Shown: positions 1-64,000 of the stretch, piece by piece
How the letters are laid out: every line of letters starts with the position of its first letter
Position numbering within the stretch: the first letter of the stretch is position 1
Source of the DNA: Thermodesulfobacteriota bacterium
GTDB taxonomy: Bacteria > Desulfobacterota > Desulfarculia > JACQYL01
Direction: 5' to 3'
DNA length: 64,000 nt
Assembly: GCA_963675595.2 (NCBI GenBank)
Contig: CAXXLZ010000002.1
Coordinates: forward strand, 3,872,001-3,936,000
Translations under genes and position numbers: made by a program
The notes under the pieces: generated by a model
Told to the model about the DNA's origin: nothing
Databases searched by the model: none
The model's input: the letters and a program-made list of their open reading frames with translations, nothing else

Positions 1-14879: not shown

Positions 14880-16046
14880 ATGGAACGCAAAGAGATCATT
14901 TCCGTAAAAGGAGTCAACAAGAGCTTCAAAGGCGTCCAGGTTCTCAACAACGTGAACCTCGCGGTTTACGAGAAGGAAACCCTTGGAATTATCGGAAAGA
15001 GCGGTGTGGGTAAGAGCCTCATTCTCAAGCACATCATCGGACTGATGAAGGCCGACTCGGGAGAGATTCTCGTGGACGGCGTGAACGTCGCCGAAGCGGG
15101 AAGAGGGGAACTGGAGAAGGTCCGTTCGCGAATGGGGTTCCTGTTTCAGAACGCGGCGCTTTTCGACAGCATGACCGTGTTTGAAAATATTGCCCTTCCT
15201 TTACGGGAGACAACGAAACTGAGCGAAAAGCAGATCGATGATCGCGTCGTGGATTTGCTGGACCATGTGGGGCTGGAGGCCGCCCGCGACAAGTATCCAC
15301 CTCAGTTGAGCGGTGGAATGAAAAAGCGGGTGGGCTTGGCTCGGGCGCTCGTGAATAATCCGGACATTATTCTCTTTGATGAGCCCACGACGGGCTTGGA
15401 CCCGTTACGCAAGAATGCGGTTCATGAATTGATTGCGCACAGCCAGAGACATCACGGTTTCACCGCGGTGATCGTCAGCCATGAAATTCCCGACATCTTC
15501 AATATCACCGATCGTATCGCCATGATCGACCAGGGCGCGATCGTAGTGGACGTGCCTACGACGGAAATCACCAAAGTGAAGAATCCCACTTTTCTTAATT
15601 TCATTTCGGGCGCTCCCAGTTTCCAAAGTCCGCGGGCGGGGCTCGCGAGCCGGGTTGAGTTCGAAGCCCGTGTCGGCGAGGAGCATGAGCGTTCCAAACG
15701 ATATGGTGATCCTTTCACGGTTGTTTTCCTGAGGTTGGGGATTCCTCAGAGCGATACGCTGATGGAGCAATGGCATCTTGATCTTGCTCATATTTTGAGA
15801 AAGAAACTGCGCGTCGCAGACATGATCGGCCGTTTCGACGAACGATGCATCGCTTTCATTCTTCCCGGCACGACCAAGGAGGGAGCGACGCAATTGGCCG
15901 GGAGAATCGGCGGGTTGGTTCGTGAAGCCTTGACGCGGGACGATGAACGCTTGAACCCGAGACTCACTTATGGTTATTCTGAATATGAAGAGAAGAAGAC
16001 CCCGGAAATGATGTTGCAGGAAGCTATTCTCGAGTTGAGAGCGTAA
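14880..16046 (+). CDS. MlaF/Mkl-type ABC ATPase fused to a degenerate GGDEF domain
   Basis: Walker A GKSGVGKS, FLFQNAALFDSMTVFEN, LSGGMKKRVGLAR, ILFDEPTTGLDP; C-terminal RSKRYGDPFTVV...LRVADMIGRFDER. Confidence 0.85.
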   Translation: MERKEIISVKGVNKSFKGVQVLNNVNLAVYEKETLGIIGKSGVGKSLILKHIIGLMKADSGEILVDGVNVAEAGRGELEKVRSRMGFLFQNAALFDSMTVFENIALPLRETTKLSEKQIDDRVVDLLDHVGLEAARDKYPPQLSGGMKKRVGLARALVNNPDIILFDEPTTGLDPLRKNAVHELIAHSQRHHGFTAVIVSHEIPDIFNITDRIAMIDQGAIVVDVPTTEITKVKNPTFLNFISGAPSFQSPRAGLASRVEFEARVGEEHERSKRYGDPFTVVFLRLGIPQSDTLMEQWHLDLAHILRKKLRVADMIGRFDERCIAFILPGTTKEGATQLAGRIGGLVREALTRDDERLNPRLTYGYSEYEEKKTPEMMLQEAILELRA

Positions 16047-16302
16047 CGCCGATTTGTCTGCCGCAGTGATTCGACTCTCCTGAACCGGATCGACCCGGTG
16101 TACGGGAAACCGTCCTTCGGTTTTCATGGTCGATCGGCAGGCCTGCTCGATAGAGTTCCAACGACCATTTCATGAAACTCCGGTGTGACCGAATCCCAGG
16201 CTCCCTTGGTTTGATTGGACAAGCTTGAGAGCAACAACATGTTGCGGCCGGTCGACGTCGGGGAGATTCTGATTCTTCCGAGGTGGAAGCGAGGAAATAG
16301 AG

Positions 16303-16560
16303 ATGGAGAGAAGAATCGCCGAGATCATTATTGAACAGCTCCAGTTGGAAGACGTGACTCCGGACACGTTTGATCCGGACCTTCACCTGATCGATGAGGT
16401 GGGTATCGACAGCATGGAACTGGCCACCATCACCATTGTGCTCCAGGACGAGTATGGAATCCGAATCCCGGAGGACGATTACCCCGACCTCCTGACCTTA
16501 CGCGCGATTGCGGCCTATGTTCGAGAGAAACAGGCCGAAAAGGAGAGTAAGGTCGCGTGA
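16303..16560 (+). CDS. Acyl carrier protein
   Basis: 85 aa, acidic, GIDSMEL phosphopantetheinylation motif. Confidence 0.9.
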   Translation: MERRIAEIIIEQLQLEDVTPDTFDPDLHLIDEVGIDSMELATITIVLQDEYGIRIPEDDYPDLLTLRAIAAYVREKQAEKESKVA

Positions 16561-16687
16561 GCCTGCCTGAGGTGCCGAATGGATTCGTCGATCATCGGGA
16601 CGGGACCGGGCTTCCGAGATGGAATGAAGGCCCGAGAGGAGTGGTGTGTACGTTTGGGTGCGGTGAGGATGACGGGGTGCGGCCCAG

Positions 16688-17692
16688 ATGAAGTTTCAGG
16701 AGATGCTCGAGATTCCCGATGTGGGGCAACGCTGGGACCGGGTCCGGCGTTTCTTTTTTTTGCGTGAGTCCACTTACGACATGACCCGCAACTGCAACCT
16801 GAGATGCAAGGGCTGCTATTATTACAGAGGTGACAAGAGCAAGACTCGAGACGAAACGGATCCGGAGAAGTGGAAAGCGCTTTTCATGTCCGAAAAAGAT
16901 CGGGGCATCACCTACGTGGTTTTGGCGGGGGCGGAGCCCTCGCTGGTTCCTGAGCTTTGCAGCGCGGCCTTCGACGTCATCCCTATCGGCTGCATCGCAA
17001 CCAACGGACTCGAGAAGATTCCGGAGACCGTGGGGTACAATATCCACGTTTCGGTGTGGGGAAACGACCGGGAAAGCGAGACGGTGCGGGGCGCAGTCTG
17101 CCTGGAACGGCAACTCGCGAATTACGCCGCGGATCCCCGGGCGGTATTCATCTATACCTTCACGGGAAGAAACATCAAACAGGCCGAGGAAGTGGCCGTG
17201 GATATTCTCGACCGTGGAGGAAAGCTGAGTTTCAATCAGTTCAGCGCTCCTGTAGGTTACAAAGGGGATCTCCGCCTGAACGACCGGGACCGTCGAGCCA
17301 TGGCCGAAGTCATGGGAGAGCTCCTTCGAGCCTATCCGGACCGCGTGCTTTATTCCCCTTACAGCATAGACGTTCACTCGGGAGAGCGGTCCCTTCACCA
17401 GCGGTTCGGCTGTCCGTATCCCAGACGCAATCCGAACGCAGTGATCGGTCTTGGAAAGTCCTTCCGTCAGTATCGAACCGATCTGACCTGGGACATGGGG
17501 GCGGCATGCTGCGTACCGGATACGGATTGCGATGATTGTCGTCACTATGCGGCGGGGTCGGCCATCGTGACTTCTCGCCTCAAGCAACACGTGGATTGTC
17601 TGGACGATTTTCTGGCATGGCTCGACTACGTGGACACCTACCTCTCCGTCTGGGTCCGGGGGTACACCAGAAGCCCCAACCCGGCGCCGTAA
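16688..17692 (+). CDS. Radical SAM protein (paralog 1) with C-terminal Cys cluster
   Basis: CNLRCKGC (CxxxCxxC), GAEP motif, C-terminal C...CCVPDTDCDDC. Confidence 0.92.
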   Translation: MKFQEMLEIPDVGQRWDRVRRFFFLRESTYDMTRNCNLRCKGCYYYRGDKSKTRDETDPEKWKALFMSEKDRGITYVVLAGAEPSLVPELCSAAFDVIPIGCIATNGLEKIPETVGYNIHVSVWGNDRESETVRGAVCLERQLANYAADPRAVFIYTFTGRNIKQAEEVAVDILDRGGKLSFNQFSAPVGYKGDLRLNDRDRRAMAEVMGELLRAYPDRVLYSPYSIDVHSGERSLHQRFGCPYPRRNPNAVIGLGKSFRQYRTDLTWDMGAACCVPDTDCDDCRHYAAGSAIVTSRLKQHVDCLDDFLAWLDYVDTYLSVWVRGYTRSPNPAP

Positions 17693-17705
17693 AGGAAATC
17701 CTTTC

Positions 17706-18704
17706 ATGAAGATGGTTCGAGACCTGCTGACCCCCGAGACGACAGCCCGGTATCAGGCCGTCAGCAATCTTAACATGCGGAGCTCCATATACGATGTGAC
17801 CAACCGGTGCAATCTTCGGTGCAAAGGCTGCTTTTTTTTCTCGAGCGGACAGGACAGAGGGCTCCAAGACGAACCGGATATTGATAAATGGGAAGAATTC
17901 ATTCTCGAAGAGAAACGGCGTGGGGTGAACATGGCCATCCTCATCGGGGGCGAACCCACCCTGTTTCCAGAGCGAGTCGAGCGGTTCCAGCGGCACATGA
18001 AAACGTTCTGCGCCACCAATGGATTGATCCGAATGCCCAGGGAACGTTTCCCGGACATGATGGTGGGAATTTCGCTGTGGGGCTCCGAGGAGGACGAAAT
18101 CGCACTGCGTGGGAAGAACACGTTCCGTACCTCTTTGGAGCATTACCGTGGCGATCCGAACGTCTATTATTTGTATACGATCACTCCGGGGCGTCTCTCG
18201 GCGGTGGAGAAAATGACCAAACGAATCGGGGACGCGGGTTTGAGAGTGCACTACCAGTTGCTCTCCAATGATGAAAATGTTCCCGGATTCACGTTCGACC
18301 TCGAGGAAAAGCGCCGGGTCCGGGATCTTCTGGACGACCTATTGGAGCGCTATCCTCAAGTGGTCATTTCTTCTCACTACTATCACCGAGTGCTGATTAC
18401 CGGCGAGATGATGGGCCGGAAGTGGGGATGGATGGAGTGTCCCTCCGTATCCGAACGGAAGGACCCGCGAAATCCCAGGCCCAAGAGCCTGCCCGGATTC
18501 AACTCGTGGGCCAGCGATCTTAAGACCCTGCACCGGTGTTGCACATCGGATACGCGGAATTGCGATGCCTGTTTCGATGGCGCAGCCCGGATGAGCTGGG
18601 TGATGGTCAACAAGAGACTCCACATGTCCTCCAGAACGGATTTCGAGAACTGGTTGGAGGTCATGGAGATGTTCGCCAAGCTCTATCGTTACGTGCCTTG
18701 GTGA
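17706..18704 (+). CDS. Radical SAM protein (paralog 2) with C-terminal Cys cluster
   Basis: CNLRCKGC, GGEPTL, ATNG, C-terminal C...CCTSDTRNCDAC. Confidence 0.92.
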   Translation: MKMVRDLLTPETTARYQAVSNLNMRSSIYDVTNRCNLRCKGCFFFSSGQDRGLQDEPDIDKWEEFILEEKRRGVNMAILIGGEPTLFPERVERFQRHMKTFCATNGLIRMPRERFPDMMVGISLWGSEEDEIALRGKNTFRTSLEHYRGDPNVYYLYTITPGRLSAVEKMTKRIGDAGLRVHYQLLSNDENVPGFTFDLEEKRRVRDLLDDLLERYPQVVISSHYYHRVLITGEMMGRKWGWMECPSVSERKDPRNPRPKSLPGFNSWASDLKTLHRCCTSDTRNCDACFDGAARMSWVMVNKRLHMSSRTDFENWLEVMEMFAKLYRYVPW

Positions 18705-20029
18705 AGGAAGCGGGACCGGTGCCGGATCCCTACCGTATGAATTTTTCCCCGACGTCCCCCGACAACGGCATTTCCCGAGGAAAGGCTGTTGTAATCGTGT
18801 CTCACGATTGCATCACCCCTTTAGGCGACGGCTCCGATGCCACCTTCCGAAACGCTCTGGAAAGCCGTTCCGGAATCCGCAGGCTCACGTGCATCGACAC
18901 GGACGGAATCCCGGTCAAGTTCGGGGGTGAGGCCGTCAGGCCCGACTTGTCTCACTATCCTTTTCTTTCCGCTCGGGAGCTCAAGAACTGGTTTTCTCCC
19001 GTCATTCCCCACGCCCTGATCGTGGTGCATCGGGCGCTGCGAAAGTCCGGCTTGATCATAGATGAATCCAATCGAGAGCGAATCGGGATGCTGGTTTCAT
19101 CGGCCATCGGAGGCGTGGGGGCGGTCCTCGCCGCTCATGACGCCATGGCCGCCGGGCGTCTGCCCCACCCTTTCTCCAACCCCAATACGTGTCTCAACAT
19201 GATTGGCGGCAAAGCGGCCATTATGTCGGGAGCCGGGGGGCCTATTTACTCCCCGGTGGCTGCCTGCGCCACCGGAGCCGTGTCCGTGGCCTGCGGGGTT
19301 TCCATGATTCAATCGGGTCGGGTGGACGCGGCCGTTTGCGGAGCCGTTGATTTCCCGCTTCATCCCACCATCTTGACCGGGTTCGCCACAATGAACGGCG
19401 TATTTCAAAGTGATGATCCCCGGGATCGTTCGCAGAGCGCCCCCGCCCTCAGTTGTCGTCCGTTCAGTGAAGACAGGAAAGGCTTTTTGGTTTCCGAGGG
19501 TGCGGCGGCGCTGATCCTCGCGTCGGAGTCTTATGCCCGAGCCAAAGGGTTGCCGGTGGAAGGATATGTGGCCGGGATCGGCATGAACTCGGACGCCCAT
19601 CATTTCGTGGTTCCTTTCCAAGAAACTATTACCCGATGCATGCAAATCGCTCTGGATGACGCGGGAATCGAACCGGGCGATGTGGACTACGTCAATGCGC
19701 ATGCGGCTTCCACCCGAGTAGGGGACGCCGTTGAGGTGCGGGCTCTGGAAGACGTTTTCGGTCGAGAGGCTCGCGTTCCGGTGAGTTCCAACAAGTCCCA
19801 GTTGGGGCACACCATGGGCGCTTCCAGCGCCATCGAGATCATCCTTTGTCTCATGGGCATGAAGGAGGGATGGATTCTCCCCACCATCAACCTCTTGCCG
19901 GACCCGGAGTTCGCCCTTGACTTCGTCCCCCACAAACCTCGTCGAGCCGACCTGCGGTACGTGCTGTCCAACTCCTTCGGTTTCGGGGGCTGCAACTGCT
20001 GTGTGATTCTCAGGAGGGCGGACTGTTGA
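18701..20029 (+). CDS. Beta-ketoacyl-ACP synthase, FabF-like (KS1)
   Basis: AACATG (Cys), NAHAAST (His), KSQLGHT (His), SNSFGFGG; start GTG 18701 overlapping the upstream stop, or ATG 18737. Confidence 0.93.
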   Translation: MKEAGPVPDPYRMNFSPTSPDNGISRGKAVVIVSHDCITPLGDGSDATFRNALESRSGIRRLTCIDTDGIPVKFGGEAVRPDLSHYPFLSARELKNWFSPVIPHALIVVHRALRKSGLIIDESNRERIGMLVSSAIGGVGAVLAAHDAMAAGRLPHPFSNPNTCLNMIGGKAAIMSGAGGPIYSPVAACATGAVSVACGVSMIQSGRVDAAVCGAVDFPLHPTILTGFATMNGVFQSDDPRDRSQSAPALSCRPFSEDRKGFLVSEGAAALILASESYARAKGLPVEGYVAGIGMNSDAHHFVVPFQETITRCMQIALDDAGIEPGDVDYVNAHAASTRVGDAVEVRALEDVFGREARVPVSSNKSQLGHTMGASSAIEIILCLMGMKEGWILPTINLLPDPEFALDFVPHKPRRADLRYVLSNSFGFGGCNCCVILRRADC

Positions 20030-21291
20030 GAGCGCCGGAAAACCATCGGGTATTCGTGGTGGGTTACGCGGTTTCCACGGCGCTGGGCCACGGATTGAAA
20101 CGCACGTGGGAGCGGGCGCTCAAGGGAGAATCGGGAATTCGGCGCATCACGCGTTTCGATCCCAAAGAATATAAGGTATGCACCGCCGGTGAGATACCGG
20201 ACTTCGATCCCTCATCCTATCCGTTTCTTACGCGCCGCGAACTCAGAAACTGGCACGCCGGATTCGTACCCCTCACCATGGCGCTGTGCCATGACGCTTT
20301 GGCGGATGCGGGGTTCGAGATCAAGGAAGCGGACGCAGGCCGTGTGGGAGCCGTTATCGGCTCCGCCATCAATGGTTGCGACGCCTTCGAATCGAACCTC
20401 AAAGCCCTGGAAGCCGGGGGCGCGAACAAAGTCAGCCCCTACCTGTTGCCCAATGTGTGCGCCAACCTGCCGGCGGGAAAAGCCTCCATGCTCGTGGGGT
20501 TCAAAGGTCCCCTGTTCGCCGTGGAGAGCGCCTGTGCCACGGGCAACCATTGCATTGCGGAAAGCGCCCGGATCATTCAGCGAGGCGATGCCGACGCGAT
20601 GCTGGCGGGAGGGATCGAACTCCCTTTGCTCGAAGCGATTAACTGCGGCTTCGGGAACATGAACGCCACCTTTTCCGCCCGCGGAGGAGACCGGGCCGTG
20701 GATCGTCCGGAGTTGGGCTCCCGGCCCTACAGCGTGGACCGCAAAGGTTTCGTTCTCGCCGAAGGAGGCGCGGTGCTCGTCCTGGCTTCCGAGGGTTTCG
20801 CGTTGCGTAACGGTTTGGGGCTCAGGGCGGAAGTGTTGGGCACGGCCATGACTTCGGACGCCCATCACTTCACCCAGCCCAACGAGGACGCGGTGACCCG
20901 CTGTATTTCCCTGTGCCTGAGGGATGCGGGAATCGATGCGGCCGAAGTGGACGTGATCAACGGCCACGGCACGTCGACGGTTTCGGGAGATTCCGTGGAA
21001 GTGCACAGTCTTCGAAACGTATTCGGTGAAGGTCTGGCGCGAATCCCCATTGTCTCGAACAAATCGCAGTTGGGCCATTCACTGGGCGCCGCCGCGGCCA
21101 TCGAAGCCGTGTTGGCCGTTGAGGGAATGAAACGCGGAATGCTCTCTCCCACGATCAATTACATAGAGGATCCTGAGTCTGCCGATCTGGATTTCGTCTC
21201 CGAAGGGGCGCGCCCTTTTGAGCACCGAATCGTGCTGTCCAATTCGTTCGGCTTCGGTGGAACCAATTGCTGTGTGGTATTCCGGAAATGA
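20026..21291 (+). CDS. Beta-ketoacyl-ACP synthase, FabF-like (KS2)
   Basis: SACATG, NGHGTST, KSQLGHS, SNSFGFGGTN; 4-bp overlap with KS1. Confidence 0.93.
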   Translation: MRAPENHRVFVVGYAVSTALGHGLKRTWERALKGESGIRRITRFDPKEYKVCTAGEIPDFDPSSYPFLTRRELRNWHAGFVPLTMALCHDALADAGFEIKEADAGRVGAVIGSAINGCDAFESNLKALEAGGANKVSPYLLPNVCANLPAGKASMLVGFKGPLFAVESACATGNHCIAESARIIQRGDADAMLAGGIELPLLEAINCGFGNMNATFSARGGDRAVDRPELGSRPYSVDRKGFVLAEGGAVLVLASEGFALRNGLGLRAEVLGTAMTSDAHHFTQPNEDAVTRCISLCLRDAGIDAAEVDVINGHGTSTVSGDSVEVHSLRNVFGEGLARIPIVSNKSQLGHSLGAAAAIEAVLAVEGMKRGMLSPTINYIEDPESADLDFVSEGARPFEHRIVLSNSFGFGGTNCCVVFRK

Positions 21292-21770
21292 TTCTACGTT
21301 TCAAGATATCCTCATGCGAGGAGGAAGGCGTTTGTCTTGAGGGCGATACGGGGCTTCCGTGGTTCCATACCACACTCCGTGTTCTGTATGCGGACACGGA
21401 CCGCTCCGGCGTGGTGTATCACGCCAATTACCTCAAGTATTTCGAGGTCGGGCGTGCGGCTTTGATGCGTGCTTCGGGCTTTCCCTACAAAGAGGTGGAG
21501 GCCGGCGGATACACGCATCCCATTGTCGAATTGGGGATCAACTTTCAGTCCTACGCCCGTTACGATGACCTCCTTCGCGTGTACTCCCGACCGAAGACGC
21601 TGGAGCGGGTGCGGTTCATTTTCGACTATCGGATCACGAACGAAGCCGGGGACCGCGTGCTGGTGTACGGCTTCACCAGACACTGCTGCTTGAGTCCCAA
21701 ACTCAACCCCGTGGCCGTGGACCCGGAGACGGTGGCGCTGTTTCGAAAATACGGTGCGGTCGAGACATAG
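21288..21770 (+). CDS. YbgC/4HBT-family hot-dog thioesterase
   Basis: RVLYADTDRSGVVYHANYLKYFEVGR; ATGA overlap with KS2. Confidence 0.9.
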   Translation: MILRFKISSCEEEGVCLEGDTGLPWFHTTLRVLYADTDRSGVVYHANYLKYFEVGRAALMRASGFPYKEVEAGGYTHPIVELGINFQSYARYDDLLRVYSRPKTLERVRFIFDYRITNEAGDRVLVYGFTRHCCLSPKLNPVAVDPETVALFRKYGAVET

Positions 21771-21861
21771 CGGCGTTCGACGGCATCGACAAGCAAGTCT
21801 CCGTCTTTGTTTCTTCCGAGGTCCGTGCTCGCGCGCAGGCGTTTACGACGGCGGTGAATCC

Positions 21862-22743
21862 ATGCCATTCTTTCCTTTTCTCACGCCCATACACCAAAAT
21901 TCCGGGACCGACGATTTCCGTCTGTTCGTGGGGCGTTTCGATGCAGATGAAACTCCTTGGCTCAGGGATCATATGATTGCCGGGAAAATCGTGCTGCCCG
22001 CGGCGTTGATTCTGGAAACGGTGTGCCGGGCGGCAAGCCTCGGGTTTCCCGGTCTGTCCTTGGATCGATACGAGTCGGCGGAGTTCACGAGATTCATCGA
22101 GTTGGACGCAAAAGGGGGAACCTCGGAGGTCTTCATCGGACTTTCCCCGGGTCCTTCCGACAAGGGCGAGGAAGGAGTCTGCGAGGTAAAGGTGTACACC
22201 CAGTTCTCCGCCGGTGGGCGTTTCCGACGAAAAAAGGTTCACCATTCGGGAAGGCTGTTTTTCGGGCATTCCGAGCCGTCGACGCCGACTCGAACCGTCG
22301 AGGACGATCCCGGGGCCCAACGTTGCCTGACGCGGGGGCGGGTCTACCCCGACTACGTGGACTTGGGGCCCGCTTTTCAGACGCTGGAGGGGGTTTTTCT
22401 CGTGGGTAACGATGAGATTCGGGCGGAGGTCGAATTGCGGGAAGAAGCCGTCCAAAGTTCTCCCACGGGCTCTGCACTACCGGGGCCTATCCTCCTGAGA
22501 GACGGATGCTTCCAACTCCCCTGCGTTTGGGGAAGGTTAGGCGGTGGCGAAATCCGCATCCCGAGTTCTTTCGGGTCCTTTCACTCCTATCGGTCGATTC
22601 GGGGGCGCCGCGTCGGCTGCCGGGCGGTCTCGGCAGGGGGAGATGAAAAGGAGCGATGGTTCGACCTCGATATTTTCGATGAGGATCGTACGCTGCTTGA
22701 AACGTACCGACGCATGGGGTTTCGTCGTCTTTTTGGGGCGTGA
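21862..22743 (+). CDS. Stand-alone PKS-type dehydratase (double hot-dog)
   Basis: WLRDHMIAGKIVLPAA (HxxxGxxxxP), GPAFQ, and DGCFQ (DxxxQ). Confidence 0.82.
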   Translation: MPFFPFLTPIHQNSGTDDFRLFVGRFDADETPWLRDHMIAGKIVLPAALILETVCRAASLGFPGLSLDRYESAEFTRFIELDAKGGTSEVFIGLSPGPSDKGEEGVCEVKVYTQFSAGGRFRRKKVHHSGRLFFGHSEPSTPTRTVEDDPGAQRCLTRGRVYPDYVDLGPAFQTLEGVFLVGNDEIRAEVELREEAVQSSPTGSALPGPILLRDGCFQLPCVWGRLGGGEIRIPSSFGSFHSYRSIRGRRVGCRAVSAGGDEKERWFDLDIFDEDRTLLETYRRMGFRRLFGA

Positions 22744-22840
22744 AACAGCCGAGCCTCGGCGGACCACGGGAAGACGGCCTCTCCGGCGGCCTTCCATCGG
22801 GCGATGCAGAGAGCGCAACTTCCCGAACTCCCCGCCTCGG

Positions 22841-24292
22841 TTAATGGTCGCCTTCGAACGGCTCTCCTCGAAGCAGGGCCTGTTCCGCCAGTGCGAGCTG
22901 TCTGCCGATGTACATGGCGTGATTGGTGTCGGATACCGCTTCGTCCAGAATGATCTGGTGTTGAATCTTCTCCGCCCGACGTCCTCGATATTCTTTTAAG
23001 GTGACGTTGTTGAACATGTGCTTGGCCACGATCCGGTCTTCTTCCACGGTGATCCTGAAATAGCCGTGGGGATCCTCCCTCAGGCGGTGTTTTCGTGATG
23101 CGGCGATTTGCAGCGCTTTCTCGTACTTCATACCGTGGGAAGGGTCCATGCTGATGGAATGACTGAATACGGTCAAGTTCCCTTTGGGGAGGTCGGCGAG
23201 TGCACACACTTTATCCAGCGCGGCCGTGAGGCCGTAGACGTTCATGAGCCAGGCGTCGATGGCGTTGTGTGTTCGATACAGGGCTGTGAGGTTGAGCTTG
23301 CCTTCGGACAGACGGAAAAAAACCGTAACCAGGCAGGGATTCGCTTTCCGCTCCCGAAAATCCGAGGCGGTGTCCCATAGAGAAATGAATTGATGACGGT
23401 TTTCCGGGTCCTCCGACAAGCGTCGAGCGGCCAGATTCAAGGTATCGCAGCCGAAGTAAGCCCCCAACCGGTTTCCGTAGGTGTATTCGATCAGAGGAGG
23501 CAACTCCGCATTCAGCATATCCTCCCGATATTTTCGGAAAGCCTCCGGGTCGAGCCCCAAAGCCTCCAACGTTGCGTCCGGTTCGGGGGTTGGATCGAGC
23601 ACGGCGACCTTGAGATTCTGTAATTCCTTTCGCACTCCCTTCCGGAGCTCCACCTTCCGTCCGAATCTCGAAAGCTTGAAAAGAACCTCTTTCCAGGCGG
23701 CCGACGGAGTCTGCTCGACGATGCAATGTCCTCCCGGCAGGCTCGGGAAGTGACCAATGGGGATCTCCTTGGCGGGCAGCTCGATACGGTCCGACTCGCG
23801 GGATTCGATTGGGCTTTGTTTGGGAAGCTCTCGGAAATAAGCGTGCAGCGCCGCGATGGACTCGGCGGTGGTCAGGGATCCGATGTGGTCGATGGAGGGC
23901 GGGCTTGAAAACAGTCCGGGGTGCAGCAGGTCGTCCATCACGGCCCGGGTTCCGCGGATCTTGTGGACGGTAACTCCGAGAAAATCCGCCTCTTCGACGC
24001 CGTGGGTAAAAAAACGTCGGAGCTCAACCAGGGAAGAGGAGCGGTTTCTTCCGCAAACGAGCAGTTGAGTCAGTTGGGGGTTGTATAGCAGGTTTCTCAG
24101 GAGTTGGGGCAGCCCATTGCCGTACAACGTGCCCAGAACCGCCACGGGGGAGTCCGAGCCCAGAGGAATTCCCTCTGCTCGGAGAATTTCCAGAACCTTG
24201 GCGGGCCTGGACCATAGAGTGATCACCCCCAAGAAGGCGGAGTCGTTGATCACGAGCAGCTTGTCTCGATAATACAGGGGGAGGAACTTCAT
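22841..24292 (-). CDS. Three-domain protein: MtrA-like N-terminus, thymidylate synthase-like core, DUF4346-like C-terminus
   Basis: VITLWS...GTLYGNGLPQLLRNLLYNPQL..LLVCG (MtrA-like); YTYGNRL, ISLWD, NPCL, YRTHN..DAWLMN (ThyA-like); DPHGYF...HAMYIGRQL..AE (DUF4346-like). Confidence 0.75.
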   Translation of the reverse strand: MKFLPLYYRDKLLVINDSAFLGVITLWSRPAKVLEILRAEGIPLGSDSPVAVLGTLYGNGLPQLLRNLLYNPQLTQLLVCGRNRSSSLVELRRFFTHGVEEADFLGVTVHKIRGTRAVMDDLLHPGLFSSPPSIDHIGSLTTAESIAALHAYFRELPKQSPIESRESDRIELPAKEIPIGHFPSLPGGHCIVEQTPSAAWKEVLFKLSRFGRKVELRKGVRKELQNLKVAVLDPTPEPDATLEALGLDPEAFRKYREDMLNAELPPLIEYTYGNRLGAYFGCDTLNLAARRLSEDPENRHQFISLWDTASDFRERKANPCLVTVFFRLSEGKLNLTALYRTHNAIDAWLMNVYGLTAALDKVCALADLPKGNLTVFSHSISMDPSHGMKYEKALQIAASRKHRLREDPHGYFRITVEEDRIVAKHMFNNVTLKEYRGRRAEKIQHQIILDEAVSDTNHAMYIGRQLALAEQALLRGEPFEGDH

Positions 24293-24294
24293 GT

Positions 24295-24906
24295 TCAGGG
24301 GTTCTTTTCGAAATTGCCCCGCGGTCCTCCAACGTTTTGAAAGGCGGAATTGAAGTCTCTGTAGAGGCGTTTATTGAATTGAATCCGATGCCATTTCTTC
24401 ACGTAACCCGCAGGAATGTCTTCTCGGATTTCCAGTTTGTCCCAACCGCCGGGGATGGGGAAGGCGTAGTAGGGCAGATGTCGGGGAACACCTCGGACGT
24501 AAATCACCTGGGGGATCTTCCACTCCAGGTACGAGAGGTAGACTCGGTGCATGCCGTCGTTAACCAGCAGATGTACGGAGCCGTCGTCCTCGAAGGATTC
24601 CTCGATGACGGGCGGAAGCAGGTCCACGGGTTGTTCGAAGCCTTCCAACGTCAGACGGACGAACCCGTTCAGGCGAAAGAGATCAACACCGTGTTCCTCG
24701 AGGGCCCACTTGAGATTTCGGACTTTTTCCAGTTCGGTACGGAGGAGATAATACTGGGGAGGGGAAAGATGCCGCGTATGAATCCGTTCGAGGCTGATCA
24801 GCGCGTCCCGATACACAAGGACTTCCGGGTCTTCCAGCATGCGGACCTCTTTCATGCGAGATACCAGATCGGTTTCGTTGAAACGTTCGACGTGCAGAAT
24901 GTTCAT
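24295..24906 (-). CDS. ParB/sulfiredoxin-like domain protein
   Basis: LSPPQ and LLPPVIEE...LLVNDGMHRV resemble the ParB/Srx xxDGxHR motif; GGAGG RBS; no HTH; 2 bp from the ThyA-like gene. Confidence 0.6.
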   Translation of the reverse strand: MNILHVERFNETDLVSRMKEVRMLEDPEVLVYRDALISLERIHTRHLSPPQYYLLRTELEKVRNLKWALEEHGVDLFRLNGFVRLTLEGFEQPVDLLPPVIEESFEDDGSVHLLVNDGMHRVYLSYLEWKIPQVIYVRGVPRHLPYYAFPIPGGWDKLEIREDIPAGYVKKWHRIQFNKRLYRDFNSAFQNVGGPRGNFEKNP

Positions 24907-25153
24907 TGGGCCTCCGAAGTAGGATGAACGAAAAAAAGTGCGCGAAAGAGGAGGGCGGGAGTCCGACATCGGGAAGAGACGCCCGTACTCCACAGGCTTG
25001 AATGATCCGGACGTGAGCCCGGGTATCGGCCGGAATCTTTCAGACGAAGGAAAGCGGAGGGGGGCTTCCGGGGTGGGCGCCTTTGGAAGACGACGAAACG
25101 ACGGCTAGGCGCGGAGGATACGACCAACCCGGTTCAAAACCCGGACCTGTGAT

Positions 25154-25339
25154 TCATTCAGTGCCCGGTTCGCTTTCAATCTCGCGAAAATCGCAATCGT
25201 CGCAGCTCCAGCCGGACCACTTCTTGGCGATGGCATGGTCCAGGCAGTCCGAATAGTAAGGGCAATCGAAGTTGCGTTCGACCTCACCGCTCGCGGCGAT
25301 GGGTTTGCGAGCGAGGTACTGAGCCGTATCAATCACCAT
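25154..25339 (-). CDS. Small Cys-rich protein (RNxxCxxYxxCLDxA family), copy A
   Basis: RNFDCPYYSDCLDHAIAKKWSGWSCDDC; paralog of 25869-26096; GGAG upstream. Confidence 0.75.
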   Translation of the reverse strand: MVIDTAQYLARKPIAASGEVERNFDCPYYSDCLDHAIAKKWSGWSCDDCDFREIESEPGTE

Positions 25340-25868
25340 TTCTCGCCCACTCCAGAAAATAGGTTACATGTTGAGTCCCCAAGGAACGGCCGAACGGCCG
25401 TATCCCTATCCACCGAAAAGGTGCCCCTTTCTCTATCCGATTAGGAACGGACTTCGGGGCAGCCGCTTCGGAGTAGCTCGGCTTCTGGGCAATACCCCGC
25501 CTTGGAACGGAGTCTGCGAATTTAAGAATTCTCCGGACGCCGATGGAGATGTTCGATGACAAATCGTCTCACGATCTTCGACGAAACGCCATCGTCGGCT
25601 TGGATGGCTTGCTGTAATAATAGCCCAACGGCGTCATTTCTGGCAAGCCGGATCAACGTGGGTCTTCTTTTTTCGTGCGTTAGGCGGCAGGTTCTTGTAG
25701 AATTTAAGATAAGGTGAAAAGGGAGGGTTTCCAGGACGGTCCAGAGCCGTTCAAGGCGGAGAGCGGGTTTTGATCCGCAAGCGACCCCGGGACGGAGGAA
25801 TAGTTTTAAACCGACCGTTCATATCCGGGTCTATGAAGTTTGAATAATGAAACCCTTAGGAGATCACA

Positions 25869-26096
25869 ATGGCGACGGTCCACAAATTACCCCGGCCCAT
25901 CAAACGACTTGGGCACCGTAACGTTTTCTGCCGTCTGTACAACAGCTGCCTGGATTACGCGGTGGAAAAGAAGTGGCTCCATTTCGCCTGCCCCAAGACC
26001 TGCCCTTTGATCGAAGATCAGGGCGAAATGGCGGTTTCCCGGACCAGCAGCGCCTGCCAGTCCTATTCCATATCCAAATGGAAGGTGGAAGGCTAA
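25869..26096 (+). CDS. Small Cys-rich protein (RNxxCxxYxxCLDxA family), copy B
   Basis: RNVFCRLYNSCLDYAVEKKWLHFACPKTC; AGGAG RBS; followed by a terminator. Confidence 0.78.
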   Translation: MATVHKLPRPIKRLGHRNVFCRLYNSCLDYAVEKKWLHFACPKTCPLIEDQGEMAVSRTSSACQSYSISKWKVEG

Positions 26097-26136
26097 GGAA
26101 GCGGAATATTTCATATCCTCAATAAGTCGGAAAGCG

Positions 26137-26162
26137 GGGTAGGCTATGCCTACCCTTTTTTT
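26137..26162 (+). terminator. Rho-independent terminator
   Basis: GGGTAGGC-TAT-GCCTACCC followed by T7. Confidence 0.85.
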
Positions 26163-26383
26163 GTGCTTTTTTTAACAACGCGGACGTGCGACCCGTATTT
26201 ATTGGTTCGTCTCCTCGTCGTATTGACCCCTTTGCAGGGATTGACTTCGATTTTGATTGATACTATTGAAAAAACCGAATAGTGATGTCGGAAAGATGAA
26301 TCCCCCGTGCGGGCTTCTGCAGGGACGTGTGTGCCCGTGTAAGTACGCTTTAATATCCATACAAGATTTCGGGGAAGACTCCA

Positions 26384-27298
26384 ATGGATCTCAGAAAACT
26401 CGACGTTTTCAACAAAGTCTATGAATTGAGAAGCTTTTCCCGGGCGGGTGAGGAATCCTACCTGTCCCAACCCACGGTCAGTGGGCACATCAAATACCTT
26501 GAGGAGCTTCTTGAGGTCCGTTTGTTCGACCGGCTGGGCCGGGAAGTGCTGCCCACCAAGGCCGCGGAAGTGTTGTATAAGTTTTCCAAACGAATGGTTC
26601 AGCTCAGGGACGAGGCGTTCCAGTCGCTTCAAGAGTTCAGCGGCAAGATGCAGGGCGAAATTTTGGTGGGGGGAAGCACGATTCCCGGCAACTACATTCT
26701 GCCTCGTCTGATTTCCGCCTTTAATCGTCGGTATCCCGACGTGCGGGTCAATCTCCACGTGGCGGATACCCAAGAAATCATTCGCCGGATACTGGATATC
26801 CGGCTTGAGGTGGGAATGGTGGGAGCCCGCACCGAAGAAGAACGCGTTATGTACGTGCCTTTCATGCACGACGATCTGGTGCTTGTGACTCATCCGGATG
26901 GACCCCCTGAAAAAGGCCGAACCCTATCCGTCATGGATTTGGTTTCTTTGCCGTTTATCATGCGGGAACCGGGTTCCGGGACCAGGTTGAGCGCACGGAA
27001 GACCCTGGCTGCGGTGGGGCTGGATTTGGACGGGTTGCGCGTGGTCGCGGAATTCGGCAATACCGAAACGGTAAGGCAGGGTGTGAAAGCCGGTTTGGGC
27101 GTCTCGATTATTTCGGATCTCGCAGTAAGAGAGGATGTTCGAAACGGTTCTTTAAGAATCGTGCCCGTGGAGGGACTGCCCATCCGTCGGGAGTTCCACT
27201 TGGCCATTCATCGCCACCGGACTCAGTCGCCCATCGCTAGAGCGTTCTTGGCTTTCTGCCAAGGCATTGAACCCGACGGCCTATTTTGGGCTCAGTAA
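26384..27298 (+). CDS. LysR family transcriptional regulator (CysL-like)
   Basis: SFSRAGEESYLSQPTVSGHIKYLEELLEVRLFDR HTH; GGSTIPGNYILP, REPGSGTR. Confidence 0.93.
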   Translation: MDLRKLDVFNKVYELRSFSRAGEESYLSQPTVSGHIKYLEELLEVRLFDRLGREVLPTKAAEVLYKFSKRMVQLRDEAFQSLQEFSGKMQGEILVGGSTIPGNYILPRLISAFNRRYPDVRVNLHVADTQEIIRRILDIRLEVGMVGARTEEERVMYVPFMHDDLVLVTHPDGPPEKGRTLSVMDLVSLPFIMREPGSGTRLSARKTLAAVGLDLDGLRVVAEFGNTETVRQGVKAGLGVSIISDLAVREDVRNGSLRIVPVEGLPIRREFHLAIHRHRTQSPIARAFLAFCQGIEPDGLFWAQ

Positions 27299-27802
27299 TT
27301 CTTCCGTGTGTCGTCCCAGCAAAGCGGTGGCTTCAGGGCCGATGTAGATGCGTTCAACCTTGCCCTCGCGATTGATGAGAAAAGTGATGGGGATGGCTCG
27401 AATTCGGTAATCTCTGACCACGTCCCTGTCGGCCCTCAGCACCGGATAGCGTACGCCGAAACGATCGACGCACTCTTGTATCCGCTCGTTGGCGACCTTG
27501 TCCAACGTGATGCTCAGCAGTACCGCTTCCTTGTTGCCGTAGGTGTCGAAGTACCGGTTCAGGTATGGAATTTCCGCTTTGCAGCCATGGCAGTAGGTCG
27601 CCCAGAAAGTGACCACCACGATTTTGCCCTTGAACTCGGAGAGGGTGACGGTCCGCCCCTTCAGGTCGGTCAGGCTGAAATCGGGCGCTTCGGAGCCTTT
27701 ACCCAGGGCTGCGGAGGCAGATCGCGGAAGGAGAGGGCAAAACAGGAAGCAAAAAAACAAGGCCGAAATAACCACAATATGGTATTGACGGAATTTTGCC
27801 AT
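27281..27802 (-). CDS. TlpA/ResA-like exported thiol-disulfide oxidoreductase
   Basis: Signal-like N-terminus, APDFSLTDLKG, FWATYCHGC (CxxC), cis-Pro IPITF. Confidence 0.88.
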   Translation of the reverse strand: MAKFRQYHIVVISALFFCFLFCPLLPRSASAALGKGSEAPDFSLTDLKGRTVTLSEFKGKIVVVTFWATYCHGCKAEIPYLNRYFDTYGNKEAVLLSITLDKVANERIQECVDRFGVRYPVLRADRDVVRDYRIRAIPITFLINREGKVERIYIGPEATALLGRHTEELLSPK

Positions 27803-27896
27803 GCAAACAAATATAGCAGATCCATGAAGAGCATGGCAAAATAATTGCTTCATTCTTTTCCCCATCCGCCCGTGCGCGGTGTGAAAGGTCCCCGAC

Positions 27897-28934
27897 ATGT
27901 CTCATGTGTTCGTAAAAGACCTCAAACCGGGCGTCGGCATTCGGCAGTTCTTCGTCGTGCGCAAAGCGGAGTCGCGGACCACGGTCAAAGGGGATCCTTT
28001 CCTCAACCTCATCCTGGCGGATCGCACCGGAACAGTGAACGGAAAAGTCTGGTCCGACAATCTTCCCCTCCCCGAGCAGAACGTCCGAAAGGGAATTATT
28101 GCCGGAGTGCAGGGCAGGGTTGAGCTCTTTCAGGATGAACCGCAGATCAATGTCAAGTATATTGCCGACGTCGAGTTCCTGAAAGAGAGAGGCCGGGACA
28201 CGGCCGACCTGAATATGGAACACTTGTTGCTCTCCACACCGTTCGGCATCCGGGAAATGTGGGACGAGCTGCAGAATCTGGTTCGTGAGCACATAGAAGC
28301 GGAATCCCTCCGGAATCTCGTCTTGGAACTCCTCAACCGGAACGAAGAACGTTTTCGGGAAGCCCCGGCCGCCGTCCAATACCATCACGCTTATCGGGGA
28401 GGACTCCTCGAACATACTCTGAAAGTGCTGAGATATGCTCTGGCTTTGGCTGAGCAGGAACCCGACCTGGATCGAGATATCCTGGTGGCCGGCGCGGTCT
28501 TGCACGATGTAGGCAAGGTGAGGGAAATTCAAGGAACGATTTTTCCGGATCGTTCCGTGGAGGGACGTCTTTTGGGGCACTTGATGCTGGGCGGAGAAAT
28601 GGTACGGGAAGTCGCTCGGGATTTAAACATGGACCCACAGGAACCCCGTTTGCTTCACTTGCAGCACATCATTCTGAGCCATCACGGGGAACTTGAGTTC
28701 GGTTCGCCGGTGGTGGCAAAAAGCCGGGAAGCTTTGGTGGTCCATTTTCTGGACGATCTCAACGCCAAGCTCAAAATGATTGAGGAACACATCCGGGGAA
28801 CCAAGGAGGCGGGCGAATTTACCGATTATCACCGGGTGTTGCGACGCTCCTTCTATCGGGCCCCGAGGAGCGGACAAACGGACGACATTGAGGAACCGGA
28901 CCGTGGGCGGGAGGAATCATCCCCCGAGGACTGA
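27897..28934 (+). CDS. YhaM-like 3'-5' exoribonuclease (OB plus HD domains)
   Basis: LADRTG OB fold; PAAVQYHHAYRGGLLEH, LHDVGK, ILSHHGELEFGSP. Confidence 0.88.
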   Translation: MSHVFVKDLKPGVGIRQFFVVRKAESRTTVKGDPFLNLILADRTGTVNGKVWSDNLPLPEQNVRKGIIAGVQGRVELFQDEPQINVKYIADVEFLKERGRDTADLNMEHLLLSTPFGIREMWDELQNLVREHIEAESLRNLVLELLNRNEERFREAPAAVQYHHAYRGGLLEHTLKVLRYALALAEQEPDLDRDILVAGAVLHDVGKVREIQGTIFPDRSVEGRLLGHLMLGGEMVREVARDLNMDPQEPRLLHLQHIILSHHGELEFGSPVVAKSREALVVHFLDDLNAKLKMIEEHIRGTKEAGEFTDYHRVLRRSFYRAPRSGQTDDIEEPDRGREESSPED

Positions 28935-29063
28935 AGATTGCGTTGATTCCGAGTCCCGTTTTATCGAAGGCGAACAATCGAGGCCGGGAAGTGCCGTGGA
29001 GGAAACCTGGGTCATTGGAAAGGATTCCTTCAAGTTTTGAATATGCTACAAGGAGTCGGAAAG

Positions 29064-30323
29064 ATGTTTCGTGCGTGCATCCTATCACTGACGGCGGCGC
29101 TTGTGTTGTTTGCGCCTTGGAGCCGGTCCGCCGAATTGTGGGCCAAACCTTCCCCTTGTGAGTCCTGCCACGAACAGATCAGCCCCAAACTGGCGGAAGA
29201 TTTCAACCGATCGAAAATGGCGTCCAAGCTTACCTGTGCCGATTGCCACGGTTACCTGCACGAGGGCGCTGAAGACGCCGACCTGGCGGAGCTGCCCACC
29301 ATCGCAACCTGCCGGACCTGTCACAAGGACCAGGCGGGACAATACCTGGACGGGAAGCACGCCCTGGGGCTATTGGCCATGGAAACCATGCCTTTCACCC
29401 ACATGCAGCCCAGAGCCTTTGTGCAAGGGCGAAAAGGCTGCGGAGGATGCCACGCCATGGGCGTGAGCGACTCGGACGCCCGAGGCACGGATTCGCGAAG
29501 ATACTACAAATACGGCATGGACTGTCAGCAATGCCACACCCGCCACGCCTTCTCGAAAAAAGAGGCTTCCGAGCCCGAGGCCTGCCTGCCCTGTCACATG
29601 GGCTTCGACCACGCCCAGTGGGAAATGTGGTCCACCTCCAAACACGGGGTCACCTACCTGGTGAACCGGGCCTCGGATGCGGGAAATCCGGAACGCGCTC
29701 CCAAGTGTCAGACCTGTCACATGCCGGGAGGCAATCATCGGGTCTATTCCGCATGGGGCTTCTTGGCCGTGCGTATGCACGAGGACGATCCGGACTGGAT
29801 GGCGGACCGCGTAGTCATTCTCAAGGCCCTGGGCGTGCTCGATCCCGAAGGAAACCCACTCCCCAGGCTTGAAGCCGTCAAGCGCGCCAAAATGGTTCGG
29901 CTGGATCGGGAGTCGTTTGAGGAGGAGCGGGCCCGTTTCGTGCGTGTCTGCGAACAATGCCATTCCGGGAATTTTACGCAGGAAAACCTGAAGAACGCCG
30001 ATGAAATGCTTCGAGAGGCGGACCGACTTTTCGCCGAAGCCATCGATACCGTGGGAAACCTATACCGGAAGGGAATCATTCGGCCGAGGGAAGGACAACA
30101 GGCTTGGCCGGACGTATTGACGTTTTACGACGCCGGCACGGAAGTGGAGTACGTGCTTTACGAGATGTTCATGGATCACCGGATGAAAACCTATCAGGCT
30201 TCCTTCCACGCCAACCCCGACTTCGCCACATGGTACGGCTACGCCAAAATGAGAGGCGATTTGGCTGAAATCAAACGCCTCTCAGGGAAGATGATCCTGG
30301 AGAATCAGACGGAAAAACGATAG
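29064..30323 (+). CDS. Periplasmic octaheme cytochrome c, HAO family
   Basis: Signal peptide; eight CxxCH (CESCH, CADCH, CRTCH, CGGCH, CQQCH, CLPCH, CQTCH, CEQCH); CHTRH-F-S and HANPD motifs. Confidence 0.88.
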   Translation: MFRACILSLTAALVLFAPWSRSAELWAKPSPCESCHEQISPKLAEDFNRSKMASKLTCADCHGYLHEGAEDADLAELPTIATCRTCHKDQAGQYLDGKHALGLLAMETMPFTHMQPRAFVQGRKGCGGCHAMGVSDSDARGTDSRRYYKYGMDCQQCHTRHAFSKKEASEPEACLPCHMGFDHAQWEMWSTSKHGVTYLVNRASDAGNPERAPKCQTCHMPGGNHRVYSAWGFLAVRMHEDDPDWMADRVVILKALGVLDPEGNPLPRLEAVKRAKMVRLDRESFEEERARFVRVCEQCHSGNFTQENLKNADEMLREADRLFAEAIDTVGNLYRKGIIRPREGQQAWPDVLTFYDAGTEVEYVLYEMFMDHRMKTYQASFHANPDFATWYGYAKMRGDLAEIKRLSGKMILENQTEKR

Positions 30324-30327
30324 CGGA

Positions 30328-30376
30328 GTTCCTTCGCGGGTGAATCCGCAGACTGCGGTTTCATCCGCGGAGGAAC
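30328..30376. terminator. Long hairpin between convergent genes (bidirectional terminator-like)
   Basis: 24-bp inverted repeat with 3 mismatches: GTTCCTTCGCGGGTGAATCCGCAG-A-CTGCGGTTTCATCCGCGGAGGAAC. Confidence 0.6.
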
Positions 30377-30436
30377 GGTTGCGCCGCAGGGAATACTTTC
30401 TCGATCAAGCCTTAATTATTTATTGTTTCCGACCGC

Positions 30437-32329
30437 TTAGGACGGGTCGAACACGCAGTGGTCCGCCTCCTCGTCCAGTCGAATTTCCAGTTTAAGAACG
30501 CCCTCCTCCATTTTGGTCCGGATTTGTCGGCCGATGCGGCAAAAGGTGATGAGCATGCTTCGATTGGAGTCCAGCACGTATGCGCTGAGCACACGGATCC
30601 CGTAGGCGCGGGCGATGTCGGCGAGATAACGGGCCATAAAGGTGCCGATACCCGACCCCTGCAGTTCGTGAGCCACGGTGAAGGCGGCTTCGGCGGTGTC
30701 CTCCTGTTCATCGCGCACATAATTGGCCACCGCCACGATTTGTTCCGACTCGGGGCCGCCCAAAAGGCCCACAATGGTCATGTCTCGAGTGTAGTCTATG
30801 TTGCAGAGCCCCTGCGTGGTCCGATGCGGGAAGGCTTTCACGTTGCCCAAGAAACGGGTCTGCACGTCCTGTTTGGGCAGGGAGTAGTGAAATTCCTGCA
30901 AGGCCCGTTCATCCGTGGGCTTGATGGGACGGAAGAACAGGGTGACCCCGTCCTTGAAGGTTTCGGAAGTCTCCCATCGGTCGGGATATTCCGCACCGTA
31001 ACTACCGGGAAGTACCTGATCGGCATAGACGTAACGGAGCTTTTTCGCTTCCTCCAGCAAAGACTGCCGAAATCTGGGATGGGCGATATTGATCAAAGCA
31101 ACGGCCCGCTCCCGGATGCTTAGTCCCTCCAAGTCCACGGATCCGAATTCCGTCGCCACGAACCGCACGGAGGCCCGGGTGAGCACCACGCCTCCTCCCG
31201 CCGACAAGCGCGCCACAATGCGCGAACGAAGTCCGTCGCCGGAAATGGACGGCAGCACGGTGATTTGTCGGCCGTTCCGTGATAGGGCGGCTCCGTGCTC
31301 AAAATCGGCGGTTCCTCCGAATCCGGTGACAAGCTTGTGGCCGTAAGAATCAGAGCTCACCTGCCCCGTGAGGTCCACCTCGTTGGCCGAACTGATGGAC
31401 ACCATGCGGTCGTGTGATCCGATAACCGTGGCATCGTTGACGTGCTCGGTGGGATGCAACTCGACATCCGGGTTGTCCGAGATGAAATCAAAAAGCCTTT
31501 TTGTGCCCAGACAACAGCTCGTCACAATCTTGCCTTGGTGAATGGTCTTCTCACTGTTGGTTACGGCCCCTGAAAGGACGAGGTCCAAGAAGGCGTCGTG
31601 AAAAATGTCCGTGTGGATGCCCAGGTTCTTCTTTCCTTTCAGGCTTTCCAGCACGCCGGTGCAGGACGGGCTGAGTCCGGCCGCCAAAGTGGAACCGTCT
31701 TCGATGAGGGCCGCGGCCCAATGCCCGATACGCCGGTGGACGTATCCCGGCTCCGCCGTCCGGTATTCGAGAGGCGGTTCATCCACCTCCGACAGCACGT
31801 GGAATCGGCTGAAGTGGAGCGAGGAATCTCCGGAAGTGCGAGGCAGGGAGGGATTGACTTGGGCGATCACCACGGAGGCCGCTTCGCACGCCGCTTTGAC
31901 CACGTCCACTCCGGGACCTAAGGAACACATGCCGTTGTCGTCGGGAGGAGTGACCTGGACCAGGGCCGCGTGCAGCGGAATCCGGCCCGTCTTGAAAAGA
32001 ACGGGGAGCCGGCTCATATGAACCGGAGCGTAGTCCGCCTCGCCCGAGGCCACGGCGCCGCGGGTGTCCACGGACAGGTAGAAAGACTTGAATCGGAAGG
32101 AACCACCCATGCCCGACTCGGGTACGGGCAAGGCTCCCGTGGAAAAAGTCTGGAGGAGTTCGACGTCCGAGACTTCCCAACGTCGTTCAAGCAGCTTCCG
32201 GATTAGAGTTTGAGGTTGAGCACAACCCGAACCGATAAAAACCCGGTTGCCTGAAGAAACGGACCGGACCGCTTCTTCGGGGCTACGGATTCTGCTGCGG
32301 TACTCCGCTTCCCAATGTTTCCGCTTCAT
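30437..32329 (-). CDS. Acetyl-CoA hydrolase/CoA-transferase-like domain fused to a C-terminal GNAT acetyltransferase
   Basis: QVTPPD..G.CSLG, EVDLTGQV, GFGG.ADF, VATEFG; GNAT RPIKPTDE...AEAAFTV..ELQGSGIGT. Confidence 0.88.
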   Translation of the reverse strand: MKRKHWEAEYRSRIRSPEEAVRSVSSGNRVFIGSGCAQPQTLIRKLLERRWEVSDVELLQTFSTGALPVPESGMGGSFRFKSFYLSVDTRGAVASGEADYAPVHMSRLPVLFKTGRIPLHAALVQVTPPDDNGMCSLGPGVDVVKAACEAASVVIAQVNPSLPRTSGDSSLHFSRFHVLSEVDEPPLEYRTAEPGYVHRRIGHWAAALIEDGSTLAAGLSPSCTGVLESLKGKKNLGIHTDIFHDAFLDLVLSGAVTNSEKTIHQGKIVTSCCLGTKRLFDFISDNPDVELHPTEHVNDATVIGSHDRMVSISSANEVDLTGQVSSDSYGHKLVTGFGGTADFEHGAALSRNGRQITVLPSISGDGLRSRIVARLSAGGGVVLTRASVRFVATEFGSVDLEGLSIRERAVALINIAHPRFRQSLLEEAKKLRYVYADQVLPGSYGAEYPDRWETSETFKDGVTLFFRPIKPTDERALQEFHYSLPKQDVQTRFLGNVKAFPHRTTQGLCNIDYTRDMTIVGLLGGPESEQIVAVANYVRDEQEDTAEAAFTVAHELQGSGIGTFMARYLADIARAYGIRVLSAYVLDSNRSMLITFCRIGRQIRTKMEEGVLKLEIRLDEEADHCVFDPS

Positions 32330-32744
32330 GATCGGACTCCCTGAAAGTCGGTGGGCCGGAAGAGGGCGAGGTGGTTTCGCGACTGAAGCCACATGGATTA
32401 TCTGAACTGAAAAAGGACGACTAATCAAGGAGTTTGTGAGGAGAACACCGGATCAACGGCTTGATTCAAACCAGCTATCCTGCTATCCTATTTCTTCTAT
32501 TTGTTGGCGGCTTCGGACACGCCGAATCATATCACCGATTGGAGACCTGGGCGGCATACTCATGAATACCGGGACTTCCCACATCCGAATTTTCATTCCC
32601 GTGGATACCCCATCATCGCTCCTTTGGGAAAAAAGGGAGGTGACGGCGATCTTATGGATCATGCCGAGCCCCTGCGGGGGCGGCTTCGAGCAGTAATCCG
32701 AGATCGACTCATCTTTTCTTGTTTTTCTTGGAGGAAAACCAGCC

Positions 32745-33920
32745 ATGCGCACCATTGAAGAAATTAACCGGAAAATCCGGGAAGGCCGAGTTGTTGTCTG
32801 CACGGCCGAGGAGATTATCGACGTCGTCCGTGAAAAGGGGAAGGCCGCGGCCGCCCGGGAAGTGGACGTGGTCACCACCGGAACCTTCAGTCCCATGTGT
32901 TCCAGTGGGGCCTATTTCAATATCAAGCAGCCCAAAATCAAGATAAAGATGGGTGGAGGCGCGGCCTATCTGGATGAGGTGCCCGCATACGCCGGGTTCG
33001 CGGCCGCCGACATCTTCCTGGGCGCCACCGCCCTGCCCGATCGAGCTCCCAGGAACATTCGGCATCCCGGCGAATTCCCTTTTGGCGGCGCTCACGTCAT
33101 TGAAGCCTTGGTTTCGGGAAAGAAGGTAACTTTGCGGGCCACGGCCCACGGCACCGACTGTTATCCGGCGGTCGAACGTAAGGAACTCGTCGGACTCGAG
33201 GATATGAACGAAGCGGTGCTGTTCAATCCGAGAAACTGCTACCAGAACTACAACGTGGCCGTGAACTTATCCGATAAGACCATCTACACTTACATGGGGG
33301 TGCTGCGTCCCCACATGGGAAACGCGAATTACTGTTCCGCCGGGCAGCTCTCTCCCCTACTCAACGATCCGAAGTATCGGACCATAGGCATCGGCACGCG
33401 CATCTTCCTGGGAGGGGGCGAAGGCTACGTGATCTGGCAGGGGACTCAGCACAATCCCAGCGTTCCCAGGACGGAAAAGGGGGTCCCGAGGCGCGCTTCG
33501 GGCACGTTGGCCGTTATCGGGGATTTGAAGCAAATGAGTCCGGACTGGCTCAAGGCGGTGAGTTTCACCGGTTACGGCGTTTCCATGGCCATGGGCATCG
33601 GGATACCCATTCCCATTCTGGACGAGCGTATGATCGACTACGTTTCCGTCACGGACGCCGAACTGGTGGCCCCTGTGATGGACTACAGCAGAGATTACCC
33701 TTACAGCGAAGGCAGAGGTTCTCTGGCGGAAGTAACCTATGCCGAGCTCAAAACAGGCAGTATTGAAATCGACGGGAAAACCGTGCCCACGGGGTGTTTC
33801 TCTTCCTACCTCAAGGCCCGGGAGATCGCGGAGATTCTCAAGACCCGTATCAGGGAAGGGAAATTCCTGTTGACCGAAAAGGTGGCGTCGCTGCCCGGCG
33901 CGGAAGGAGGGCAGGGATAA
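32745..33920 (+). CDS. DUF39 homocysteine biosynthesis protein (aspartate-semialdehyde sulfurtransferase, MA1821-like, no CBS domains)
   Basis: MRTIEEIN.KI..G, VDVVTTGTFSPMCSSG, NPRNCYQNY, GQLSPLLNDP, GTQH. Confidence 0.88.
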   Translation: MRTIEEINRKIREGRVVVCTAEEIIDVVREKGKAAAAREVDVVTTGTFSPMCSSGAYFNIKQPKIKIKMGGGAAYLDEVPAYAGFAAADIFLGATALPDRAPRNIRHPGEFPFGGAHVIEALVSGKKVTLRATAHGTDCYPAVERKELVGLEDMNEAVLFNPRNCYQNYNVAVNLSDKTIYTYMGVLRPHMGNANYCSAGQLSPLLNDPKYRTIGIGTRIFLGGGEGYVIWQGTQHNPSVPRTEKGVPRRASGTLAVIGDLKQMSPDWLKAVSFTGYGVSMAMGIGIPIPILDERMIDYVSVTDAELVAPVMDYSRDYPYSEGRGSLAEVTYAELKTGSIEIDGKTVPTGCFSSYLKAREIAEILKTRIREGKFLLTEKVASLPGAEGGQG

Positions 33921-34336
33921 TGGCTGCTCGAAAGATCGTATTTCGTTTTCCTCCCGAGGCTGTGGAAGAGCCCTTGACCTTCCGGCTGGTGAAGGACTTC
34001 AATTTAATGGTCAACATTCTTCGTGCGTCCATTGCCCCGGGCAAGAAAGGCCGTTTGGCCATGGCCTTGAGCGGCACGGAGGAGGATCTGGATCGGGCGC
34101 TGGATTACGCTCGCAGCATCGGAGTGGAATGGGAACCCATGGCGGAGGAAATCCGTCGCCGTGAAGAGCGGTGTACGAGTTGCACCGCCTGCATCCCCGC
34201 CTGCCCCACCCAGGCCTTGAATGTGGATCGTACGACTTGGCTGGTGTCCCTGGACAAAGACAAGTGCATCCTGTGCGGTTCGTGCGTGCCGGTCTGCGCG
34301 TATAAGGCCATGGAAATCGCTTATAACGGCGGCTGA
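33920..34336 (+). CDS. NIL domain plus 2[4Fe-4S] ferredoxin (MA1822-like)
   Basis: LVKDFNLMVNILRA.I (NIL); CTSCTACIPACP and CILCGSCVPVCA; 1-bp overlap with the DUF39 gene. Confidence 0.9.
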   Translation: MAARKIVFRFPPEAVEEPLTFRLVKDFNLMVNILRASIAPGKKGRLAMALSGTEEDLDRALDYARSIGVEWEPMAEEIRRREERCTSCTACIPACPTQALNVDRTTWLVSLDKDKCILCGSCVPVCAYKAMEIAYNGG

Positions 34337-34361
34337 GTCGAGCCGCCGGTGCCGTAATCAG

Positions 34362-34399
34362 CCAAAGGGAAAGAGCCGTCGACGGTTCTTCCCCTTTGG
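34362..34399. terminator. Hairpin after the homocysteine operon
   Basis: CCAAAGGGAAAGAGCCGTC/GACGGTTCTTCCCCTTTGG near-perfect inverted repeat. Confidence 0.55.
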
Positions 34400-34599
34400 T
34401 CTCTTCATCCGCCCATTGAGAAACCATGATGGGCAAGGCGAGGGGCGCGCATGGAAGTGTGTCGCAGTGAAGAGGGATGATGGAGCGTAACGCCGCGGTT
34501 CGGGGTTCTCAGCGGACCATCGAGGACTGGTTGAGGGCAATGTTGCGTATCCGGAATTGATTCCGGAAAAGATGAGTTTTCAGCCCGAAAGGAGCTTCC

Positions 34600-35427
34600 A
34601 TGAGCTGGTTTGAAGTGAATCCCAATCTTTGCACACGCAGTGGATTGTGCGCCCGCGTCTGTCCCTCGGGCATCATCCGGCCTCCGGAGGGAGAAGACGG
34701 TTTGCCCGAGCTGATCCAAGGGGCGCAGTCTCTCTGCATCCGGTGCGGGCATTGTGTGGCGGCGTGTCCGGAGGGAGCCTTGGCCGTGGGGGGCATTTCA
34801 GCGGGTCGATGTACGCCCGTCAGGCCGGAATTGAGGGTTTCACCGGAGCAGGCCGAGCAATTGCTCCGTTCGCGTCGTTCCATTCGAAGTTTCCAGGATC
34901 GGCCGGTGGACAAGGCATTGATTCACCAGTTGATCGAGACGGCCCGGTATGCTCCGTCCGGACACAACTCGCAACCCGTCGAGTGGCTGGTCATCCATGA
35001 TTCACTTCAAGTGAAGGCGTTGACCGGTCTGGTGGCCGACTGGATGCGGGACTTGGTAAAAAGGGACGATCCTCTGGCTCGGCTGTGGCATGCCGACAGA
35101 ATCCTGGAGGTATGGGAGTCGGGTCGGGATCGTATCTGTCGCGGTGCACCCCACATGGTTACGGCCCACGGTCGGACGGATCTGGGTACCGCCCCCACGG
35201 CTTGCGTCATCGCACTGGCCTATCTGGAGATCGCGGCGTATGCTCAAGGCCTGGGAGCGTGTTGGGCGGGCTTTTTCAATTTGGCCGCGCTCCGATGGCC
35301 TCCCATGGCCGAAGCGTTGAATCTGCCTCCGGGGCACACGGCTTTCGGTTCCATGATGTTGGGGTACCCCGATATCACCTACCAACGTATTCCACCCAGA
35401 AAAGAGCCGCCGATCGTCTGGAGATAA
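34600..35427 (+). CDS. Nitroreductase with N-terminal ferredoxin domain
   Basis: CIRCGHCVAACP; RRSIRSF, APSGHNSQP, GLGACWAG; the first cluster motif is CTRSGLCARVCP (Cys to Ser). Confidence 0.9.
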   Translation: MSWFEVNPNLCTRSGLCARVCPSGIIRPPEGEDGLPELIQGAQSLCIRCGHCVAACPEGALAVGGISAGRCTPVRPELRVSPEQAEQLLRSRRSIRSFQDRPVDKALIHQLIETARYAPSGHNSQPVEWLVIHDSLQVKALTGLVADWMRDLVKRDDPLARLWHADRILEVWESGRDRICRGAPHMVTAHGRTDLGTAPTACVIALAYLEIAAYAQGLGACWAGFFNLAALRWPPMAEALNLPPGHTAFGSMMLGYPDITYQRIPPRKEPPIVWR

Positions 35428-36000
35428 GGCCGGACAACGGATTTCTTGACTTACGAGCATTCCCGGCATCCGTCTCCGGGAATTGGTGCGCGGGGAACGA
35501 CTTTCGAGGAGATACGCCGACGAAGCCGCCCGCCCCGCGCCGGCTCTCCGAATGCTCCCATTCTCCTGCGTACGCAGGGCAGGTTGCGGTCGCTCGCCGT
35601 CGATCCCACCGACAAACTCATGTCCCGTTTTCCATCTTGACCGCATCACCGGTTCGACGCGCCGAAGAAAAGCATCACAGGTCGGTGCGCTTTCAGCACG
35701 TTGGTTCGCTCCATTCGGGAAGTGTGCCTGAGCGTTCCGGCCGATCGCCTTCATGGATTTGTCCGAAAAAGCAATAGGCTGAAAAGCGCTCTTTCAGGTA
35801 TGATATGAAAGTGGCCGCCGTGAAAAACTACTCCGACTCGTCGACGCTTGCCTTGGGAATCCCGCAGAAGGGGTTCCTCTCTTCCTCATTCCGTATATTT
35901 CAAGCCGGCGACAAACCATTCGAAATTTCTTGAGCTGCGAAGACGCACGGTTCGGAGTCCGACGCAACCCGGTGACGGATGGACGAAAAGGAGGTGCGAT

Positions 36001-38949
36001 GTGACCGCCAAGTCAGGAATCAGTCGTTTGCGGAACCGAACGATTTTGGTGATGAGCATGGTAATGCTCTGGGGCGCTGCGGCTTTCGTTTTTTCGGACA
36101 AGTCTTCCGACGCCTCGGACTCTGAACCCGTCGTCGTAACGTCTTCCGGGTCGCCCGATGGGGCTTCGTGGAGGGCGGCGGGCAGCGAGACCGATTTCCC
36201 GAAGAACCGCGGCCTGTATGTTCCGGTCCCGTTTCCGGACAGAACGGACGTCACCGAGGACAAAGACCGCCCTTTGGGTCGCGCCGTCACCTACGACGTG
36301 GAAACGGGGCAAGTGATCCGTCACCTACGCGTGCAGCGGGATTCCTCCGGAGGTTCGAACGGGGAGTACGTGCCCGGCGGAGCGGGCGTGTACGTTTCGG
36401 AGAAGGGATTGATTGGGCGTGAGACTCCGATTATGCCCGAGGATTTCTGCTCGTTGATCGAGATTTCGGACCCTTCCCCGGCGCCCTGGTGTCAGAGCGT
36501 CAAACTATTCATCATTGCGGTTGATGCCGACGGCGACGGCGTCTGCGATTCGGGAGAGACCTGTTATGAAGGCTCCGGCACCCTGATCGACCCCAAACAC
36601 GTGCTCACCGCGGGGCACTGCGTCCATGAAGGGGACGGAGGTGATTTCTACGACGTGATCACCGTGGTGCCCGGGTATGAAAACGGGAGCAGACCCTATG
36701 GAAGCGCTCGGTCCGTGCAACTCCACACATGGGAGGGGTGGGCGGACAACGGGACGTGGGGGCACGACGTGGGCGTGGTGGACCTGGACCGGCCCATCGG
36801 TGCGCTCACGGGCTGGCAGGGCTACGGCCACAACAACAGCACTTCCTTTTACTACGGGAACACCTTTACCAGTGCCGGATATCCGGGTGAATCCTACGGT
36901 GGTCAATACATGTACTATTGGTACGGAGACTTCGATTTCGTGTGGGACAAACACGTGTGCGTTTTCAGCAGGGGGTATCACGGACAGAGCGGAAGCGGGG
37001 CTCGGCGCAACGAAGGGGGCGGACCCGTGGTATACGCGGTGCACTCTTCCGGCACGGACATCGATACCACCAATTTTACCCGGGTTACCGAAGACAAATT
37101 CGAGGACATCCGCGACGACTTCATCGCCGGAGACCGACCTTCTTCCCCGGACCTGATTCCCCTGAACGTGCAGGTACGGCCGTCGGTAGTCCGGTCGGCC
37201 GAATCCCTGGAATCGCTGTCCTATGTGATTCACAATTATTCGTCGGCTGCATGGTCGGACCGCATTTATGTAAACGTCTATTTGTCGGACGATGATAATA
37301 TCTCCGCCTCGGATACCTTGCTGGATACCTACCACTTTACGGTCACCTTGGACCCCCTTGAATCCATTGCCATGACCCATGATCTGGTTCCGCCCGTGAT
37401 CCCGGCGGGAACCGCTTCCGGAGACTACTATGTGGGCGTGGTGCTGGACGTGGATGATGATCGGTCCGGCAACAACGACTCGGACGGAGATGATGCCGCT
37501 TCCCTGCGCGTGAGCGCCTGCGAGACACCGAGGGCGCCCGTGGGATTGACCGTGCCGGACGAGGACTGCGACGGTTCCTTCACCATCCGCTGGGCCGCCG
37601 TCCCGAACACCAACGCCCACATACTGGAACGAAGCACCAGTCCCACATACTCCGACGCGGTGGTCCTCTACGAGGGAACTTCGGACACGTACGAGGAAGA
37701 GGCGGACCTCGACACCTACTATTATCGGGTGCGGGCCGAAAATGACTGCGGGCTGGGCGACTGGAAGGAGGCCGGCCCCGTGGTGGTCATGGACCTGGAC
37801 CCCCCGGACGAAATCGTGGTTCCCGTCACGGATTGCGACGGCCTTTTTTCCATTAAGTGGCCGACTGCGGACGAAGCGGATTACTATGAACTGTATCGGT
37901 CGTCGGACCCTTATTTCGTTACCAAGGACGTTACGAAAGTCTACAGCGGAGACGAGACCAGTTACACGGAAACCGAAGACTTGACCGGGGAGGTCTACTA
38001 CCGCGTCCGCTCGGTACGGAATTTCTGCGGCCGCAGCGATTGGCAAACCGGGTCGGTCGTGATCGGGGGGAAGCCCGTGGCCCCCGCGTCCATCGATTAT
38101 CCCGAGACGAGCGACGACGGCGCATTCGAAGTGACCTGGGAATCGGTGCTGCTGGACGAATCTCACACCTATGTTCTCGAACGTTCAACGAGCATGATGT
38201 TTTCCGACGCGACGACCGTATACACCGGTGGGGAGCAGAGCTTTTCGGTTATGGGCCTGGGTGAGGGAACGCATTATTTTCGGGTTCGCGTGGAAACACC
38301 CTGCGGAGTAAGCAACTGGCGGACGGGCCTTGGGGTGGTCGTGGAAAAACCACCCTACGACGGCATCTGGAAGGACGCCGTTCCTTCCATGAATTTCTTC
38401 ATCCAGACCTACACCGACGGCTCGGGCATGGTCATCGCCACTCCCGACTTGAAAACCTATTCCGTGTTTATCGACGAGGACATTTCCGATGGTGTGGACG
38501 TGGACGACTACGCGGGTCTGGGCCGTCACCTGCGCATAAAATTTTTCGACGAGGATCACGGAGAGGCCGAGCTGAAGGCCGGTTCCCTGCAATCCTACTC
38601 CATCTCCAAGACGGCTCAAACGGACGATACTCCCACGAATCATGGGATCTGGAAGTCGCCGTCCTGCACCAAACCCGCAATGAACTTCTACATCCAGACC
38701 TATAAGACCGGCTCGGCCATTGTGATCGGCACTCCGGACTTGCTTTCCTACTATGTTTTCTTGGACGAGGACGCGCGCGACGGCCTGGATGTGGAGGAAC
38801 TCAGCGGCAAACCCTATCGGCTCAGCATGATTTTCCTGCCCTTCTACACGGGAGACATGCAGCCTCTGGACCGCTGCGTGGAGGCGCCCGTTCATGGATC
38901 CTCAGCCGCGGCCAAGGCTTGGTGCGTGTTGACTTCGGGGAAAAAATAG
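36001..38949 (+). CDS. Secreted trypsin/V8-like serine protease with Ig-like, three FN3-like and two C-terminal GIWK domains
   Basis: AGGAGG RBS before GTG; signal/TM segment; VLTAGHC, HDVG, GQSGS triad; YYYRVRA, YYRVRS and YFRVRV repeats. Confidence 0.85.
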   Translation: MTAKSGISRLRNRTILVMSMVMLWGAAAFVFSDKSSDASDSEPVVVTSSGSPDGASWRAAGSETDFPKNRGLYVPVPFPDRTDVTEDKDRPLGRAVTYDVETGQVIRHLRVQRDSSGGSNGEYVPGGAGVYVSEKGLIGRETPIMPEDFCSLIEISDPSPAPWCQSVKLFIIAVDADGDGVCDSGETCYEGSGTLIDPKHVLTAGHCVHEGDGGDFYDVITVVPGYENGSRPYGSARSVQLHTWEGWADNGTWGHDVGVVDLDRPIGALTGWQGYGHNNSTSFYYGNTFTSAGYPGESYGGQYMYYWYGDFDFVWDKHVCVFSRGYHGQSGSGARRNEGGGPVVYAVHSSGTDIDTTNFTRVTEDKFEDIRDDFIAGDRPSSPDLIPLNVQVRPSVVRSAESLESLSYVIHNYSSAAWSDRIYVNVYLSDDDNISASDTLLDTYHFTVTLDPLESIAMTHDLVPPVIPAGTASGDYYVGVVLDVDDDRSGNNDSDGDDAASLRVSACETPRAPVGLTVPDEDCDGSFTIRWAAVPNTNAHILERSTSPTYSDAVVLYEGTSDTYEEEADLDTYYYRVRAENDCGLGDWKEAGPVVVMDLDPPDEIVVPVTDCDGLFSIKWPTADEADYYELYRSSDPYFVTKDVTKVYSGDETSYTETEDLTGEVYYRVRSVRNFCGRSDWQTGSVVIGGKPVAPASIDYPETSDDGAFEVTWESVLLDESHTYVLERSTSMMFSDATTVYTGGEQSFSVMGLGEGTHYFRVRVETPCGVSNWRTGLGVVVEKPPYDGIWKDAVPSMNFFIQTYTDGSGMVIATPDLKTYSVFIDEDISDGVDVDDYAGLGRHLRIKFFDEDHGEAELKAGSLQSYSISKTAQTDDTPTNHGIWKSPSCTKPAMNFYIQTYKTGSAIVIGTPDLLSYYVFLDEDARDGLDVEELSGKPYRLSMIFLPFYTGDMQPLDRCVEAPVHGSSAAAKAWCVLTSGKK

Positions 38950-39230
38950 GGTGATGGGACCCTCGATGGTCTGCATGAGGAGTTCACTCGACCGTTCCAG
39001 GCGGGATCCGGCTGAAAAAAATATCGGGCATGGGTCGAGGCGGGACGGGCCACATGGGGGACGAGAAAGGATTGATGTGCGACGCTTTTCCGATTTCGCC
39101 GGCGGACCTTCGGGCCGTGCGAACTTTCACGTCCAAGGGCGGGCCGCATTGTGCCCGCCCTATTGAGACTTCTCGGGGAAGCGCTTGCGCGAAAGAACGG
39201 CGGGTTGACGGCGCTCCCGCCTTGAGCGAT

Positions 39231-40493
39231 CTAGAATTTCCAGGTAAGGGCGAAATCGAACGAGTTTTCCATCAAAGAGGATTCCAGTTCCACCGGTTGG
39301 CCCGTGATGTCCGTCCCTCGTTCGCTCAGGGAGTTTTCAAAGGCGTGGACATAGCCCAAATGAACGGCGAACCGCTCCGACAGATCAATGCCCACGCCTA
39401 CACCGAGGTGGTGTTCCACCACTGCGGGAAACCCGACCATACGAAACGTTTCATAGTAATAACGAGGCATGGTCTTTCCCTGCACCGTGACCATTGATGT
39501 GCCGTTGAAACCGTTATTGGCATTGACCGGATTTTCGCCGTAATTGTAGCCCAAGCGTACGGAAAGCCAATCCAAGGGCTTGACCTGCACGCCTATGCCG
39601 AACACCCATTGGTTGTCCCAACCGAAGTCCCGGTATCCGGTGGCGTCTCCCCAGTTGATCCACCTGATGTCCGTTTCCAGGAGCAGACGATTGCCCCATG
39701 CTTTGAAGGCGGCGCCGAATCCCACCTGCTGCGGGGATTCGAGGCTGAGGTCGTCCAAGGAACCGTCCGCGTCGAAATCTTGGACGTTGTCGTATTCCAC
39801 TTCTTGAGGAGAAACGTAGGTCAGGCCCAAGGATACGTGGTCCCATGGTTTGTAGATGATCCCCGCCTGAGCTCCCACGGCGTATCCGAACGAGTTGCCG
39901 TTTCTCAGGTCAAGGCTTGAGTAGTCCACGTGAACGGCCAATCCCACGGACAGAAAGTCGGTGGCCTGATAGGCCAGGGAAGGAGCGAATTTGAAAATCT
40001 GAAGCTGCGAATATTCCCCGGCGATGAGTGGGGCCGCCCCGCCGAAGCCTTCGTACCGGCTCTGGTCCAGATTCGAGCCTCGATAGTCCACCCCCAGACC
40101 GGTGACTCCGTAGGCGGCGAAACCGAAACGCCATCGATACAGGTCCGGTCCCAGAGGTGAGGAAATGCCGATGGCCGGAATGGCGTAAACCTGATCGTCG
40201 CTGTCGGCTTGAATGACCGTATCCCCTCGTTTCACGCGAGCGCTCACTTCCGGCATGAACAGGGTGCCTGCGAAATCCACCTGCGAGGCGGGACAGTAGG
40301 GGCCGAAACACATGGCTGCGGGGTTGAGAAAGACCGCGCTGATGGCGTCTTCCGGGGCCGCGATGCCCACGCCGCCCATGGCCCGGGAGATGGGACCCAC
40401 GGAAATCAAATTGTCGCCGTTGGTGGCGAAGGCCGGCATGCAGAAGCCGGTTACAATTAAGACCAGAGCCAAAAACAACCCCATACGTTTCAT
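39231..40493 (-). CDS. FadL/OmpP1-family outer-membrane channel
   Basis: Signal peptide, SRAMGG, NPA motif, VRLGYNY, C-terminal Phe (WKF). Confidence 0.9.
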   Translation of the reverse strand: MKRMGLFLALVLIVTGFCMPAFATNGDNLISVGPISRAMGGVGIAAPEDAISAVFLNPAAMCFGPYCPASQVDFAGTLFMPEVSARVKRGDTVIQADSDDQVYAIPAIGISSPLGPDLYRWRFGFAAYGVTGLGVDYRGSNLDQSRYEGFGGAAPLIAGEYSQLQIFKFAPSLAYQATDFLSVGLAVHVDYSSLDLRNGNSFGYAVGAQAGIIYKPWDHVSLGLTYVSPQEVEYDNVQDFDADGSLDDLSLESPQQVGFGAAFKAWGNRLLLETDIRWINWGDATGYRDFGWDNQWVFGIGVQVKPLDWLSVRLGYNYGENPVNANNGFNGTSMVTVQGKTMPRYYYETFRMVGFPAVVEHHLGVGVGIDLSERFAVHLGYVHAFENSLSERGTDITGQPVELESSLMENSFDFALTWKF

Positions 40494-40602
40494 TGCTCTC
40501 CTCCTGGTGAATTACGGTGCAAACGGGGAGGTTCCGTGGAGCCGGAACCCGATGCCGCGGTTGGTGGAACGCCGAAGCCCTCGAAAGCCCGGCTGAAATG
40601 GT

Positions 40603-41157
40603 TTAGATAAACAACTGAATCTTGCTGTCGGCGGCTTCTTCGAGAAACTTGGCCACGCCGCAATAGTCGATTTTTGGATAGTCGATCATCTCCTTGGGGC
40701 TGAATCCCATGAGGTCCATGGACATCTGACACACGTAGATCTGAACGCCCATCTCCCCGGCGGCTTCCATGAGTTCCTCGAGGGACGCCACGTTCTTCTT
40801 CTTCATGAGGTTTTTCATCATGGCGGTTCCCATGCCGCCCATGTTCATTTTGGAGAGTTTCACGGAGCAGGATCCGGCCGGCAGCATGGCTCCGAAGAGT
40901 TTTCCCATAAGGTCCTTGTCGCCGCCTTTCTTGCCGCGATCCCTCAATGCGGGTGTGCCCCAAAAGGTGAAGAACATGACGACCTCCATGTCCATGGCGG
41001 CCGCGCCGGTGGCGATGACGAAAGCTGCGAGGACTTTGTCCAGGTCCCCGCTGAACACGATCATGGAGAGTTTCTCTTTGGGGGTTCGACCCTCGAGCTG
41101 TTCCATTCGTTCTTTGAGTTGATTGAATTCATCCATAAAGGTTTCAGTAAGTTCCAC
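40603..41157 (-). CDS. DsrE2/DsrE-F-like sulfur-relay protein
   Basis: IVFSGDLDK..AAFVIATGAAAM, FFTFWG, LSKMNMGGMG, YVCQMSMDLMG. Confidence 0.9.
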   Translation of the reverse strand: MELTETFMDEFNQLKERMEQLEGRTPKEKLSMIVFSGDLDKVLAAFVIATGAAAMDMEVVMFFTFWGTPALRDRGKKGGDKDLMGKLFGAMLPAGSCSVKLSKMNMGGMGTAMMKNLMKKKNVASLEELMEAAGEMGVQIYVCQMSMDLMGFSPKEMIDYPKIDYCGVAKFLEEAADSKIQLFI

Positions 41158-41223
41158 GTGTATTGCTCCTTTCGTAGCGTTATTTGGTAAACGATATGAA
41201 CTAAAAGGGGCGAAAGCAGGGCC

Positions 41224-41703
41224 TCACACCAGACCCTGTTTCACGCTTTCCATGCTGCTTCGAAGGGCCTCCAGCGAGGCCATGACCGTTTTTCTGCTCT
41301 CAGGACCGAGATCCAGCAGAAGGGCACGGTGGATGTCCTGGTTGAGTTCCTCGATTTCTTCGGCTTTTTCGCGGCCTTCACGAGTCAAACTGATGAGTTT
41401 GAAGCGGGCGTCTTCGGGATCGGGAATACGGTTGACCAGATGTTTTCGCTCCAAACCGTCCACGATTTTGGTCACCCGGCTCTTGGCCACATCGAGCTTC
41501 TGCGCGATGCCCTTGACCGTGAGGTAGCGTTCTCCTCGGAACAACATTAAACAGCGCAGCTCCGCTTGGGGAATGCCGAAGCGGGAGGAGAGATAGGCGG
41601 TGCGCATGAGGCAACACTCGAGAATCTGTTCGAGCAAATCGCGGATCCTGAGGGTCTGGTAGTCAATGAGTTCGTCGTGTGTTCGTTTCTCTTCCGCGTC
41701 CAC
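41224..41703 (-). CDS. MarR family transcriptional regulator
   Basis: LTVKGIAQKLDVAKSRVTKIVDGLE, DPEDAR...LTREG; GGAG before GTG 41703. Confidence 0.9.
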   Translation of the reverse strand: MDAEEKRTHDELIDYQTLRIRDLLEQILECCLMRTAYLSSRFGIPQAELRCLMLFRGERYLTVKGIAQKLDVAKSRVTKIVDGLERKHLVNRIPDPEDARFKLISLTREGREKAEEIEELNQDIHRALLLDLGPESRKTVMASLEALRSSMESVKQGLV

Positions 41704-41760
41704 TACGGCTCCGGTGCGCCGGGCGGTTGTCCGGCGGGAAGGTTTCACTCTTTGCGGCAA

Positions 41761-41808
41761 TAGTTACCAGTATGAACCAATGGTAATGAAGAGAAGGCAA
41801 CTCGTCAA
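41761..41808 (-). promoter_or_regulatory. marR promoter and probable operator
   Basis: Minus strand TTGACG-17-TACCAT, followed by the imperfect palindrome at 41761-41779, which recurs at 41185-41203. Confidence 0.6.
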
Positions 41809-42070
41809 CTGATTTTTTCCGTGAAAAATGAGAGACCACGCGGGCCATTGGGAAACGTCCGTTGGAGGAGATACCGGGGGGGCAGGAGCAAAGCAGCCGT
41901 TGATTCCGGGAGAGTGGGCGCTTAATGTATGCGGTTGAAAGAATCGACTCCGCATCGGGAATTCTCCGATGTGTTTCCAAGCTCACCGGTCTTTGCGAAC
42001 GCCGGTCCCCAGCGAAGAGGAAGGGACCGAAGTTCGCCGAAGGCGCGCCGTAACTTCATCGGAGGTTTGA

Positions 42071-42289
42071 ATGGTGCGGCCCTTGTTATGTCCCTTTACG
42101 TTCCCTCGAGGCGACGGACGGTCCTCCTCCTTTGAGGAGCCCACGACATGGCACGCCATGGGGCTGAGGACCGAGGAAGAGGCGGAAGGTCGGCCGTGCC
42201 GGCCCGACTGTGCCCTGTGGATGGACGGCGCCTGCGCTTTCGTGGCCATCGCCCGCAACTTGGCGCTCCAGTCGGAAGAAGAAGAGTGA
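42071..42289 (+). CDS. Small Cys-rich hypothetical protein
   Basis: GGAGG RBS; CP...CRPDCALW....CA pattern; acidic tail. Confidence 0.6.
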   Translation: MVRPLLCPFTFPRGDGRSSSFEEPTTWHAMGLRTEEEAEGRPCRPDCALWMDGACAFVAIARNLALQSEEEE

Positions 42290-42693
42290 CGATGACCTCC
42301 CGAAGCCATGTTCGGTCCATGGCCGCACTCACCGGCTGCGTATCGCGCTGAGCTTCAGTCGGAATGAGAGCGGCGTCGGGGGTTGCTTCTTGCGGAAACG
42401 GGGGTAACGCCGCCTTGCCCGCGAGTCGGGTTTAGGGTCTTAATTCGTCGACGGGAACCCGGAGCGGATGGGCGACCGGCCGCAAGGAAGGTCGCATGCG
42501 TGCGAAAAACGGCCGTCCGGCTTGGTAAGAGATGCTTTATCAAGGTCGCCGAGGGATGCTTGGCGCGGTACGGCGGGCATGTGGCGCTGCAACGAGGCTT
42601 TCGATTTGCGGTCGATTCTTCATGAGTGTCGCGCCGGGGACGCGTCGGAAGAAAAGAAGCGCCCCGGCAACGGTCGGTTGAACCCTTTCGGGA

Positions 42694-43500
42694 TCAGTCG
42701 TCGTACCCGGTGGGCTTGACGTCGACATTCAGTTCGGAAATCCCCTCAATTCCTTCCGTCAACTCTTGGACCTTTTCCGTGGTTCGGTCCAGAGCCTCCA
42801 GGGGCGCCTGGACCACCGCGGCCACTCTCCCGTCGCGCGCGGTCACGGAAACTCGGGGGAAGGAGTCCACAACGGCCGCTTCAACTTCGGCCGCCAGGCA
42901 AAGATCGTCCATGACGCGTTTGGATTCGGGCGTTGTATTGAAATGGGAAAAGGCGACGGCATGGAGCACGATGTCCACCACGTCGTCCACGGTGAGCTTC
43001 CGGATGTGCAGCGTCATGTCGTAGAGCTCGGGGTCTCTCGTATCGATACCGTAAAGATGCATTCCCCATTTGCGGCGCTCTTCGTCGTCCTTTTCCAGCA
43101 ACTTTCGCGCCTTCTCCTCGGAAATATTTTCCCTTTTCATCTCTTCACGGACGCGGTCGGTCATATCGGCCATAATGCGTACTTTGAGTACGTGGGACAC
43201 GTCGTTGACGAAATAATGTCCCGCCAGCCCGTGGTAGACCACGTTATCCTTTTGAAGGTGCTTGAGCAGCGCCGCACGAATATAGGCGACGTATTTGGTC
43301 TTGCCGTAAGAGAAGCGTTCAAGGATCGACGGGGCGTCATGAAGCGCTCGCACCAGTTTGAACTCCGGGGCGCCGAAGTGAGCCGATGCCTCCAGCAATA
43401 CGTCGCGCGAAATGCATTCGTATCCGAGTTCCCGAGCTACCCGCTCCGCCACTTCCTTCCCACGGCTGTATGATCCTCTGGAGATGGTGATAATGGACAT
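42694..43500 (-). CDS. Cytidylate kinase-like family protein with C-terminal BON-like extension
   Basis: IITISRGSYSRGKEVAE, VVYHG, LKVRI.A, YDMTL. Confidence 0.85.
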   Translation of the reverse strand: MSIITISRGSYSRGKEVAERVARELGYECISRDVLLEASAHFGAPEFKLVRALHDAPSILERFSYGKTKYVAYIRAALLKHLQKDNVVYHGLAGHYFVNDVSHVLKVRIMADMTDRVREEMKRENISEEKARKLLEKDDEERRKWGMHLYGIDTRDPELYDMTLHIRKLTVDDVVDIVLHAVAFSHFNTTPESKRVMDDLCLAAEVEAAVVDSFPRVSVTARDGRVAAVVQAPLEALDRTTEKVQELTEGIEGISELNVDVKPTGYDD

Positions 43501-43801
43501 CTTGGCTCCCTTTCTTTTGTGGCCGGGTCCCGCTCGAAGCGCCGTCAATTCTTGAACCGCATCATGTGCGGCATGCATTGAGCCTTGGGCGATTGATTCG
43601 GCCGTATCCCATGAATCCGATCAAGATGGGGAAAGGATAGCACGGCTTATTCCCGATTGTCTACGGGGTGCGAATTCATGTAATTGAATTGTTGAATAGG
43701 CGAGACGAGGGGGGAGATCATCCGGGACGAAGAGTCCGCGAGGACGGCGGGTGAATCTTCCGATACCACCCGCCGATGTCATGACATTGCCGGGTTGGGC
43801 C

Positions 43802-44206
43802 CTAGTCCTGGGGCATGAATACCAAGGATACCCCCCGACCTCCGGAATACGAGTCCCCTTCAACCTCCATGCATCCGATGGTCGCACGCTTTCCCATGAT
43901 GTCGTCCGTAAGCTTGTCCGGCGGAATGGTGACGATGTTTCCCATGAGCCATGGGCCTTCGTCCGTTTCCACCATGGCCACCACATAAGGGGTTCTGAAG
44001 GAAGGCGCGGCCACATTGGACACGGTGTAGGTCTTGATGACGCATTTTTTGGACAGTTCCACCAGTTCGCCGTCGGGCGACCCGCATTCCTGGCAAACCA
44101 TGCGGGGAGGGCAGTTCACCTCGCCGCATTTGGAGCATTTGATCCCCATGAGCTTGTTGTCTTTGATGGCCTCGAACCACTCGGCCGCGGTCATTTTGGC
44201 TTTCAT
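43802..44206 (-). CDS. DUF35 Zn-ribbon/OB-fold protein
   Basis: CSKCG...PPRMVCQECG, PYVVAMVE.DEG. Confidence 0.9.
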   Translation of the reverse strand: MKAKMTAAEWFEAIKDNKLMGIKCSKCGEVNCPPRMVCQECGSPDGELVELSKKCVIKTYTVSNVAAPSFRTPYVVAMVETDEGPWLMGNIVTIPPDKLTDDIMGKRATIGCMEVEGDSYSGGRGVSLVFMPQD

Positions 44207-44226
44207 CGGACTCTCCTCCTACGCCG

Positions 44227-45399
44227 TTAGTCGATGGTAAACACCGTGTTCACCACGGTGCAGAAGTCGCCGCCCAGGGTGTCCGTAAGCCCGACTTTGG
44301 CGTCTTTGACTTGGCGGTCCCCGCAGTTGCCTCGAAGCTGATTCACGATCTCGTAAGCCTGGGCCACGCCCGTGGCGCCGATGGGATGTCCTTTGGCCTT
44401 GAGCCCACCGGAGGGGTTCACCGGCAGACTGCCGTCCAAAGCGGTTTCTCCGGCCTCGACGGCCTCGTGACCCTCACCCGGTTCGTAAAAACCAAGCATC
44501 TCCGTGGCCACAATTTCCGCCATGGTGAAGCAGTCGTGCAGTTCCACCACGTCCACGTCCTTGGGCGTGATGCCCGCCATGTCGTAGGCCGCTTTGGAGG
44601 ATTCCTGCCGGGCCTTCATGATGGTGAAGTCCTTCTGGGAAATCAGGGAACCGTTGGAGCCCATTCCCACGCCGGCGACGCGAACGGGTTTGTCCACATA
44701 CTGTTTGGCCGTCTCCATGGGGGCCAGTACGATGGCGGCCGCTCCGTCGGAAAAGGGGCAGCAGTCGAAAAGCTGCAACGGGTCGCAAACCATGAAGCTG
44801 TTCAACACCGTGTCCACATCGATGAGCTTCTTGAACTGAGCCAGTTCGTTCTTGTACCCGTTGGCGTGGTTCTTCACCGCCACCTTGGCCATGCGCTCCT
44901 TCAACGTCTTGAGGGGTAGGCCGTACTTGTTCGCGTAGAGCCTTGCCATCATGGCGAAGACTCCGGGAAAGGTGACGCCCGCGAAGAACTCGTATCTGCC
45001 GTCCGAGGCCATGGCGAAAGTCCGTGTGGCGGTGGGCGTGTCCATGGCCAGGGCGCGTTCGACGCCCCCCACCAACACCAGGTCCTTCATGCCTGAAGCC
45101 ACCATCATAAAACCGTTGTAAATGGCCGTGGAACCCGACGCGCAGGCGGCTTCCACTCGAATGGCCGGTGCGCTGTGAGGAATACCCAATTCACCGGCCG
45201 CCATGCCGGCGATGACCATCTGCCCGTCCGTGAAATCTCCCAGGCAGTTGGCCAGGAGCAGTCCCTGGATGTCCTTGCCTTGAATGTTCGACGCCTGAAG
45301 AGCGTCCATACCCGCCTCGGCGAAAAGCTCCACACAACTCTTGGTGTCGTGCTTGCCGAAGGGGGTCATACCCACGCCCAATACGGCCACTTCTCTCAT
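44227..45399 (-). CDS. Thiolase (SCP-x/archaeal-type, DUF35-partnered)
   Basis: EAACASG, ELHDCF, NPSGGLKAKGHPIGATG; no C-terminal Cys. Confidence 0.92.
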   Translation of the reverse strand: MREVAVLGVGMTPFGKHDTKSCVELFAEAGMDALQASNIQGKDIQGLLLANCLGDFTDGQMVIAGMAAGELGIPHSAPAIRVEAACASGSTAIYNGFMMVASGMKDLVLVGGVERALAMDTPTATRTFAMASDGRYEFFAGVTFPGVFAMMARLYANKYGLPLKTLKERMAKVAVKNHANGYKNELAQFKKLIDVDTVLNSFMVCDPLQLFDCCPFSDGAAAIVLAPMETAKQYVDKPVRVAGVGMGSNGSLISQKDFTIMKARQESSKAAYDMAGITPKDVDVVELHDCFTMAEIVATEMLGFYEPGEGHEAVEAGETALDGSLPVNPSGGLKAKGHPIGATGVAQAYEIVNQLRGNCGDRQVKDAKVGLTDTLGGDFCTVVNTVFTID

Positions 45400-45483
45400 G
45401 ACTTAGCCTCCCTGTTATGAGTCGTTCGAGGAAGCCGGAGACGGTTTCCCCGATGCTTCCCTAAAAATTCTTCTGTCGGGTTT

Positions 45484-45515
45484 TCGAGGGGCGCTTTCCA
45501 GAAGCGCCCCCCCGA
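45484..45515. repeat. REP-like GC hairpin, copy 1
   Basis: GGGGCGCTTT-CCAG-AAGCGCCCC, similar to 47711-47743. Confidence 0.5.
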
Positions 45516-45539
45516 TCTAGATGATCAATACAACGGCCG

Positions 45540-47495
45540 TTAAGGCTCCAAATCTTCGGGTGTGGCCGGTTCCCACATGTCCACGGGCGGGTAATCCGCC
45601 GGATTGATGCCTTCGTCTTCCCAATCGATCCATCTCATGGCGTTGACGCGCATGCGTTTGCCGATCTTGGGCAGCTTGTCCCAGGGCATGTGATACATGC
45701 AGAACTGGTAGGTGGGCGTGCTGAGTTGCGGGTTGCCCACGGTGGGGTCCATCTGCACGTTGAGCACCGCGGGTTGACCCTGCTCGGCCGCCTTGAAGCT
45801 TCGTTCCAGAGCGGGTTTGAATTCCTCCGGCGAGCTCACGTGTTCTCCGTAGCAGCCCAGGAGCTTGTAAATCTCGTGGTACGGGATATCCGGCAGGCTT
45901 TCGGCGCCCATGGGCTGATCCTGGGCTCCCAGGGCTTCCCAGTGGGGACCGTACATCTTCTTGAGCGAGGTGAGCCATCCGTTGTTGTTGTGGACCAGAA
46001 ACACAATGGGCAGCTTGCAGCGCACCGCGGTTTCCACGTCCCATCCGGCCAATCCCATACCCGCGTCTCCCATGAGCGCCAGCACGGGATGGTTCTTGGA
46101 TTCCGGGTCTCCGTAGGCGGCCCCGATGGCCATGCCCACGCCGTGGCCCACGCCGGCCTGTTCCGAGGAATCCATGATCTGTCCGGAGTAGCGGGCTTGG
46201 ACAAAGGGCGGGATAAACGCGGAAATGCTGAACCCGTCCACGATGACCCGGTTCATGCCGTTGTACTTGTCTTCGCACACTTCCCAAAGAGCCTTGCAGG
46301 CCCAACCGGGATGCACCGGAGAATGGGCCGCATACTTATCGGCGCGCGCGAGAAGCTGTTTTCGGGCTTCGGTATGCACGCCGCGCACGGTCTCCAACCA
46401 TTCCCTTCTGCCGGCCGGCGGCTCGAGGCCTTTCTCCTTGACGTAGTCGATCATCTGATTCAGGAACACCTTGGCGTTGGCCAGGGCGGCGAGCTTGGTG
46501 TCCACAAAGGAGTAGATTTGCTGCGGGGACTCATTCACCTGGATGGTCTTGGGCCAGCGTCCTCCGTAACCGTCGAAGAAGCCGATCTTCATGCCCAGGG
46601 AAAGCAGAAGATCGCTCTTCTTGAGCACTCCCTTGGCCGCGCGGGAGCTGAAGAACAGAGGATGAGTTTCGTCCACGGCGCCTCGGCCGATGCGCCGGCC
46701 GGAAACCGGAATCTGAGCCAGTTCGCAGAACTCCGTGAGTTCTTTTCCCGCGGCGGCCCAATGCACGCCGTCGCCGGCGAAAAGTACGGGAGACTTGGCT
46801 TCGTACAAAGCCTGAACGATGCGGGCCACGTCTTTTGGGTCGGCGCCGGAAGCATACGGCTTGCCTATGCCGGCTTCGTTCCATTGCTCCCGGTACAAAG
46901 CGTGTTCGCCGTACATACCGGCTTCCACTCGGGGAGGCACGTCCTTGGTCAACGCGCTCAAAGTGAACTCAAGGCCGATGGGACCGCGAGGATAGGCCAG
47001 GGAATCGTTTACCGCCTTGGTGACGAACCACTTGAACTGACACGGATCGATGACCCGTTGGGTCCATTTGGTGATGCCGTCCATGAGTTTTTCGCCGTAG
47101 GAAACCTGGATCGTATAGGTCTGGTCGTGTTCCGGCTCATGTCCGCCCATGAGTAGGATCACCGGGCTGCACGACAGGTAGGCCTGCTGAATCGCGCTGA
47201 CCGTGTTGGCCACGCCGGGTCCCACCGTGGCGTACGCCACTCCGGGCTTGCCGGTGACTTTGGCGTAGGCCTCGGCCGCGTAGACTCCGGCCTGCTCGTG
47301 ACGCATGGTGATGGTGCGAATTCCGTGAAAGCTCAATTCGTCCACCATGCACCAGATATGGCCTCCATGCACGCCGAAGGCCGTGTCCACGCCGTTTTCC
47401 TTGAGTGCTTCGGCAATGTAGGATGCGGCGTGGGGAATCTGCTCCTTCATGGTGACTTCCGGGACTTGCTCTTCGCTCATGTGTTGTTCCTCCAT
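45540..47495 (-). CDS. ThDP-dependent enzyme (acetolactate synthase/2-hydroxyacyl-CoA lyase superfamily)
   Basis: RHEQAG (catalytic Glu), ATVGPG, GDAGMG...NNNG ThDP motif; start may be 47480. Confidence 0.88.
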   Translation of the reverse strand: MEEQHMSEEQVPEVTMKEQIPHAASYIAEALKENGVDTAFGVHGGHIWCMVDELSFHGIRTITMRHEQAGVYAAEAYAKVTGKPGVAYATVGPGVANTVSAIQQAYLSCSPVILLMGGHEPEHDQTYTIQVSYGEKLMDGITKWTQRVIDPCQFKWFVTKAVNDSLAYPRGPIGLEFTLSALTKDVPPRVEAGMYGEHALYREQWNEAGIGKPYASGADPKDVARIVQALYEAKSPVLFAGDGVHWAAAGKELTEFCELAQIPVSGRRIGRGAVDETHPLFFSSRAAKGVLKKSDLLLSLGMKIGFFDGYGGRWPKTIQVNESPQQIYSFVDTKLAALANAKVFLNQMIDYVKEKGLEPPAGRREWLETVRGVHTEARKQLLARADKYAAHSPVHPGWACKALWEVCEDKYNGMNRVIVDGFSISAFIPPFVQARYSGQIMDSSEQAGVGHGVGMAIGAAYGDPESKNHPVLALMGDAGMGLAGWDVETAVRCKLPIVFLVHNNNGWLTSLKKMYGPHWEALGAQDQPMGAESLPDIPYHEIYKLLGCYGEHVSSPEEFKPALERSFKAAEQGQPAVLNVQMDPTVGNPQLSTPTYQFCMYHMPWDKLPKIGKRMRVNAMRWIDWEDEGINPADYPPVDMWEPATPEDLEP

Positions 47496-47660
47496 GTTCG
47501 ATTACCGTAAACCGTCTTCGGACCGCCAAACCGTTCTTTGACGGATCGACAAAGTCTGTTTTCCAAATCCTATTTCATTTCGGGGAGGCAAACCCGTTGT
47601 GCAAAAGACCGTTAGGCCTGATTTTTGGTTGTTCCCGGCGCTCCACCGCAGCGGCGGTTC

Positions 47661-47743
47661 GGCCGCCGGAGGCGGGGTGCCGCCGCCACGTTTAAACGTT
47701 TTGCGGGGGGCCGGGGGGCGCTTTTTCCAAAAGCGCCCCCCGG
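47661..47743. repeat. REP-like element, copy 2
   Basis: GGCCGCCGGAGGC followed by the CCGGGGGGCGCTTTT-TCC-AAAAGCGCCCCCCGG 15-bp perfect stem. Confidence 0.55.
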
Positions 47744-47766
47744 TGTAGTGAATTTTTTCCGGCCTG

Positions 47767-48924
47767 TTAGAGGGTGCCCGCCAGGACGAGCTTCTGAATC
47801 TGCGTAGTCCCTTCGTAGATTTGGGTGATCTTGGCATCCCGCATCATGCGTTCCACCGGATATTCTTTGATGTATCCGTACCCGCCCAGCACCTGGACGG
47901 CTTCGGTGGTAACCTTCATGGCCGTGTCGGAAGCAAAATTCTTGCTTGCGGAAGAATACCGAATGACTTCGGGCGATACGCGGGAAAGGTCTCTGGGGAC
48001 TTCTTCGAGCAAAGTGGCCGTCTTGTAGAGGAGTTCGCGGGCGGCCAGGACCTGGATGGTCATATCGGCCAAGAGAAAGGCCAATCCTTGTTGCTGCAGA
48101 ATGGGACGGCCGAATTGCTCCCGTTCCTTGGCGTACTGAACGGCGTAATCCAGGGCCCCGTCGGCGATACCCAGCGCCTGAGCGGCCACCGAGGGTCTGG
48201 TGAAATCCAGGGTCTTCATGACGATGGAGAATCCTTTGCCTTCCCCGGCCAGCAGGTTTTCCGCCGGTACGCGGCAATTTTCGAACAGCAGTTCCACGGT
48301 GCTGGACGCCCGAATTCCCATCTTATCTTCCTTCTTTCCAATGGAAAATCCGGGAGTTCCCTTTTCCACGATGAACACGCCGAGTCCTTTGTTGCCCGGA
48401 AGTTCAGGGTTGGTTCGGGCGGTCACGGTGAGCACGTCGGCCACGTCGCCATGCGTGATGAAGCACTTTCTGCCGTCCAGCACGTAGGAATCTCCGTCCC
48501 GGACCGCCTTGGTGCGAATGCCGCCCACGTCGGAGCCTGCTCCGGGTTCGGTGAGTCCGAAGGCGATCAGCTTGGAACCTTCCGCCAGATCGGGGAAGAA
48601 GCGTTGCTTCTGTTCGTCGTTGCCCGCCAGGGAGATGGGCATGGTGCCGAGTTCGTGCACCAGGGGAATCACCGAAGTGGAAGCACAGACGCGGGCGATT
48701 TCTTCGATGATAATGCAGCAGCTCAGGAAACCCATTTCCGCGCCCCCGTAGGTTTCCGGGAAGTCTGCGGCGAACAGGCCGTTTTCTTTAAGCAGGTCCG
48801 ACATTTCGTGTGAGAATACCCCTTCTTCGTCGCGTTTCGCCGCGCCGGGGGCGATCTTTTCCTTGGCCAGCCTTCGGACCGTATCTTTGAGCATGAGTTG
48901 TTCTTCACTCAGCGTGTAGCTCAT
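47767..48924 (-). CDS. Acyl-CoA dehydrogenase
   Basis: LTEPGAGSD, GRKCFITHG, KMGIRAS, REQFGRP, GGYGY, QIYEGT (catalytic Glu). Confidence 0.95.
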   Translation of the reverse strand: MSYTLSEEQLMLKDTVRRLAKEKIAPGAAKRDEEGVFSHEMSDLLKENGLFAADFPETYGGAEMGFLSCCIIIEEIARVCASTSVIPLVHELGTMPISLAGNDEQKQRFFPDLAEGSKLIAFGLTEPGAGSDVGGIRTKAVRDGDSYVLDGRKCFITHGDVADVLTVTARTNPELPGNKGLGVFIVEKGTPGFSIGKKEDKMGIRASSTVELLFENCRVPAENLLAGEGKGFSIVMKTLDFTRPSVAAQALGIADGALDYAVQYAKEREQFGRPILQQQGLAFLLADMTIQVLAARELLYKTATLLEEVPRDLSRVSPEVIRYSSASKNFASDTAMKVTTEAVQVLGGYGYIKEYPVERMMRDAKITQIYEGTTQIQKLVLAGTL

Positions 48925-49346
48925 GAGGGGCTCCTTTCCATGTGGTCCCTTGGAAGCGGTTTGGTTCAGGGTTCGTGAGCGGATCCGCCGACCGGTTTTC
49001 TCCATAATCCGGGAAGCATGGGACCGGTACGGATTGGTCAATCGCCTGTCCGTCGGTGAGGCCGTGCGACCAGGGGTCGATCCGCGATCTGTTTTCCGTT
49101 TTCAGACATACTGGAACGGCCCGAAAAGATCATGAATCGTGCCAAGGAAGAATGTTTAGTAAAACAAGGGGGTTGTGTGCTGTGTGCGAGTGACGGCGAA
49201 ATCCGGCTCCGGGTCGTTTCGGACCAAATGGCGGGGACGGCAAGTGGGGCGATGGGGATTTTTGTCGTGAAAACAGACGGATAAGGTGGGTCGATCGGAC
49301 CCATTTGGTTGGTGCGAGAGGGCCGGAGAGCCTCGGAAGGCGGTGG

Positions 49347-50090
49347 TCAAGTCTTGAAAAAGACCGTGAGACCCTGCCGGAATCGGGGGATGAGGGCTTC
49401 TACGGTTCGTTCCACGAGATTCCTGTAGGCATGCGGCCAGTAGCGGCAATACTCCTTTTTCCACAGGGACAGTCCCAGGGAGCGTCCGAAGCGCTCCACC
49501 TCGGTCATGGTGTATTCCCGGAGGTGTTCCTTGAATTGCAGGTCCGTTCCGGGAATTTCGAAGGGATTCCTGCCGAAGAGCATCTGCATTCGTTTTCCAA
49601 TGGCCACGGCGTTGGGGGTCTGGATCAACAATCCGCCGTCACGGTCTTTCAATAGGCTTCTGAGTAATTGGAGCGGCAGGTTGGGCGAGATGGGGATATG
49701 TTCGATAATCTCGCAGAATACGATGAGGTCGAAGGGCGCTTTCTTGAAGCTCACCGGCTTCTTCCGGGCGCACTCGATCAGGTCGTAGGGTTGGTGTTCT
49801 TCCATAAGGCAAAGAGGGACCAGTTTCGGATATTCGTATCCCAACGTGGAAACCGATACTTGAGGGCTCACCAGTTCTCTGATGCAGCGGGTGAGAAAAT
49901 GGGGCCCCACGTCCAGTACCTTCCTTGCACCGTATTCCATGCAGAATTCCTGGACCAGGTTCACGGCGTAGGCCAGCCGTTTGGACTGCTGTTTCAGGTA
50001 GACTCGTTCTTCCTCCGTAAGCTCCAAATGGGAGAATAGGGATTCGATGTCCTCCGCCGATCGCTTGATGATTGGTTGGTGGGTGTGCAT
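49347..50090 (-). CDS. Class I SAM-dependent methyltransferase-like protein
   Basis: KVLDVGP, FDLIVFCEIIEH, GGLLIQTPN, HLREYT; GGAGG RBS. Confidence 0.8.
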   Translation of the reverse strand: MHTHQPIIKRSAEDIESLFSHLELTEEERVYLKQQSKRLAYAVNLVQEFCMEYGARKVLDVGPHFLTRCIRELVSPQVSVSTLGYEYPKLVPLCLMEEHQPYDLIECARKKPVSFKKAPFDLIVFCEIIEHIPISPNLPLQLLRSLLKDRDGGLLIQTPNAVAIGKRMQMLFGRNPFEIPGTDLQFKEHLREYTMTEVERFGRSLGLSLWKKEYCRYWPHAYRNLVERTVEALIPRFRQGLTVFFKT

Positions 50091-50542
50091 AAGGTGGCCT
50101 CCGAAAAATGGTTCGGCTTCCCGATGGGCCGCTCTTTCCACGGCAGTCGAAGAAATTATATTCCGGCTAAAAATAATAGTCTATTGACGAAATCATGATT
50201 TTAACTCATGAAAATCGCTACATTTCTTGGCGAATTTCGTGATATGCGCTTGAATAAACCGGTACCTAAAATTATCTATACAGCGCGGCGGGCGGTGCTT
50301 TGGAAGTCGAGTCGAAAGCCTTCGCCGGCCCGTGCCGGAAGATCGCATAGGTGTCCCATGTTCAACTTTGCCGGCGGTCCCGGCTTGCATGTTCCGCGGA
50401 AGGCGCATAAAGTGGCGGGACGCGTTCCCGGAACCCGGAGAGGCCGGGTACGGCGATTGGAGCCCCACGACGACCGTTGGGGAAGATCGAAGAAATGTTT
50501 TCGTATCATCAGGCAGTGATGGGATTGTGGCCGGACGTCGTC

Positions 50543-51571
50543 ATGCAGATCGGTAATCTAACCATCGAGCCGCCGGTGTTCCTCGCCCCTATGGCGGGTT
50601 ATACGGACATGGCTTTTCGGCTCCCGGCACGGGAGCACGGGTGCGGTCTGGTGTTCTCCGAGATGGTGAGCGCCAAGGGACTCCAGCTGAAGCAGGGCAG
50701 GACCTCGGCCTATTTGCGCAATGATCCCGAAGAATTTCCTCTGGCCGTTCAGCTTTTCGGCACGGAGCCGGAAGTCCTGGCCCAGGGTGCGATGAAGGCA
50801 CGGGAGGCCGGGGCCGCGGTGATCGATCTGAACATGGGGTGTCCCGTGCGCAAGGTCACCAAGAAAGGGGCGGGGGCCGCGCTGATGAAAACCCCGGAAT
50901 TGATCCAACGGATTTTGGACCGTGTTCGCCGGGCCGTGGACTGTCCCCTGACCGTGAAAATCCGCCTGGGGTGGGATTCGTCCACCATCAACCATCTCGA
51001 AGTGGGACGCATCGCGCAAGACTGCGGCGTGGACGCCGTGACTCTGCACGGGCGGACCGCCAAGTCCCTGTTCACCGGGCAGGCGGATTGGGACGCGGTT
51101 CGCGCGTTGAAGGAACATCTGGATATTCCGGTGGTGGGCAACGGAGACGTGACTCGCCCGGAACAGGTACTCGAGATGATGGCGCACACCGGGTGCGACG
51201 CGGTCATGGTGGGTCGGGCGTCCATGGGGAATCCCTGGTTCTTTCAGAGAGCGGCGGCCCTGCTGGAGGGGCGTCCCGACTTCGAACCCGATCTCGATGA
51301 GCGGGAGCGGATGATTCGCAGGCATTTCGAACTGCTGTTGCGGCTCTACCAACCCATCAAGGCCGTGCGAAAGCTCAGGACGCACATCATGCACTACACG
51401 CGCGGGCTGCCGTATGGTTCGACGTTTCGGGGCAAAATCCAACGGGTGGATGACGAAAAGGTGTTGTTCTCCGAGCTGTCCGCCTATTTCGAAGCGGTGA
51501 AAGAGCACGGATCCGAGGAAGACCCTCCGGAAAGAGATTCCGGGGACCTCCTTCGATGCGTTTCAGCTTGA
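50543..51571 (+). CDS. dusB: tRNA-dihydrouridine synthase B
   Basis: LAPMAG, IDLNMGCP, VKIRLGW, LHGRT, GNGDV. Confidence 0.93.
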   Translation: MQIGNLTIEPPVFLAPMAGYTDMAFRLPAREHGCGLVFSEMVSAKGLQLKQGRTSAYLRNDPEEFPLAVQLFGTEPEVLAQGAMKAREAGAAVIDLNMGCPVRKVTKKGAGAALMKTPELIQRILDRVRRAVDCPLTVKIRLGWDSSTINHLEVGRIAQDCGVDAVTLHGRTAKSLFTGQADWDAVRALKEHLDIPVVGNGDVTRPEQVLEMMAHTGCDAVMVGRASMGNPWFFQRAAALLEGRPDFEPDLDERERMIRRHFELLLRLYQPIKAVRKLRTHIMHYTRGLPYGSTFRGKIQRVDDEKVLFSELSAYFEAVKEHGSEEDPPERDSGDLLRCVSA

Positions 51572-51623
51572 GGAAGGGTGAAACCGACGCCATGCGCGAT
51601 CAGGCCTTGTCTATGGAACTGCG

Positions 51624-52538
51624 ATGACACGTGAATACCAACGCGGAACGTCTTTGTTGTTCAAATCCATGCCGGGCCTGGACGACTCGGAAGAGGATCG
51701 CGTACCCGCTTCCGTGACTCGGGTGATGGATGGGCACGTGCACGTGTTTCCCGACCAAATATTGCGGGCCATTCGCAAATGGTTCGATGCGCACGCCTGG
51801 CCAATCCGGTACCTATTGACTGCGCAGGAGACGCTTGATTTTCTGTTTTCGCACGGGATCGACCGGATTGGGGCGCTACAATACGCGCACAAACCGGGTA
51901 TCGCTCGGGAACTGAATTCGTTCCTGGCTCGGCTGTGCGCCGACAACGAACGAGTGATCGGCATGGCCACCGTGTTTCCCGGAGAAAGGGATGCGCGAGG
52001 GATTTTGGAGGAAGGTTTTCGTCTCGGCCTGGCCGGAGTGAAGCTGCACTCCCACGTTCAATGCTTCCATATGGACGGTGAGGCCATGCACGAAATCTAT
52101 GATGTTTGCGCAAAGCACGAAAAACCGCTGATCATGCATGTGGGTCGGGAACCCAAGAGCGACGCTTACGCTTGCGATCCTTACGAGCTGTGTTCGGCGG
52201 ACAGAGTGGAAAACGTGCTGGAACGATATCCCGGTCTCCGCCTGTGCGTACCTCACTTGGGCGCCGACGAGTTCTCCGCCTACCGAAGCCTGCTTGAACG
52301 CTTCGATCATCTCTGGGTGGACACCACCATGATGTTGGCGGACTACTTTCCGTTTTCCATTGATTCCGATTTTCGAGGCATGAGAACGGATCGAATCATG
52401 TACGGCACGGACTTCCCCAACATTCCCTACGCCTGGGATCGGGAGCTCAAACGTTTGGCGGCCTTCGAACTTTCCGAGGATGTGCGGGACCGCATCCTGT
52501 TTGGAAACGCCATGGAGTTTTTCCGCATCCGTTTGTGA
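51624..52538 (+). CDS. Amidohydrolase_2-family metal-dependent hydrolase
   Basis: DGHVHVF, GVKLH, PHLG, YGTDFP. Confidence 0.88.
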   Translation: MTREYQRGTSLLFKSMPGLDDSEEDRVPASVTRVMDGHVHVFPDQILRAIRKWFDAHAWPIRYLLTAQETLDFLFSHGIDRIGALQYAHKPGIARELNSFLARLCADNERVIGMATVFPGERDARGILEEGFRLGLAGVKLHSHVQCFHMDGEAMHEIYDVCAKHEKPLIMHVGREPKSDAYACDPYELCSADRVENVLERYPGLRLCVPHLGADEFSAYRSLLERFDHLWVDTTMMLADYFPFSIDSDFRGMRTDRIMYGTDFPNIPYAWDRELKRLAAFELSEDVRDRILFGNAMEFFRIRL

Positions 52539-52604
52539 AAAGCCGAAGTCTGCGTCCGCCGCGAACAGCCGATATAAGACGGATAGACCGAAAGGGGTTC
52601 AAAC

Positions 52605-54350
52605 GTGAAAGTCAAGCTGGCCCGGACCGCGGGGTTCTGCATGGGAGTGCGTCGGGCCCTGGATATAGTGCTCAAGGCGGCCAACAACGAAGAGAAACCG
52701 ATCTACACCTACGGGCCGCTGATTCACAATCCGCAGGTGCTCGAACTGCTGGTTCGACGGGGCGTGGTTTCCGTGAACCGCATCGAGGACATTCAAGGCG
52801 GCACGGTGTTTATTCGGGCCCACGGCGTACCGCCGGAGGTGAAGAGTAAGATCGCGGATCGATGCAACAAGGTGATCGACGCCACCTGTCCCCACGTGGT
52901 GCGGGCTCAGGTCATTCTCGACAAGTATGCCGCCAAGGGGTACCGCGGCATCATCGTGGGAGAGCCGGACCATCCGGAAGTCATCGGACTCTTGGGCTTC
53001 ACCCATGGCCGGGGGGTGGTGGTACAGCATCCCGAAGAGCTGCACCAGGTGCCGTCCGACGAGAAGGTCGTCATCGTGGCTCAAACCACCCAGCACTCCG
53101 AGGACTTCGACCAGTTGGTTCGTCACGCGGAAACCTATTTCAAGGATATGAAGGTCGAGCGGACCATTTGCGGAGCCACCCGGGAGAGGCAGGAAGAGGT
53201 ACGACAACTGGCGTCCCAAGTGGAAGGCATGGTGGTGGTGGGCGGCTACAACAGCGGTAACACGCGCAGACTGGCCATGATTTCCAGGGAGTCGGGCGTG
53301 GACACCCGGCACGTGGAAACGGACGCGGAGATCGATCCTGAAACCATGGCCCATCTAAACTTGGTAGGGGTGACCGCCGGCGCCTCCACACCGAGTTGGA
53401 TGATCAAACGGGTCGTACAGAAACTCCAGAACATGCGGGGACGGGATTCCGGATGGTGGGGCGCCGCGGTTCGGCTGCCCAAGTTCATGCTGCAGAGTTG
53501 CCTTTACGTGGCCTTGGCCGGTTCCGCTTTGACCTATACCGGTATGACCGCCCAGGGACTTGTTCCTTCCCACCGGACCCTCGAGCTCCTGCTTATCGCC
53601 TTCCTGTTTTTGTACAGCCTGCACAACCTGAACCATTTTCTGGACCGGGAGGCGGAACAGTTCAACGACCCCGAACGAATCCGGTTTTTCGATCGAAATA
53701 AGCGCTGGTTGGCTACCACTGGAATTTTGGCCCAGATATTGGTCCTCTTGCTAACCTTCCGCATCGGAACCGCCATGTTCTTGATTTCCCTGCTGGTCAT
53801 GGTGGTGGGCCTCCTGTACAGCGTTCCTTTGGTCCCTCCGACCATCCGAGGAAAGATTCGCTATTCGCGCATCAAAGACATTCCCGGCTCGAAATCCATT
53901 GCCGTGGCTCTGGGGTGGGGATTTGTGGCCGCCTTCCTGCCGGCGCTGGCCGAGGGATTCGGACATCTTTCCGCTTTTCTGCAGACCTTCATGGTGATCT
54001 TGGTGCTGGTGTATGTTCGGTCGTCCATTTTCGAGCTGCTGGAAGTGCAGGGCGATATGATTGTGGGAAACGAAACCCTCCCCATTCTTCTGGGGGAAAA
54101 GCGGACGCTCAACCTGCTCAATGCGGCCCTACTCGTCCTGGCGGTTGCCATCGCGGGTGTGACCATCGCGGGATATGGCGGTCGTCGACTCTGGTTGTTC
54201 GAGATTTGCTGTGTCTACGGCCTGATCTGCGTATGGTTGTATCGCAAAGAAAAAGTGGAGCCGGGTCCCGCGTTCGAGTTGCTGGTGGAGTCCAATTTCA
54301 TCCTGGTGGGCGTGGCGGCCTATGCGTTCAATCACGGCCTTCCCTGGTGA
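52605..54350 (+). CDS. ispH: 4-hydroxy-3-methylbut-2-enyl diphosphate reductase fused to a UbiA-like membrane domain
   Basis: GFCMGV, IHN, DATCP, HPEV, TICGAT, SGNT, TAGASTP; C-terminal ~290 aa multi-TM with NHFLDREAE, LLYS, RIKDIPGSK, VQGD. Confidence 0.9.
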   Translation: MKVKLARTAGFCMGVRRALDIVLKAANNEEKPIYTYGPLIHNPQVLELLVRRGVVSVNRIEDIQGGTVFIRAHGVPPEVKSKIADRCNKVIDATCPHVVRAQVILDKYAAKGYRGIIVGEPDHPEVIGLLGFTHGRGVVVQHPEELHQVPSDEKVVIVAQTTQHSEDFDQLVRHAETYFKDMKVERTICGATRERQEEVRQLASQVEGMVVVGGYNSGNTRRLAMISRESGVDTRHVETDAEIDPETMAHLNLVGVTAGASTPSWMIKRVVQKLQNMRGRDSGWWGAAVRLPKFMLQSCLYVALAGSALTYTGMTAQGLVPSHRTLELLLIAFLFLYSLHNLNHFLDREAEQFNDPERIRFFDRNKRWLATTGILAQILVLLLTFRIGTAMFLISLLVMVVGLLYSVPLVPPTIRGKIRYSRIKDIPGSKSIAVALGWGFVAAFLPALAEGFGHLSAFLQTFMVILVLVYVRSSIFELLEVQGDMIVGNETLPILLGEKRTLNLLNAALLVLAVAIAGVTIAGYGGRRLWLFEICCVYGLICVWLYRKEKVEPGPAFELLVESNFILVGVAAYAFNHGLPW

Positions 54351-54631
54351 GGAACTGCGTGTCATGGCAGCGCTTCGGGATCTCGCTTTTCCGGTTTAGG
54401 ACGACGGCCCGGACATCCCGGCCCATTGAGGAAGGTGTGGGTCCCGCCCGTTGGAGGGCAATCTTGACAGCCTGTTGAAGAGCGCGATCTGCGGCGTTGC
54501 GTATCATTCCCGGCCATCGCGACATGCTCTCAACTTTGCCTTTTTCGGGATTTCCGCGCCCTGCATCTCGTCTATTATCAGCAGCCTCAAGCCACCGGCC
54601 TTTTTCAGCGGGCCGTCGAGCCGGTAGGATC

Positions 54632-55462
54632 ATGCCCCTGGTTTCCGTTGTTATCCCCACGTATAATCGGAGCGCCTGGGTGCGGGAGGCCGTAGCGTCG
54701 GTTCTCGCGCAAACTTATCGAGACTTCGAACTCATCGTTGTGGACGACGGCTCCACCGACGACACGCGTGAAGCCCTCCGACGTTTCGACTCCCAAATCA
54801 TACCGGTCTTTCTACCCCGATCCGGGGTGAGCGCCGCGAGGAACGAAGGCGTTCGGCAAAGCCGGGGAAGCCTCATCGCATTCCTGGATTCGGACGACCT
54901 TTGGCTCCCCGAGAAGCTCGAAGTCCAGGTAGCCTACATGGAGGCGCACTCGGGGATCGCCGTCTGCCAGACGGACGAAATGTGGATCCGCAATGGACGG
55001 CGGGTTAATCCAAAGAAGTATCACCTCAAACAGGGAGGCGATATTTTCGGTATTTCGTTGGAGCGATGCATGATCAGTCCGTCGGCGGTTATGCTGAGGA
55101 AGACTCTTTTCAACGCCGTAGGGGGATTCGACCCCACCATGGAGGCCTGTGAAGACTACGATTTGTGGCTGCGCATCACCTGCCGCCTGCCGGTGGGCCT
55201 GATTCCTCAGGCCCTGACGGTTAAGCGGGGAGGGCATGCGGACCAGCTTAGTCGAACCGTTCCCACTCTGGACCGCTACCGAATCCTTTCCATCGCAAAG
55301 CTGCTCGAATCCGCGGTGTTGTCGGACGAGCAGGCAAGCTTGGCTCGGAGGGAACTGGCCCGCAAGGCCCGCATCTATATCGAGGGATGCGAAAAGCGGG
55401 GAAAAAAGGAGGAGGCGTCCACTTTGGCGAGTCGTTTACGAGGCCTTTTGGAAGGAGTATGA
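54632..55462 (+). CDS. Glycosyltransferase family 2
   Basis: VSVVIPTYNR, VVDDGSTD, AFLDSDD, EDYDLWLR. Confidence 0.93.
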   Translation: MPLVSVVIPTYNRSAWVREAVASVLAQTYRDFELIVVDDGSTDDTREALRRFDSQIIPVFLPRSGVSAARNEGVRQSRGSLIAFLDSDDLWLPEKLEVQVAYMEAHSGIAVCQTDEMWIRNGRRVNPKKYHLKQGGDIFGISLERCMISPSAVMLRKTLFNAVGGFDPTMEACEDYDLWLRITCRLPVGLIPQALTVKRGGHADQLSRTVPTLDRYRILSIAKLLESAVLSDEQASLARRELARKARIYIEGCEKRGKKEEASTLASRLRGLLEGV

Positions 55463-55537
55463 TGCGTATTCTCATTGCGGGTCGCTGTTGTCTCCCGTAC
55501 CCTCGTTTTCAACTCCCACTTTTCGAAGCGGATTCCC

Positions 55538-57805
55538 ATGCGCTCCACTTCTTCCCTCGTTCTTGCACTGTTTTATTTCTTCGTGCTCTCCGGCTGCTCG
55601 ATCTTCGCCCCATTACCCGAGCCTTCGAGCACCCTCGAGCGCATCGCGAGCTTTCCTTCCGGTAAGGCGCCCCTGGCCGGCCCGGTGACCATTTACTGGG
55701 ACGACCACCTGATTCCATTCATCGAAGCCCGCTACGACGAAGACCTACCCTTCGCATTGGGAATGGTTCATGCTCATTTGCGTCTGGCTCAAATGGAGCT
55801 GTACCGGCGCGCCGCAGCCGGACGTTTATCCGAGAGTTTCGGCTTCTACCTCGCCGATGTGGATCACGGGTTGCGCACGCTGGGCTTGGTTCCCACGGCG
55901 AAACGAATCGAGTCGGCTCTGCCGGAATCCACCCGCGTGTGGATCCAACGATATGTCGAGGGGCTGAATCACTATTTGGAGCATACCTCCCAAATGCCTC
56001 ACGAGGCCGAAGTGATGGGGTACGGTAAGGAACCCTGGACGGTGACCGACGTGCTGACCATCAGCCGGATATTCGGCGCCGACGTGAACTGGCTCCTTTT
56101 CGCTCGTCTGCTCCCTTTGTGGAACACTTCCGATTGGGACTTCATCAAAGAACGCTATCTTCGATTGGGACGGATGAGCATTCCCAGCTTTGGACCCGAG
56201 AGGGGGGAACTCATCGAGGTGATGGGAGAATCCGTTGGGCGAGGGAGCAACTCGGTGGCGGTGGGTTCGCGGAAAACGCGCCACGGAGCGGCACTCATGG
56301 CCAATGATCCCCATGTGGGCATTCAGGTTCCCAACCTCTGGATGATCGGCGGCATCAAATCTCCGTCCTATCATGCGGTGGGCCTCATGTTTCCCGGGCT
56401 ACCGGCGGTGGTGATCGGGCGGAACGCCCATGTGGCTTGGGGCGGGACGAACATGAGGGCGGCTTCGAGCGACTTGGTGGACGTATCTTCCCTGGACCCC
56501 TCGGAATTCAGGGAGCGCAAGGAGACCATCCGAATTCGCTGGTGGCCCGATCGGGAGGTGACCATCCGGGAATGCGATTGGGGGCCCGTGATCACGGACC
56601 TGGCCTACTTCGAGGATTATCAGGGGCCTCCCCTGGCCCTCCGATGGGTGGGACACGAACCGAGCGACGAGATCGGAGCCGTTCTGGCGGCCAACCGGGC
56701 TTCCAACTGGCGGGATTTTCGGGCCGCATGGCGGACCTATGCCGTGTCGGGACAGAACGTCCTGTACGCGGACGACAAAGGAAACGTGGGCCAGCTCTTG
56801 GCCGTGAAGTTGCCGGTGCGGGGCTATGATCGTTTGTCCGACCTGCTCCAGGACCCCTCGGACCCGTTGACGGACTGGTCGGGATACCTTGTTTCCGAAG
56901 ACCTGCCCATGTCTTTCAACCCCACGGCCGGTTTCATCGCTTCGGCCAACAATCTTCCCATCCGTACGGATCCGCCTGTGGGGTTTTTCTTCATGGACGG
57001 AGATCGCATTCGGCGTCTGCAGCGAACGCTGGAGCATGCCGAGTCGGTAGACCGAGCTCTTCTTCAACAACTTCATCGCGACGTGTTCTCCTGGAGTGCT
57101 TGGGAGCTTTGTCGCACGGTGGCCGAAATCATGGAGGATTACGGAGACGAGGCTGGAATGCTCGACGCTTTGAATTCCTGGAACGGCGAACTCAACGCCG
57201 ACTCCAGAGAGGCCCTGGCCTTCCAGCTCTTGGCCCATTACCTGGCGAAAACCTTCTATGAATCTCGATTGTCGGAACAAGGCGCCGAGGCCCTCATGAG
57301 TTCGGCGGCGTTTTTCGAGATCCTACAAGCCGATCTTCTGGACACGTCCAAGGACGAGGTGCGACGCTGTGTTCGCCGAGCACTCAAAGAGGCAAAGGAC
57401 GACTTCTTGAAATGGCGAACCTGGGGGGATGTTCATCGTCTTCGGCTGAATCATTTCCTGGGGCGAATTCCCTTTTGGGGAAGGCGATATCGCTTTGATG
57501 ATTTTCCCGCGTCCGGTGGGTCGACCACTCTGATGAAGACGGCGCACGGAGCGTTTAACGGCCGTCAGGGCGTGAGTTACGGCTCCAATGCCCGGCATAT
57601 TTCAGATCTTTCGGATATGGATGCCAACTGGTTCGTTCTGCTCGGCGGGCAAGACGGGCGGCTCGGCGCCGATAACCTGTTGGACCAGGTTCCGCTTTGG
57701 AGGGAAGGGCGGTACATTCAAGTGCCGTTGAGGCTGGAAACCGTGCGGGAACGCTTTCCCCATCGGACGGAGCTGGAAGCGGCCAAAGAGACCTCTTCCT
57801 TCTAG
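55538..57805 (+). CDS. Penicillin acylase-family Ntn hydrolase, probable lipoprotein
   Basis: Lipobox LSGC; beta-chain start GSNSVAV, ANDPH, SANN. Confidence 0.88.
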   Translation: MRSTSSLVLALFYFFVLSGCSIFAPLPEPSSTLERIASFPSGKAPLAGPVTIYWDDHLIPFIEARYDEDLPFALGMVHAHLRLAQMELYRRAAAGRLSESFGFYLADVDHGLRTLGLVPTAKRIESALPESTRVWIQRYVEGLNHYLEHTSQMPHEAEVMGYGKEPWTVTDVLTISRIFGADVNWLLFARLLPLWNTSDWDFIKERYLRLGRMSIPSFGPERGELIEVMGESVGRGSNSVAVGSRKTRHGAALMANDPHVGIQVPNLWMIGGIKSPSYHAVGLMFPGLPAVVIGRNAHVAWGGTNMRAASSDLVDVSSLDPSEFRERKETIRIRWWPDREVTIRECDWGPVITDLAYFEDYQGPPLALRWVGHEPSDEIGAVLAANRASNWRDFRAAWRTYAVSGQNVLYADDKGNVGQLLAVKLPVRGYDRLSDLLQDPSDPLTDWSGYLVSEDLPMSFNPTAGFIASANNLPIRTDPPVGFFFMDGDRIRRLQRTLEHAESVDRALLQQLHRDVFSWSAWELCRTVAEIMEDYGDEAGMLDALNSWNGELNADSREALAFQLLAHYLAKTFYESRLSEQGAEALMSSAAFFEILQADLLDTSKDEVRRCVRRALKEAKDDFLKWRTWGDVHRLRLNHFLGRIPFWGRRYRFDDFPASGGSTTLMKTAHGAFNGRQGVSYGSNARHISDLSDMDANWFVLLGGQDGRLGADNLLDQVPLWREGRYIQVPLRLETVRERFPHRTELEAAKETSSF

Positions 57806-57944
57806 TGCCTATCCGGCCGTTTTCATCACGCGGGTGGTTCCTCCGCGGGACTCTCTCCCATCAGCCCATGGAAACAGCCGAATTACCGCGGATCGGCAAG
57901 GAACGAAGCGAGGGGTCGGCGATCGGTCGGAATTCGAAAGGAGT

Positions 57945-58643
57945 TCACACCGCCGAAGGGACGATGAGACGCTTGCCCTCCAACAGAATCCCGCCGGACT
58001 CTCGGAGACTTTTGAGCGCCCGAGTCACGCTGACGCGATGGGCTCCCACCAGAAAACTCAGCTCTTCGTGGGTGAGGGGAAAAGGGATCAGAGAACCATT
58101 GGGACCGGGAATGCCGTGTTCTTCGGCCACGTTAAGCAGCACGCCTCGTAGCCGTTCCGCAACATTGGGCATGGAAAGGCTTCCCACCCGACTGGTCAAT
58201 CGCGAAATCCGTTTGCTCAGGTTTTTGATCACCTGCAGCCCGATATTCGGGTGAGACAACACCAGATTTTCGAACTGCTCCCGGGTAAATCCGCAAACGA
58301 GACTCTCCTCCATGCACCAAGCGCTCAACGGGTAGTCCATATCCTCGCTGAGCATCTGCTCTCCCAGAAAATCCCCCGCTTTTCGGATATCCAGAGTGAT
58401 TTCAGTTCCGTCTTCGAGTAACTTGGTGAGTTTGACCCGTCCCGCTTTGATGAGGAACATATCGTCCACGGGGTCTCCCTGGACGAACACGGATTGTCCT
58501 TGGGAGAAGGATTTTCGGAAAGCGGTGTTGGATAGGGCTTCGGATTCCTTCGGCTGGAGATGCTGGAAGATCCAAAGATGGCCGATGCAAACCGGCGACA
58601 ACTTCATTCCCGGAGCTGCTGTTTGCTCGCACAAGCACCCCAT
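57945..58643 (-). CDS. Crp/Fnr family transcriptional regulator with N-terminal Cys residues and NtcA-like recognition helix
   Basis: G.VKLTK..DG.E, GDFLGE, LTHEELSFLVGAHRVSVTR. Confidence 0.92.
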   Translation of the reverse strand: MGCLCEQTAAPGMKLSPVCIGHLWIFQHLQPKESEALSNTAFRKSFSQGQSVFVQGDPVDDMFLIKAGRVKLTKLLEDGTEITLDIRKAGDFLGEQMLSEDMDYPLSAWCMEESLVCGFTREQFENLVLSHPNIGLQVIKNLSKRISRLTSRVGSLSMPNVAERLRGVLLNVAEEHGIPGPNGSLIPFPLTHEELSFLVGAHRVSVTRALKSLRESGGILLEGKRLIVPSAV

Positions 58644-58833
58644 GCTCTACGCCTTTCCGGAAAAAAGGGGACGATTCCCGTTAAAATTCGCGGGGCCCGT
58701 GCATGCTCGGGAATCGCGAGAAGAGGCGGGCGAGTATGGCCTCCGACCCGCGCAAGGATCCCCGTGCCTTGACGATAGAGAAGACGGTGGGAAAAAGCAA
58801 CGGCCTGTGGGAGACTCAGGGACGGTTTCTCCC

Positions 58834-59406
58834 TTAAAGAGCAATTCCAAGCAACGCCTGAATGCTTTCTCTGAAGCGGGCCAGGTCCAGGCTCTGAAAT
58901 TCCAGGGGTATTTGGACCAAATCGAAAAAATTCAGCACTTCTTCGTCCGTCAGTGAGTTCAGACCCGCATCGAGAACCAGGATGCGATCGTACCTCCCGA
59001 AGTTCATGCGGGTGTCCGTTTCGTCCCAGCCCAACCTTTGCATCATGCGGGGCCATCCCCTCACCCATGCCGGCGTCATCAGCATGGTTCCCCCTTGCTC
59101 CAATTCTTTTCTGCTCTCGCCGCAAAGAGCCGCAATGCAGTCATGGAAACAGGGGACCTCCGCCCCTTCTTTTCGGGCCAAATCGCACAGGTCGGGCAGA
59201 CAGGCGGAGCCGAACAGAAATCGGACGGTGCAGCCGTTTTTCTTGGCCTGTTCACAAGCTCCGCCCAATTTCTTTTCCAGAAGCGCCGGGTCGGCATGCA
59301 GTCCTTCATCGATCCAGATGATTTCCGATTCAAAGCCTCCGGGGAGGACGGCTTCCAGCTCATCCTTGAATATTTTGCATGCGACCAAGGTGAACGGTTG
59401 TGCCAT
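58834..59406 (-). CDS. DUF1638-like protein
   Basis: ACKIFKDEL, GLHADP, LFGSAC, HDCIAALCG, MTPAW, YDRIL. Confidence 0.75.
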   Translation of the reverse strand: MAQPFTLVACKIFKDELEAVLPGGFESEIIWIDEGLHADPALLEKKLGGACEQAKKNGCTVRFLFGSACLPDLCDLARKEGAEVPCFHDCIAALCGESRKELEQGGTMLMTPAWVRGWPRMMQRLGWDETDTRMNFGRYDRILVLDAGLNSLTDEEVLNFFDLVQIPLEFQSLDLARFRESIQALLGIAL

Positions 59407-59629
59407 GGAACTCGCCTCCTTAATGCCGGATGCTCAACAGGCCGTTGAGAAAAGATGAGTTGCAGGGTGCGCGAGCCTCGAGAATCCAGGGCATACACCG
59501 CAGATCACGTTTTTCAACGTTCCGTCGGGGTGTGGCCCGACGTCCCGAGGGGGAGCCGCCCGCTCTTCCACAGCCGCAGGAAGAAGACTCCCGGCCGGGA
59601 TGCCTTGCCACGACAAAAATGGTTGGGAA

Positions 59630-59749
59630 TCAGGATTTCTTCTTGTCTTCTTCGAGAACGACCTTCCTATCGCAAAGATCGCACTTGCCTTCCTCGGTGA
59701 TACAAGGCTGCTTGGGAGCCTCGCCGCCGCAGATTCCGCACTTGGGCAT
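59630..59749 (-). CDS. 39-aa Cys-rich microprotein (CxxC...C...CxxC)
   Basis: MPKCGICGGEAPKQPCITEEGKCDLCDRKVVLEEDKKKS; AGGAGG RBS. Confidence 0.65.
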   Translation of the reverse strand: MPKCGICGGEAPKQPCITEEGKCDLCDRKVVLEEDKKKS

Positions 59750-59914
59750 GGTCACACCTCCTTCCTTCCCGTGGTATGCGGCCTGCTTCGGGCAGGCCTC
59801 GGGGAACGAACCGGCTTGTTGCATCTTCATCCATTTCCTTAAGCGTCGGCCGATCACGCGGATCGCCTAACCTGGACGATCCTTCATTGAGGTCTCTTCC
59901 ATGTATTGGGCTGC

Positions 59915-59957
59915 ATCATAGGCGAGTTCGGAACGCACCGCTGTAGCACACGCTACA
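59915..59957 (-). promoter_or_regulatory. Class II Crp-family (NtcA-type) activated promoter
   Basis: Palindrome TGTAGC-ACAC-GCTACA (59942-59957) = GTA-N8-TAC, then exactly 22 nt, then -10 TATGAT (59920-59915) on the minus strand. Confidence 0.75.
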
Positions 59958-60207
59958 TGGAAGCGTTTTTTTTTGGGGGGATGGAGGAAACCGGCCGCCC
60001 CGAGGCATAACCATCGGAATTTCGGTGCGGAGAGGGACCTGAGAGGACCTTTCTTGACACGCATCCAACACAAAGAGAAGATAAGAGGGCCTTGTCGCGG
60101 GTCTTTCCCCGCGTTTATGTTGCTAGGATTCTCATGCACCTCCCGGTCTTGAACCGGGCCGCCGGTTAATGCTCGAAAAAGCGGAAGGGATTGTCGGGGA
60201 AGGGGTT

Positions 60208-62427
60208 ATGCGTCGGATTCAGCCACTACGAGTCGTCTTGCTCCTGCTGTGGGTCCTGTTTTTGCAGGCCGTTCCGCTCCCGCCTCCAGCCGGGGCCGTG
60301 GAGGAATACGCTTTGGCCACGGGCAAGGCCTGCATTTTCTGCCACGTGGAATCCACCGGGGGCGACCTGAAAACCATGGGTTTCGCCTACATCCGCAACG
60401 GGTACCGCTACCCCGTCCCTGAACGGATTTTCAAGAAGGTGGCGTCGTTCCGGGACCCGGTGCACAAAGCCGTCCGCTTTGGGGTGGGTTACCTCCATTT
60501 GCTGGCCGCCGTGGTGTTTTTCGGAGCCATCTTCTATATCCACATCTTCGTGAGGCCGAAACGATTCCGAGGGGGCATTCCCAGGAACGAGAGAATCCTT
60601 GGAGTCTCCTGCATGGCGATGTTGGCCGGTACCGGCGCCTACCTCACGTGGTTGCGTATCGAGCGTTGGGAGCAGTTCTTCGACAATACCTTCGGTCTGA
60701 TGCTGTTCTGCAAGATCATCCTATTTGTCGTTATGGTCCTGGTGGGACTTACGGCCGCCACCGCGGTGAATCACCTCATGAAGAAAGAGGCGAGGGAAGC
60801 GTCCGATTCCCAAAACAAAGCCTCGGGCTCCGATCTTTCCGGTTTCGACGGATTGGAGGGCCGGCCCGCCTATATCGCCTACCAGGGGAAAGTCTACGAC
60901 GTTACCGAGAGCCTCAAGTGGAAGGACGGAAAACATTTCGGCAAGCATGCGGCCGGCGGGGATCTGACCGAAGCCCTGAAAGGAGCGCCTCATGGGCCGG
61001 AGGTCCTCGAACGGATGAAGGCGGTGTCCGGCATGGAGCCGGATACGGCGAAGAAGGTTCCCTCCAGTCCCGCCCATTCCGTTTTCGTCTGGATGGCTTA
61101 TGTCAACCTGATCATCGTATTCCTGATTCTCGCCTGCATCAGTGTGTGGCGTTGGGGGTTTCCCATTCGCTTGGTTCCCGAGCAACGGAAAGCGGCCGTC
61201 GTGGCGGCCGGTTGCATTGCGTGCCACGAGAAAAGAAACCCGGGTTTGGTGAGCGACTGGAGAAACGGGGTGCACGCACGCGTCGGCGTGGACTGCTACA
61301 AGTGTCACAAGGCAGGGGCGGATTCGAGCGAGTCGGCCAACGGGGCCCATTTCGAGCATGACCCGAATCCCGTTTCCGTGGTGGTCGGTCCGAAGACGTG
61401 CTCAGGATGTCACCCCAAACAGGTTGCGCAGTATGCTTTGAGCAAACACGCGCGTACACGGGAAATCATGTGGAAAGTGGATCCGTGGATCAAGGACGGA
61501 ATGAACAACGAGATCGAAAGGATCACGGGTTGCTTTGCCTGCCACGGCACCGAGGTGACCCTTGCCGACGGCAAACCTTTTCCGGGCACCTGGCCCAACG
61601 TGGGAGTGGGAAGAGAGAATCCGGACGGGACCCGTGGAAGTTGTTCGAGCTGTCACACTCGCCACAGATTCTCCGTGGAGGAGGCGCGCAAGCCCGAGTC
61701 CTGCGGTCAGTGCCACCTCGGCCCGGATCATCCTCAGATCGAGATCTACAACGAATCCAAACACGGCGCCGTCTATCATACGGAGGGTGCGCAATGGAGT
61801 TGGAGAGGAGAGGACGGCCAATGGCTGGCGGGACGTGATTATCGGGCGCCCACGTGCGCCGCATGCCACATGTCGGGTTCCCGGACGGCGGAGGCAAGCC
61901 ATGACGTAACCGGTCGACTCTCCTGGGAGCTGCAGACCGCCCTGACCGTGCGGCCTTCCGATTTCGAACCGCTACCCTCATCGGTGGGATGGAAAGACGC
62001 GCGAGCCGCCATGCAGTCCGTGTGTTTTCAGTGTCATTCGAAGACGTGGACCGAGCACCACTTCTCGAATCTGGACGCGGTTGTGGACAACTACGACCGC
62101 AACTACTTCGCCCCGGCCCGCGAGCGAATCGCCCGATTGTATTCTCAAGGGAAGCTTTCCGGAACGTTGTATTTCGACGAACCTCTTGAATGGGATTACT
62201 ACGAACTTTGGCATCATGAGGGGCGCAGGGCCCGCATGGGAGCGGCCATGATGGCCCCGGACTATGCCTGGTGGCACGGCTTTTACGAAGTGAAACATCG
62301 TTTTTTGAATCTCATGAGGCATGCGGACCACATCGGAGATACGGGGGCGGAGACGCGATTTCCGCTCTTTCCGGGGCGACATGAATCGGTGAGGCCCCGG
62401 ACTTTGGAGGAGGATTTACCGGAATAG
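60208..62427 (+). CDS. Membrane-anchored fusion: monoheme cyt c, multi-TM domain, cytochrome b5-like domain and octaheme HAO-family domain
   Basis: CIFCH, TM helices, GKVYDVT...H.AG.DLT...APHG, then eight CxxCH with CHTRH-F-S, CHLGPDHPQ and APDY. Confidence 0.87.
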   Translation: MRRIQPLRVVLLLLWVLFLQAVPLPPPAGAVEEYALATGKACIFCHVESTGGDLKTMGFAYIRNGYRYPVPERIFKKVASFRDPVHKAVRFGVGYLHLLAAVVFFGAIFYIHIFVRPKRFRGGIPRNERILGVSCMAMLAGTGAYLTWLRIERWEQFFDNTFGLMLFCKIILFVVMVLVGLTAATAVNHLMKKEAREASDSQNKASGSDLSGFDGLEGRPAYIAYQGKVYDVTESLKWKDGKHFGKHAAGGDLTEALKGAPHGPEVLERMKAVSGMEPDTAKKVPSSPAHSVFVWMAYVNLIIVFLILACISVWRWGFPIRLVPEQRKAAVVAAGCIACHEKRNPGLVSDWRNGVHARVGVDCYKCHKAGADSSESANGAHFEHDPNPVSVVVGPKTCSGCHPKQVAQYALSKHARTREIMWKVDPWIKDGMNNEIERITGCFACHGTEVTLADGKPFPGTWPNVGVGRENPDGTRGSCSSCHTRHRFSVEEARKPESCGQCHLGPDHPQIEIYNESKHGAVYHTEGAQWSWRGEDGQWLAGRDYRAPTCAACHMSGSRTAEASHDVTGRLSWELQTALTVRPSDFEPLPSSVGWKDARAAMQSVCFQCHSKTWTEHHFSNLDAVVDNYDRNYFAPARERIARLYSQGKLSGTLYFDEPLEWDYYELWHHEGRRARMGAAMMAPDYAWWHGFYEVKHRFLNLMRHADHIGDTGAETRFPLFPGRHESVRPRTLEEDLPE

Positions 62428-62463
62428 GTCGGGTGCCCCTTTTTCCGGCGAGGAGACGTATCT

Positions 62464-63000
62464 GTGTCCGGAACCGGATATGGAGAGCTTTTCGTCGGGT
62501 TTTGGAGGGTGAAATTTGCCGATTCACCGATACGGATCGTATGGTTTTCACCGATGACTCCTTTTTTCTATTTTCAAGATGACGTGACGGTTTCCGGGAA
62601 TTGCCTGGGATGCGGAAAGTGCTGCCGGAATCTGGTTCTGGTTCACCGCGGGAAGCCCGTGCGACTGGAGGCCGAATTCGAGGCGCTCAAGAAGACGAAT
62701 CCGTTCTACGAGAACATGGAGCCCGTCGGCCGATCGAGAGAGGATGCTCTCCTATATTTTTGGTGTCGGCTGCTCCGTGAAGACAACAGCTGCGGAGATT
62801 ATGAACGTCGGCCGGCCATGTGCAGAAGTTATCCGGATCCCAAGGTCTTCCGATTGGGGGGGAGGTTGTTGTCCGGCTGCGGATACCGGGTTTCTCCCCG
62901 GAAGGACTTCGCGCGGGTTCTGGAGGAATCGCTGAACCGGAGTCCGACCATGTGGGGCCGATTACTCAATTATCTCAAAGGAACGCTGAATTCCCCATGA
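62464..63000 (+). CDS. YkgJ-family CxxCxxCC protein (start uncertain)
   Basis: CLGCGKCC, C.LL..DNSC..YERRP.MCRSYP. Confidence 0.85.
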   Translation: MSGTGYGELFVGFWRVKFADSPIRIVWFSPMTPFFYFQDDVTVSGNCLGCGKCCRNLVLVHRGKPVRLEAEFEALKKTNPFYENMEPVGRSREDALLYFWCRLLREDNSCGDYERRPAMCRSYPDPKVFRLGGRLLSGCGYRVSPRKDFARVLEESLNRSPTMWGRLLNYLKGTLNSP

Positions 63001-63971
63001 TCGAGCTTCCCTGGATCAAACGCGCTTCCAAAGCCGAGCTCCATCTGCATCTTGAAGGAAGCATTCCTCTGGAAATCCTGCGAAGCGCGGCAAACCGTAA
63101 GGGCCTTCCTTCCGTGCCCCGGAACTTTTACGCTTTCCGGGATTTCCATGAATTCGACACGATTTTTTCCCGCTTGCCCGGCCTTCTCTACGAGGAGGAG
63201 GATTTTTACCTGATTGGTTTGGCCCTCGCTTCAAGACAGGCTGCGGACGGTGTGGCGTATACCGAAACGTTCACCATGCCGGTGGCCTGGGAGAAGGCGG
63301 GCATACCGCTGAAGGCGGTGCTCGGCGGCGTGGATGCCGGCCTCAAGGAAGGGGAACGCATCCACGGAGTCTGCGTGCGCCTGATCTACTCGATTCCGAG
63401 GCTTTGGGGTGAAGGGCCCGGCTTGCGAACCCTGGAAATCATTCGGGAATTTCCCCTCGACCGTGTGGTGGGAGTGGATCTGACGGGGCCGGAACACCCG
63501 GGTACCGTGGCGCCCTTTCGGCGGATTTTTCGGCAGGCACGGTCCATGGGGCTGCAGACCGTGGCTCATGCCGGCGAGTTTTCTTCGCCGAAACAGGTGT
63601 GGGAGACCTTGAGGCTGCTCAAACCCCGGCGCATCGGTCATGGAATCTGCTCCGCGGAGGACGAATCCTTGATGGAACATTTGGCGCGGGAGGATGTGCC
63701 TCTGGAGATTTCCCTGGGAAGCAACGTGCTCTTGGGCGCCGTACCCGCCCTGGAGGATCATCCGGTGAGGAATCTGTTCGAGCACGGCGTACCGATCGTG
63801 ATCAACACGGACGATCCGGCCTTCTTCGGCGTTTCGCTCACTGGGGAGCTTTCGCGTCTGGTGACGAACCTGGGATTTGTTCGAGAAGAAGTGGAAGGAT
63901 TGATGGAGAACGGATTCCGGTATGCTTTCTCGAAAAACGCACAAGGATTTTGCGCTCCGAGGACTTGCTGA
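62997..63971 (+). CDS. Adenosine/adenine deaminase family protein
   Basis: KAELHLHLEGS, AHAGE, RIGHG, NTDDP; ATGA overlap with the upstream gene. Confidence 0.92.
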   Translation: MIELPWIKRASKAELHLHLEGSIPLEILRSAANRKGLPSVPRNFYAFRDFHEFDTIFSRLPGLLYEEEDFYLIGLALASRQAADGVAYTETFTMPVAWEKAGIPLKAVLGGVDAGLKEGERIHGVCVRLIYSIPRLWGEGPGLRTLEIIREFPLDRVVGVDLTGPEHPGTVAPFRRIFRQARSMGLQTVAHAGEFSSPKQVWETLRLLKPRRIGHGICSAEDESLMEHLAREDVPLEISLGSNVLLGAVPALEDHPVRNLFEHGVPIVINTDDPAFFGVSLTGELSRLVTNLGFVREEVEGLMENGFRYAFSKNAQGFCAPRTC

Positions 63972-64000
63972 ATCGGGCTCGCCGACCTGTCGGGAAGCGC

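Follow-up and report, generated by a model that had tools for sequence, protein, structure and literature searches.

A conserved operon with twin radical SAM enzymes and twin ketosynthases that probably makes an unusual lipid without O2

Deltaproteobacterial FAS II-like clusters that carry radical SAM (rSAM) genes and are syntenic with the anammox 'ladderane' clusters were described in 2009, in the available text of PMC2649909, and antiSMASH assigns 'ladderane' BGCs in Desulfobacterota and Myxococcota (PMC9902471). For comparison with the present locus we used the anammox K. stuttgartiensis clusters kuste3603-3608, kuste3335-3352 and kuste2802-2805, which are themselves uncharacterised; the gene table in the available part of PMC4790861 gives kuste3339-3343 as FabZ, ACP, FabG, rSAM and rSAM. 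A radical SAM cyclopropanase, Jaw5, is paired with an iterative PKS (PMC13459092, available part).

The operon analysed here lies at positions 16303-22743, on the + strand, of the window (the whole stretch of 64,000 nucleotides that was analysed). The ORF listing returned all seven ORFs at the positions that a first-pass annotation had assigned to them, in the order ACP, rSAM1, rSAM2, KS1, KS2, TE (hotdog thioesterase) and DH (PKS-type dehydratase), and both ORFs and domain matches agreed with its description of seven co-oriented genes:

16303..16560, + strand: ACP, 85 aa, with DSM serine; PF00550 (PP-binding) at E 4.8e-10
16688..17692, + strand: rSAM1, 334 aa; Radical_SAM at E 6e-8
17706..18704, + strand: rSAM2, 332 aa; Radical_SAM at E 2e-10
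18701..20029, + strand: KS1, FabF-type, Cys-His-Lys-His set intact; start GTG 18701 or ATG 18737
20026..21291, + strand: KS2, FabF-type, triad intact; NF005589 at 390.1 bits (cut-off 387)
21288..21770, + strand: TE, hotdog, YbgC/FadM-type; PF03061 (4HBT) at E 3.4e-12; YADTD motif
21754..22743, + strand: DH, stand-alone PKS-type double hotdog; PF21089 (PKS_DH_N) and PF14765 (PS-DH)

The KS1/KS2 junction is a TTGA overlap with AGGAGG just before it, as had been proposed. The proposed KS2/TE overlap (ATGA) holds if TE starts at ATG 21288, which overlaps the KS2 stop; the start at 21267 given previously is that of the longest ORF. A probable rSAM2/KS1 overlap (GTGA) stands only with GTG 18701 as the KS1 start, and ATG 18737 is equally possible. 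Candidate starts of DH are GTG 21754 and ATG 21862, and alignments of DH orthologues start at query residue 40-69. A 62-aa ORF (16579-16767) overlaps the ACP-rSAM1 gap and the conserved rSAM1 start. Domain profile searches found no KR, ER, AT, methyltransferase or B12 domain within the operon, which bears out the absence of the first four; the statement that no B12-binding domain is present applies to the operon but not to the genome, which encodes a TIGR04072 member ~927 kb away. The operon likewise holds neither a PPTase nor any lipid-transfer gene.

Orthologues of rSAM1 were present in 30 of the 401 sampled genomes of the host phylum (E <= 3.4e-81), and all 30 carried the rSAM2 paralogue nearby on the same contig; at least 563 species genomes encode a relative. 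Of the 19 orthologous 19-kb loci searched by tblastn, 15 held the full seven-gene set. Neighbourhoods were counted over 80 named loci, with those having enough flank as the denominator: ACP was directly upstream of rSAM1 in 75/78 and rSAM2 adjoined it in 72/73, and KS1 (64/69), KS2 (51/64), TE (49/63) and DH (46/58) were likewise present in these neighbourhoods. Because 15 of 19 loci hold all seven genes and the counts across the 80 named loci are high, the seven-gene arrangement is far beyond chance; conservation of the rSAM pair beside ACP and KS genes, which the first-pass annotation had set as its own test, was observed at each of these levels (genomes, orthologous loci and named loci). 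The invariant core is ACP-rSAM1-rSAM2-KS1, and loci labelled Myxococcota have only these four genes, followed by unrelated ones. A distant rSAM1 homologue (43% identity) sits in a polysaccharide locus with its own ACP next downstream. The distribution of the module is patchy (1.7-7.5% of genomes) and spans three phyla.

The two rSAM proteins are paralogues (29% identity), and CNLRCKGC is present in both. In orthologue alignments, the invariant cysteines of rSAM1 were the CX3CX2C set C36/C40/C43 and a C-terminal cluster of C242, C274, C275, C281 and C284; those of rSAM2 were C35/C39/C42 (CX3CX2C) together with C102, C245, C278, C279, C286 and C289. An AF2 model of rSAM1 (pLDDT 80.8) predicted a SPASM/twitch-like fold, its top Foldseek matches being the SPASM/twitch rSAMs CteB, SuiB, SkfB, BlsE, DesII and anSME (TM ~0.5), with M. 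tuberculosis lipoyl synthase at rank 50. No NCBIfam model matched rSAM1 above 28 bits, and the top NCBIfam match of rSAM2 was Tes, a weak one that scored 30.8 bits (cut-off 450) and took in just ~60 residues of the rSAM core. GDGT-MAS (7tol) was among the PDB sequence and fold matches, and JGI names for homologues were 'MoaA/NifB/PqqE/SkfB family' and 'organic radical activating enzyme'. One 706-aa ORF in locus L047 fuses rSAM1 and rSAM2; a search among longer proteins at E <= 1e-20, which is weak evidence, returned no second fusion. Nothing in the databases and literature library searched describes the pair, be it a curated family, a solved structure or a paper, and profile, PDB and fold searches matched the rSAMs to no characterised BGC or curated family, in support of the first-pass annotation. 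Its proposal of an undescribed system is only partly upheld, since the available text of PMC2649909 reported the cluster type in 2009.

The ACP scored under all NCBIfam housekeeping-ACP cut-offs, and its orthologues are 53-75% identical. The genome holds eight PP-binding genes, with one fabD and a distinct acpP-fabF pair located outside the operon, in agreement with the private ACP proposed previously. Ketoacyl-synt N and C domains were matched in KS1 and KS2 at E 1e-29 to 1e-37, and catalytic residues were retained in 83/83 aligned sequences of KS1, from two overlapping locus sets counted with their duplicates, and in 70/70 of KS2; as both enzymes are catalytically complete, the operon has no KS/CLF pair. 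Ordinary FabFs were closest to both in the PDB sequence search, and no matched chain was identifiable as an anammox FabF, entry titles being generic. TE scored 90.8 bits on TIGR00051 (YbgC/FadM subfamily; cut-off 68.7). The best PDB sequence match of DH was the CurJ DH (E 8e-6); the translation of DH contains the dehydratase motifs H-x3-G-x4-P (as HMIAGKIVLP) and D-x3-Q (as DGCFQ), and DH orthologues of other loci match the same Pfam families.

Gene content across loci shows the seven-gene set to be a reduced version of something larger. The majority of other genomes extend the operon with a B12-rSAM, a KS-CLF fusion and aryl-polyene-like parts, namely FabA/ApeI-like and ApeP-like dehydratases, FabG, MMPL and PlsY/PlsC-like genes. 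A FabA/ApeI-like DH was found in 60/74 named loci, a TIGR04072-like B12-rSAM in 41/64, FabG in 32/53 and an MMPL-methyltransferase in 25/50; PlsY-like (12/56; 94 bits against an NCBIfam cut-off of 137) and PlsC-like genes (7/40) occurred in a minority, which counts against our best reading below. In likeness to the anammox type, the B12-rSAM of related loci scored 353.6 bits on TIGR04072 'rSAM_ladder_B12' (cut-off 360), and the host genome's own member, in a B12-rSAM-KS-ACP module ~927 kb from the operon, scored 400 bits. A TIGR04072-like gene (E <= 1e-80) was present in 28 of the 30 twin-rSAM genomes versus 132 of 401 overall, counts that genome relatedness inflates. No enoyl reductase was found among the annotated accessory gene families of related loci.

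We consider it rather likely that the operon represents the smallest version of a widespread pathway module for a specialised ACP-built lipid or polyketide. On our best reading, it is a module of the 'ladderane-type'/aryl-polyene-like lipid clusters whose ACP-bound chain is the target of the rSAM pair. A point against this reading is that supply in trans has to be assumed, the operon having no KR, AT, PPTase or lipid-transfer gene: the private ACP would be primed and loaded by enzymes encoded elsewhere (the genome has one fabD), KS1 and KS2 would elongate the chain, and the PKS-type DH with a trans-acting ketoreductase would give enoyl or polyenoyl intermediates in a system without enoyl reductase. 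Probably acting as a pair, rSAM1 and rSAM2 may abstract hydrogen from the ACP-tethered chain and, without O2, create a C-C bond that closes a ring or makes a cross-link, a double bond being the less likely outcome; the hotdog TE would release the product or hand it on. Within this reading, C-C bond formation is put forward tentatively and desaturation with somewhat less confidence, the remaining weight falling on other radical chemistry. A further point against it is that the substrates of SPASM/twitch rSAMs are mostly peptides or small molecules; activity on an acyl-ACP would be a first in this fold group. The TIGR04072 B12-rSAM with its own KS(-CLF)/ACP and the ApeI-like DH, PlsY/PlsC-like and MMPL neighbours in most other genomes make a glycerolipid or an exported envelope lipid the most likely fate of the product.

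Anaerobic desaturation (Rattray 2009), in which the rSAM pair removes hydrogen from an acyl-ACP that is saturated or mono-unsaturated, without forming a ring or cross-link, and yields polyunsaturated fatty acids or precursors of polyunsaturated hydrocarbons, appears improbable. The available text of PMC2649909 proposes it for D. psychrophila and K. stuttgartiensis, whose FAS II clusters contain rSAM genes, and reports polyunsaturated hydrocarbons in D. psychrophila; however, the D. psychrophila and anammox rSAMs are at most putative orthologues of rSAM1 and rSAM2, and according to the available part of a JBC 2023 paper (PMC10139942) no polyunsaturated or cyclopropyl fatty acids have been detected in anammox bacteria. 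Dehydrogenases are known among twitch-type rSAMs, the fold matches of rSAM1 include anSME and DesII, and neither an ER nor an O2-dependent desaturase lies within the operon, but DH and KS lacking an ER already give double bonds with no rSAM involved. The occurrence of the module in only 30 of 401 phylum genomes excludes a general unsaturated-fatty-acid route. More doubtful is that the operon is an add-on to a pathway for an aryl-polyene-like pigment or a polyene lipid of the outer membrane, in which KS, DH and TE would build the polyene while the rSAMs tailored not the growing chain but, for instance, a starter unit or head group. TE shares the hotdog superfamily with ApeK, the FabG of related loci also reached 299.7 bits on the flexirubin FlxB model (cut-off 340), ApeI-like and ApeP-like dehydratases are present there, and some of these loci add a PlsC-like acyltransferase, an MMPL-methyltransferase, GT2, an AMP-ligase and an aromatic amino-acid lyase. 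The last three are confined to 2-3 of 20 loci, though, and against such a role stand the absence of APE-specific parts from the window, two complete ketosynthases in place of a KS/CLF pair, and the Myxococcota-labelled loci in which the four-gene core stands alone.

A role of the rSAM pair as a protein or peptide maturase, acting on the ACP itself or on an unannotated small peptide with KS, TE and DH functionally separate, is highly unlikely. The RiPP maturases CteB, SuiB and SkfB are the top structural matches and the weak NCBIfam matches are of the same kind, but the fold TM is only ~0.5 and the NCBIfam matches cover the rSAM core only, with E values no better than 1e-7 and scores of 15-31 bits where the cut-offs are 170-720. 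The 62-aa ORF across the ACP-rSAM1 gap could be taken for a peptide substrate, yet it runs into the conserved rSAM1 start; synteny with the KS genes is tight and translationally coupled across three phyla, and no RiPP recognition element, protease or transporter was found in the operon. We give equally little credence to a small acyl-derived cofactor or signal, such as a short acid with inserted sulfur or a rearranged skeleton in the manner of lipoate or biotin, as opposed to a membrane lipid. Sulfur-inserting rSAM pairs have auxiliary-cluster cysteines and the present two resemble them in this, lipoyl synthase is among the fold matches, and the operon has no lipid-transfer gene. Against this, the JGI homologue names are not those of biotin- or lipoate-synthase families, no lipoate or biotin genes were found nearby, the MMPL, PlsY and PlsC neighbours elsewhere suggest lipids, and the patchy distribution is unlike that of an essential cofactor.

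Set beside known systems, Tes/GDGT-MAS and Mss resemble the rSAM pair as rSAMs with auxiliary clusters that act on unactivated lipid carbons, but they differ in being ~490-530 aa long, in acting on complete membrane lipids and in having no link to an ACP. The rSAM class of Jaw5 is HemN-like, different from that of rSAM1 and rSAM2, the iterative PKS it works with is of type I, and the searches run gave no sequence relation to the pair; the concept is alike, an rSAM modifying a carrier-bound unsaturated chain during iterative elongation (jawsamycin; available part of PMC13459092). APE/flexirubin and other highly reducing type II PKS systems share with the operon a discrete ACP, KS, DH and hotdog TE and the lack of an ER, and APE-like features of related loci are ApeI-/ApeP-like DHs, a FabG/FlxB-like KR, an MMPL exporter, a methyltransferase, GT2 and a PlsC-like gene. 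Unlike APE, the window lacks an adenylating starter enzyme, a KR, a KS/CLF pair and an ApeI/P pair, and to our knowledge described APE systems are without rSAM enzymes.

Like the operon, the anammox clusters combine a private ACP with FabF paralogues, a dehydratase and rSAM enzymes, and kuste3339-3343 is likened by gene order to the common layout FabA/ApeI-like DH, ACP, rSAM1, rSAM2. A polysaccharide-deacetylase-like gene is common to the related loci and the anammox clusters (available text of PMC2649909). The operon differs in lacking a phytoene-dehydrogenase-like gene, in its PKS-type DH where the anammox cluster dehydratase is FabZ, and in its ketosynthases: KS1 and KS2 keep the catalytic triad, whereas anammox amxFabFmut does not (preprint 10.64898/2026.05.19.726425, available part).

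Open reading frame calls together with Pfam and NCBIfam identities bore out the seven same-strand genes that the first-pass annotation had placed at window 16303-22743, although its start codons needed small corrections. The genes are a carrier protein (ACP), two radical SAM proteins (rSAM1 and rSAM2), two ketosynthases (KS1 and KS2), a thioesterase (TE) and a dehydratase (DH).

Genes of the operon, in order (window 16303-22743, + strand; Pfam/NCBIfam identities)
ACP, +, gene 1: carrier protein (Pfam PP-binding, E 4.8e-10)
rSAM1, +: radical SAM protein, 334 aa
rSAM2, +: radical SAM protein, 332 aa
KS1, +: FabF-type ketosynthase
KS2, +: FabF-type ketosynthase
TE, +: 4HBT/YbgC-type hotdog thioesterase (TIGR00051: 90.8 bits, cut-off 68.7)
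DH, +: stand-alone PKS-type double-hotdog dehydratase (PKS_DH_N and PS-DH)

The gap between rSAM1 and rSAM2 is 13 nt. The stop/start overlaps that had been described were found at KS1/KS2 (TTGA, with AGGAGG just ahead) and at KS2/TE (ATGA, with the TE start at 21288); that at rSAM2/KS1 (GTGA) holds provided that KS1 starts at 18701, and ATG 18737 is an alternative start. For DH, either 21754 or 21862 may be the start. By Pfam and NCBIfam search, the operon is free of ketoreductase (KR), enoyl reductase (ER), acyltransferase (AT), methyltransferase and B12-binding domains, as had been claimed.

The operon is flanked by genes without relation to lipid synthesis, and the surrounding features are as follows.

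Features in and around the operon
Window 14766-16046, +: 426-aa fusion of an ABC-transporter ATPase and GGDEF, immediately upstream of ACP
Window 16728-16761, +: 9-bp hairpin, GC-rich and trailed by a T-run, in the conserved 5' coding part of rSAM1
Window 22841-24993, -: two convergent genes immediately downstream, the first of 483 aa with a thymidylate-synthase-like (ThyX-like) region and a PterinBD-DUF4346 domain, the second of 232 aa with a ParB-CE domain

The ABC-ATPase/GGDEF gene showed no conserved adjacency to the operon in other genomes. In window 13000-25000 no Rfam family matched at E ≤ 0.1, which leaves the surroundings of the operon without a predicted riboswitch. The promoter scan returned 0 promoters and 6 terminator-like sites (8.1 expected from shuffles); because such sites are no commoner than in shuffles, the hairpin at 16728-16761 is probably a chance occurrence.

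The Cys-His-Lys-His catalytic set is intact in both ketosynthases of the window, and was kept in 83/83 KS1 sequences (82 orthologues aligned) and 70/70 KS2 sequences (69 orthologues aligned), counts that pool two overlapping locus sets with duplicates retained. With the set retained throughout, neither KS1 nor KS2 is a chain-length factor (CLF). The DH translation contains HMIAGKIVLP and DGCFQ, which match the dehydratase motifs H-x3-G-x4-P and D-x3-Q, and the TE translation contains YADTD.

The two radical SAM proteins are paralogues with 29% identity. Alignments of 18 rSAM1 and 17 rSAM2 sequences showed the N-terminal CX3CX2C motif, present as CNLRCKGC in both proteins, to be invariant, along with five further cysteines in rSAM1 (C242, C274, C275, C281, C284; spacing C-x31-CC-x5-C-x2-C) and five in rSAM2 (C245, C278, C279, C286, C289; spacing C-x32-CC-x6-C-x2-C). 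The full SPASM motif has seven cysteines; since five extra cysteines fall short of that set, each protein likeliest carries one twitch-like auxiliary cluster, judging from sequence. Against NCBIfam neither protein matched any model above 31 bits, with all matches confined to the cluster-binding core, and against PDB sequences the best E-value was only 0.014. An AlphaFold2 model of rSAM1 (mean pLDDT 80.8, pTM 0.85; 49-73 in the Cys-rich region) was closest by Foldseek to the SPASM/twitch proteins CteB, SuiB, SkfB, BlsE, DesII and anSME (TM ~0.5, identity 13-19%), followed by MoaA, viperin and GDGT-MAS. Prediction of an rSAM1-rSAM2 complex from the two alignments, run without controls, scored 0.00 against a mark of 0.32. 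The two proteins are fused, both complete, in a single 706-aa ORF (L047:5959-8079, on contig G384:C29) of a genome that also has an unfused copy on another contig; a search among longer proteins found no further fused or longer forms of rSAM1 at E ≤ 1e-20.

A more distant homologue of rSAM1 (43% identity) lies on a metagenome contig of 42% GC (L154:10001-11255), followed by its own 86-aa ACP and unaccompanied by rSAM2 or a KS, in a polysaccharide locus with GDP-mannose 4,6-dehydratase, sulfotransferase, WcbI and GT61 genes. As this homologue again adjoins its own ACP, a carrier protein seems to be the constant partner of the family. This polysaccharide locus is the one that a metagenome scan with P0126 (43% identity) returned; it is not an anammox-type cluster. 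The Atlas search matched only nameless 'radical SAM' clusters, no curated family was matched by the pair, and a literature search (subscription journals and supplementary files lay outside it) found no paper characterising the pair.

Among 401 sampled genomes of the window's phylum, 31 had a match to rSAM1 at E ≤ 1e-20, of which 30 were orthologues (E ≤ 3.4e-81, 52-60% identity) and one was distant (34%). An rSAM2 paralogue was present on the same contig in 30/30 of the orthologue genomes. By tblastn against 19-kb stretches, all seven genes were found in 15/19 orthologous loci; of the other four, one met a contig end, one had no DH match, one had no ACP match and one had a different layout. 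Neighbours were also counted in 80 loci with titled records (named loci).

Operon genes near rSAM1 in the 80 named loci (denominators are loci with enough flank)
ACP: 75/78
rSAM2: 72/73
KS1: 64/69
KS2: 51/64
TE: 49/63
DH: 46/58

The gene-neighbourhood check proposed in the first-pass annotation, whether the rSAM pair is conserved beside ACP and KS genes, thus came out in favour of conservation, and the twin-rSAM operon is real, conserved and uncharacterised.

A large protein database gave 2073 rSAM1 homologues at E ≤ 0.001. The window's own protein is among the best 120 of them, and the remaining 119 share 58-65% identity across 96% or more of the query. Of 1.84 billion cluster representatives, only 478 matched at E ≤ 0.001, 75 of them at E ≤ 1e-30, numbers that mark a tight and well-delimited family; two of 10 distant representatives inspected come from Alphaproteobacteria-type MAGs. 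At least 563 species genomes (one genome scanned per species) carry an rSAM1 relative. By record title, the best 80 of these include Desulfosarcina variabilis, D. widdelii, D. cetonica, Desulfofustis glycolicus, Desulfogranum japonicum, Desulfogranum mediterraneum, strain NaphS2, Smithella and Ca. Electrothrix, MAGs of Desulfobulbus, Desulfopila and Desulforhopalus, and MAGs labelled Myxococcota, Polyangia, Spirochaetes and Leptospirales; no Planctomycetota label occurs among these 80.

Orthologues were found in 5/301 genomes of the phylum of G401 (a genome with a record titled Myxococcota) and in 18/301 of the phylum of G402 (record titled Spirochaetes), at 55-61% identity to the window protein, which equals the level inside its own phylum; across the three phyla the rSAM pair shows 55-65% identity. 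Because cross-phylum identity equals within-phylum identity, lateral spread of the twin-rSAM module would fit. Myxococcota-labelled loci hold ACP, rSAM1, rSAM2 and KS1 only, followed by unrelated TPR genes, and this four-gene set standing alone identifies ACP-rSAM1-rSAM2-KS1 as the invariant core.

Clustering of flanking ORFs and annotation of representatives established that the window operon is the minimal form of a larger system. The usual order elsewhere starts with a divergent FabG gene, [ACP] with a KS-CLF fusion of ~740 aa and a B12-binding rSAM (B12-rSAM), continues with a [polysaccharide-deacetylase-like gene], a FabA/ApeI-like DH and then ACP-rSAM1-rSAM2-KS1-KS2-TE-DH, and ends with a [PlsY-like gene], a 137-aa ORF of unknown function and an MMPL-methyltransferase fusion.

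Accessory genes of the larger system (same flank rule as for the neighbour counts, 80 named loci)
ApeI-like DH: 60/74 loci
B12-rSAM: 41/64 loci
FabG: 32/53 loci
KS-CLF fusion: 24/55 loci
MMPL-methyltransferase: 25/50 loci
PlsY-like: 12/56 loci
PlsC-like, with a third KS and a second ACP: 7/40 loci

The ~137-aa ORF (cluster c8, for example L037:6648-7061) occurs in 29/56 related loci between DH or the PlsY-like gene and the MMPL-methyltransferase gene; it gave no Pfam or NCBIfam match and is absent from the window. A few loci carry extras, namely more B12-rSAMs, a DH-PPTase fusion, AMP-ligase, aromatic amino-acid lyase, GT2, a FakA/DegV fusion and an ApeP-like DH, and one spirochaete-labelled locus has a phytoene-dehydrogenase-like amine oxidase. 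There was no enoyl reductase among the accessory families annotated.

The B12-rSAM of a related locus scored 353.6 bits (cut-off 360) on TIGR04072, named 'rSAM_ladder_B12, lipid biosynthesis B12-binding/radical SAM protein', on which the literature search found no paper. The window's genome (G000, contigs C1 and C2) has a member above the cut-off (400.3 vs 360 bits, G000:C2:2961018-2962364), in a module at G000:C2:2958600-2962400 (L164:7645-11413, - strand) that reads B12-rSAM, 402-aa KS, 89-aa ACP. In most other genomes an equivalent B12-rSAM module lies directly upstream of the twin-rSAM operon; here it is ~927 kb away, so that the system is split in this genome. A TIGR04072-like gene was found at E ≤ 1e-80 in 28/30 twin-rSAM genomes but in 132/401 overall (79 over the cut-off), counts that do not amount to a statistical test, related genomes not being independent. 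On these frequencies, the twin-rSAM module is an add-on in a subset of a much commoner TIGR04072 lipid system.

Two further regions of this genome were recorded.

Other regions of G000
G000:C2:1582000-1605000, -: unusual array of at least 6 B12-binding (cobalamin) rSAM paralogues within ~22 kb (positions include 1582588, 1592098, 1593387, 1598748 and 1603411)
G000:C1:453600-481300: large FAS/PKS-like region with a 1361-aa ORF (two KS matches and a PP-binding site), a 1008-aa KS and PP-binding ORF, a TIGR04072-like B12-rSAM (297 bits, below cut-off) and another B12-rSAM

What the analysis shows is the set of genes, their intact active-site residues and their conservation; the substrate, the chemistry and the product are inferred. 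The best reading, which we consider reasonably probable, is an acyl-ACP lipid pathway in which the rSAM pair acts on the tethered chain. The private ACP would be loaded in trans, since the only fabD of the genome (C2:3563130) and the housekeeping acpP-fabF pair (near C2:3591829-3593297) lie outside the operon. KS1 and KS2 would extend the chain, and the PKS-type DH with a trans-acting KR would give enoyl or polyenoyl intermediates, as the lack of enoyl reductase among the annotated accessory families suggests. The rSAM pair would then carry out radical chemistry on the tethered chain; C-C bond formation carries a minor share of the odds, desaturation a somewhat smaller one, and other radical chemistry the remainder. 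The hotdog TE would release the product, and PlsY-like, PlsC-like and MMPL neighbours in other genomes suggest that it enters, or is exported as, an envelope lipid.

A more far-reaching version of the acyl-ACP pathway, improbable when all its parts are taken jointly, would make rSAM1 and rSAM2 a new class of acyl-ACP-directed rSAM enzymes that form O2-independent C-C bonds (ring or cross-link) on polyenoyl-ACP, their product a not yet described class of lipids in sulfate reducers, cable bacteria, syntrophs, some Myxococcota and spirochaetes, and the pair itself the cultivable-host counterpart of anammox kuste3342/3343. To our knowledge, anaerobic functionalisation of inert acyl chains is largely unexplained and ladderane biosynthesis unsolved; if the joint version is true, the operon would open ladderane-type lipid chemistry to tractable experiments for the first time. 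The rSAM pair is worth pursuing for its tight conservation, its lack of a curated family, its tie to a private ACP and its co-occurrence with TIGR04072. Should abundant sediment sulfate reducers make a new lipid, it could also double as a biomarker. The main value lies in the cultured carriers (among the best 80 of at least 563 genomes, Desulfosarcina variabilis, D. widdelii, Desulfofustis glycolicus, Desulfogranum japonicum and Desulfogranum mediterraneum), a practical route to chemistry out of reach in anammox bacteria, which, according to two papers (PMC10139942, PMC9821293), have neither pure cultures nor genetic systems and so offer no such route.

Several known systems were weighed against the operon. 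Housekeeping FAS II, which groups acpP with fabD, fabG, fabF, fabH, fabZ and fabI, fits poorly, as the first-pass annotation had held. The window ACP, one of 8 PP-binding genes in the genome, stays below the equivalog cut-offs (31.6-43.6 bits, with 66-146 required), and so does KS1 on TIGR03150 (334.7 bits, with 493.75 required); KS2 alone narrowly clears a subfamily model, and fabD and acpP-fabF are located elsewhere. The pfa layout, built of multidomain PfaA-like proteins, was likewise rightly set aside, TIGR02813 giving 52.7-56.4 bits against 1010 and over the KS region only. The hallmarks of aryl-polyene type II PKS (KS/CLF heterodimer, ApeI/ApeP DH pair, KR and adenylating starter enzyme) are all missing from the window operon, in agreement with the earlier claim, and ApeI-like, ApeP-like and FabG parts occur in related loci only. 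Among known lipid-modifying rSAMs the best match, to Tes, reached 30.8 bits where 450 are required, and no HpnH/J/R or Grs model was among the NCBIfam matches of rSAM1 and rSAM2. Cispentacin (AmcB/AmcF) and mycolate (AcpM/KasA) identities were rejected as generic matches below cut-off, and a LipS1/LipS2-like lipoyl synthase was rejected on homologue names that belong to another rSAM family and on the lack of lipoate genes nearby.

The operon also resembles anammox clusters in layout. Rattray 2009 (PMC2649909) reported synteny between the rSAM-containing FAS II clusters of K. stuttgartiensis and clusters of D. psychrophila, Geobacter and Pelobacter, proposed an anaerobic PUFA route, and found no ladderanes in D. 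psychrophila. The gene table of Javidpour 2016 (PMC4790861) gives kuste3339 as FabZ, 3340 as ACP, 3341 as FabG and 3342 and 3343 as 'SAM radical enzymes', with FabF paralogues and a deacetylase-like gene; the order of kuste3339-3343 in that table closely parallels the common layout here, a likeness of gene order. A TIGR04072 B12-rSAM, expected of an anammox-type cluster, is absent from the window operon and adjacent in 41/64 related loci. One triad of the anammox amxFabF2/amxFabFmut heterodimer is dead according to a preprint (10.64898/2026.05.19.726425), whereas both ketosynthases here are intact. In contrast to anammox Cluster I, the window has a PKS-type DH, and neither a phytoene-dehydrogenase-like gene nor a B12-rSAM lies in the operon. 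antiSMASH 'ladderane' BGCs of unknown function are reported from Desulfobacterota, Myxococcota and other phyla by Geller-McGrath 2023 (PMC9902471); the sections at hand of a 2026 review (PMC13459092) and of the preprint (10.64898/2026.05.19.726425) list no characterised enzyme of these clusters, and in the same sections of that review, on lipid-modifying rSAMs, no enzyme is listed that has acyl-ACP of a type II system as its substrate. The description of the operon as an undescribed system therefore stands for the rSAM pair, which is uncharacterised, and not for the cluster as a whole: the operon is a new variant in the 'ladderane-type'/aryl-polyene-like family, whose type II lipid clusters are so far only predicted, and its distinguishing mark is a tightly conserved twitch-like rSAM pair tied to a private ACP.

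What the first reader, a model, noticed from the sequence alone, without database searches (positions are those of the whole stretch)
22841..24292. MtrA-like / ThyA-like / DUF4346-like triple fusion with an altered active-site motif
Seen: the core keeps the catalytic PC and the Asn equivalent to the dUMP-specifying residue (WLMN), but the canonical RSxD motif reads RTHN. The N-terminal domain resembles methanogen MtrA yet lacks the cobamide-ligating His (CGRNRSSS where MtrA has CG.E..GH). The C-terminus resembles DUF4346, which is also fused to archaeal pterin-binding proteins. Inference: a non-canonical thymidylate synthase whose extra domains handle or recycle the pterin C1 carrier (possibly replacing DHFR), or a pyrimidine-modifying enzyme.
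Basis: partly seen in the sequence, partly recalled or inferred. Interest (0 to 1): 0.7.

Follow-up and report, generated by a model that had tools for sequence, protein, structure and literature searches.

The report
Partner-dependent, altered-site thymidylate synthase fusion
This gene encodes an unstudied three-domain relative of thymidylate synthase that has lost the residues that normally hold folate and the sugar, always occurs with a ParB/sulfiredoxin-like partner gene, and is probably how many anaerobic bacteria make the DNA building block thymidylate.

Summary
The 483-aa ORF (22841-24292, minus strand) has three domains. The first is MtrA-like, with Ser in place of the cobamide-binding His. 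The second is a short archaeal-type ThyA core with Cys, Arg and Asn kept and RSxD changed to RTHN. The third is PterinBD-DUF4346.

New here: the gene starts 2 nt after a ParB/sulfiredoxin-fold gene (Pfam ParB-CE). All 29 holder genomes examined also carry ParB-CE. None has an intact ThyX, and in 19 the fusion is the only ThyA/ThyX-type gene. dCMP deaminase and a HAD phosphatase are frequent neighbours. It is therefore most likely a housekeeping thymidylate synthase.

The Asp169-to-Asn change comes together with loss of the His207/Tyr209 sugar ligands. This triple change arose at least twice, in fused and in stand-alone forms. ParB-CE was found wherever the Asn form was found; five genomes with only an Asp-form stand-alone lack it. 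Asp169-to-Asn is the published signature of flavin-using ThyA homologues, and the nearest solved structure is one of them.

The chemistry and the partner's role remain untested. Earlier notes of this scan describe the same cassette in CPR and DPANN genomes. No paper on it was found.

The parts
22841..24292 (-). Gene for the 483-aa three-domain protein (P0001): MtrA-like, ThyA-like and DUF4346 domains
   Evidence: ORF and translation; family searches; full-length homologues of about 488 aa
23789..24292 (-). N-terminal MtrA-like Rossmann-type domain (residues 1-168). Ser87 (codon 24032-24034) stands where MtrA has the cobalt ligand His84.
   Evidence: VIA-align 5laa_B Z 12.9, rmsd 2.7, 143 aligned; HMM alignment to 8q3v; role of His84 from PMC4915002 (passages)
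23093..23740 (-). Short archaeal-type ThyA-like catalytic core (residues 185-400). Cys320 is codon 23333-23335, Asn343 (at the Asp169 position) is 23264-23266, Asn351 (at the Asn177 position) is 23240-23242.
   Evidence: TIGR03283 match; fold matches; residue mapping
22853..23077 (-). C-terminal PterinBD-DUF4346 domain (residues 406-480)
   Evidence: Pfam PF14251 at 68.1 bits. It is the only copy in the genome. Only weak fold matches, Z about 6, to ribosomal proteins.
24295..24906 (-). Partner gene for a ParB-CE (ParB/sulfiredoxin-fold) protein. The likely start is ATG 24906, preceded by GGAGG (203 aa). The longest ORF runs to 24993. Its stop codon TGA lies 2 nt before the ATG of P0001.
   Evidence: Pfam PF24392, E 3.1e-70; alignment of 14 orthologues starts at M30; junction and ribosome-binding-site sequence; fold

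Best explanation
P0001 is the catalytic subunit of a non-canonical thymidylate synthase that works together with the ParB-CE protein encoded 2 nt upstream.

Shown:
- The central domain is a short ThyA fold. It keeps the nucleophile Cys320 and the equivalents of Tyr94, Arg126, Arg166 and Asn177.
- It has lost Asp169 (now Asn343), which in classical ThyA holds the pterin ring. It has also lost His207 and Tyr209 (now Ser381 and Asp383), which hold the 3'-OH of dUMP.
- The same triple loss arose separately in stand-alone relatives. ParB-CE was present in every genome examined that carries the Asn form.

Inferred:
- The core binds dUMP, Cys320 attacks C6, and a one-carbon unit is added at C5 to give dTMP.
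- The co-substrate site no longer handles methylene-tetrahydrofolate in the classical way. It may bind a flavin-like ring, as in the published Asp169-to-Asn homologues.
- ParB-CE's nearest folds are the small-molecule kinases SerK and SbnI and sulfiredoxin. It would supply a nucleotide-dependent step or part of the site that makes up for the lost residues.
- The MtrA-like domain (without the His ligand) and DUF4346 are accessory modules inherited from an older Asp169-type fusion. They are not required for the altered chemistry.

In this genome a second, stand-alone Asn-type copy sits beside dCMP deaminase about 119 kb away. The two may be redundant or may divide the work.
For: Architecture and residues.

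Operon: 2-nt gap between the two genes.

Co-occurrence of fusion and ParB-CE:
- 11 of 11 holders among 41 genomes of the class; 0 of the 30 others have ParB-CE.
- 14 of 14 holders among 251 genomes of the phylum.
- 5 of 5 holders from other phyla.

Complementarity with ThyX:
- ThyX is in 23 of 30 non-holders. Among the 11 class holders only one has it, and there it is in two pieces.
- ThyX was found in 0 of 18 further genomes (13 holders plus five with ParB-CE only) and 0 of 5 more holders.

Sole candidate: the fusion is the only ThyA-type match in 6 + 10 + 3 = 19 of 29 holders. tmk is present in 41 of 41.

Context:
- The order ParB-CE, dCMP deaminase, fusion, UvrD is seen in L036 and L040.
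- In 80 named loci, a HAD-IA phosphatase lies within 6 kb in 17, ParB-CE in 15 and dCMP deaminase in 13. One member has a HAD domain fused (P0144).

Asn versus Asp:
- Stand-alone cores in 5 genomes without ParB-CE read FRSWD. Three f63 genomes with ParB-CE, no fusion and no DUF4346 read FRSWN.
- In the tree the fused Asn forms are one clade (support 99). The stand-alone Asn forms sit inside a separate stand-alone clade (support 98).
- The only columns that separate Asn from Asp forms in both lineages are 169, 207 and 209.

Flavin lead:
- The nearest structure is the flavin-dependent dCMP hydroxylase 9iqc (Z 20.4).
- D169N is reported as diagnostic of flavin-using ThyA homologues (PMC13326640, passages read).
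- A ferredoxin-like tail is fused to an Asn-type stand-alone in 4 of 13 members of one cluster.

ParB-CE fold: only 13 PDB chains reach Z >= 2. They are led by SerK 5x0b (6.0), sulfiredoxin (6.0 and 5.8), PadC (5.6) and SbnI (5.3).
Against: - No activity, cofactor or complex was tested. The complex predictor never ran, so physical contact between the two proteins remains untested.
- This genome and nine other holders also carry a stand-alone ThyA-like gene. Here it, not P0001, lies beside dCMP deaminase, so in this organism P0001 could have another task.
- ParB-CE lies within 6 kb of the fusion in only 15 of 80 loci. Many of those loci are cut by contig ends.
- The fold matches of ParB-CE are all below Z 8, which the tool calls middling.
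- The flavin reading rests on one residue and a structural neighbour. The published flavin enzymes also carry N177D and L143E, which this family lacks, and they use O2.
- FolA was found in 0 of 41 genomes whatever their thymidylate synthase type. The missing DHFR therefore does not argue that no dihydrofolate is made.
- Two genomes (G020, G028) show none of the three thymidylate synthase types, so detection is not complete.
- The Asn state was read in the 26 aligned members, in G000, G016 and G034, and in the protein sets. It was not read one by one in every holder genome.
Confidence: 0.6

Rival explanations
1. An ordinary folate-dependent ThyA. The core uses methylene-tetrahydrofolate and releases dihydrofolate as usual. 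The Asn343, Ser381 and Asp383 changes are tolerated drift, the extra domains only help bind polyglutamylated folate or regulate the enzyme, and ParB-CE is merely a neighbour from nucleotide metabolism.
For: Cys146, Arg166, Asn177, Tyr94 and Arg126 equivalents are kept. Databases name many members 'thymidylate synthase'. The genome has pterin-binding proteins and no Mch, so folate is the likely C1 carrier. Distant fused members keep Asp169, His207 and Tyr209.
Against: The three lost residues are invariant or nearly invariant in the Asp-type forms of both lineages (169 at 100%; 207 and 209 at 90-100%), and they were lost together at least twice. ParB-CE follows the Asn state in 29 of 29 fused holders and in 3 of 3 f63 stand-alones that were read. 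It is missing from all 5 genomes whose stand-alone core is Asp-type. From memory, not checked here: the E. coli D169N mutant is badly impaired in opening the cofactor ring.
Confidence: 0.15
2. A pyrimidine-modifying paralogue, for example a flavin-dependent 5-hydroxylase or hydroxymethylase of dUMP or UMP, or an enzyme acting on a differently phosphorylated nucleotide. In this genome dTMP itself would be made by the stand-alone copy beside dCMP deaminase.
For: The nearest structures are the dCMP hydroxylase 9iqc (Z 20.4) and the CMP hydroxymethylase MilA (Z 18.7), both above classical ThyAs. D169N is the published signature of the 5-hydroxy-dCMP synthases. The 3'-OH ligands are lost. A kinase-like partner and a HAD phosphatase would fit a phosphorylated intermediate. 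This genome has a second copy next to dCMP deaminase.
Against: In 19 of 29 holders the fusion is the only ThyA/ThyX-type gene, and all 41 genomes of the class sample have tmk. Asn177, which is uracil-specific, is kept, and position 143 is not acidic. The named holders are sulfate reducers, which I recall to be strict anaerobes; that does not fit an O2-dependent hydroxylase. No PADLOC defence match. The stand-alone copy here is itself Asn-type.
Confidence: 0.12
3. Corrinoid-assisted methyl transfer. The MtrA-like domain carries a cobamide that takes a methyl group from a methyl-pterin (bound with the help of DUF4346) and passes it to the Cys-activated C5 of dUMP, so no dihydrofolate is formed.
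For: The MtrA fold match is clear (Z 12.9) and the NL(L/I)xNPxI(R)xL(V/I)xCG motif is shared. Earlier notes of this scan (e1-7535691, e1-1915686; unchecked) describe separate MtrA-DUF4346 genes next to ThyA and B12-import genes in ultra-small microbes.
Against: The cobalt ligand His84 is replaced by an invariant Ser. By eye, the same holds in the distant fused members printed. Four f63 genomes run an Asn-type core with ParB-CE and without any DUF4346. The fusion exists in both Asp and Asn forms, so the MtrA-like domain does not track the altered site.
Confidence: 0.07

Closest known systems
Classical thymidylate synthase ThyA (E. coli b2827; Pfam PF00303)
   Same: Same fold (Z 15-16). Catalytic P-C, Arg166, Asn177, Tyr94 and Arg126 equivalents are kept. 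The inferred substrate is dUMP and the inferred product dTMP.
   Different: Asp169 is Asn and the His207/Tyr209 pair is lost. Arg127 is His or Lys. The core is about 60 residues shorter and sits between two extra domains. It always occurs with ParB-CE. It scores at or just under the Pfam cut-off (23.5 and 24.8 bits against 24.3).
Methanogen-type short thymidylate synthase (NCBIfam TIGR03283)
   Same: This is the best sequence family for the core (E 9.9e-30). Stand-alone bacterial relatives of about 224 aa with Asp169, His207 and Tyr209 are common in related bacteria.
   Different: P0001 scores 103.6 bits against an equivalog cut-off of 174.55. It is fused and Asn-type. The control methanogen genomes have no ParB-CE (control line). 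The cofactor of the archaeal enzymes is itself called poorly known in PMC9012536 (passage read).
Flavin-dependent 5-hydroxy-dCMP synthases of phages (HY126 AfhB, PDB 9iqc/9iqu; RB69 gp48, DLP3 gp80)
   Same: Nearest solved structure (Z 20.4, rmsd 2.2, 197 aligned). Shares Asn at position 169, which PMC13326640 gives as the diagnostic residue of this flavin-using branch.
   Different: Those enzymes have N177D and L143E, act on dCMP, use O2 and are phage-encoded. P0001 keeps Asn177, has a variable small residue at position 143, and is a chromosomal gene of (as I recall) anaerobes. No significant sequence match to 9iqc appeared in the PDB profile search.
ThyX (flavin-dependent thymidylate synthase, PF02511)
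   Same: Complementary distribution: genomes have one or the other. ThyX would be the functional analogue if the Asn-type core uses a flavin and an outside reductant.
   Different: No sequence or fold relation. ThyX has no nucleophilic Cys mechanism and no ParB-like partner.
Cytoplasmic MtrA homologues and MtrA-DUF4346 proteins of archaea (PDB 5laa; NCBIfam NF002128)
   Same: Same fold and motif in the N-terminal domain. NF002128 matches the DUF4346 end of P0001 (E 8.4e-14).
   Different: His84 is Ser, there is no membrane anchor, and a ThyA core is inserted between the two modules.
ParB/sulfiredoxin-fold small-molecule kinases SerK (5x0b) and SbnI (5ujd), and sulfiredoxin (for the partner protein)
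   Same: Best fold matches of ParB-CE (Z 5.3-6.0). ParB-CE has a DGMHR motif at the place of the nucleotide-binding box (the box itself is recalled).
   Different: No sequence match to any PDB chain even at E 10. ParB-CE has its own Pfam family, PF24392, which had no hit in 14 model genomes. Substrate unknown.

Membership tests
ThyA, classical thymidylate synthase (PF00303) | ThyA alpha/beta fold | tested here: met
   Residues 185-398 align to ThyAs 3ix6, 6auj and 3v8h with Z 14.8-16.2. Foldseek E about 1e-9.
ThyA, classical thymidylate synthase (PF00303) | Catalytic Cys146 in a Pro-Cys motif, plus Arg166, Asn177, Tyr94 and Arg126 | tested here: met
   C320, R340, N351, Y272 and R299 by hhalign to E. 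coli ThyA. They are invariant in 26 members and in all four groups.
ThyA, classical thymidylate synthase (PF00303) | Asp169, which holds the pterin ring | tested here: not met
   Asn343, invariant in the family
ThyA, classical thymidylate synthase (PF00303) | His207 and Tyr209, ligands of the 3'-OH of dUMP (role recalled) | tested here: not met
   Ser381 and Asp383. Asp-type relatives keep His and Tyr in 90-100% of rows.
ThyA, classical thymidylate synthase (PF00303) | Score over the Pfam gathering threshold | tested here: inconclusive
   23.5 bits against 24.3 on the protein; 24.8 bits in the genome scan
ThyA, classical thymidylate synthase (PF00303) | dUMP + methylene-tetrahydrofolate gives dTMP + dihydrofolate | not testable with these tools
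   No assay possible. Only a phyletic inference that dTMP is the product.
Methanogen-type thymidylate synthase (TIGR03283 equivalog) | Score over the curated cut-off of 174.55 bits | tested here: not met
   103.6 bits; 106.2 in the genome scan
MtrA (PF04208) | MtrA-type Rossmann-like fold | tested here: met
   5laa_B Z 12.9, rmsd 2.7, 143 of 159 residues; next unrelated row Z 6.7
MtrA (PF04208) | His84 as lower axial ligand of the cobamide (PMC4915002, passages read) | tested here: not met
   His84 aligns to invariant Ser87
MtrA (PF04208) | Pfam score over threshold | tested here: inconclusive
   No PF04208 hit for P0001 at E <= 1. NF002126 E 0.061. Distant member P0214 scores 33.9 bits against 25. 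PDB profile E 0.002.
PterinBD-DUF4346 (PF14251) | Score over the gathering threshold | tested here: met
   68.1 bits against 29.6, residues 406-480
Flavin-dependent 5-hydroxy-dCMP synthases (AfhB / RB69 gp48 type) | Asn at position 169 (PMC13326640) | tested here: met
   Asn343; paper passages
Flavin-dependent 5-hydroxy-dCMP synthases (AfhB / RB69 gp48 type) | N177D and L143E (dCMP specificity and a product other than a methyl group) | tested here: not met
   Asn351 is kept. Position 143 equivalent is Ala317 and varies in the family.
Flavin-dependent 5-hydroxy-dCMP synthases (AfhB / RB69 gp48 type) | Bound flavin | not testable with these tools
   Needs purified protein
ParB-CE (PF24392), for the partner gene | Score over the gathering threshold | tested here: met
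   235.3 bits against 23, residues 42-187
ParB chromosome-partition proteins | Centromere-binding HTH and dimerisation domains next to the ParB N-domain | tested here: inconclusive
   PF24392 is the only Pfam match at E <= 1. The model is a single domain. Spo0J scores only Z 2.0.

The most novel reading that the evidence does not exclude
A third mechanistic kind of thymidylate synthase. A ThyA-fold enzyme whose pterin-anchoring Asp and sugar-holding His/Tyr were replaced now uses a flavin-like cofactor or another outside reductant, as ThyX does, so it makes no dihydrofolate. It depends on a ParB/sulfiredoxin-fold, nucleotide-using partner subunit. The arrangement evolved at least twice and serves as the housekeeping route to dTMP in many anaerobes and, by this scan's earlier notes, in CPR and DPANN organisms.
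Probability: 0.27. Interest if true: 0.9.

Novelty: new variant of a known kind. Interest (0 to 1): 0.78.

Why it matters
Thymidylate synthesis is essential, and only two enzyme classes, ThyA and ThyX, are known; both are drug targets. This variant is widespread: 168 species genomes were hit in one scan, and 152 clusters at 50% identity score E <= 1e-30. It is the only candidate in many genomes, yet it lacks residues that classical ThyA needs, and it is bound by distribution to a ParB/sulfiredoxin-fold protein whose role in nucleotide metabolism was not found described in the searches run here. If the chemistry differs, textbook pathways and genome-based metabolic models for sulfate reducers, syntrophs, Armatimonadota and ultra-small microbes need correcting. 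It could also help with the old question of which cofactor short archaeal thymidylate synthases use. It is directly testable, because cultured holders exist: Desulfacinum infernum DSM 9756, D. hydrothermale DSM 13146, Desulfovirgula thermocuniculi DSM 16036 and Desulfocucumis palustris.

Tried and rejected
Nothing was folded.
- The search for related loci with the single protein found nothing; the alignment worked.
- A search for shorter homologues of the core (residues 186-400) found nothing.
- ParB-CE as a replacement for thymidylate kinase: rejected, tmk is in 41 of 41 genomes.
- Missing FolA as support for a DHFR-free mechanism: rejected as uninformative, 0 of 41 genomes whatever their thymidylate synthase type.
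- Tetrahydromethanopterin as the carrier: no Mch in the genome.
- Defence-system reading: no PADLOC match.
- ParB-CE has no sequence match to any PDB chain at E <= 10.
- The C-terminal domain has only Z about 6 matches, to ribosomal proteins. No known fold is claimed, and the domain was not folded alone.
- Promoter and terminator scans gave no more sites than in shuffled sequence.
- Literature:
  - 'DUF4346': 0 papers.
  - 'ParB-CE': 14 papers, all on other things to judge by their titles.
  - 'ParB-like catalytic': 0 papers.
  - Combined searches on thymidylate synthase, MtrA, fusion and pterin, and on thyA, thyX and Desulfobacca, listed nothing that describes this protein in title or abstract.
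- The careful tree did not finish, so the quick IQ-TREE tree is reported.
Full report
**The gene and its domains**

The ORF at 22841-24292 on the minus strand encodes 483 residues.

- Pfam finds PterinBD-DUF4346 at residues 406-480 (68.1 bits, cut-off 29.6). It finds Thymidylat_synt just under threshold (23.5 bits against 24.3).
- NCBIfam places residues 191-382 in the methanogen-type thymidylate synthase model TIGR03283 (E 9.9e-30, 103.6 bits). That is well below the equivalog cut-off of 174.55.
- An AlphaFold2 model built on 26 homologues has mean pLDDT 82.4.
- An all-against-PDB structural search splits the model into three parts:
  - Residues 185-398 match ThyA-fold enzymes: 9iqc_A Z 20.4, MilA 5jnh Z 18.7, several ThyAs Z 14.8-16.2, T4 dCMP hydroxymethylase Z 15.2.
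  - Residues 1-168 match MtrA 5laa_B with Z 12.9, rmsd 2.7 and 143 residues aligned. The next, unrelated rows have Z 6.7 or less.
  - Residues 406-477 have only Z about 6 matches, to ribosomal proteins.
- An HMM of the N-terminal domain aligns to MtrA 8q3v over the shared NL(L/I)xNPxIRxL(V/I)xCG motif. It puts the cobalt ligand His84 on Ser87, which is invariant in the family. The role of His84 comes from PMC4915002 (passages read).

**Active-site residues**

A profile alignment of the family to E. coli ThyA (the E. coli sequence came) gives these equivalences:

| E. coli ThyA | P0001 |
|---|---|
| Tyr94 | Tyr272 |
| Arg126 | Arg299 |
| Arg127 | His300 (Lys or His in the family) |
| Pro145-Cys146 | Pro319-Cys320 |
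| Arg166 | Arg340 |
| Ser167 | Thr341 |
| Asp169 | Asn343 |
| Asn177 | Asn351 |

Cys320, Arg340, Thr341, His342, Asn343 and Asn351 are invariant in 26 members. The nucleophile and the uracil and phosphate ligands are kept. The Asp that in classical ThyA holds the pterin is not.

**A conserved family**

- The word-based search found 656 relatives, nearly all 477-530 aa with the same architecture. Sources name them 'thymidylate synthase', 'DUF4346 domain-containing protein' or 'hypothetical protein'.
- The exhaustive search of 50%-identity representatives found 1208 hits at E <= 1e-3 and 152 at E <= 1e-30. Most are full length, down to 27% identity.
- A scan of one genome per species found 168 stretches that encode a relative. 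The 80 kept include Desulfacinum infernum DSM 9756, D. hydrothermale DSM 13146, Desulfovirgula thermocuniculi DSM 16036 and Desulfocucumis palustris. They also include MAGs labelled Desulfobaccales, Syntrophobacterales, Syntrophales, Armatimonadota, Vulcanimicrobiota and Bacillota.
- Variants exist with a fused HAD hydrolase (P0144) or with a second DUF4346 (P0007, P0122).

**The partner gene**

The ORF just upstream (24295-24993, minus strand) matches Pfam PF24392 'ParB CE domain' at E 3.1e-70.

- Fourteen orthologues align from Met30. The likely start is therefore ATG 24906, behind a GGAGG. The stop codon TGA lies 2 nt before the ATG of P0001.
- Its model (pLDDT 85.4, pTM 0.82) has very few structural neighbours: 13 chains with Z >= 2.
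- These are led by free serine kinase SerK 5x0b (Z 6.0), sulfiredoxins 6ky4 and 1yzs (6.0, 5.8), Atu1540 (5.8), the ParB-like PadC (5.6) and the serine kinase SbnI (5.3). ParB-N, Osa and KorB follow.
- All are below Z 8, so only the fold class is supported: ParB/sulfiredoxin, whose members use nucleotides.
- It has no PDB sequence match. It had no hit in 14 model genomes (control line).

**Distribution in the class sample**

The sample is 41 genomes of the same class, including this one.

- The fusion is in 11, and ParB-CE is in exactly the same 11. In G036 the fusion lies in two pieces at contig ends. A twelfth match, in G013, covers the core only.
- ThyX is in 24 genomes. Of these, 23 are among the 30 non-holders. 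The only holder with ThyX (G005) has it in two pieces.
- A stand-alone ThyA-like gene is in G000-G004. More distant forms are in G010, G013, G027, G030 and G031.
- G020 and G028 show none of the three types.
- For G005, G016, G018, G026, G034 and G036 the fusion is the only ThyA-type match.
- tmk is in 41 of 41. FolA is in 0 of 41, so the missing DHFR in this genome says nothing about the mechanism.

**Distribution in wider samples**

- In 251 genomes spread over the phylum, the fusion is in 14 and ParB-CE in 19. All 14 fusion holders have ParB-CE.
- Among the 13 new holders, none has ThyX. In 10 of them the fusion is the only match to TIGR03283, a model that also detects E. coli-type ThyA in the control genomes.
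- Five holders from other phyla have no ThyX and all have ParB-CE. In 3 of the 5 the fusion is the only ThyA-type match.
- Taken together, of 29 holders:
  - 29 have ParB-CE.
  - None has an intact ThyX.
  - In 19 the fusion is the sole candidate thymidylate synthase.

**Gene neighbourhoods**

- In two fully scanned loci of family f3 (L036, L040) the order is ParB-CE, dCMP deaminase, fusion, UvrD-type helicase. Two further loci (L038, L039) show parts of this order.
- ORFs within 6 kb in the 80 named loci were clustered by BLAST, and one representative of each cluster was scanned. A HAD-IA hydrolase (nearest CTE7, REG-2 and YjjG pyrimidine nucleotidase models, all below cut-off) occurs in 17 loci. 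ParB-CE occurs in 15 and dCMP deaminase in 13. Many of these loci are cut by contig ends.
- In this window neither a deaminase nor a HAD gene is adjacent. The neighbours are a convergent ketosynthase, thioesterase and dehydratase set and a LysR regulator.

**What ParB-CE tracks**

Five genomes have ParB-CE without the fusion (four of family f63, plus G219).

- The four f63 genomes have a stand-alone ThyA-like gene, no ThyX and no DUF4346.
- The three f63 sequences I read have FRSWN, that is Asn at position 169. So do the stand-alone copies of G000-G004.
- The stand-alone copies of the five genomes without ParB-CE (G010, G013, G027, G030, G031) read FRSWD.
- Among the 120 best stand-alone relatives, 96 are Asp-type (about 224 aa) and 24 are Asn-type (about 260 aa, with an insertion).
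- Among the fused proteins, the distant members (27-33% identity) keep FRSHD and S(A)HIY, which correspond to Asp169, His207 and Tyr209.
- Of 372 parsed cores:

| Form | Asn169 | Asp169 |
|---|---|---|
| Fused | 154 | 35 |
| Stand-alone | 28 | 101 |

  The remaining 54 have other or unreadable motifs. The 28 stand-alone Asn cores include some fragments of fused proteins.

**Tree and discriminating columns**

A quick maximum-likelihood tree of 93 cores was built.

- *How rows were chosen:* at most 22 protein-set rows were drawn at random from each of the four groups and added to all the genome-derived cores. Six probable fragments and all rows with other motifs were left out.
- *Limits of the tree:* it is rooted at the midpoint for drawing only, and the careful search did not finish.
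- *Grouping:* all stand-alone cores fall in one group (support 98). The fused Asn forms make one group (support 99: 25 Asn rows plus the long-branch P0205) within the fused Asp forms.
- *Stand-alone Asn forms:* they make two groups, each with support 100, among the stand-alone Asp forms.

The change therefore arose at least twice.

I then looked for alignment columns in which both Asp groups agree and both Asn groups differ. Only three came out: position 169 (which defined the groups), His207 and Tyr209. Cys146, Arg166, Asn177 and Tyr94 are invariant in all four groups. As I recall, His207 and Tyr209 bind the 3'-OH of dUMP in ThyA.

**Link to published work**

PMC13326640 (passages read) reports that phage ThyA homologues which make 5-hydroxy-dCMP bind a flavin instead of folate. 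It reports that Asn at position 169 is their diagnostic residue. The homologue from phage HY126 is PDB 9iqc, the top structural match here.

Those enzymes also carry N177D and L143E and need O2, and this family has neither change. A uracil-specific, Asn169-type core in what I recall to be anaerobes suggests a changed co-substrate site rather than a hydroxylase.

One weak further hint of outside electron input: in 4 of 13 members of one cluster, an Asn-type stand-alone carries a C-terminal 4Fe-4S ferredoxin-like tail.

**Reading**

- Thymidylate synthesis is the best-supported function.
- The altered site and its strict pairing with a ParB/sulfiredoxin-fold protein argue that the chemistry differs from classical ThyA. 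Which cofactor is used, what ParB-CE and the HAD phosphatase do, and whether the proteins touch remain untested. The complex predictor never ran.
- The MtrA-like and DUF4346 domains occur with both Asp and Asn cores and are missing from the f63 system. They are accessory, and nothing here shows what they bind.
- In this genome a second Asn-type copy lies beside dCMP deaminase at G000:C2:4054888-4055661, outside the window. P0001 may therefore share or divide the task with it.

**Earlier notes of this scan**

Earlier notes describe the same cassette in CPR bacteria and DPANN archaea: a ParB/Srx-like gene, a cytidine deaminase, the MtrA/TS/DUF4346 fusion and a HAD gene. One of them also noted the loss of the folate-holding residue. 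They are unchecked AI notes. My neighbourhood counts agree with them independently. No paper describing the protein, the ParB-CE family or the pairing was found.

Noticed in passing
G000:C2:4054888-4055661 (outside the window; L003 1429-2205, minus strand) and L003 802-1401: A second, stand-alone 258-aa ThyA-like gene of the Asn169 type, with a 35-residue insertion before the catalytic Cys. It lies directly upstream of a ComEB-like dCMP deaminase.
   Followed up: partly
window 18536-22743 (+): Two FabF-like ketosynthases, a 4HBT thioesterase and a PKS-type dehydratase in a row, convergent with the P0001 operon. This looks like a small polyketide or lipid gene set.
   Followed up: no
window 25154-25339 (-) and 25869-26096 (+): Two small Cys-rich ORFs (61 and 75 aa) that share a C..Y..CLD.A..KKW....C motif. 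They lie in the otherwise empty stretch between ParB-CE and the LysR regulator gene.
   Followed up: no
window 32745-33920 (+) and 34600-35427 (+): A HcyBio (methanogen-type homocysteine biosynthesis) gene and a ferredoxin-nitroreductase fusion. This is another pathway of archaeal type in the same window.
   Followed up: no
window 14766-16046 (+): An ABC-transporter ATPase domain fused to a GGDEF diguanylate cyclase domain.
   Followed up: no
G005:C145:18796-19318: In the one fusion holder that has ThyX, ThyX is in two pieces (model positions 2-100 and 122-181). It may be a decaying gene replaced by the cassette.
   Followed up: no
protein P0295 (330 aa) and cluster members P0394, P0395, P0401: An Asn169-type stand-alone ThyA-like protein with a C-terminal 4Fe-4S ferredoxin-like tail. 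The other members of the same 90% cluster lack the tail.
   Followed up: partly
proteins P0007, P0122 (786-797 aa) and P0144 (758 aa): Longer family members. Two have a second DUF4346 after about 230 unassigned residues, and one has a C-terminal HAD hydrolase domain.
   Followed up: partly
genomes G020 and G028 (same class): No ThyX, no fusion and no stand-alone ThyA-like gene was found, at 96% and 87% completeness.
   Followed up: no
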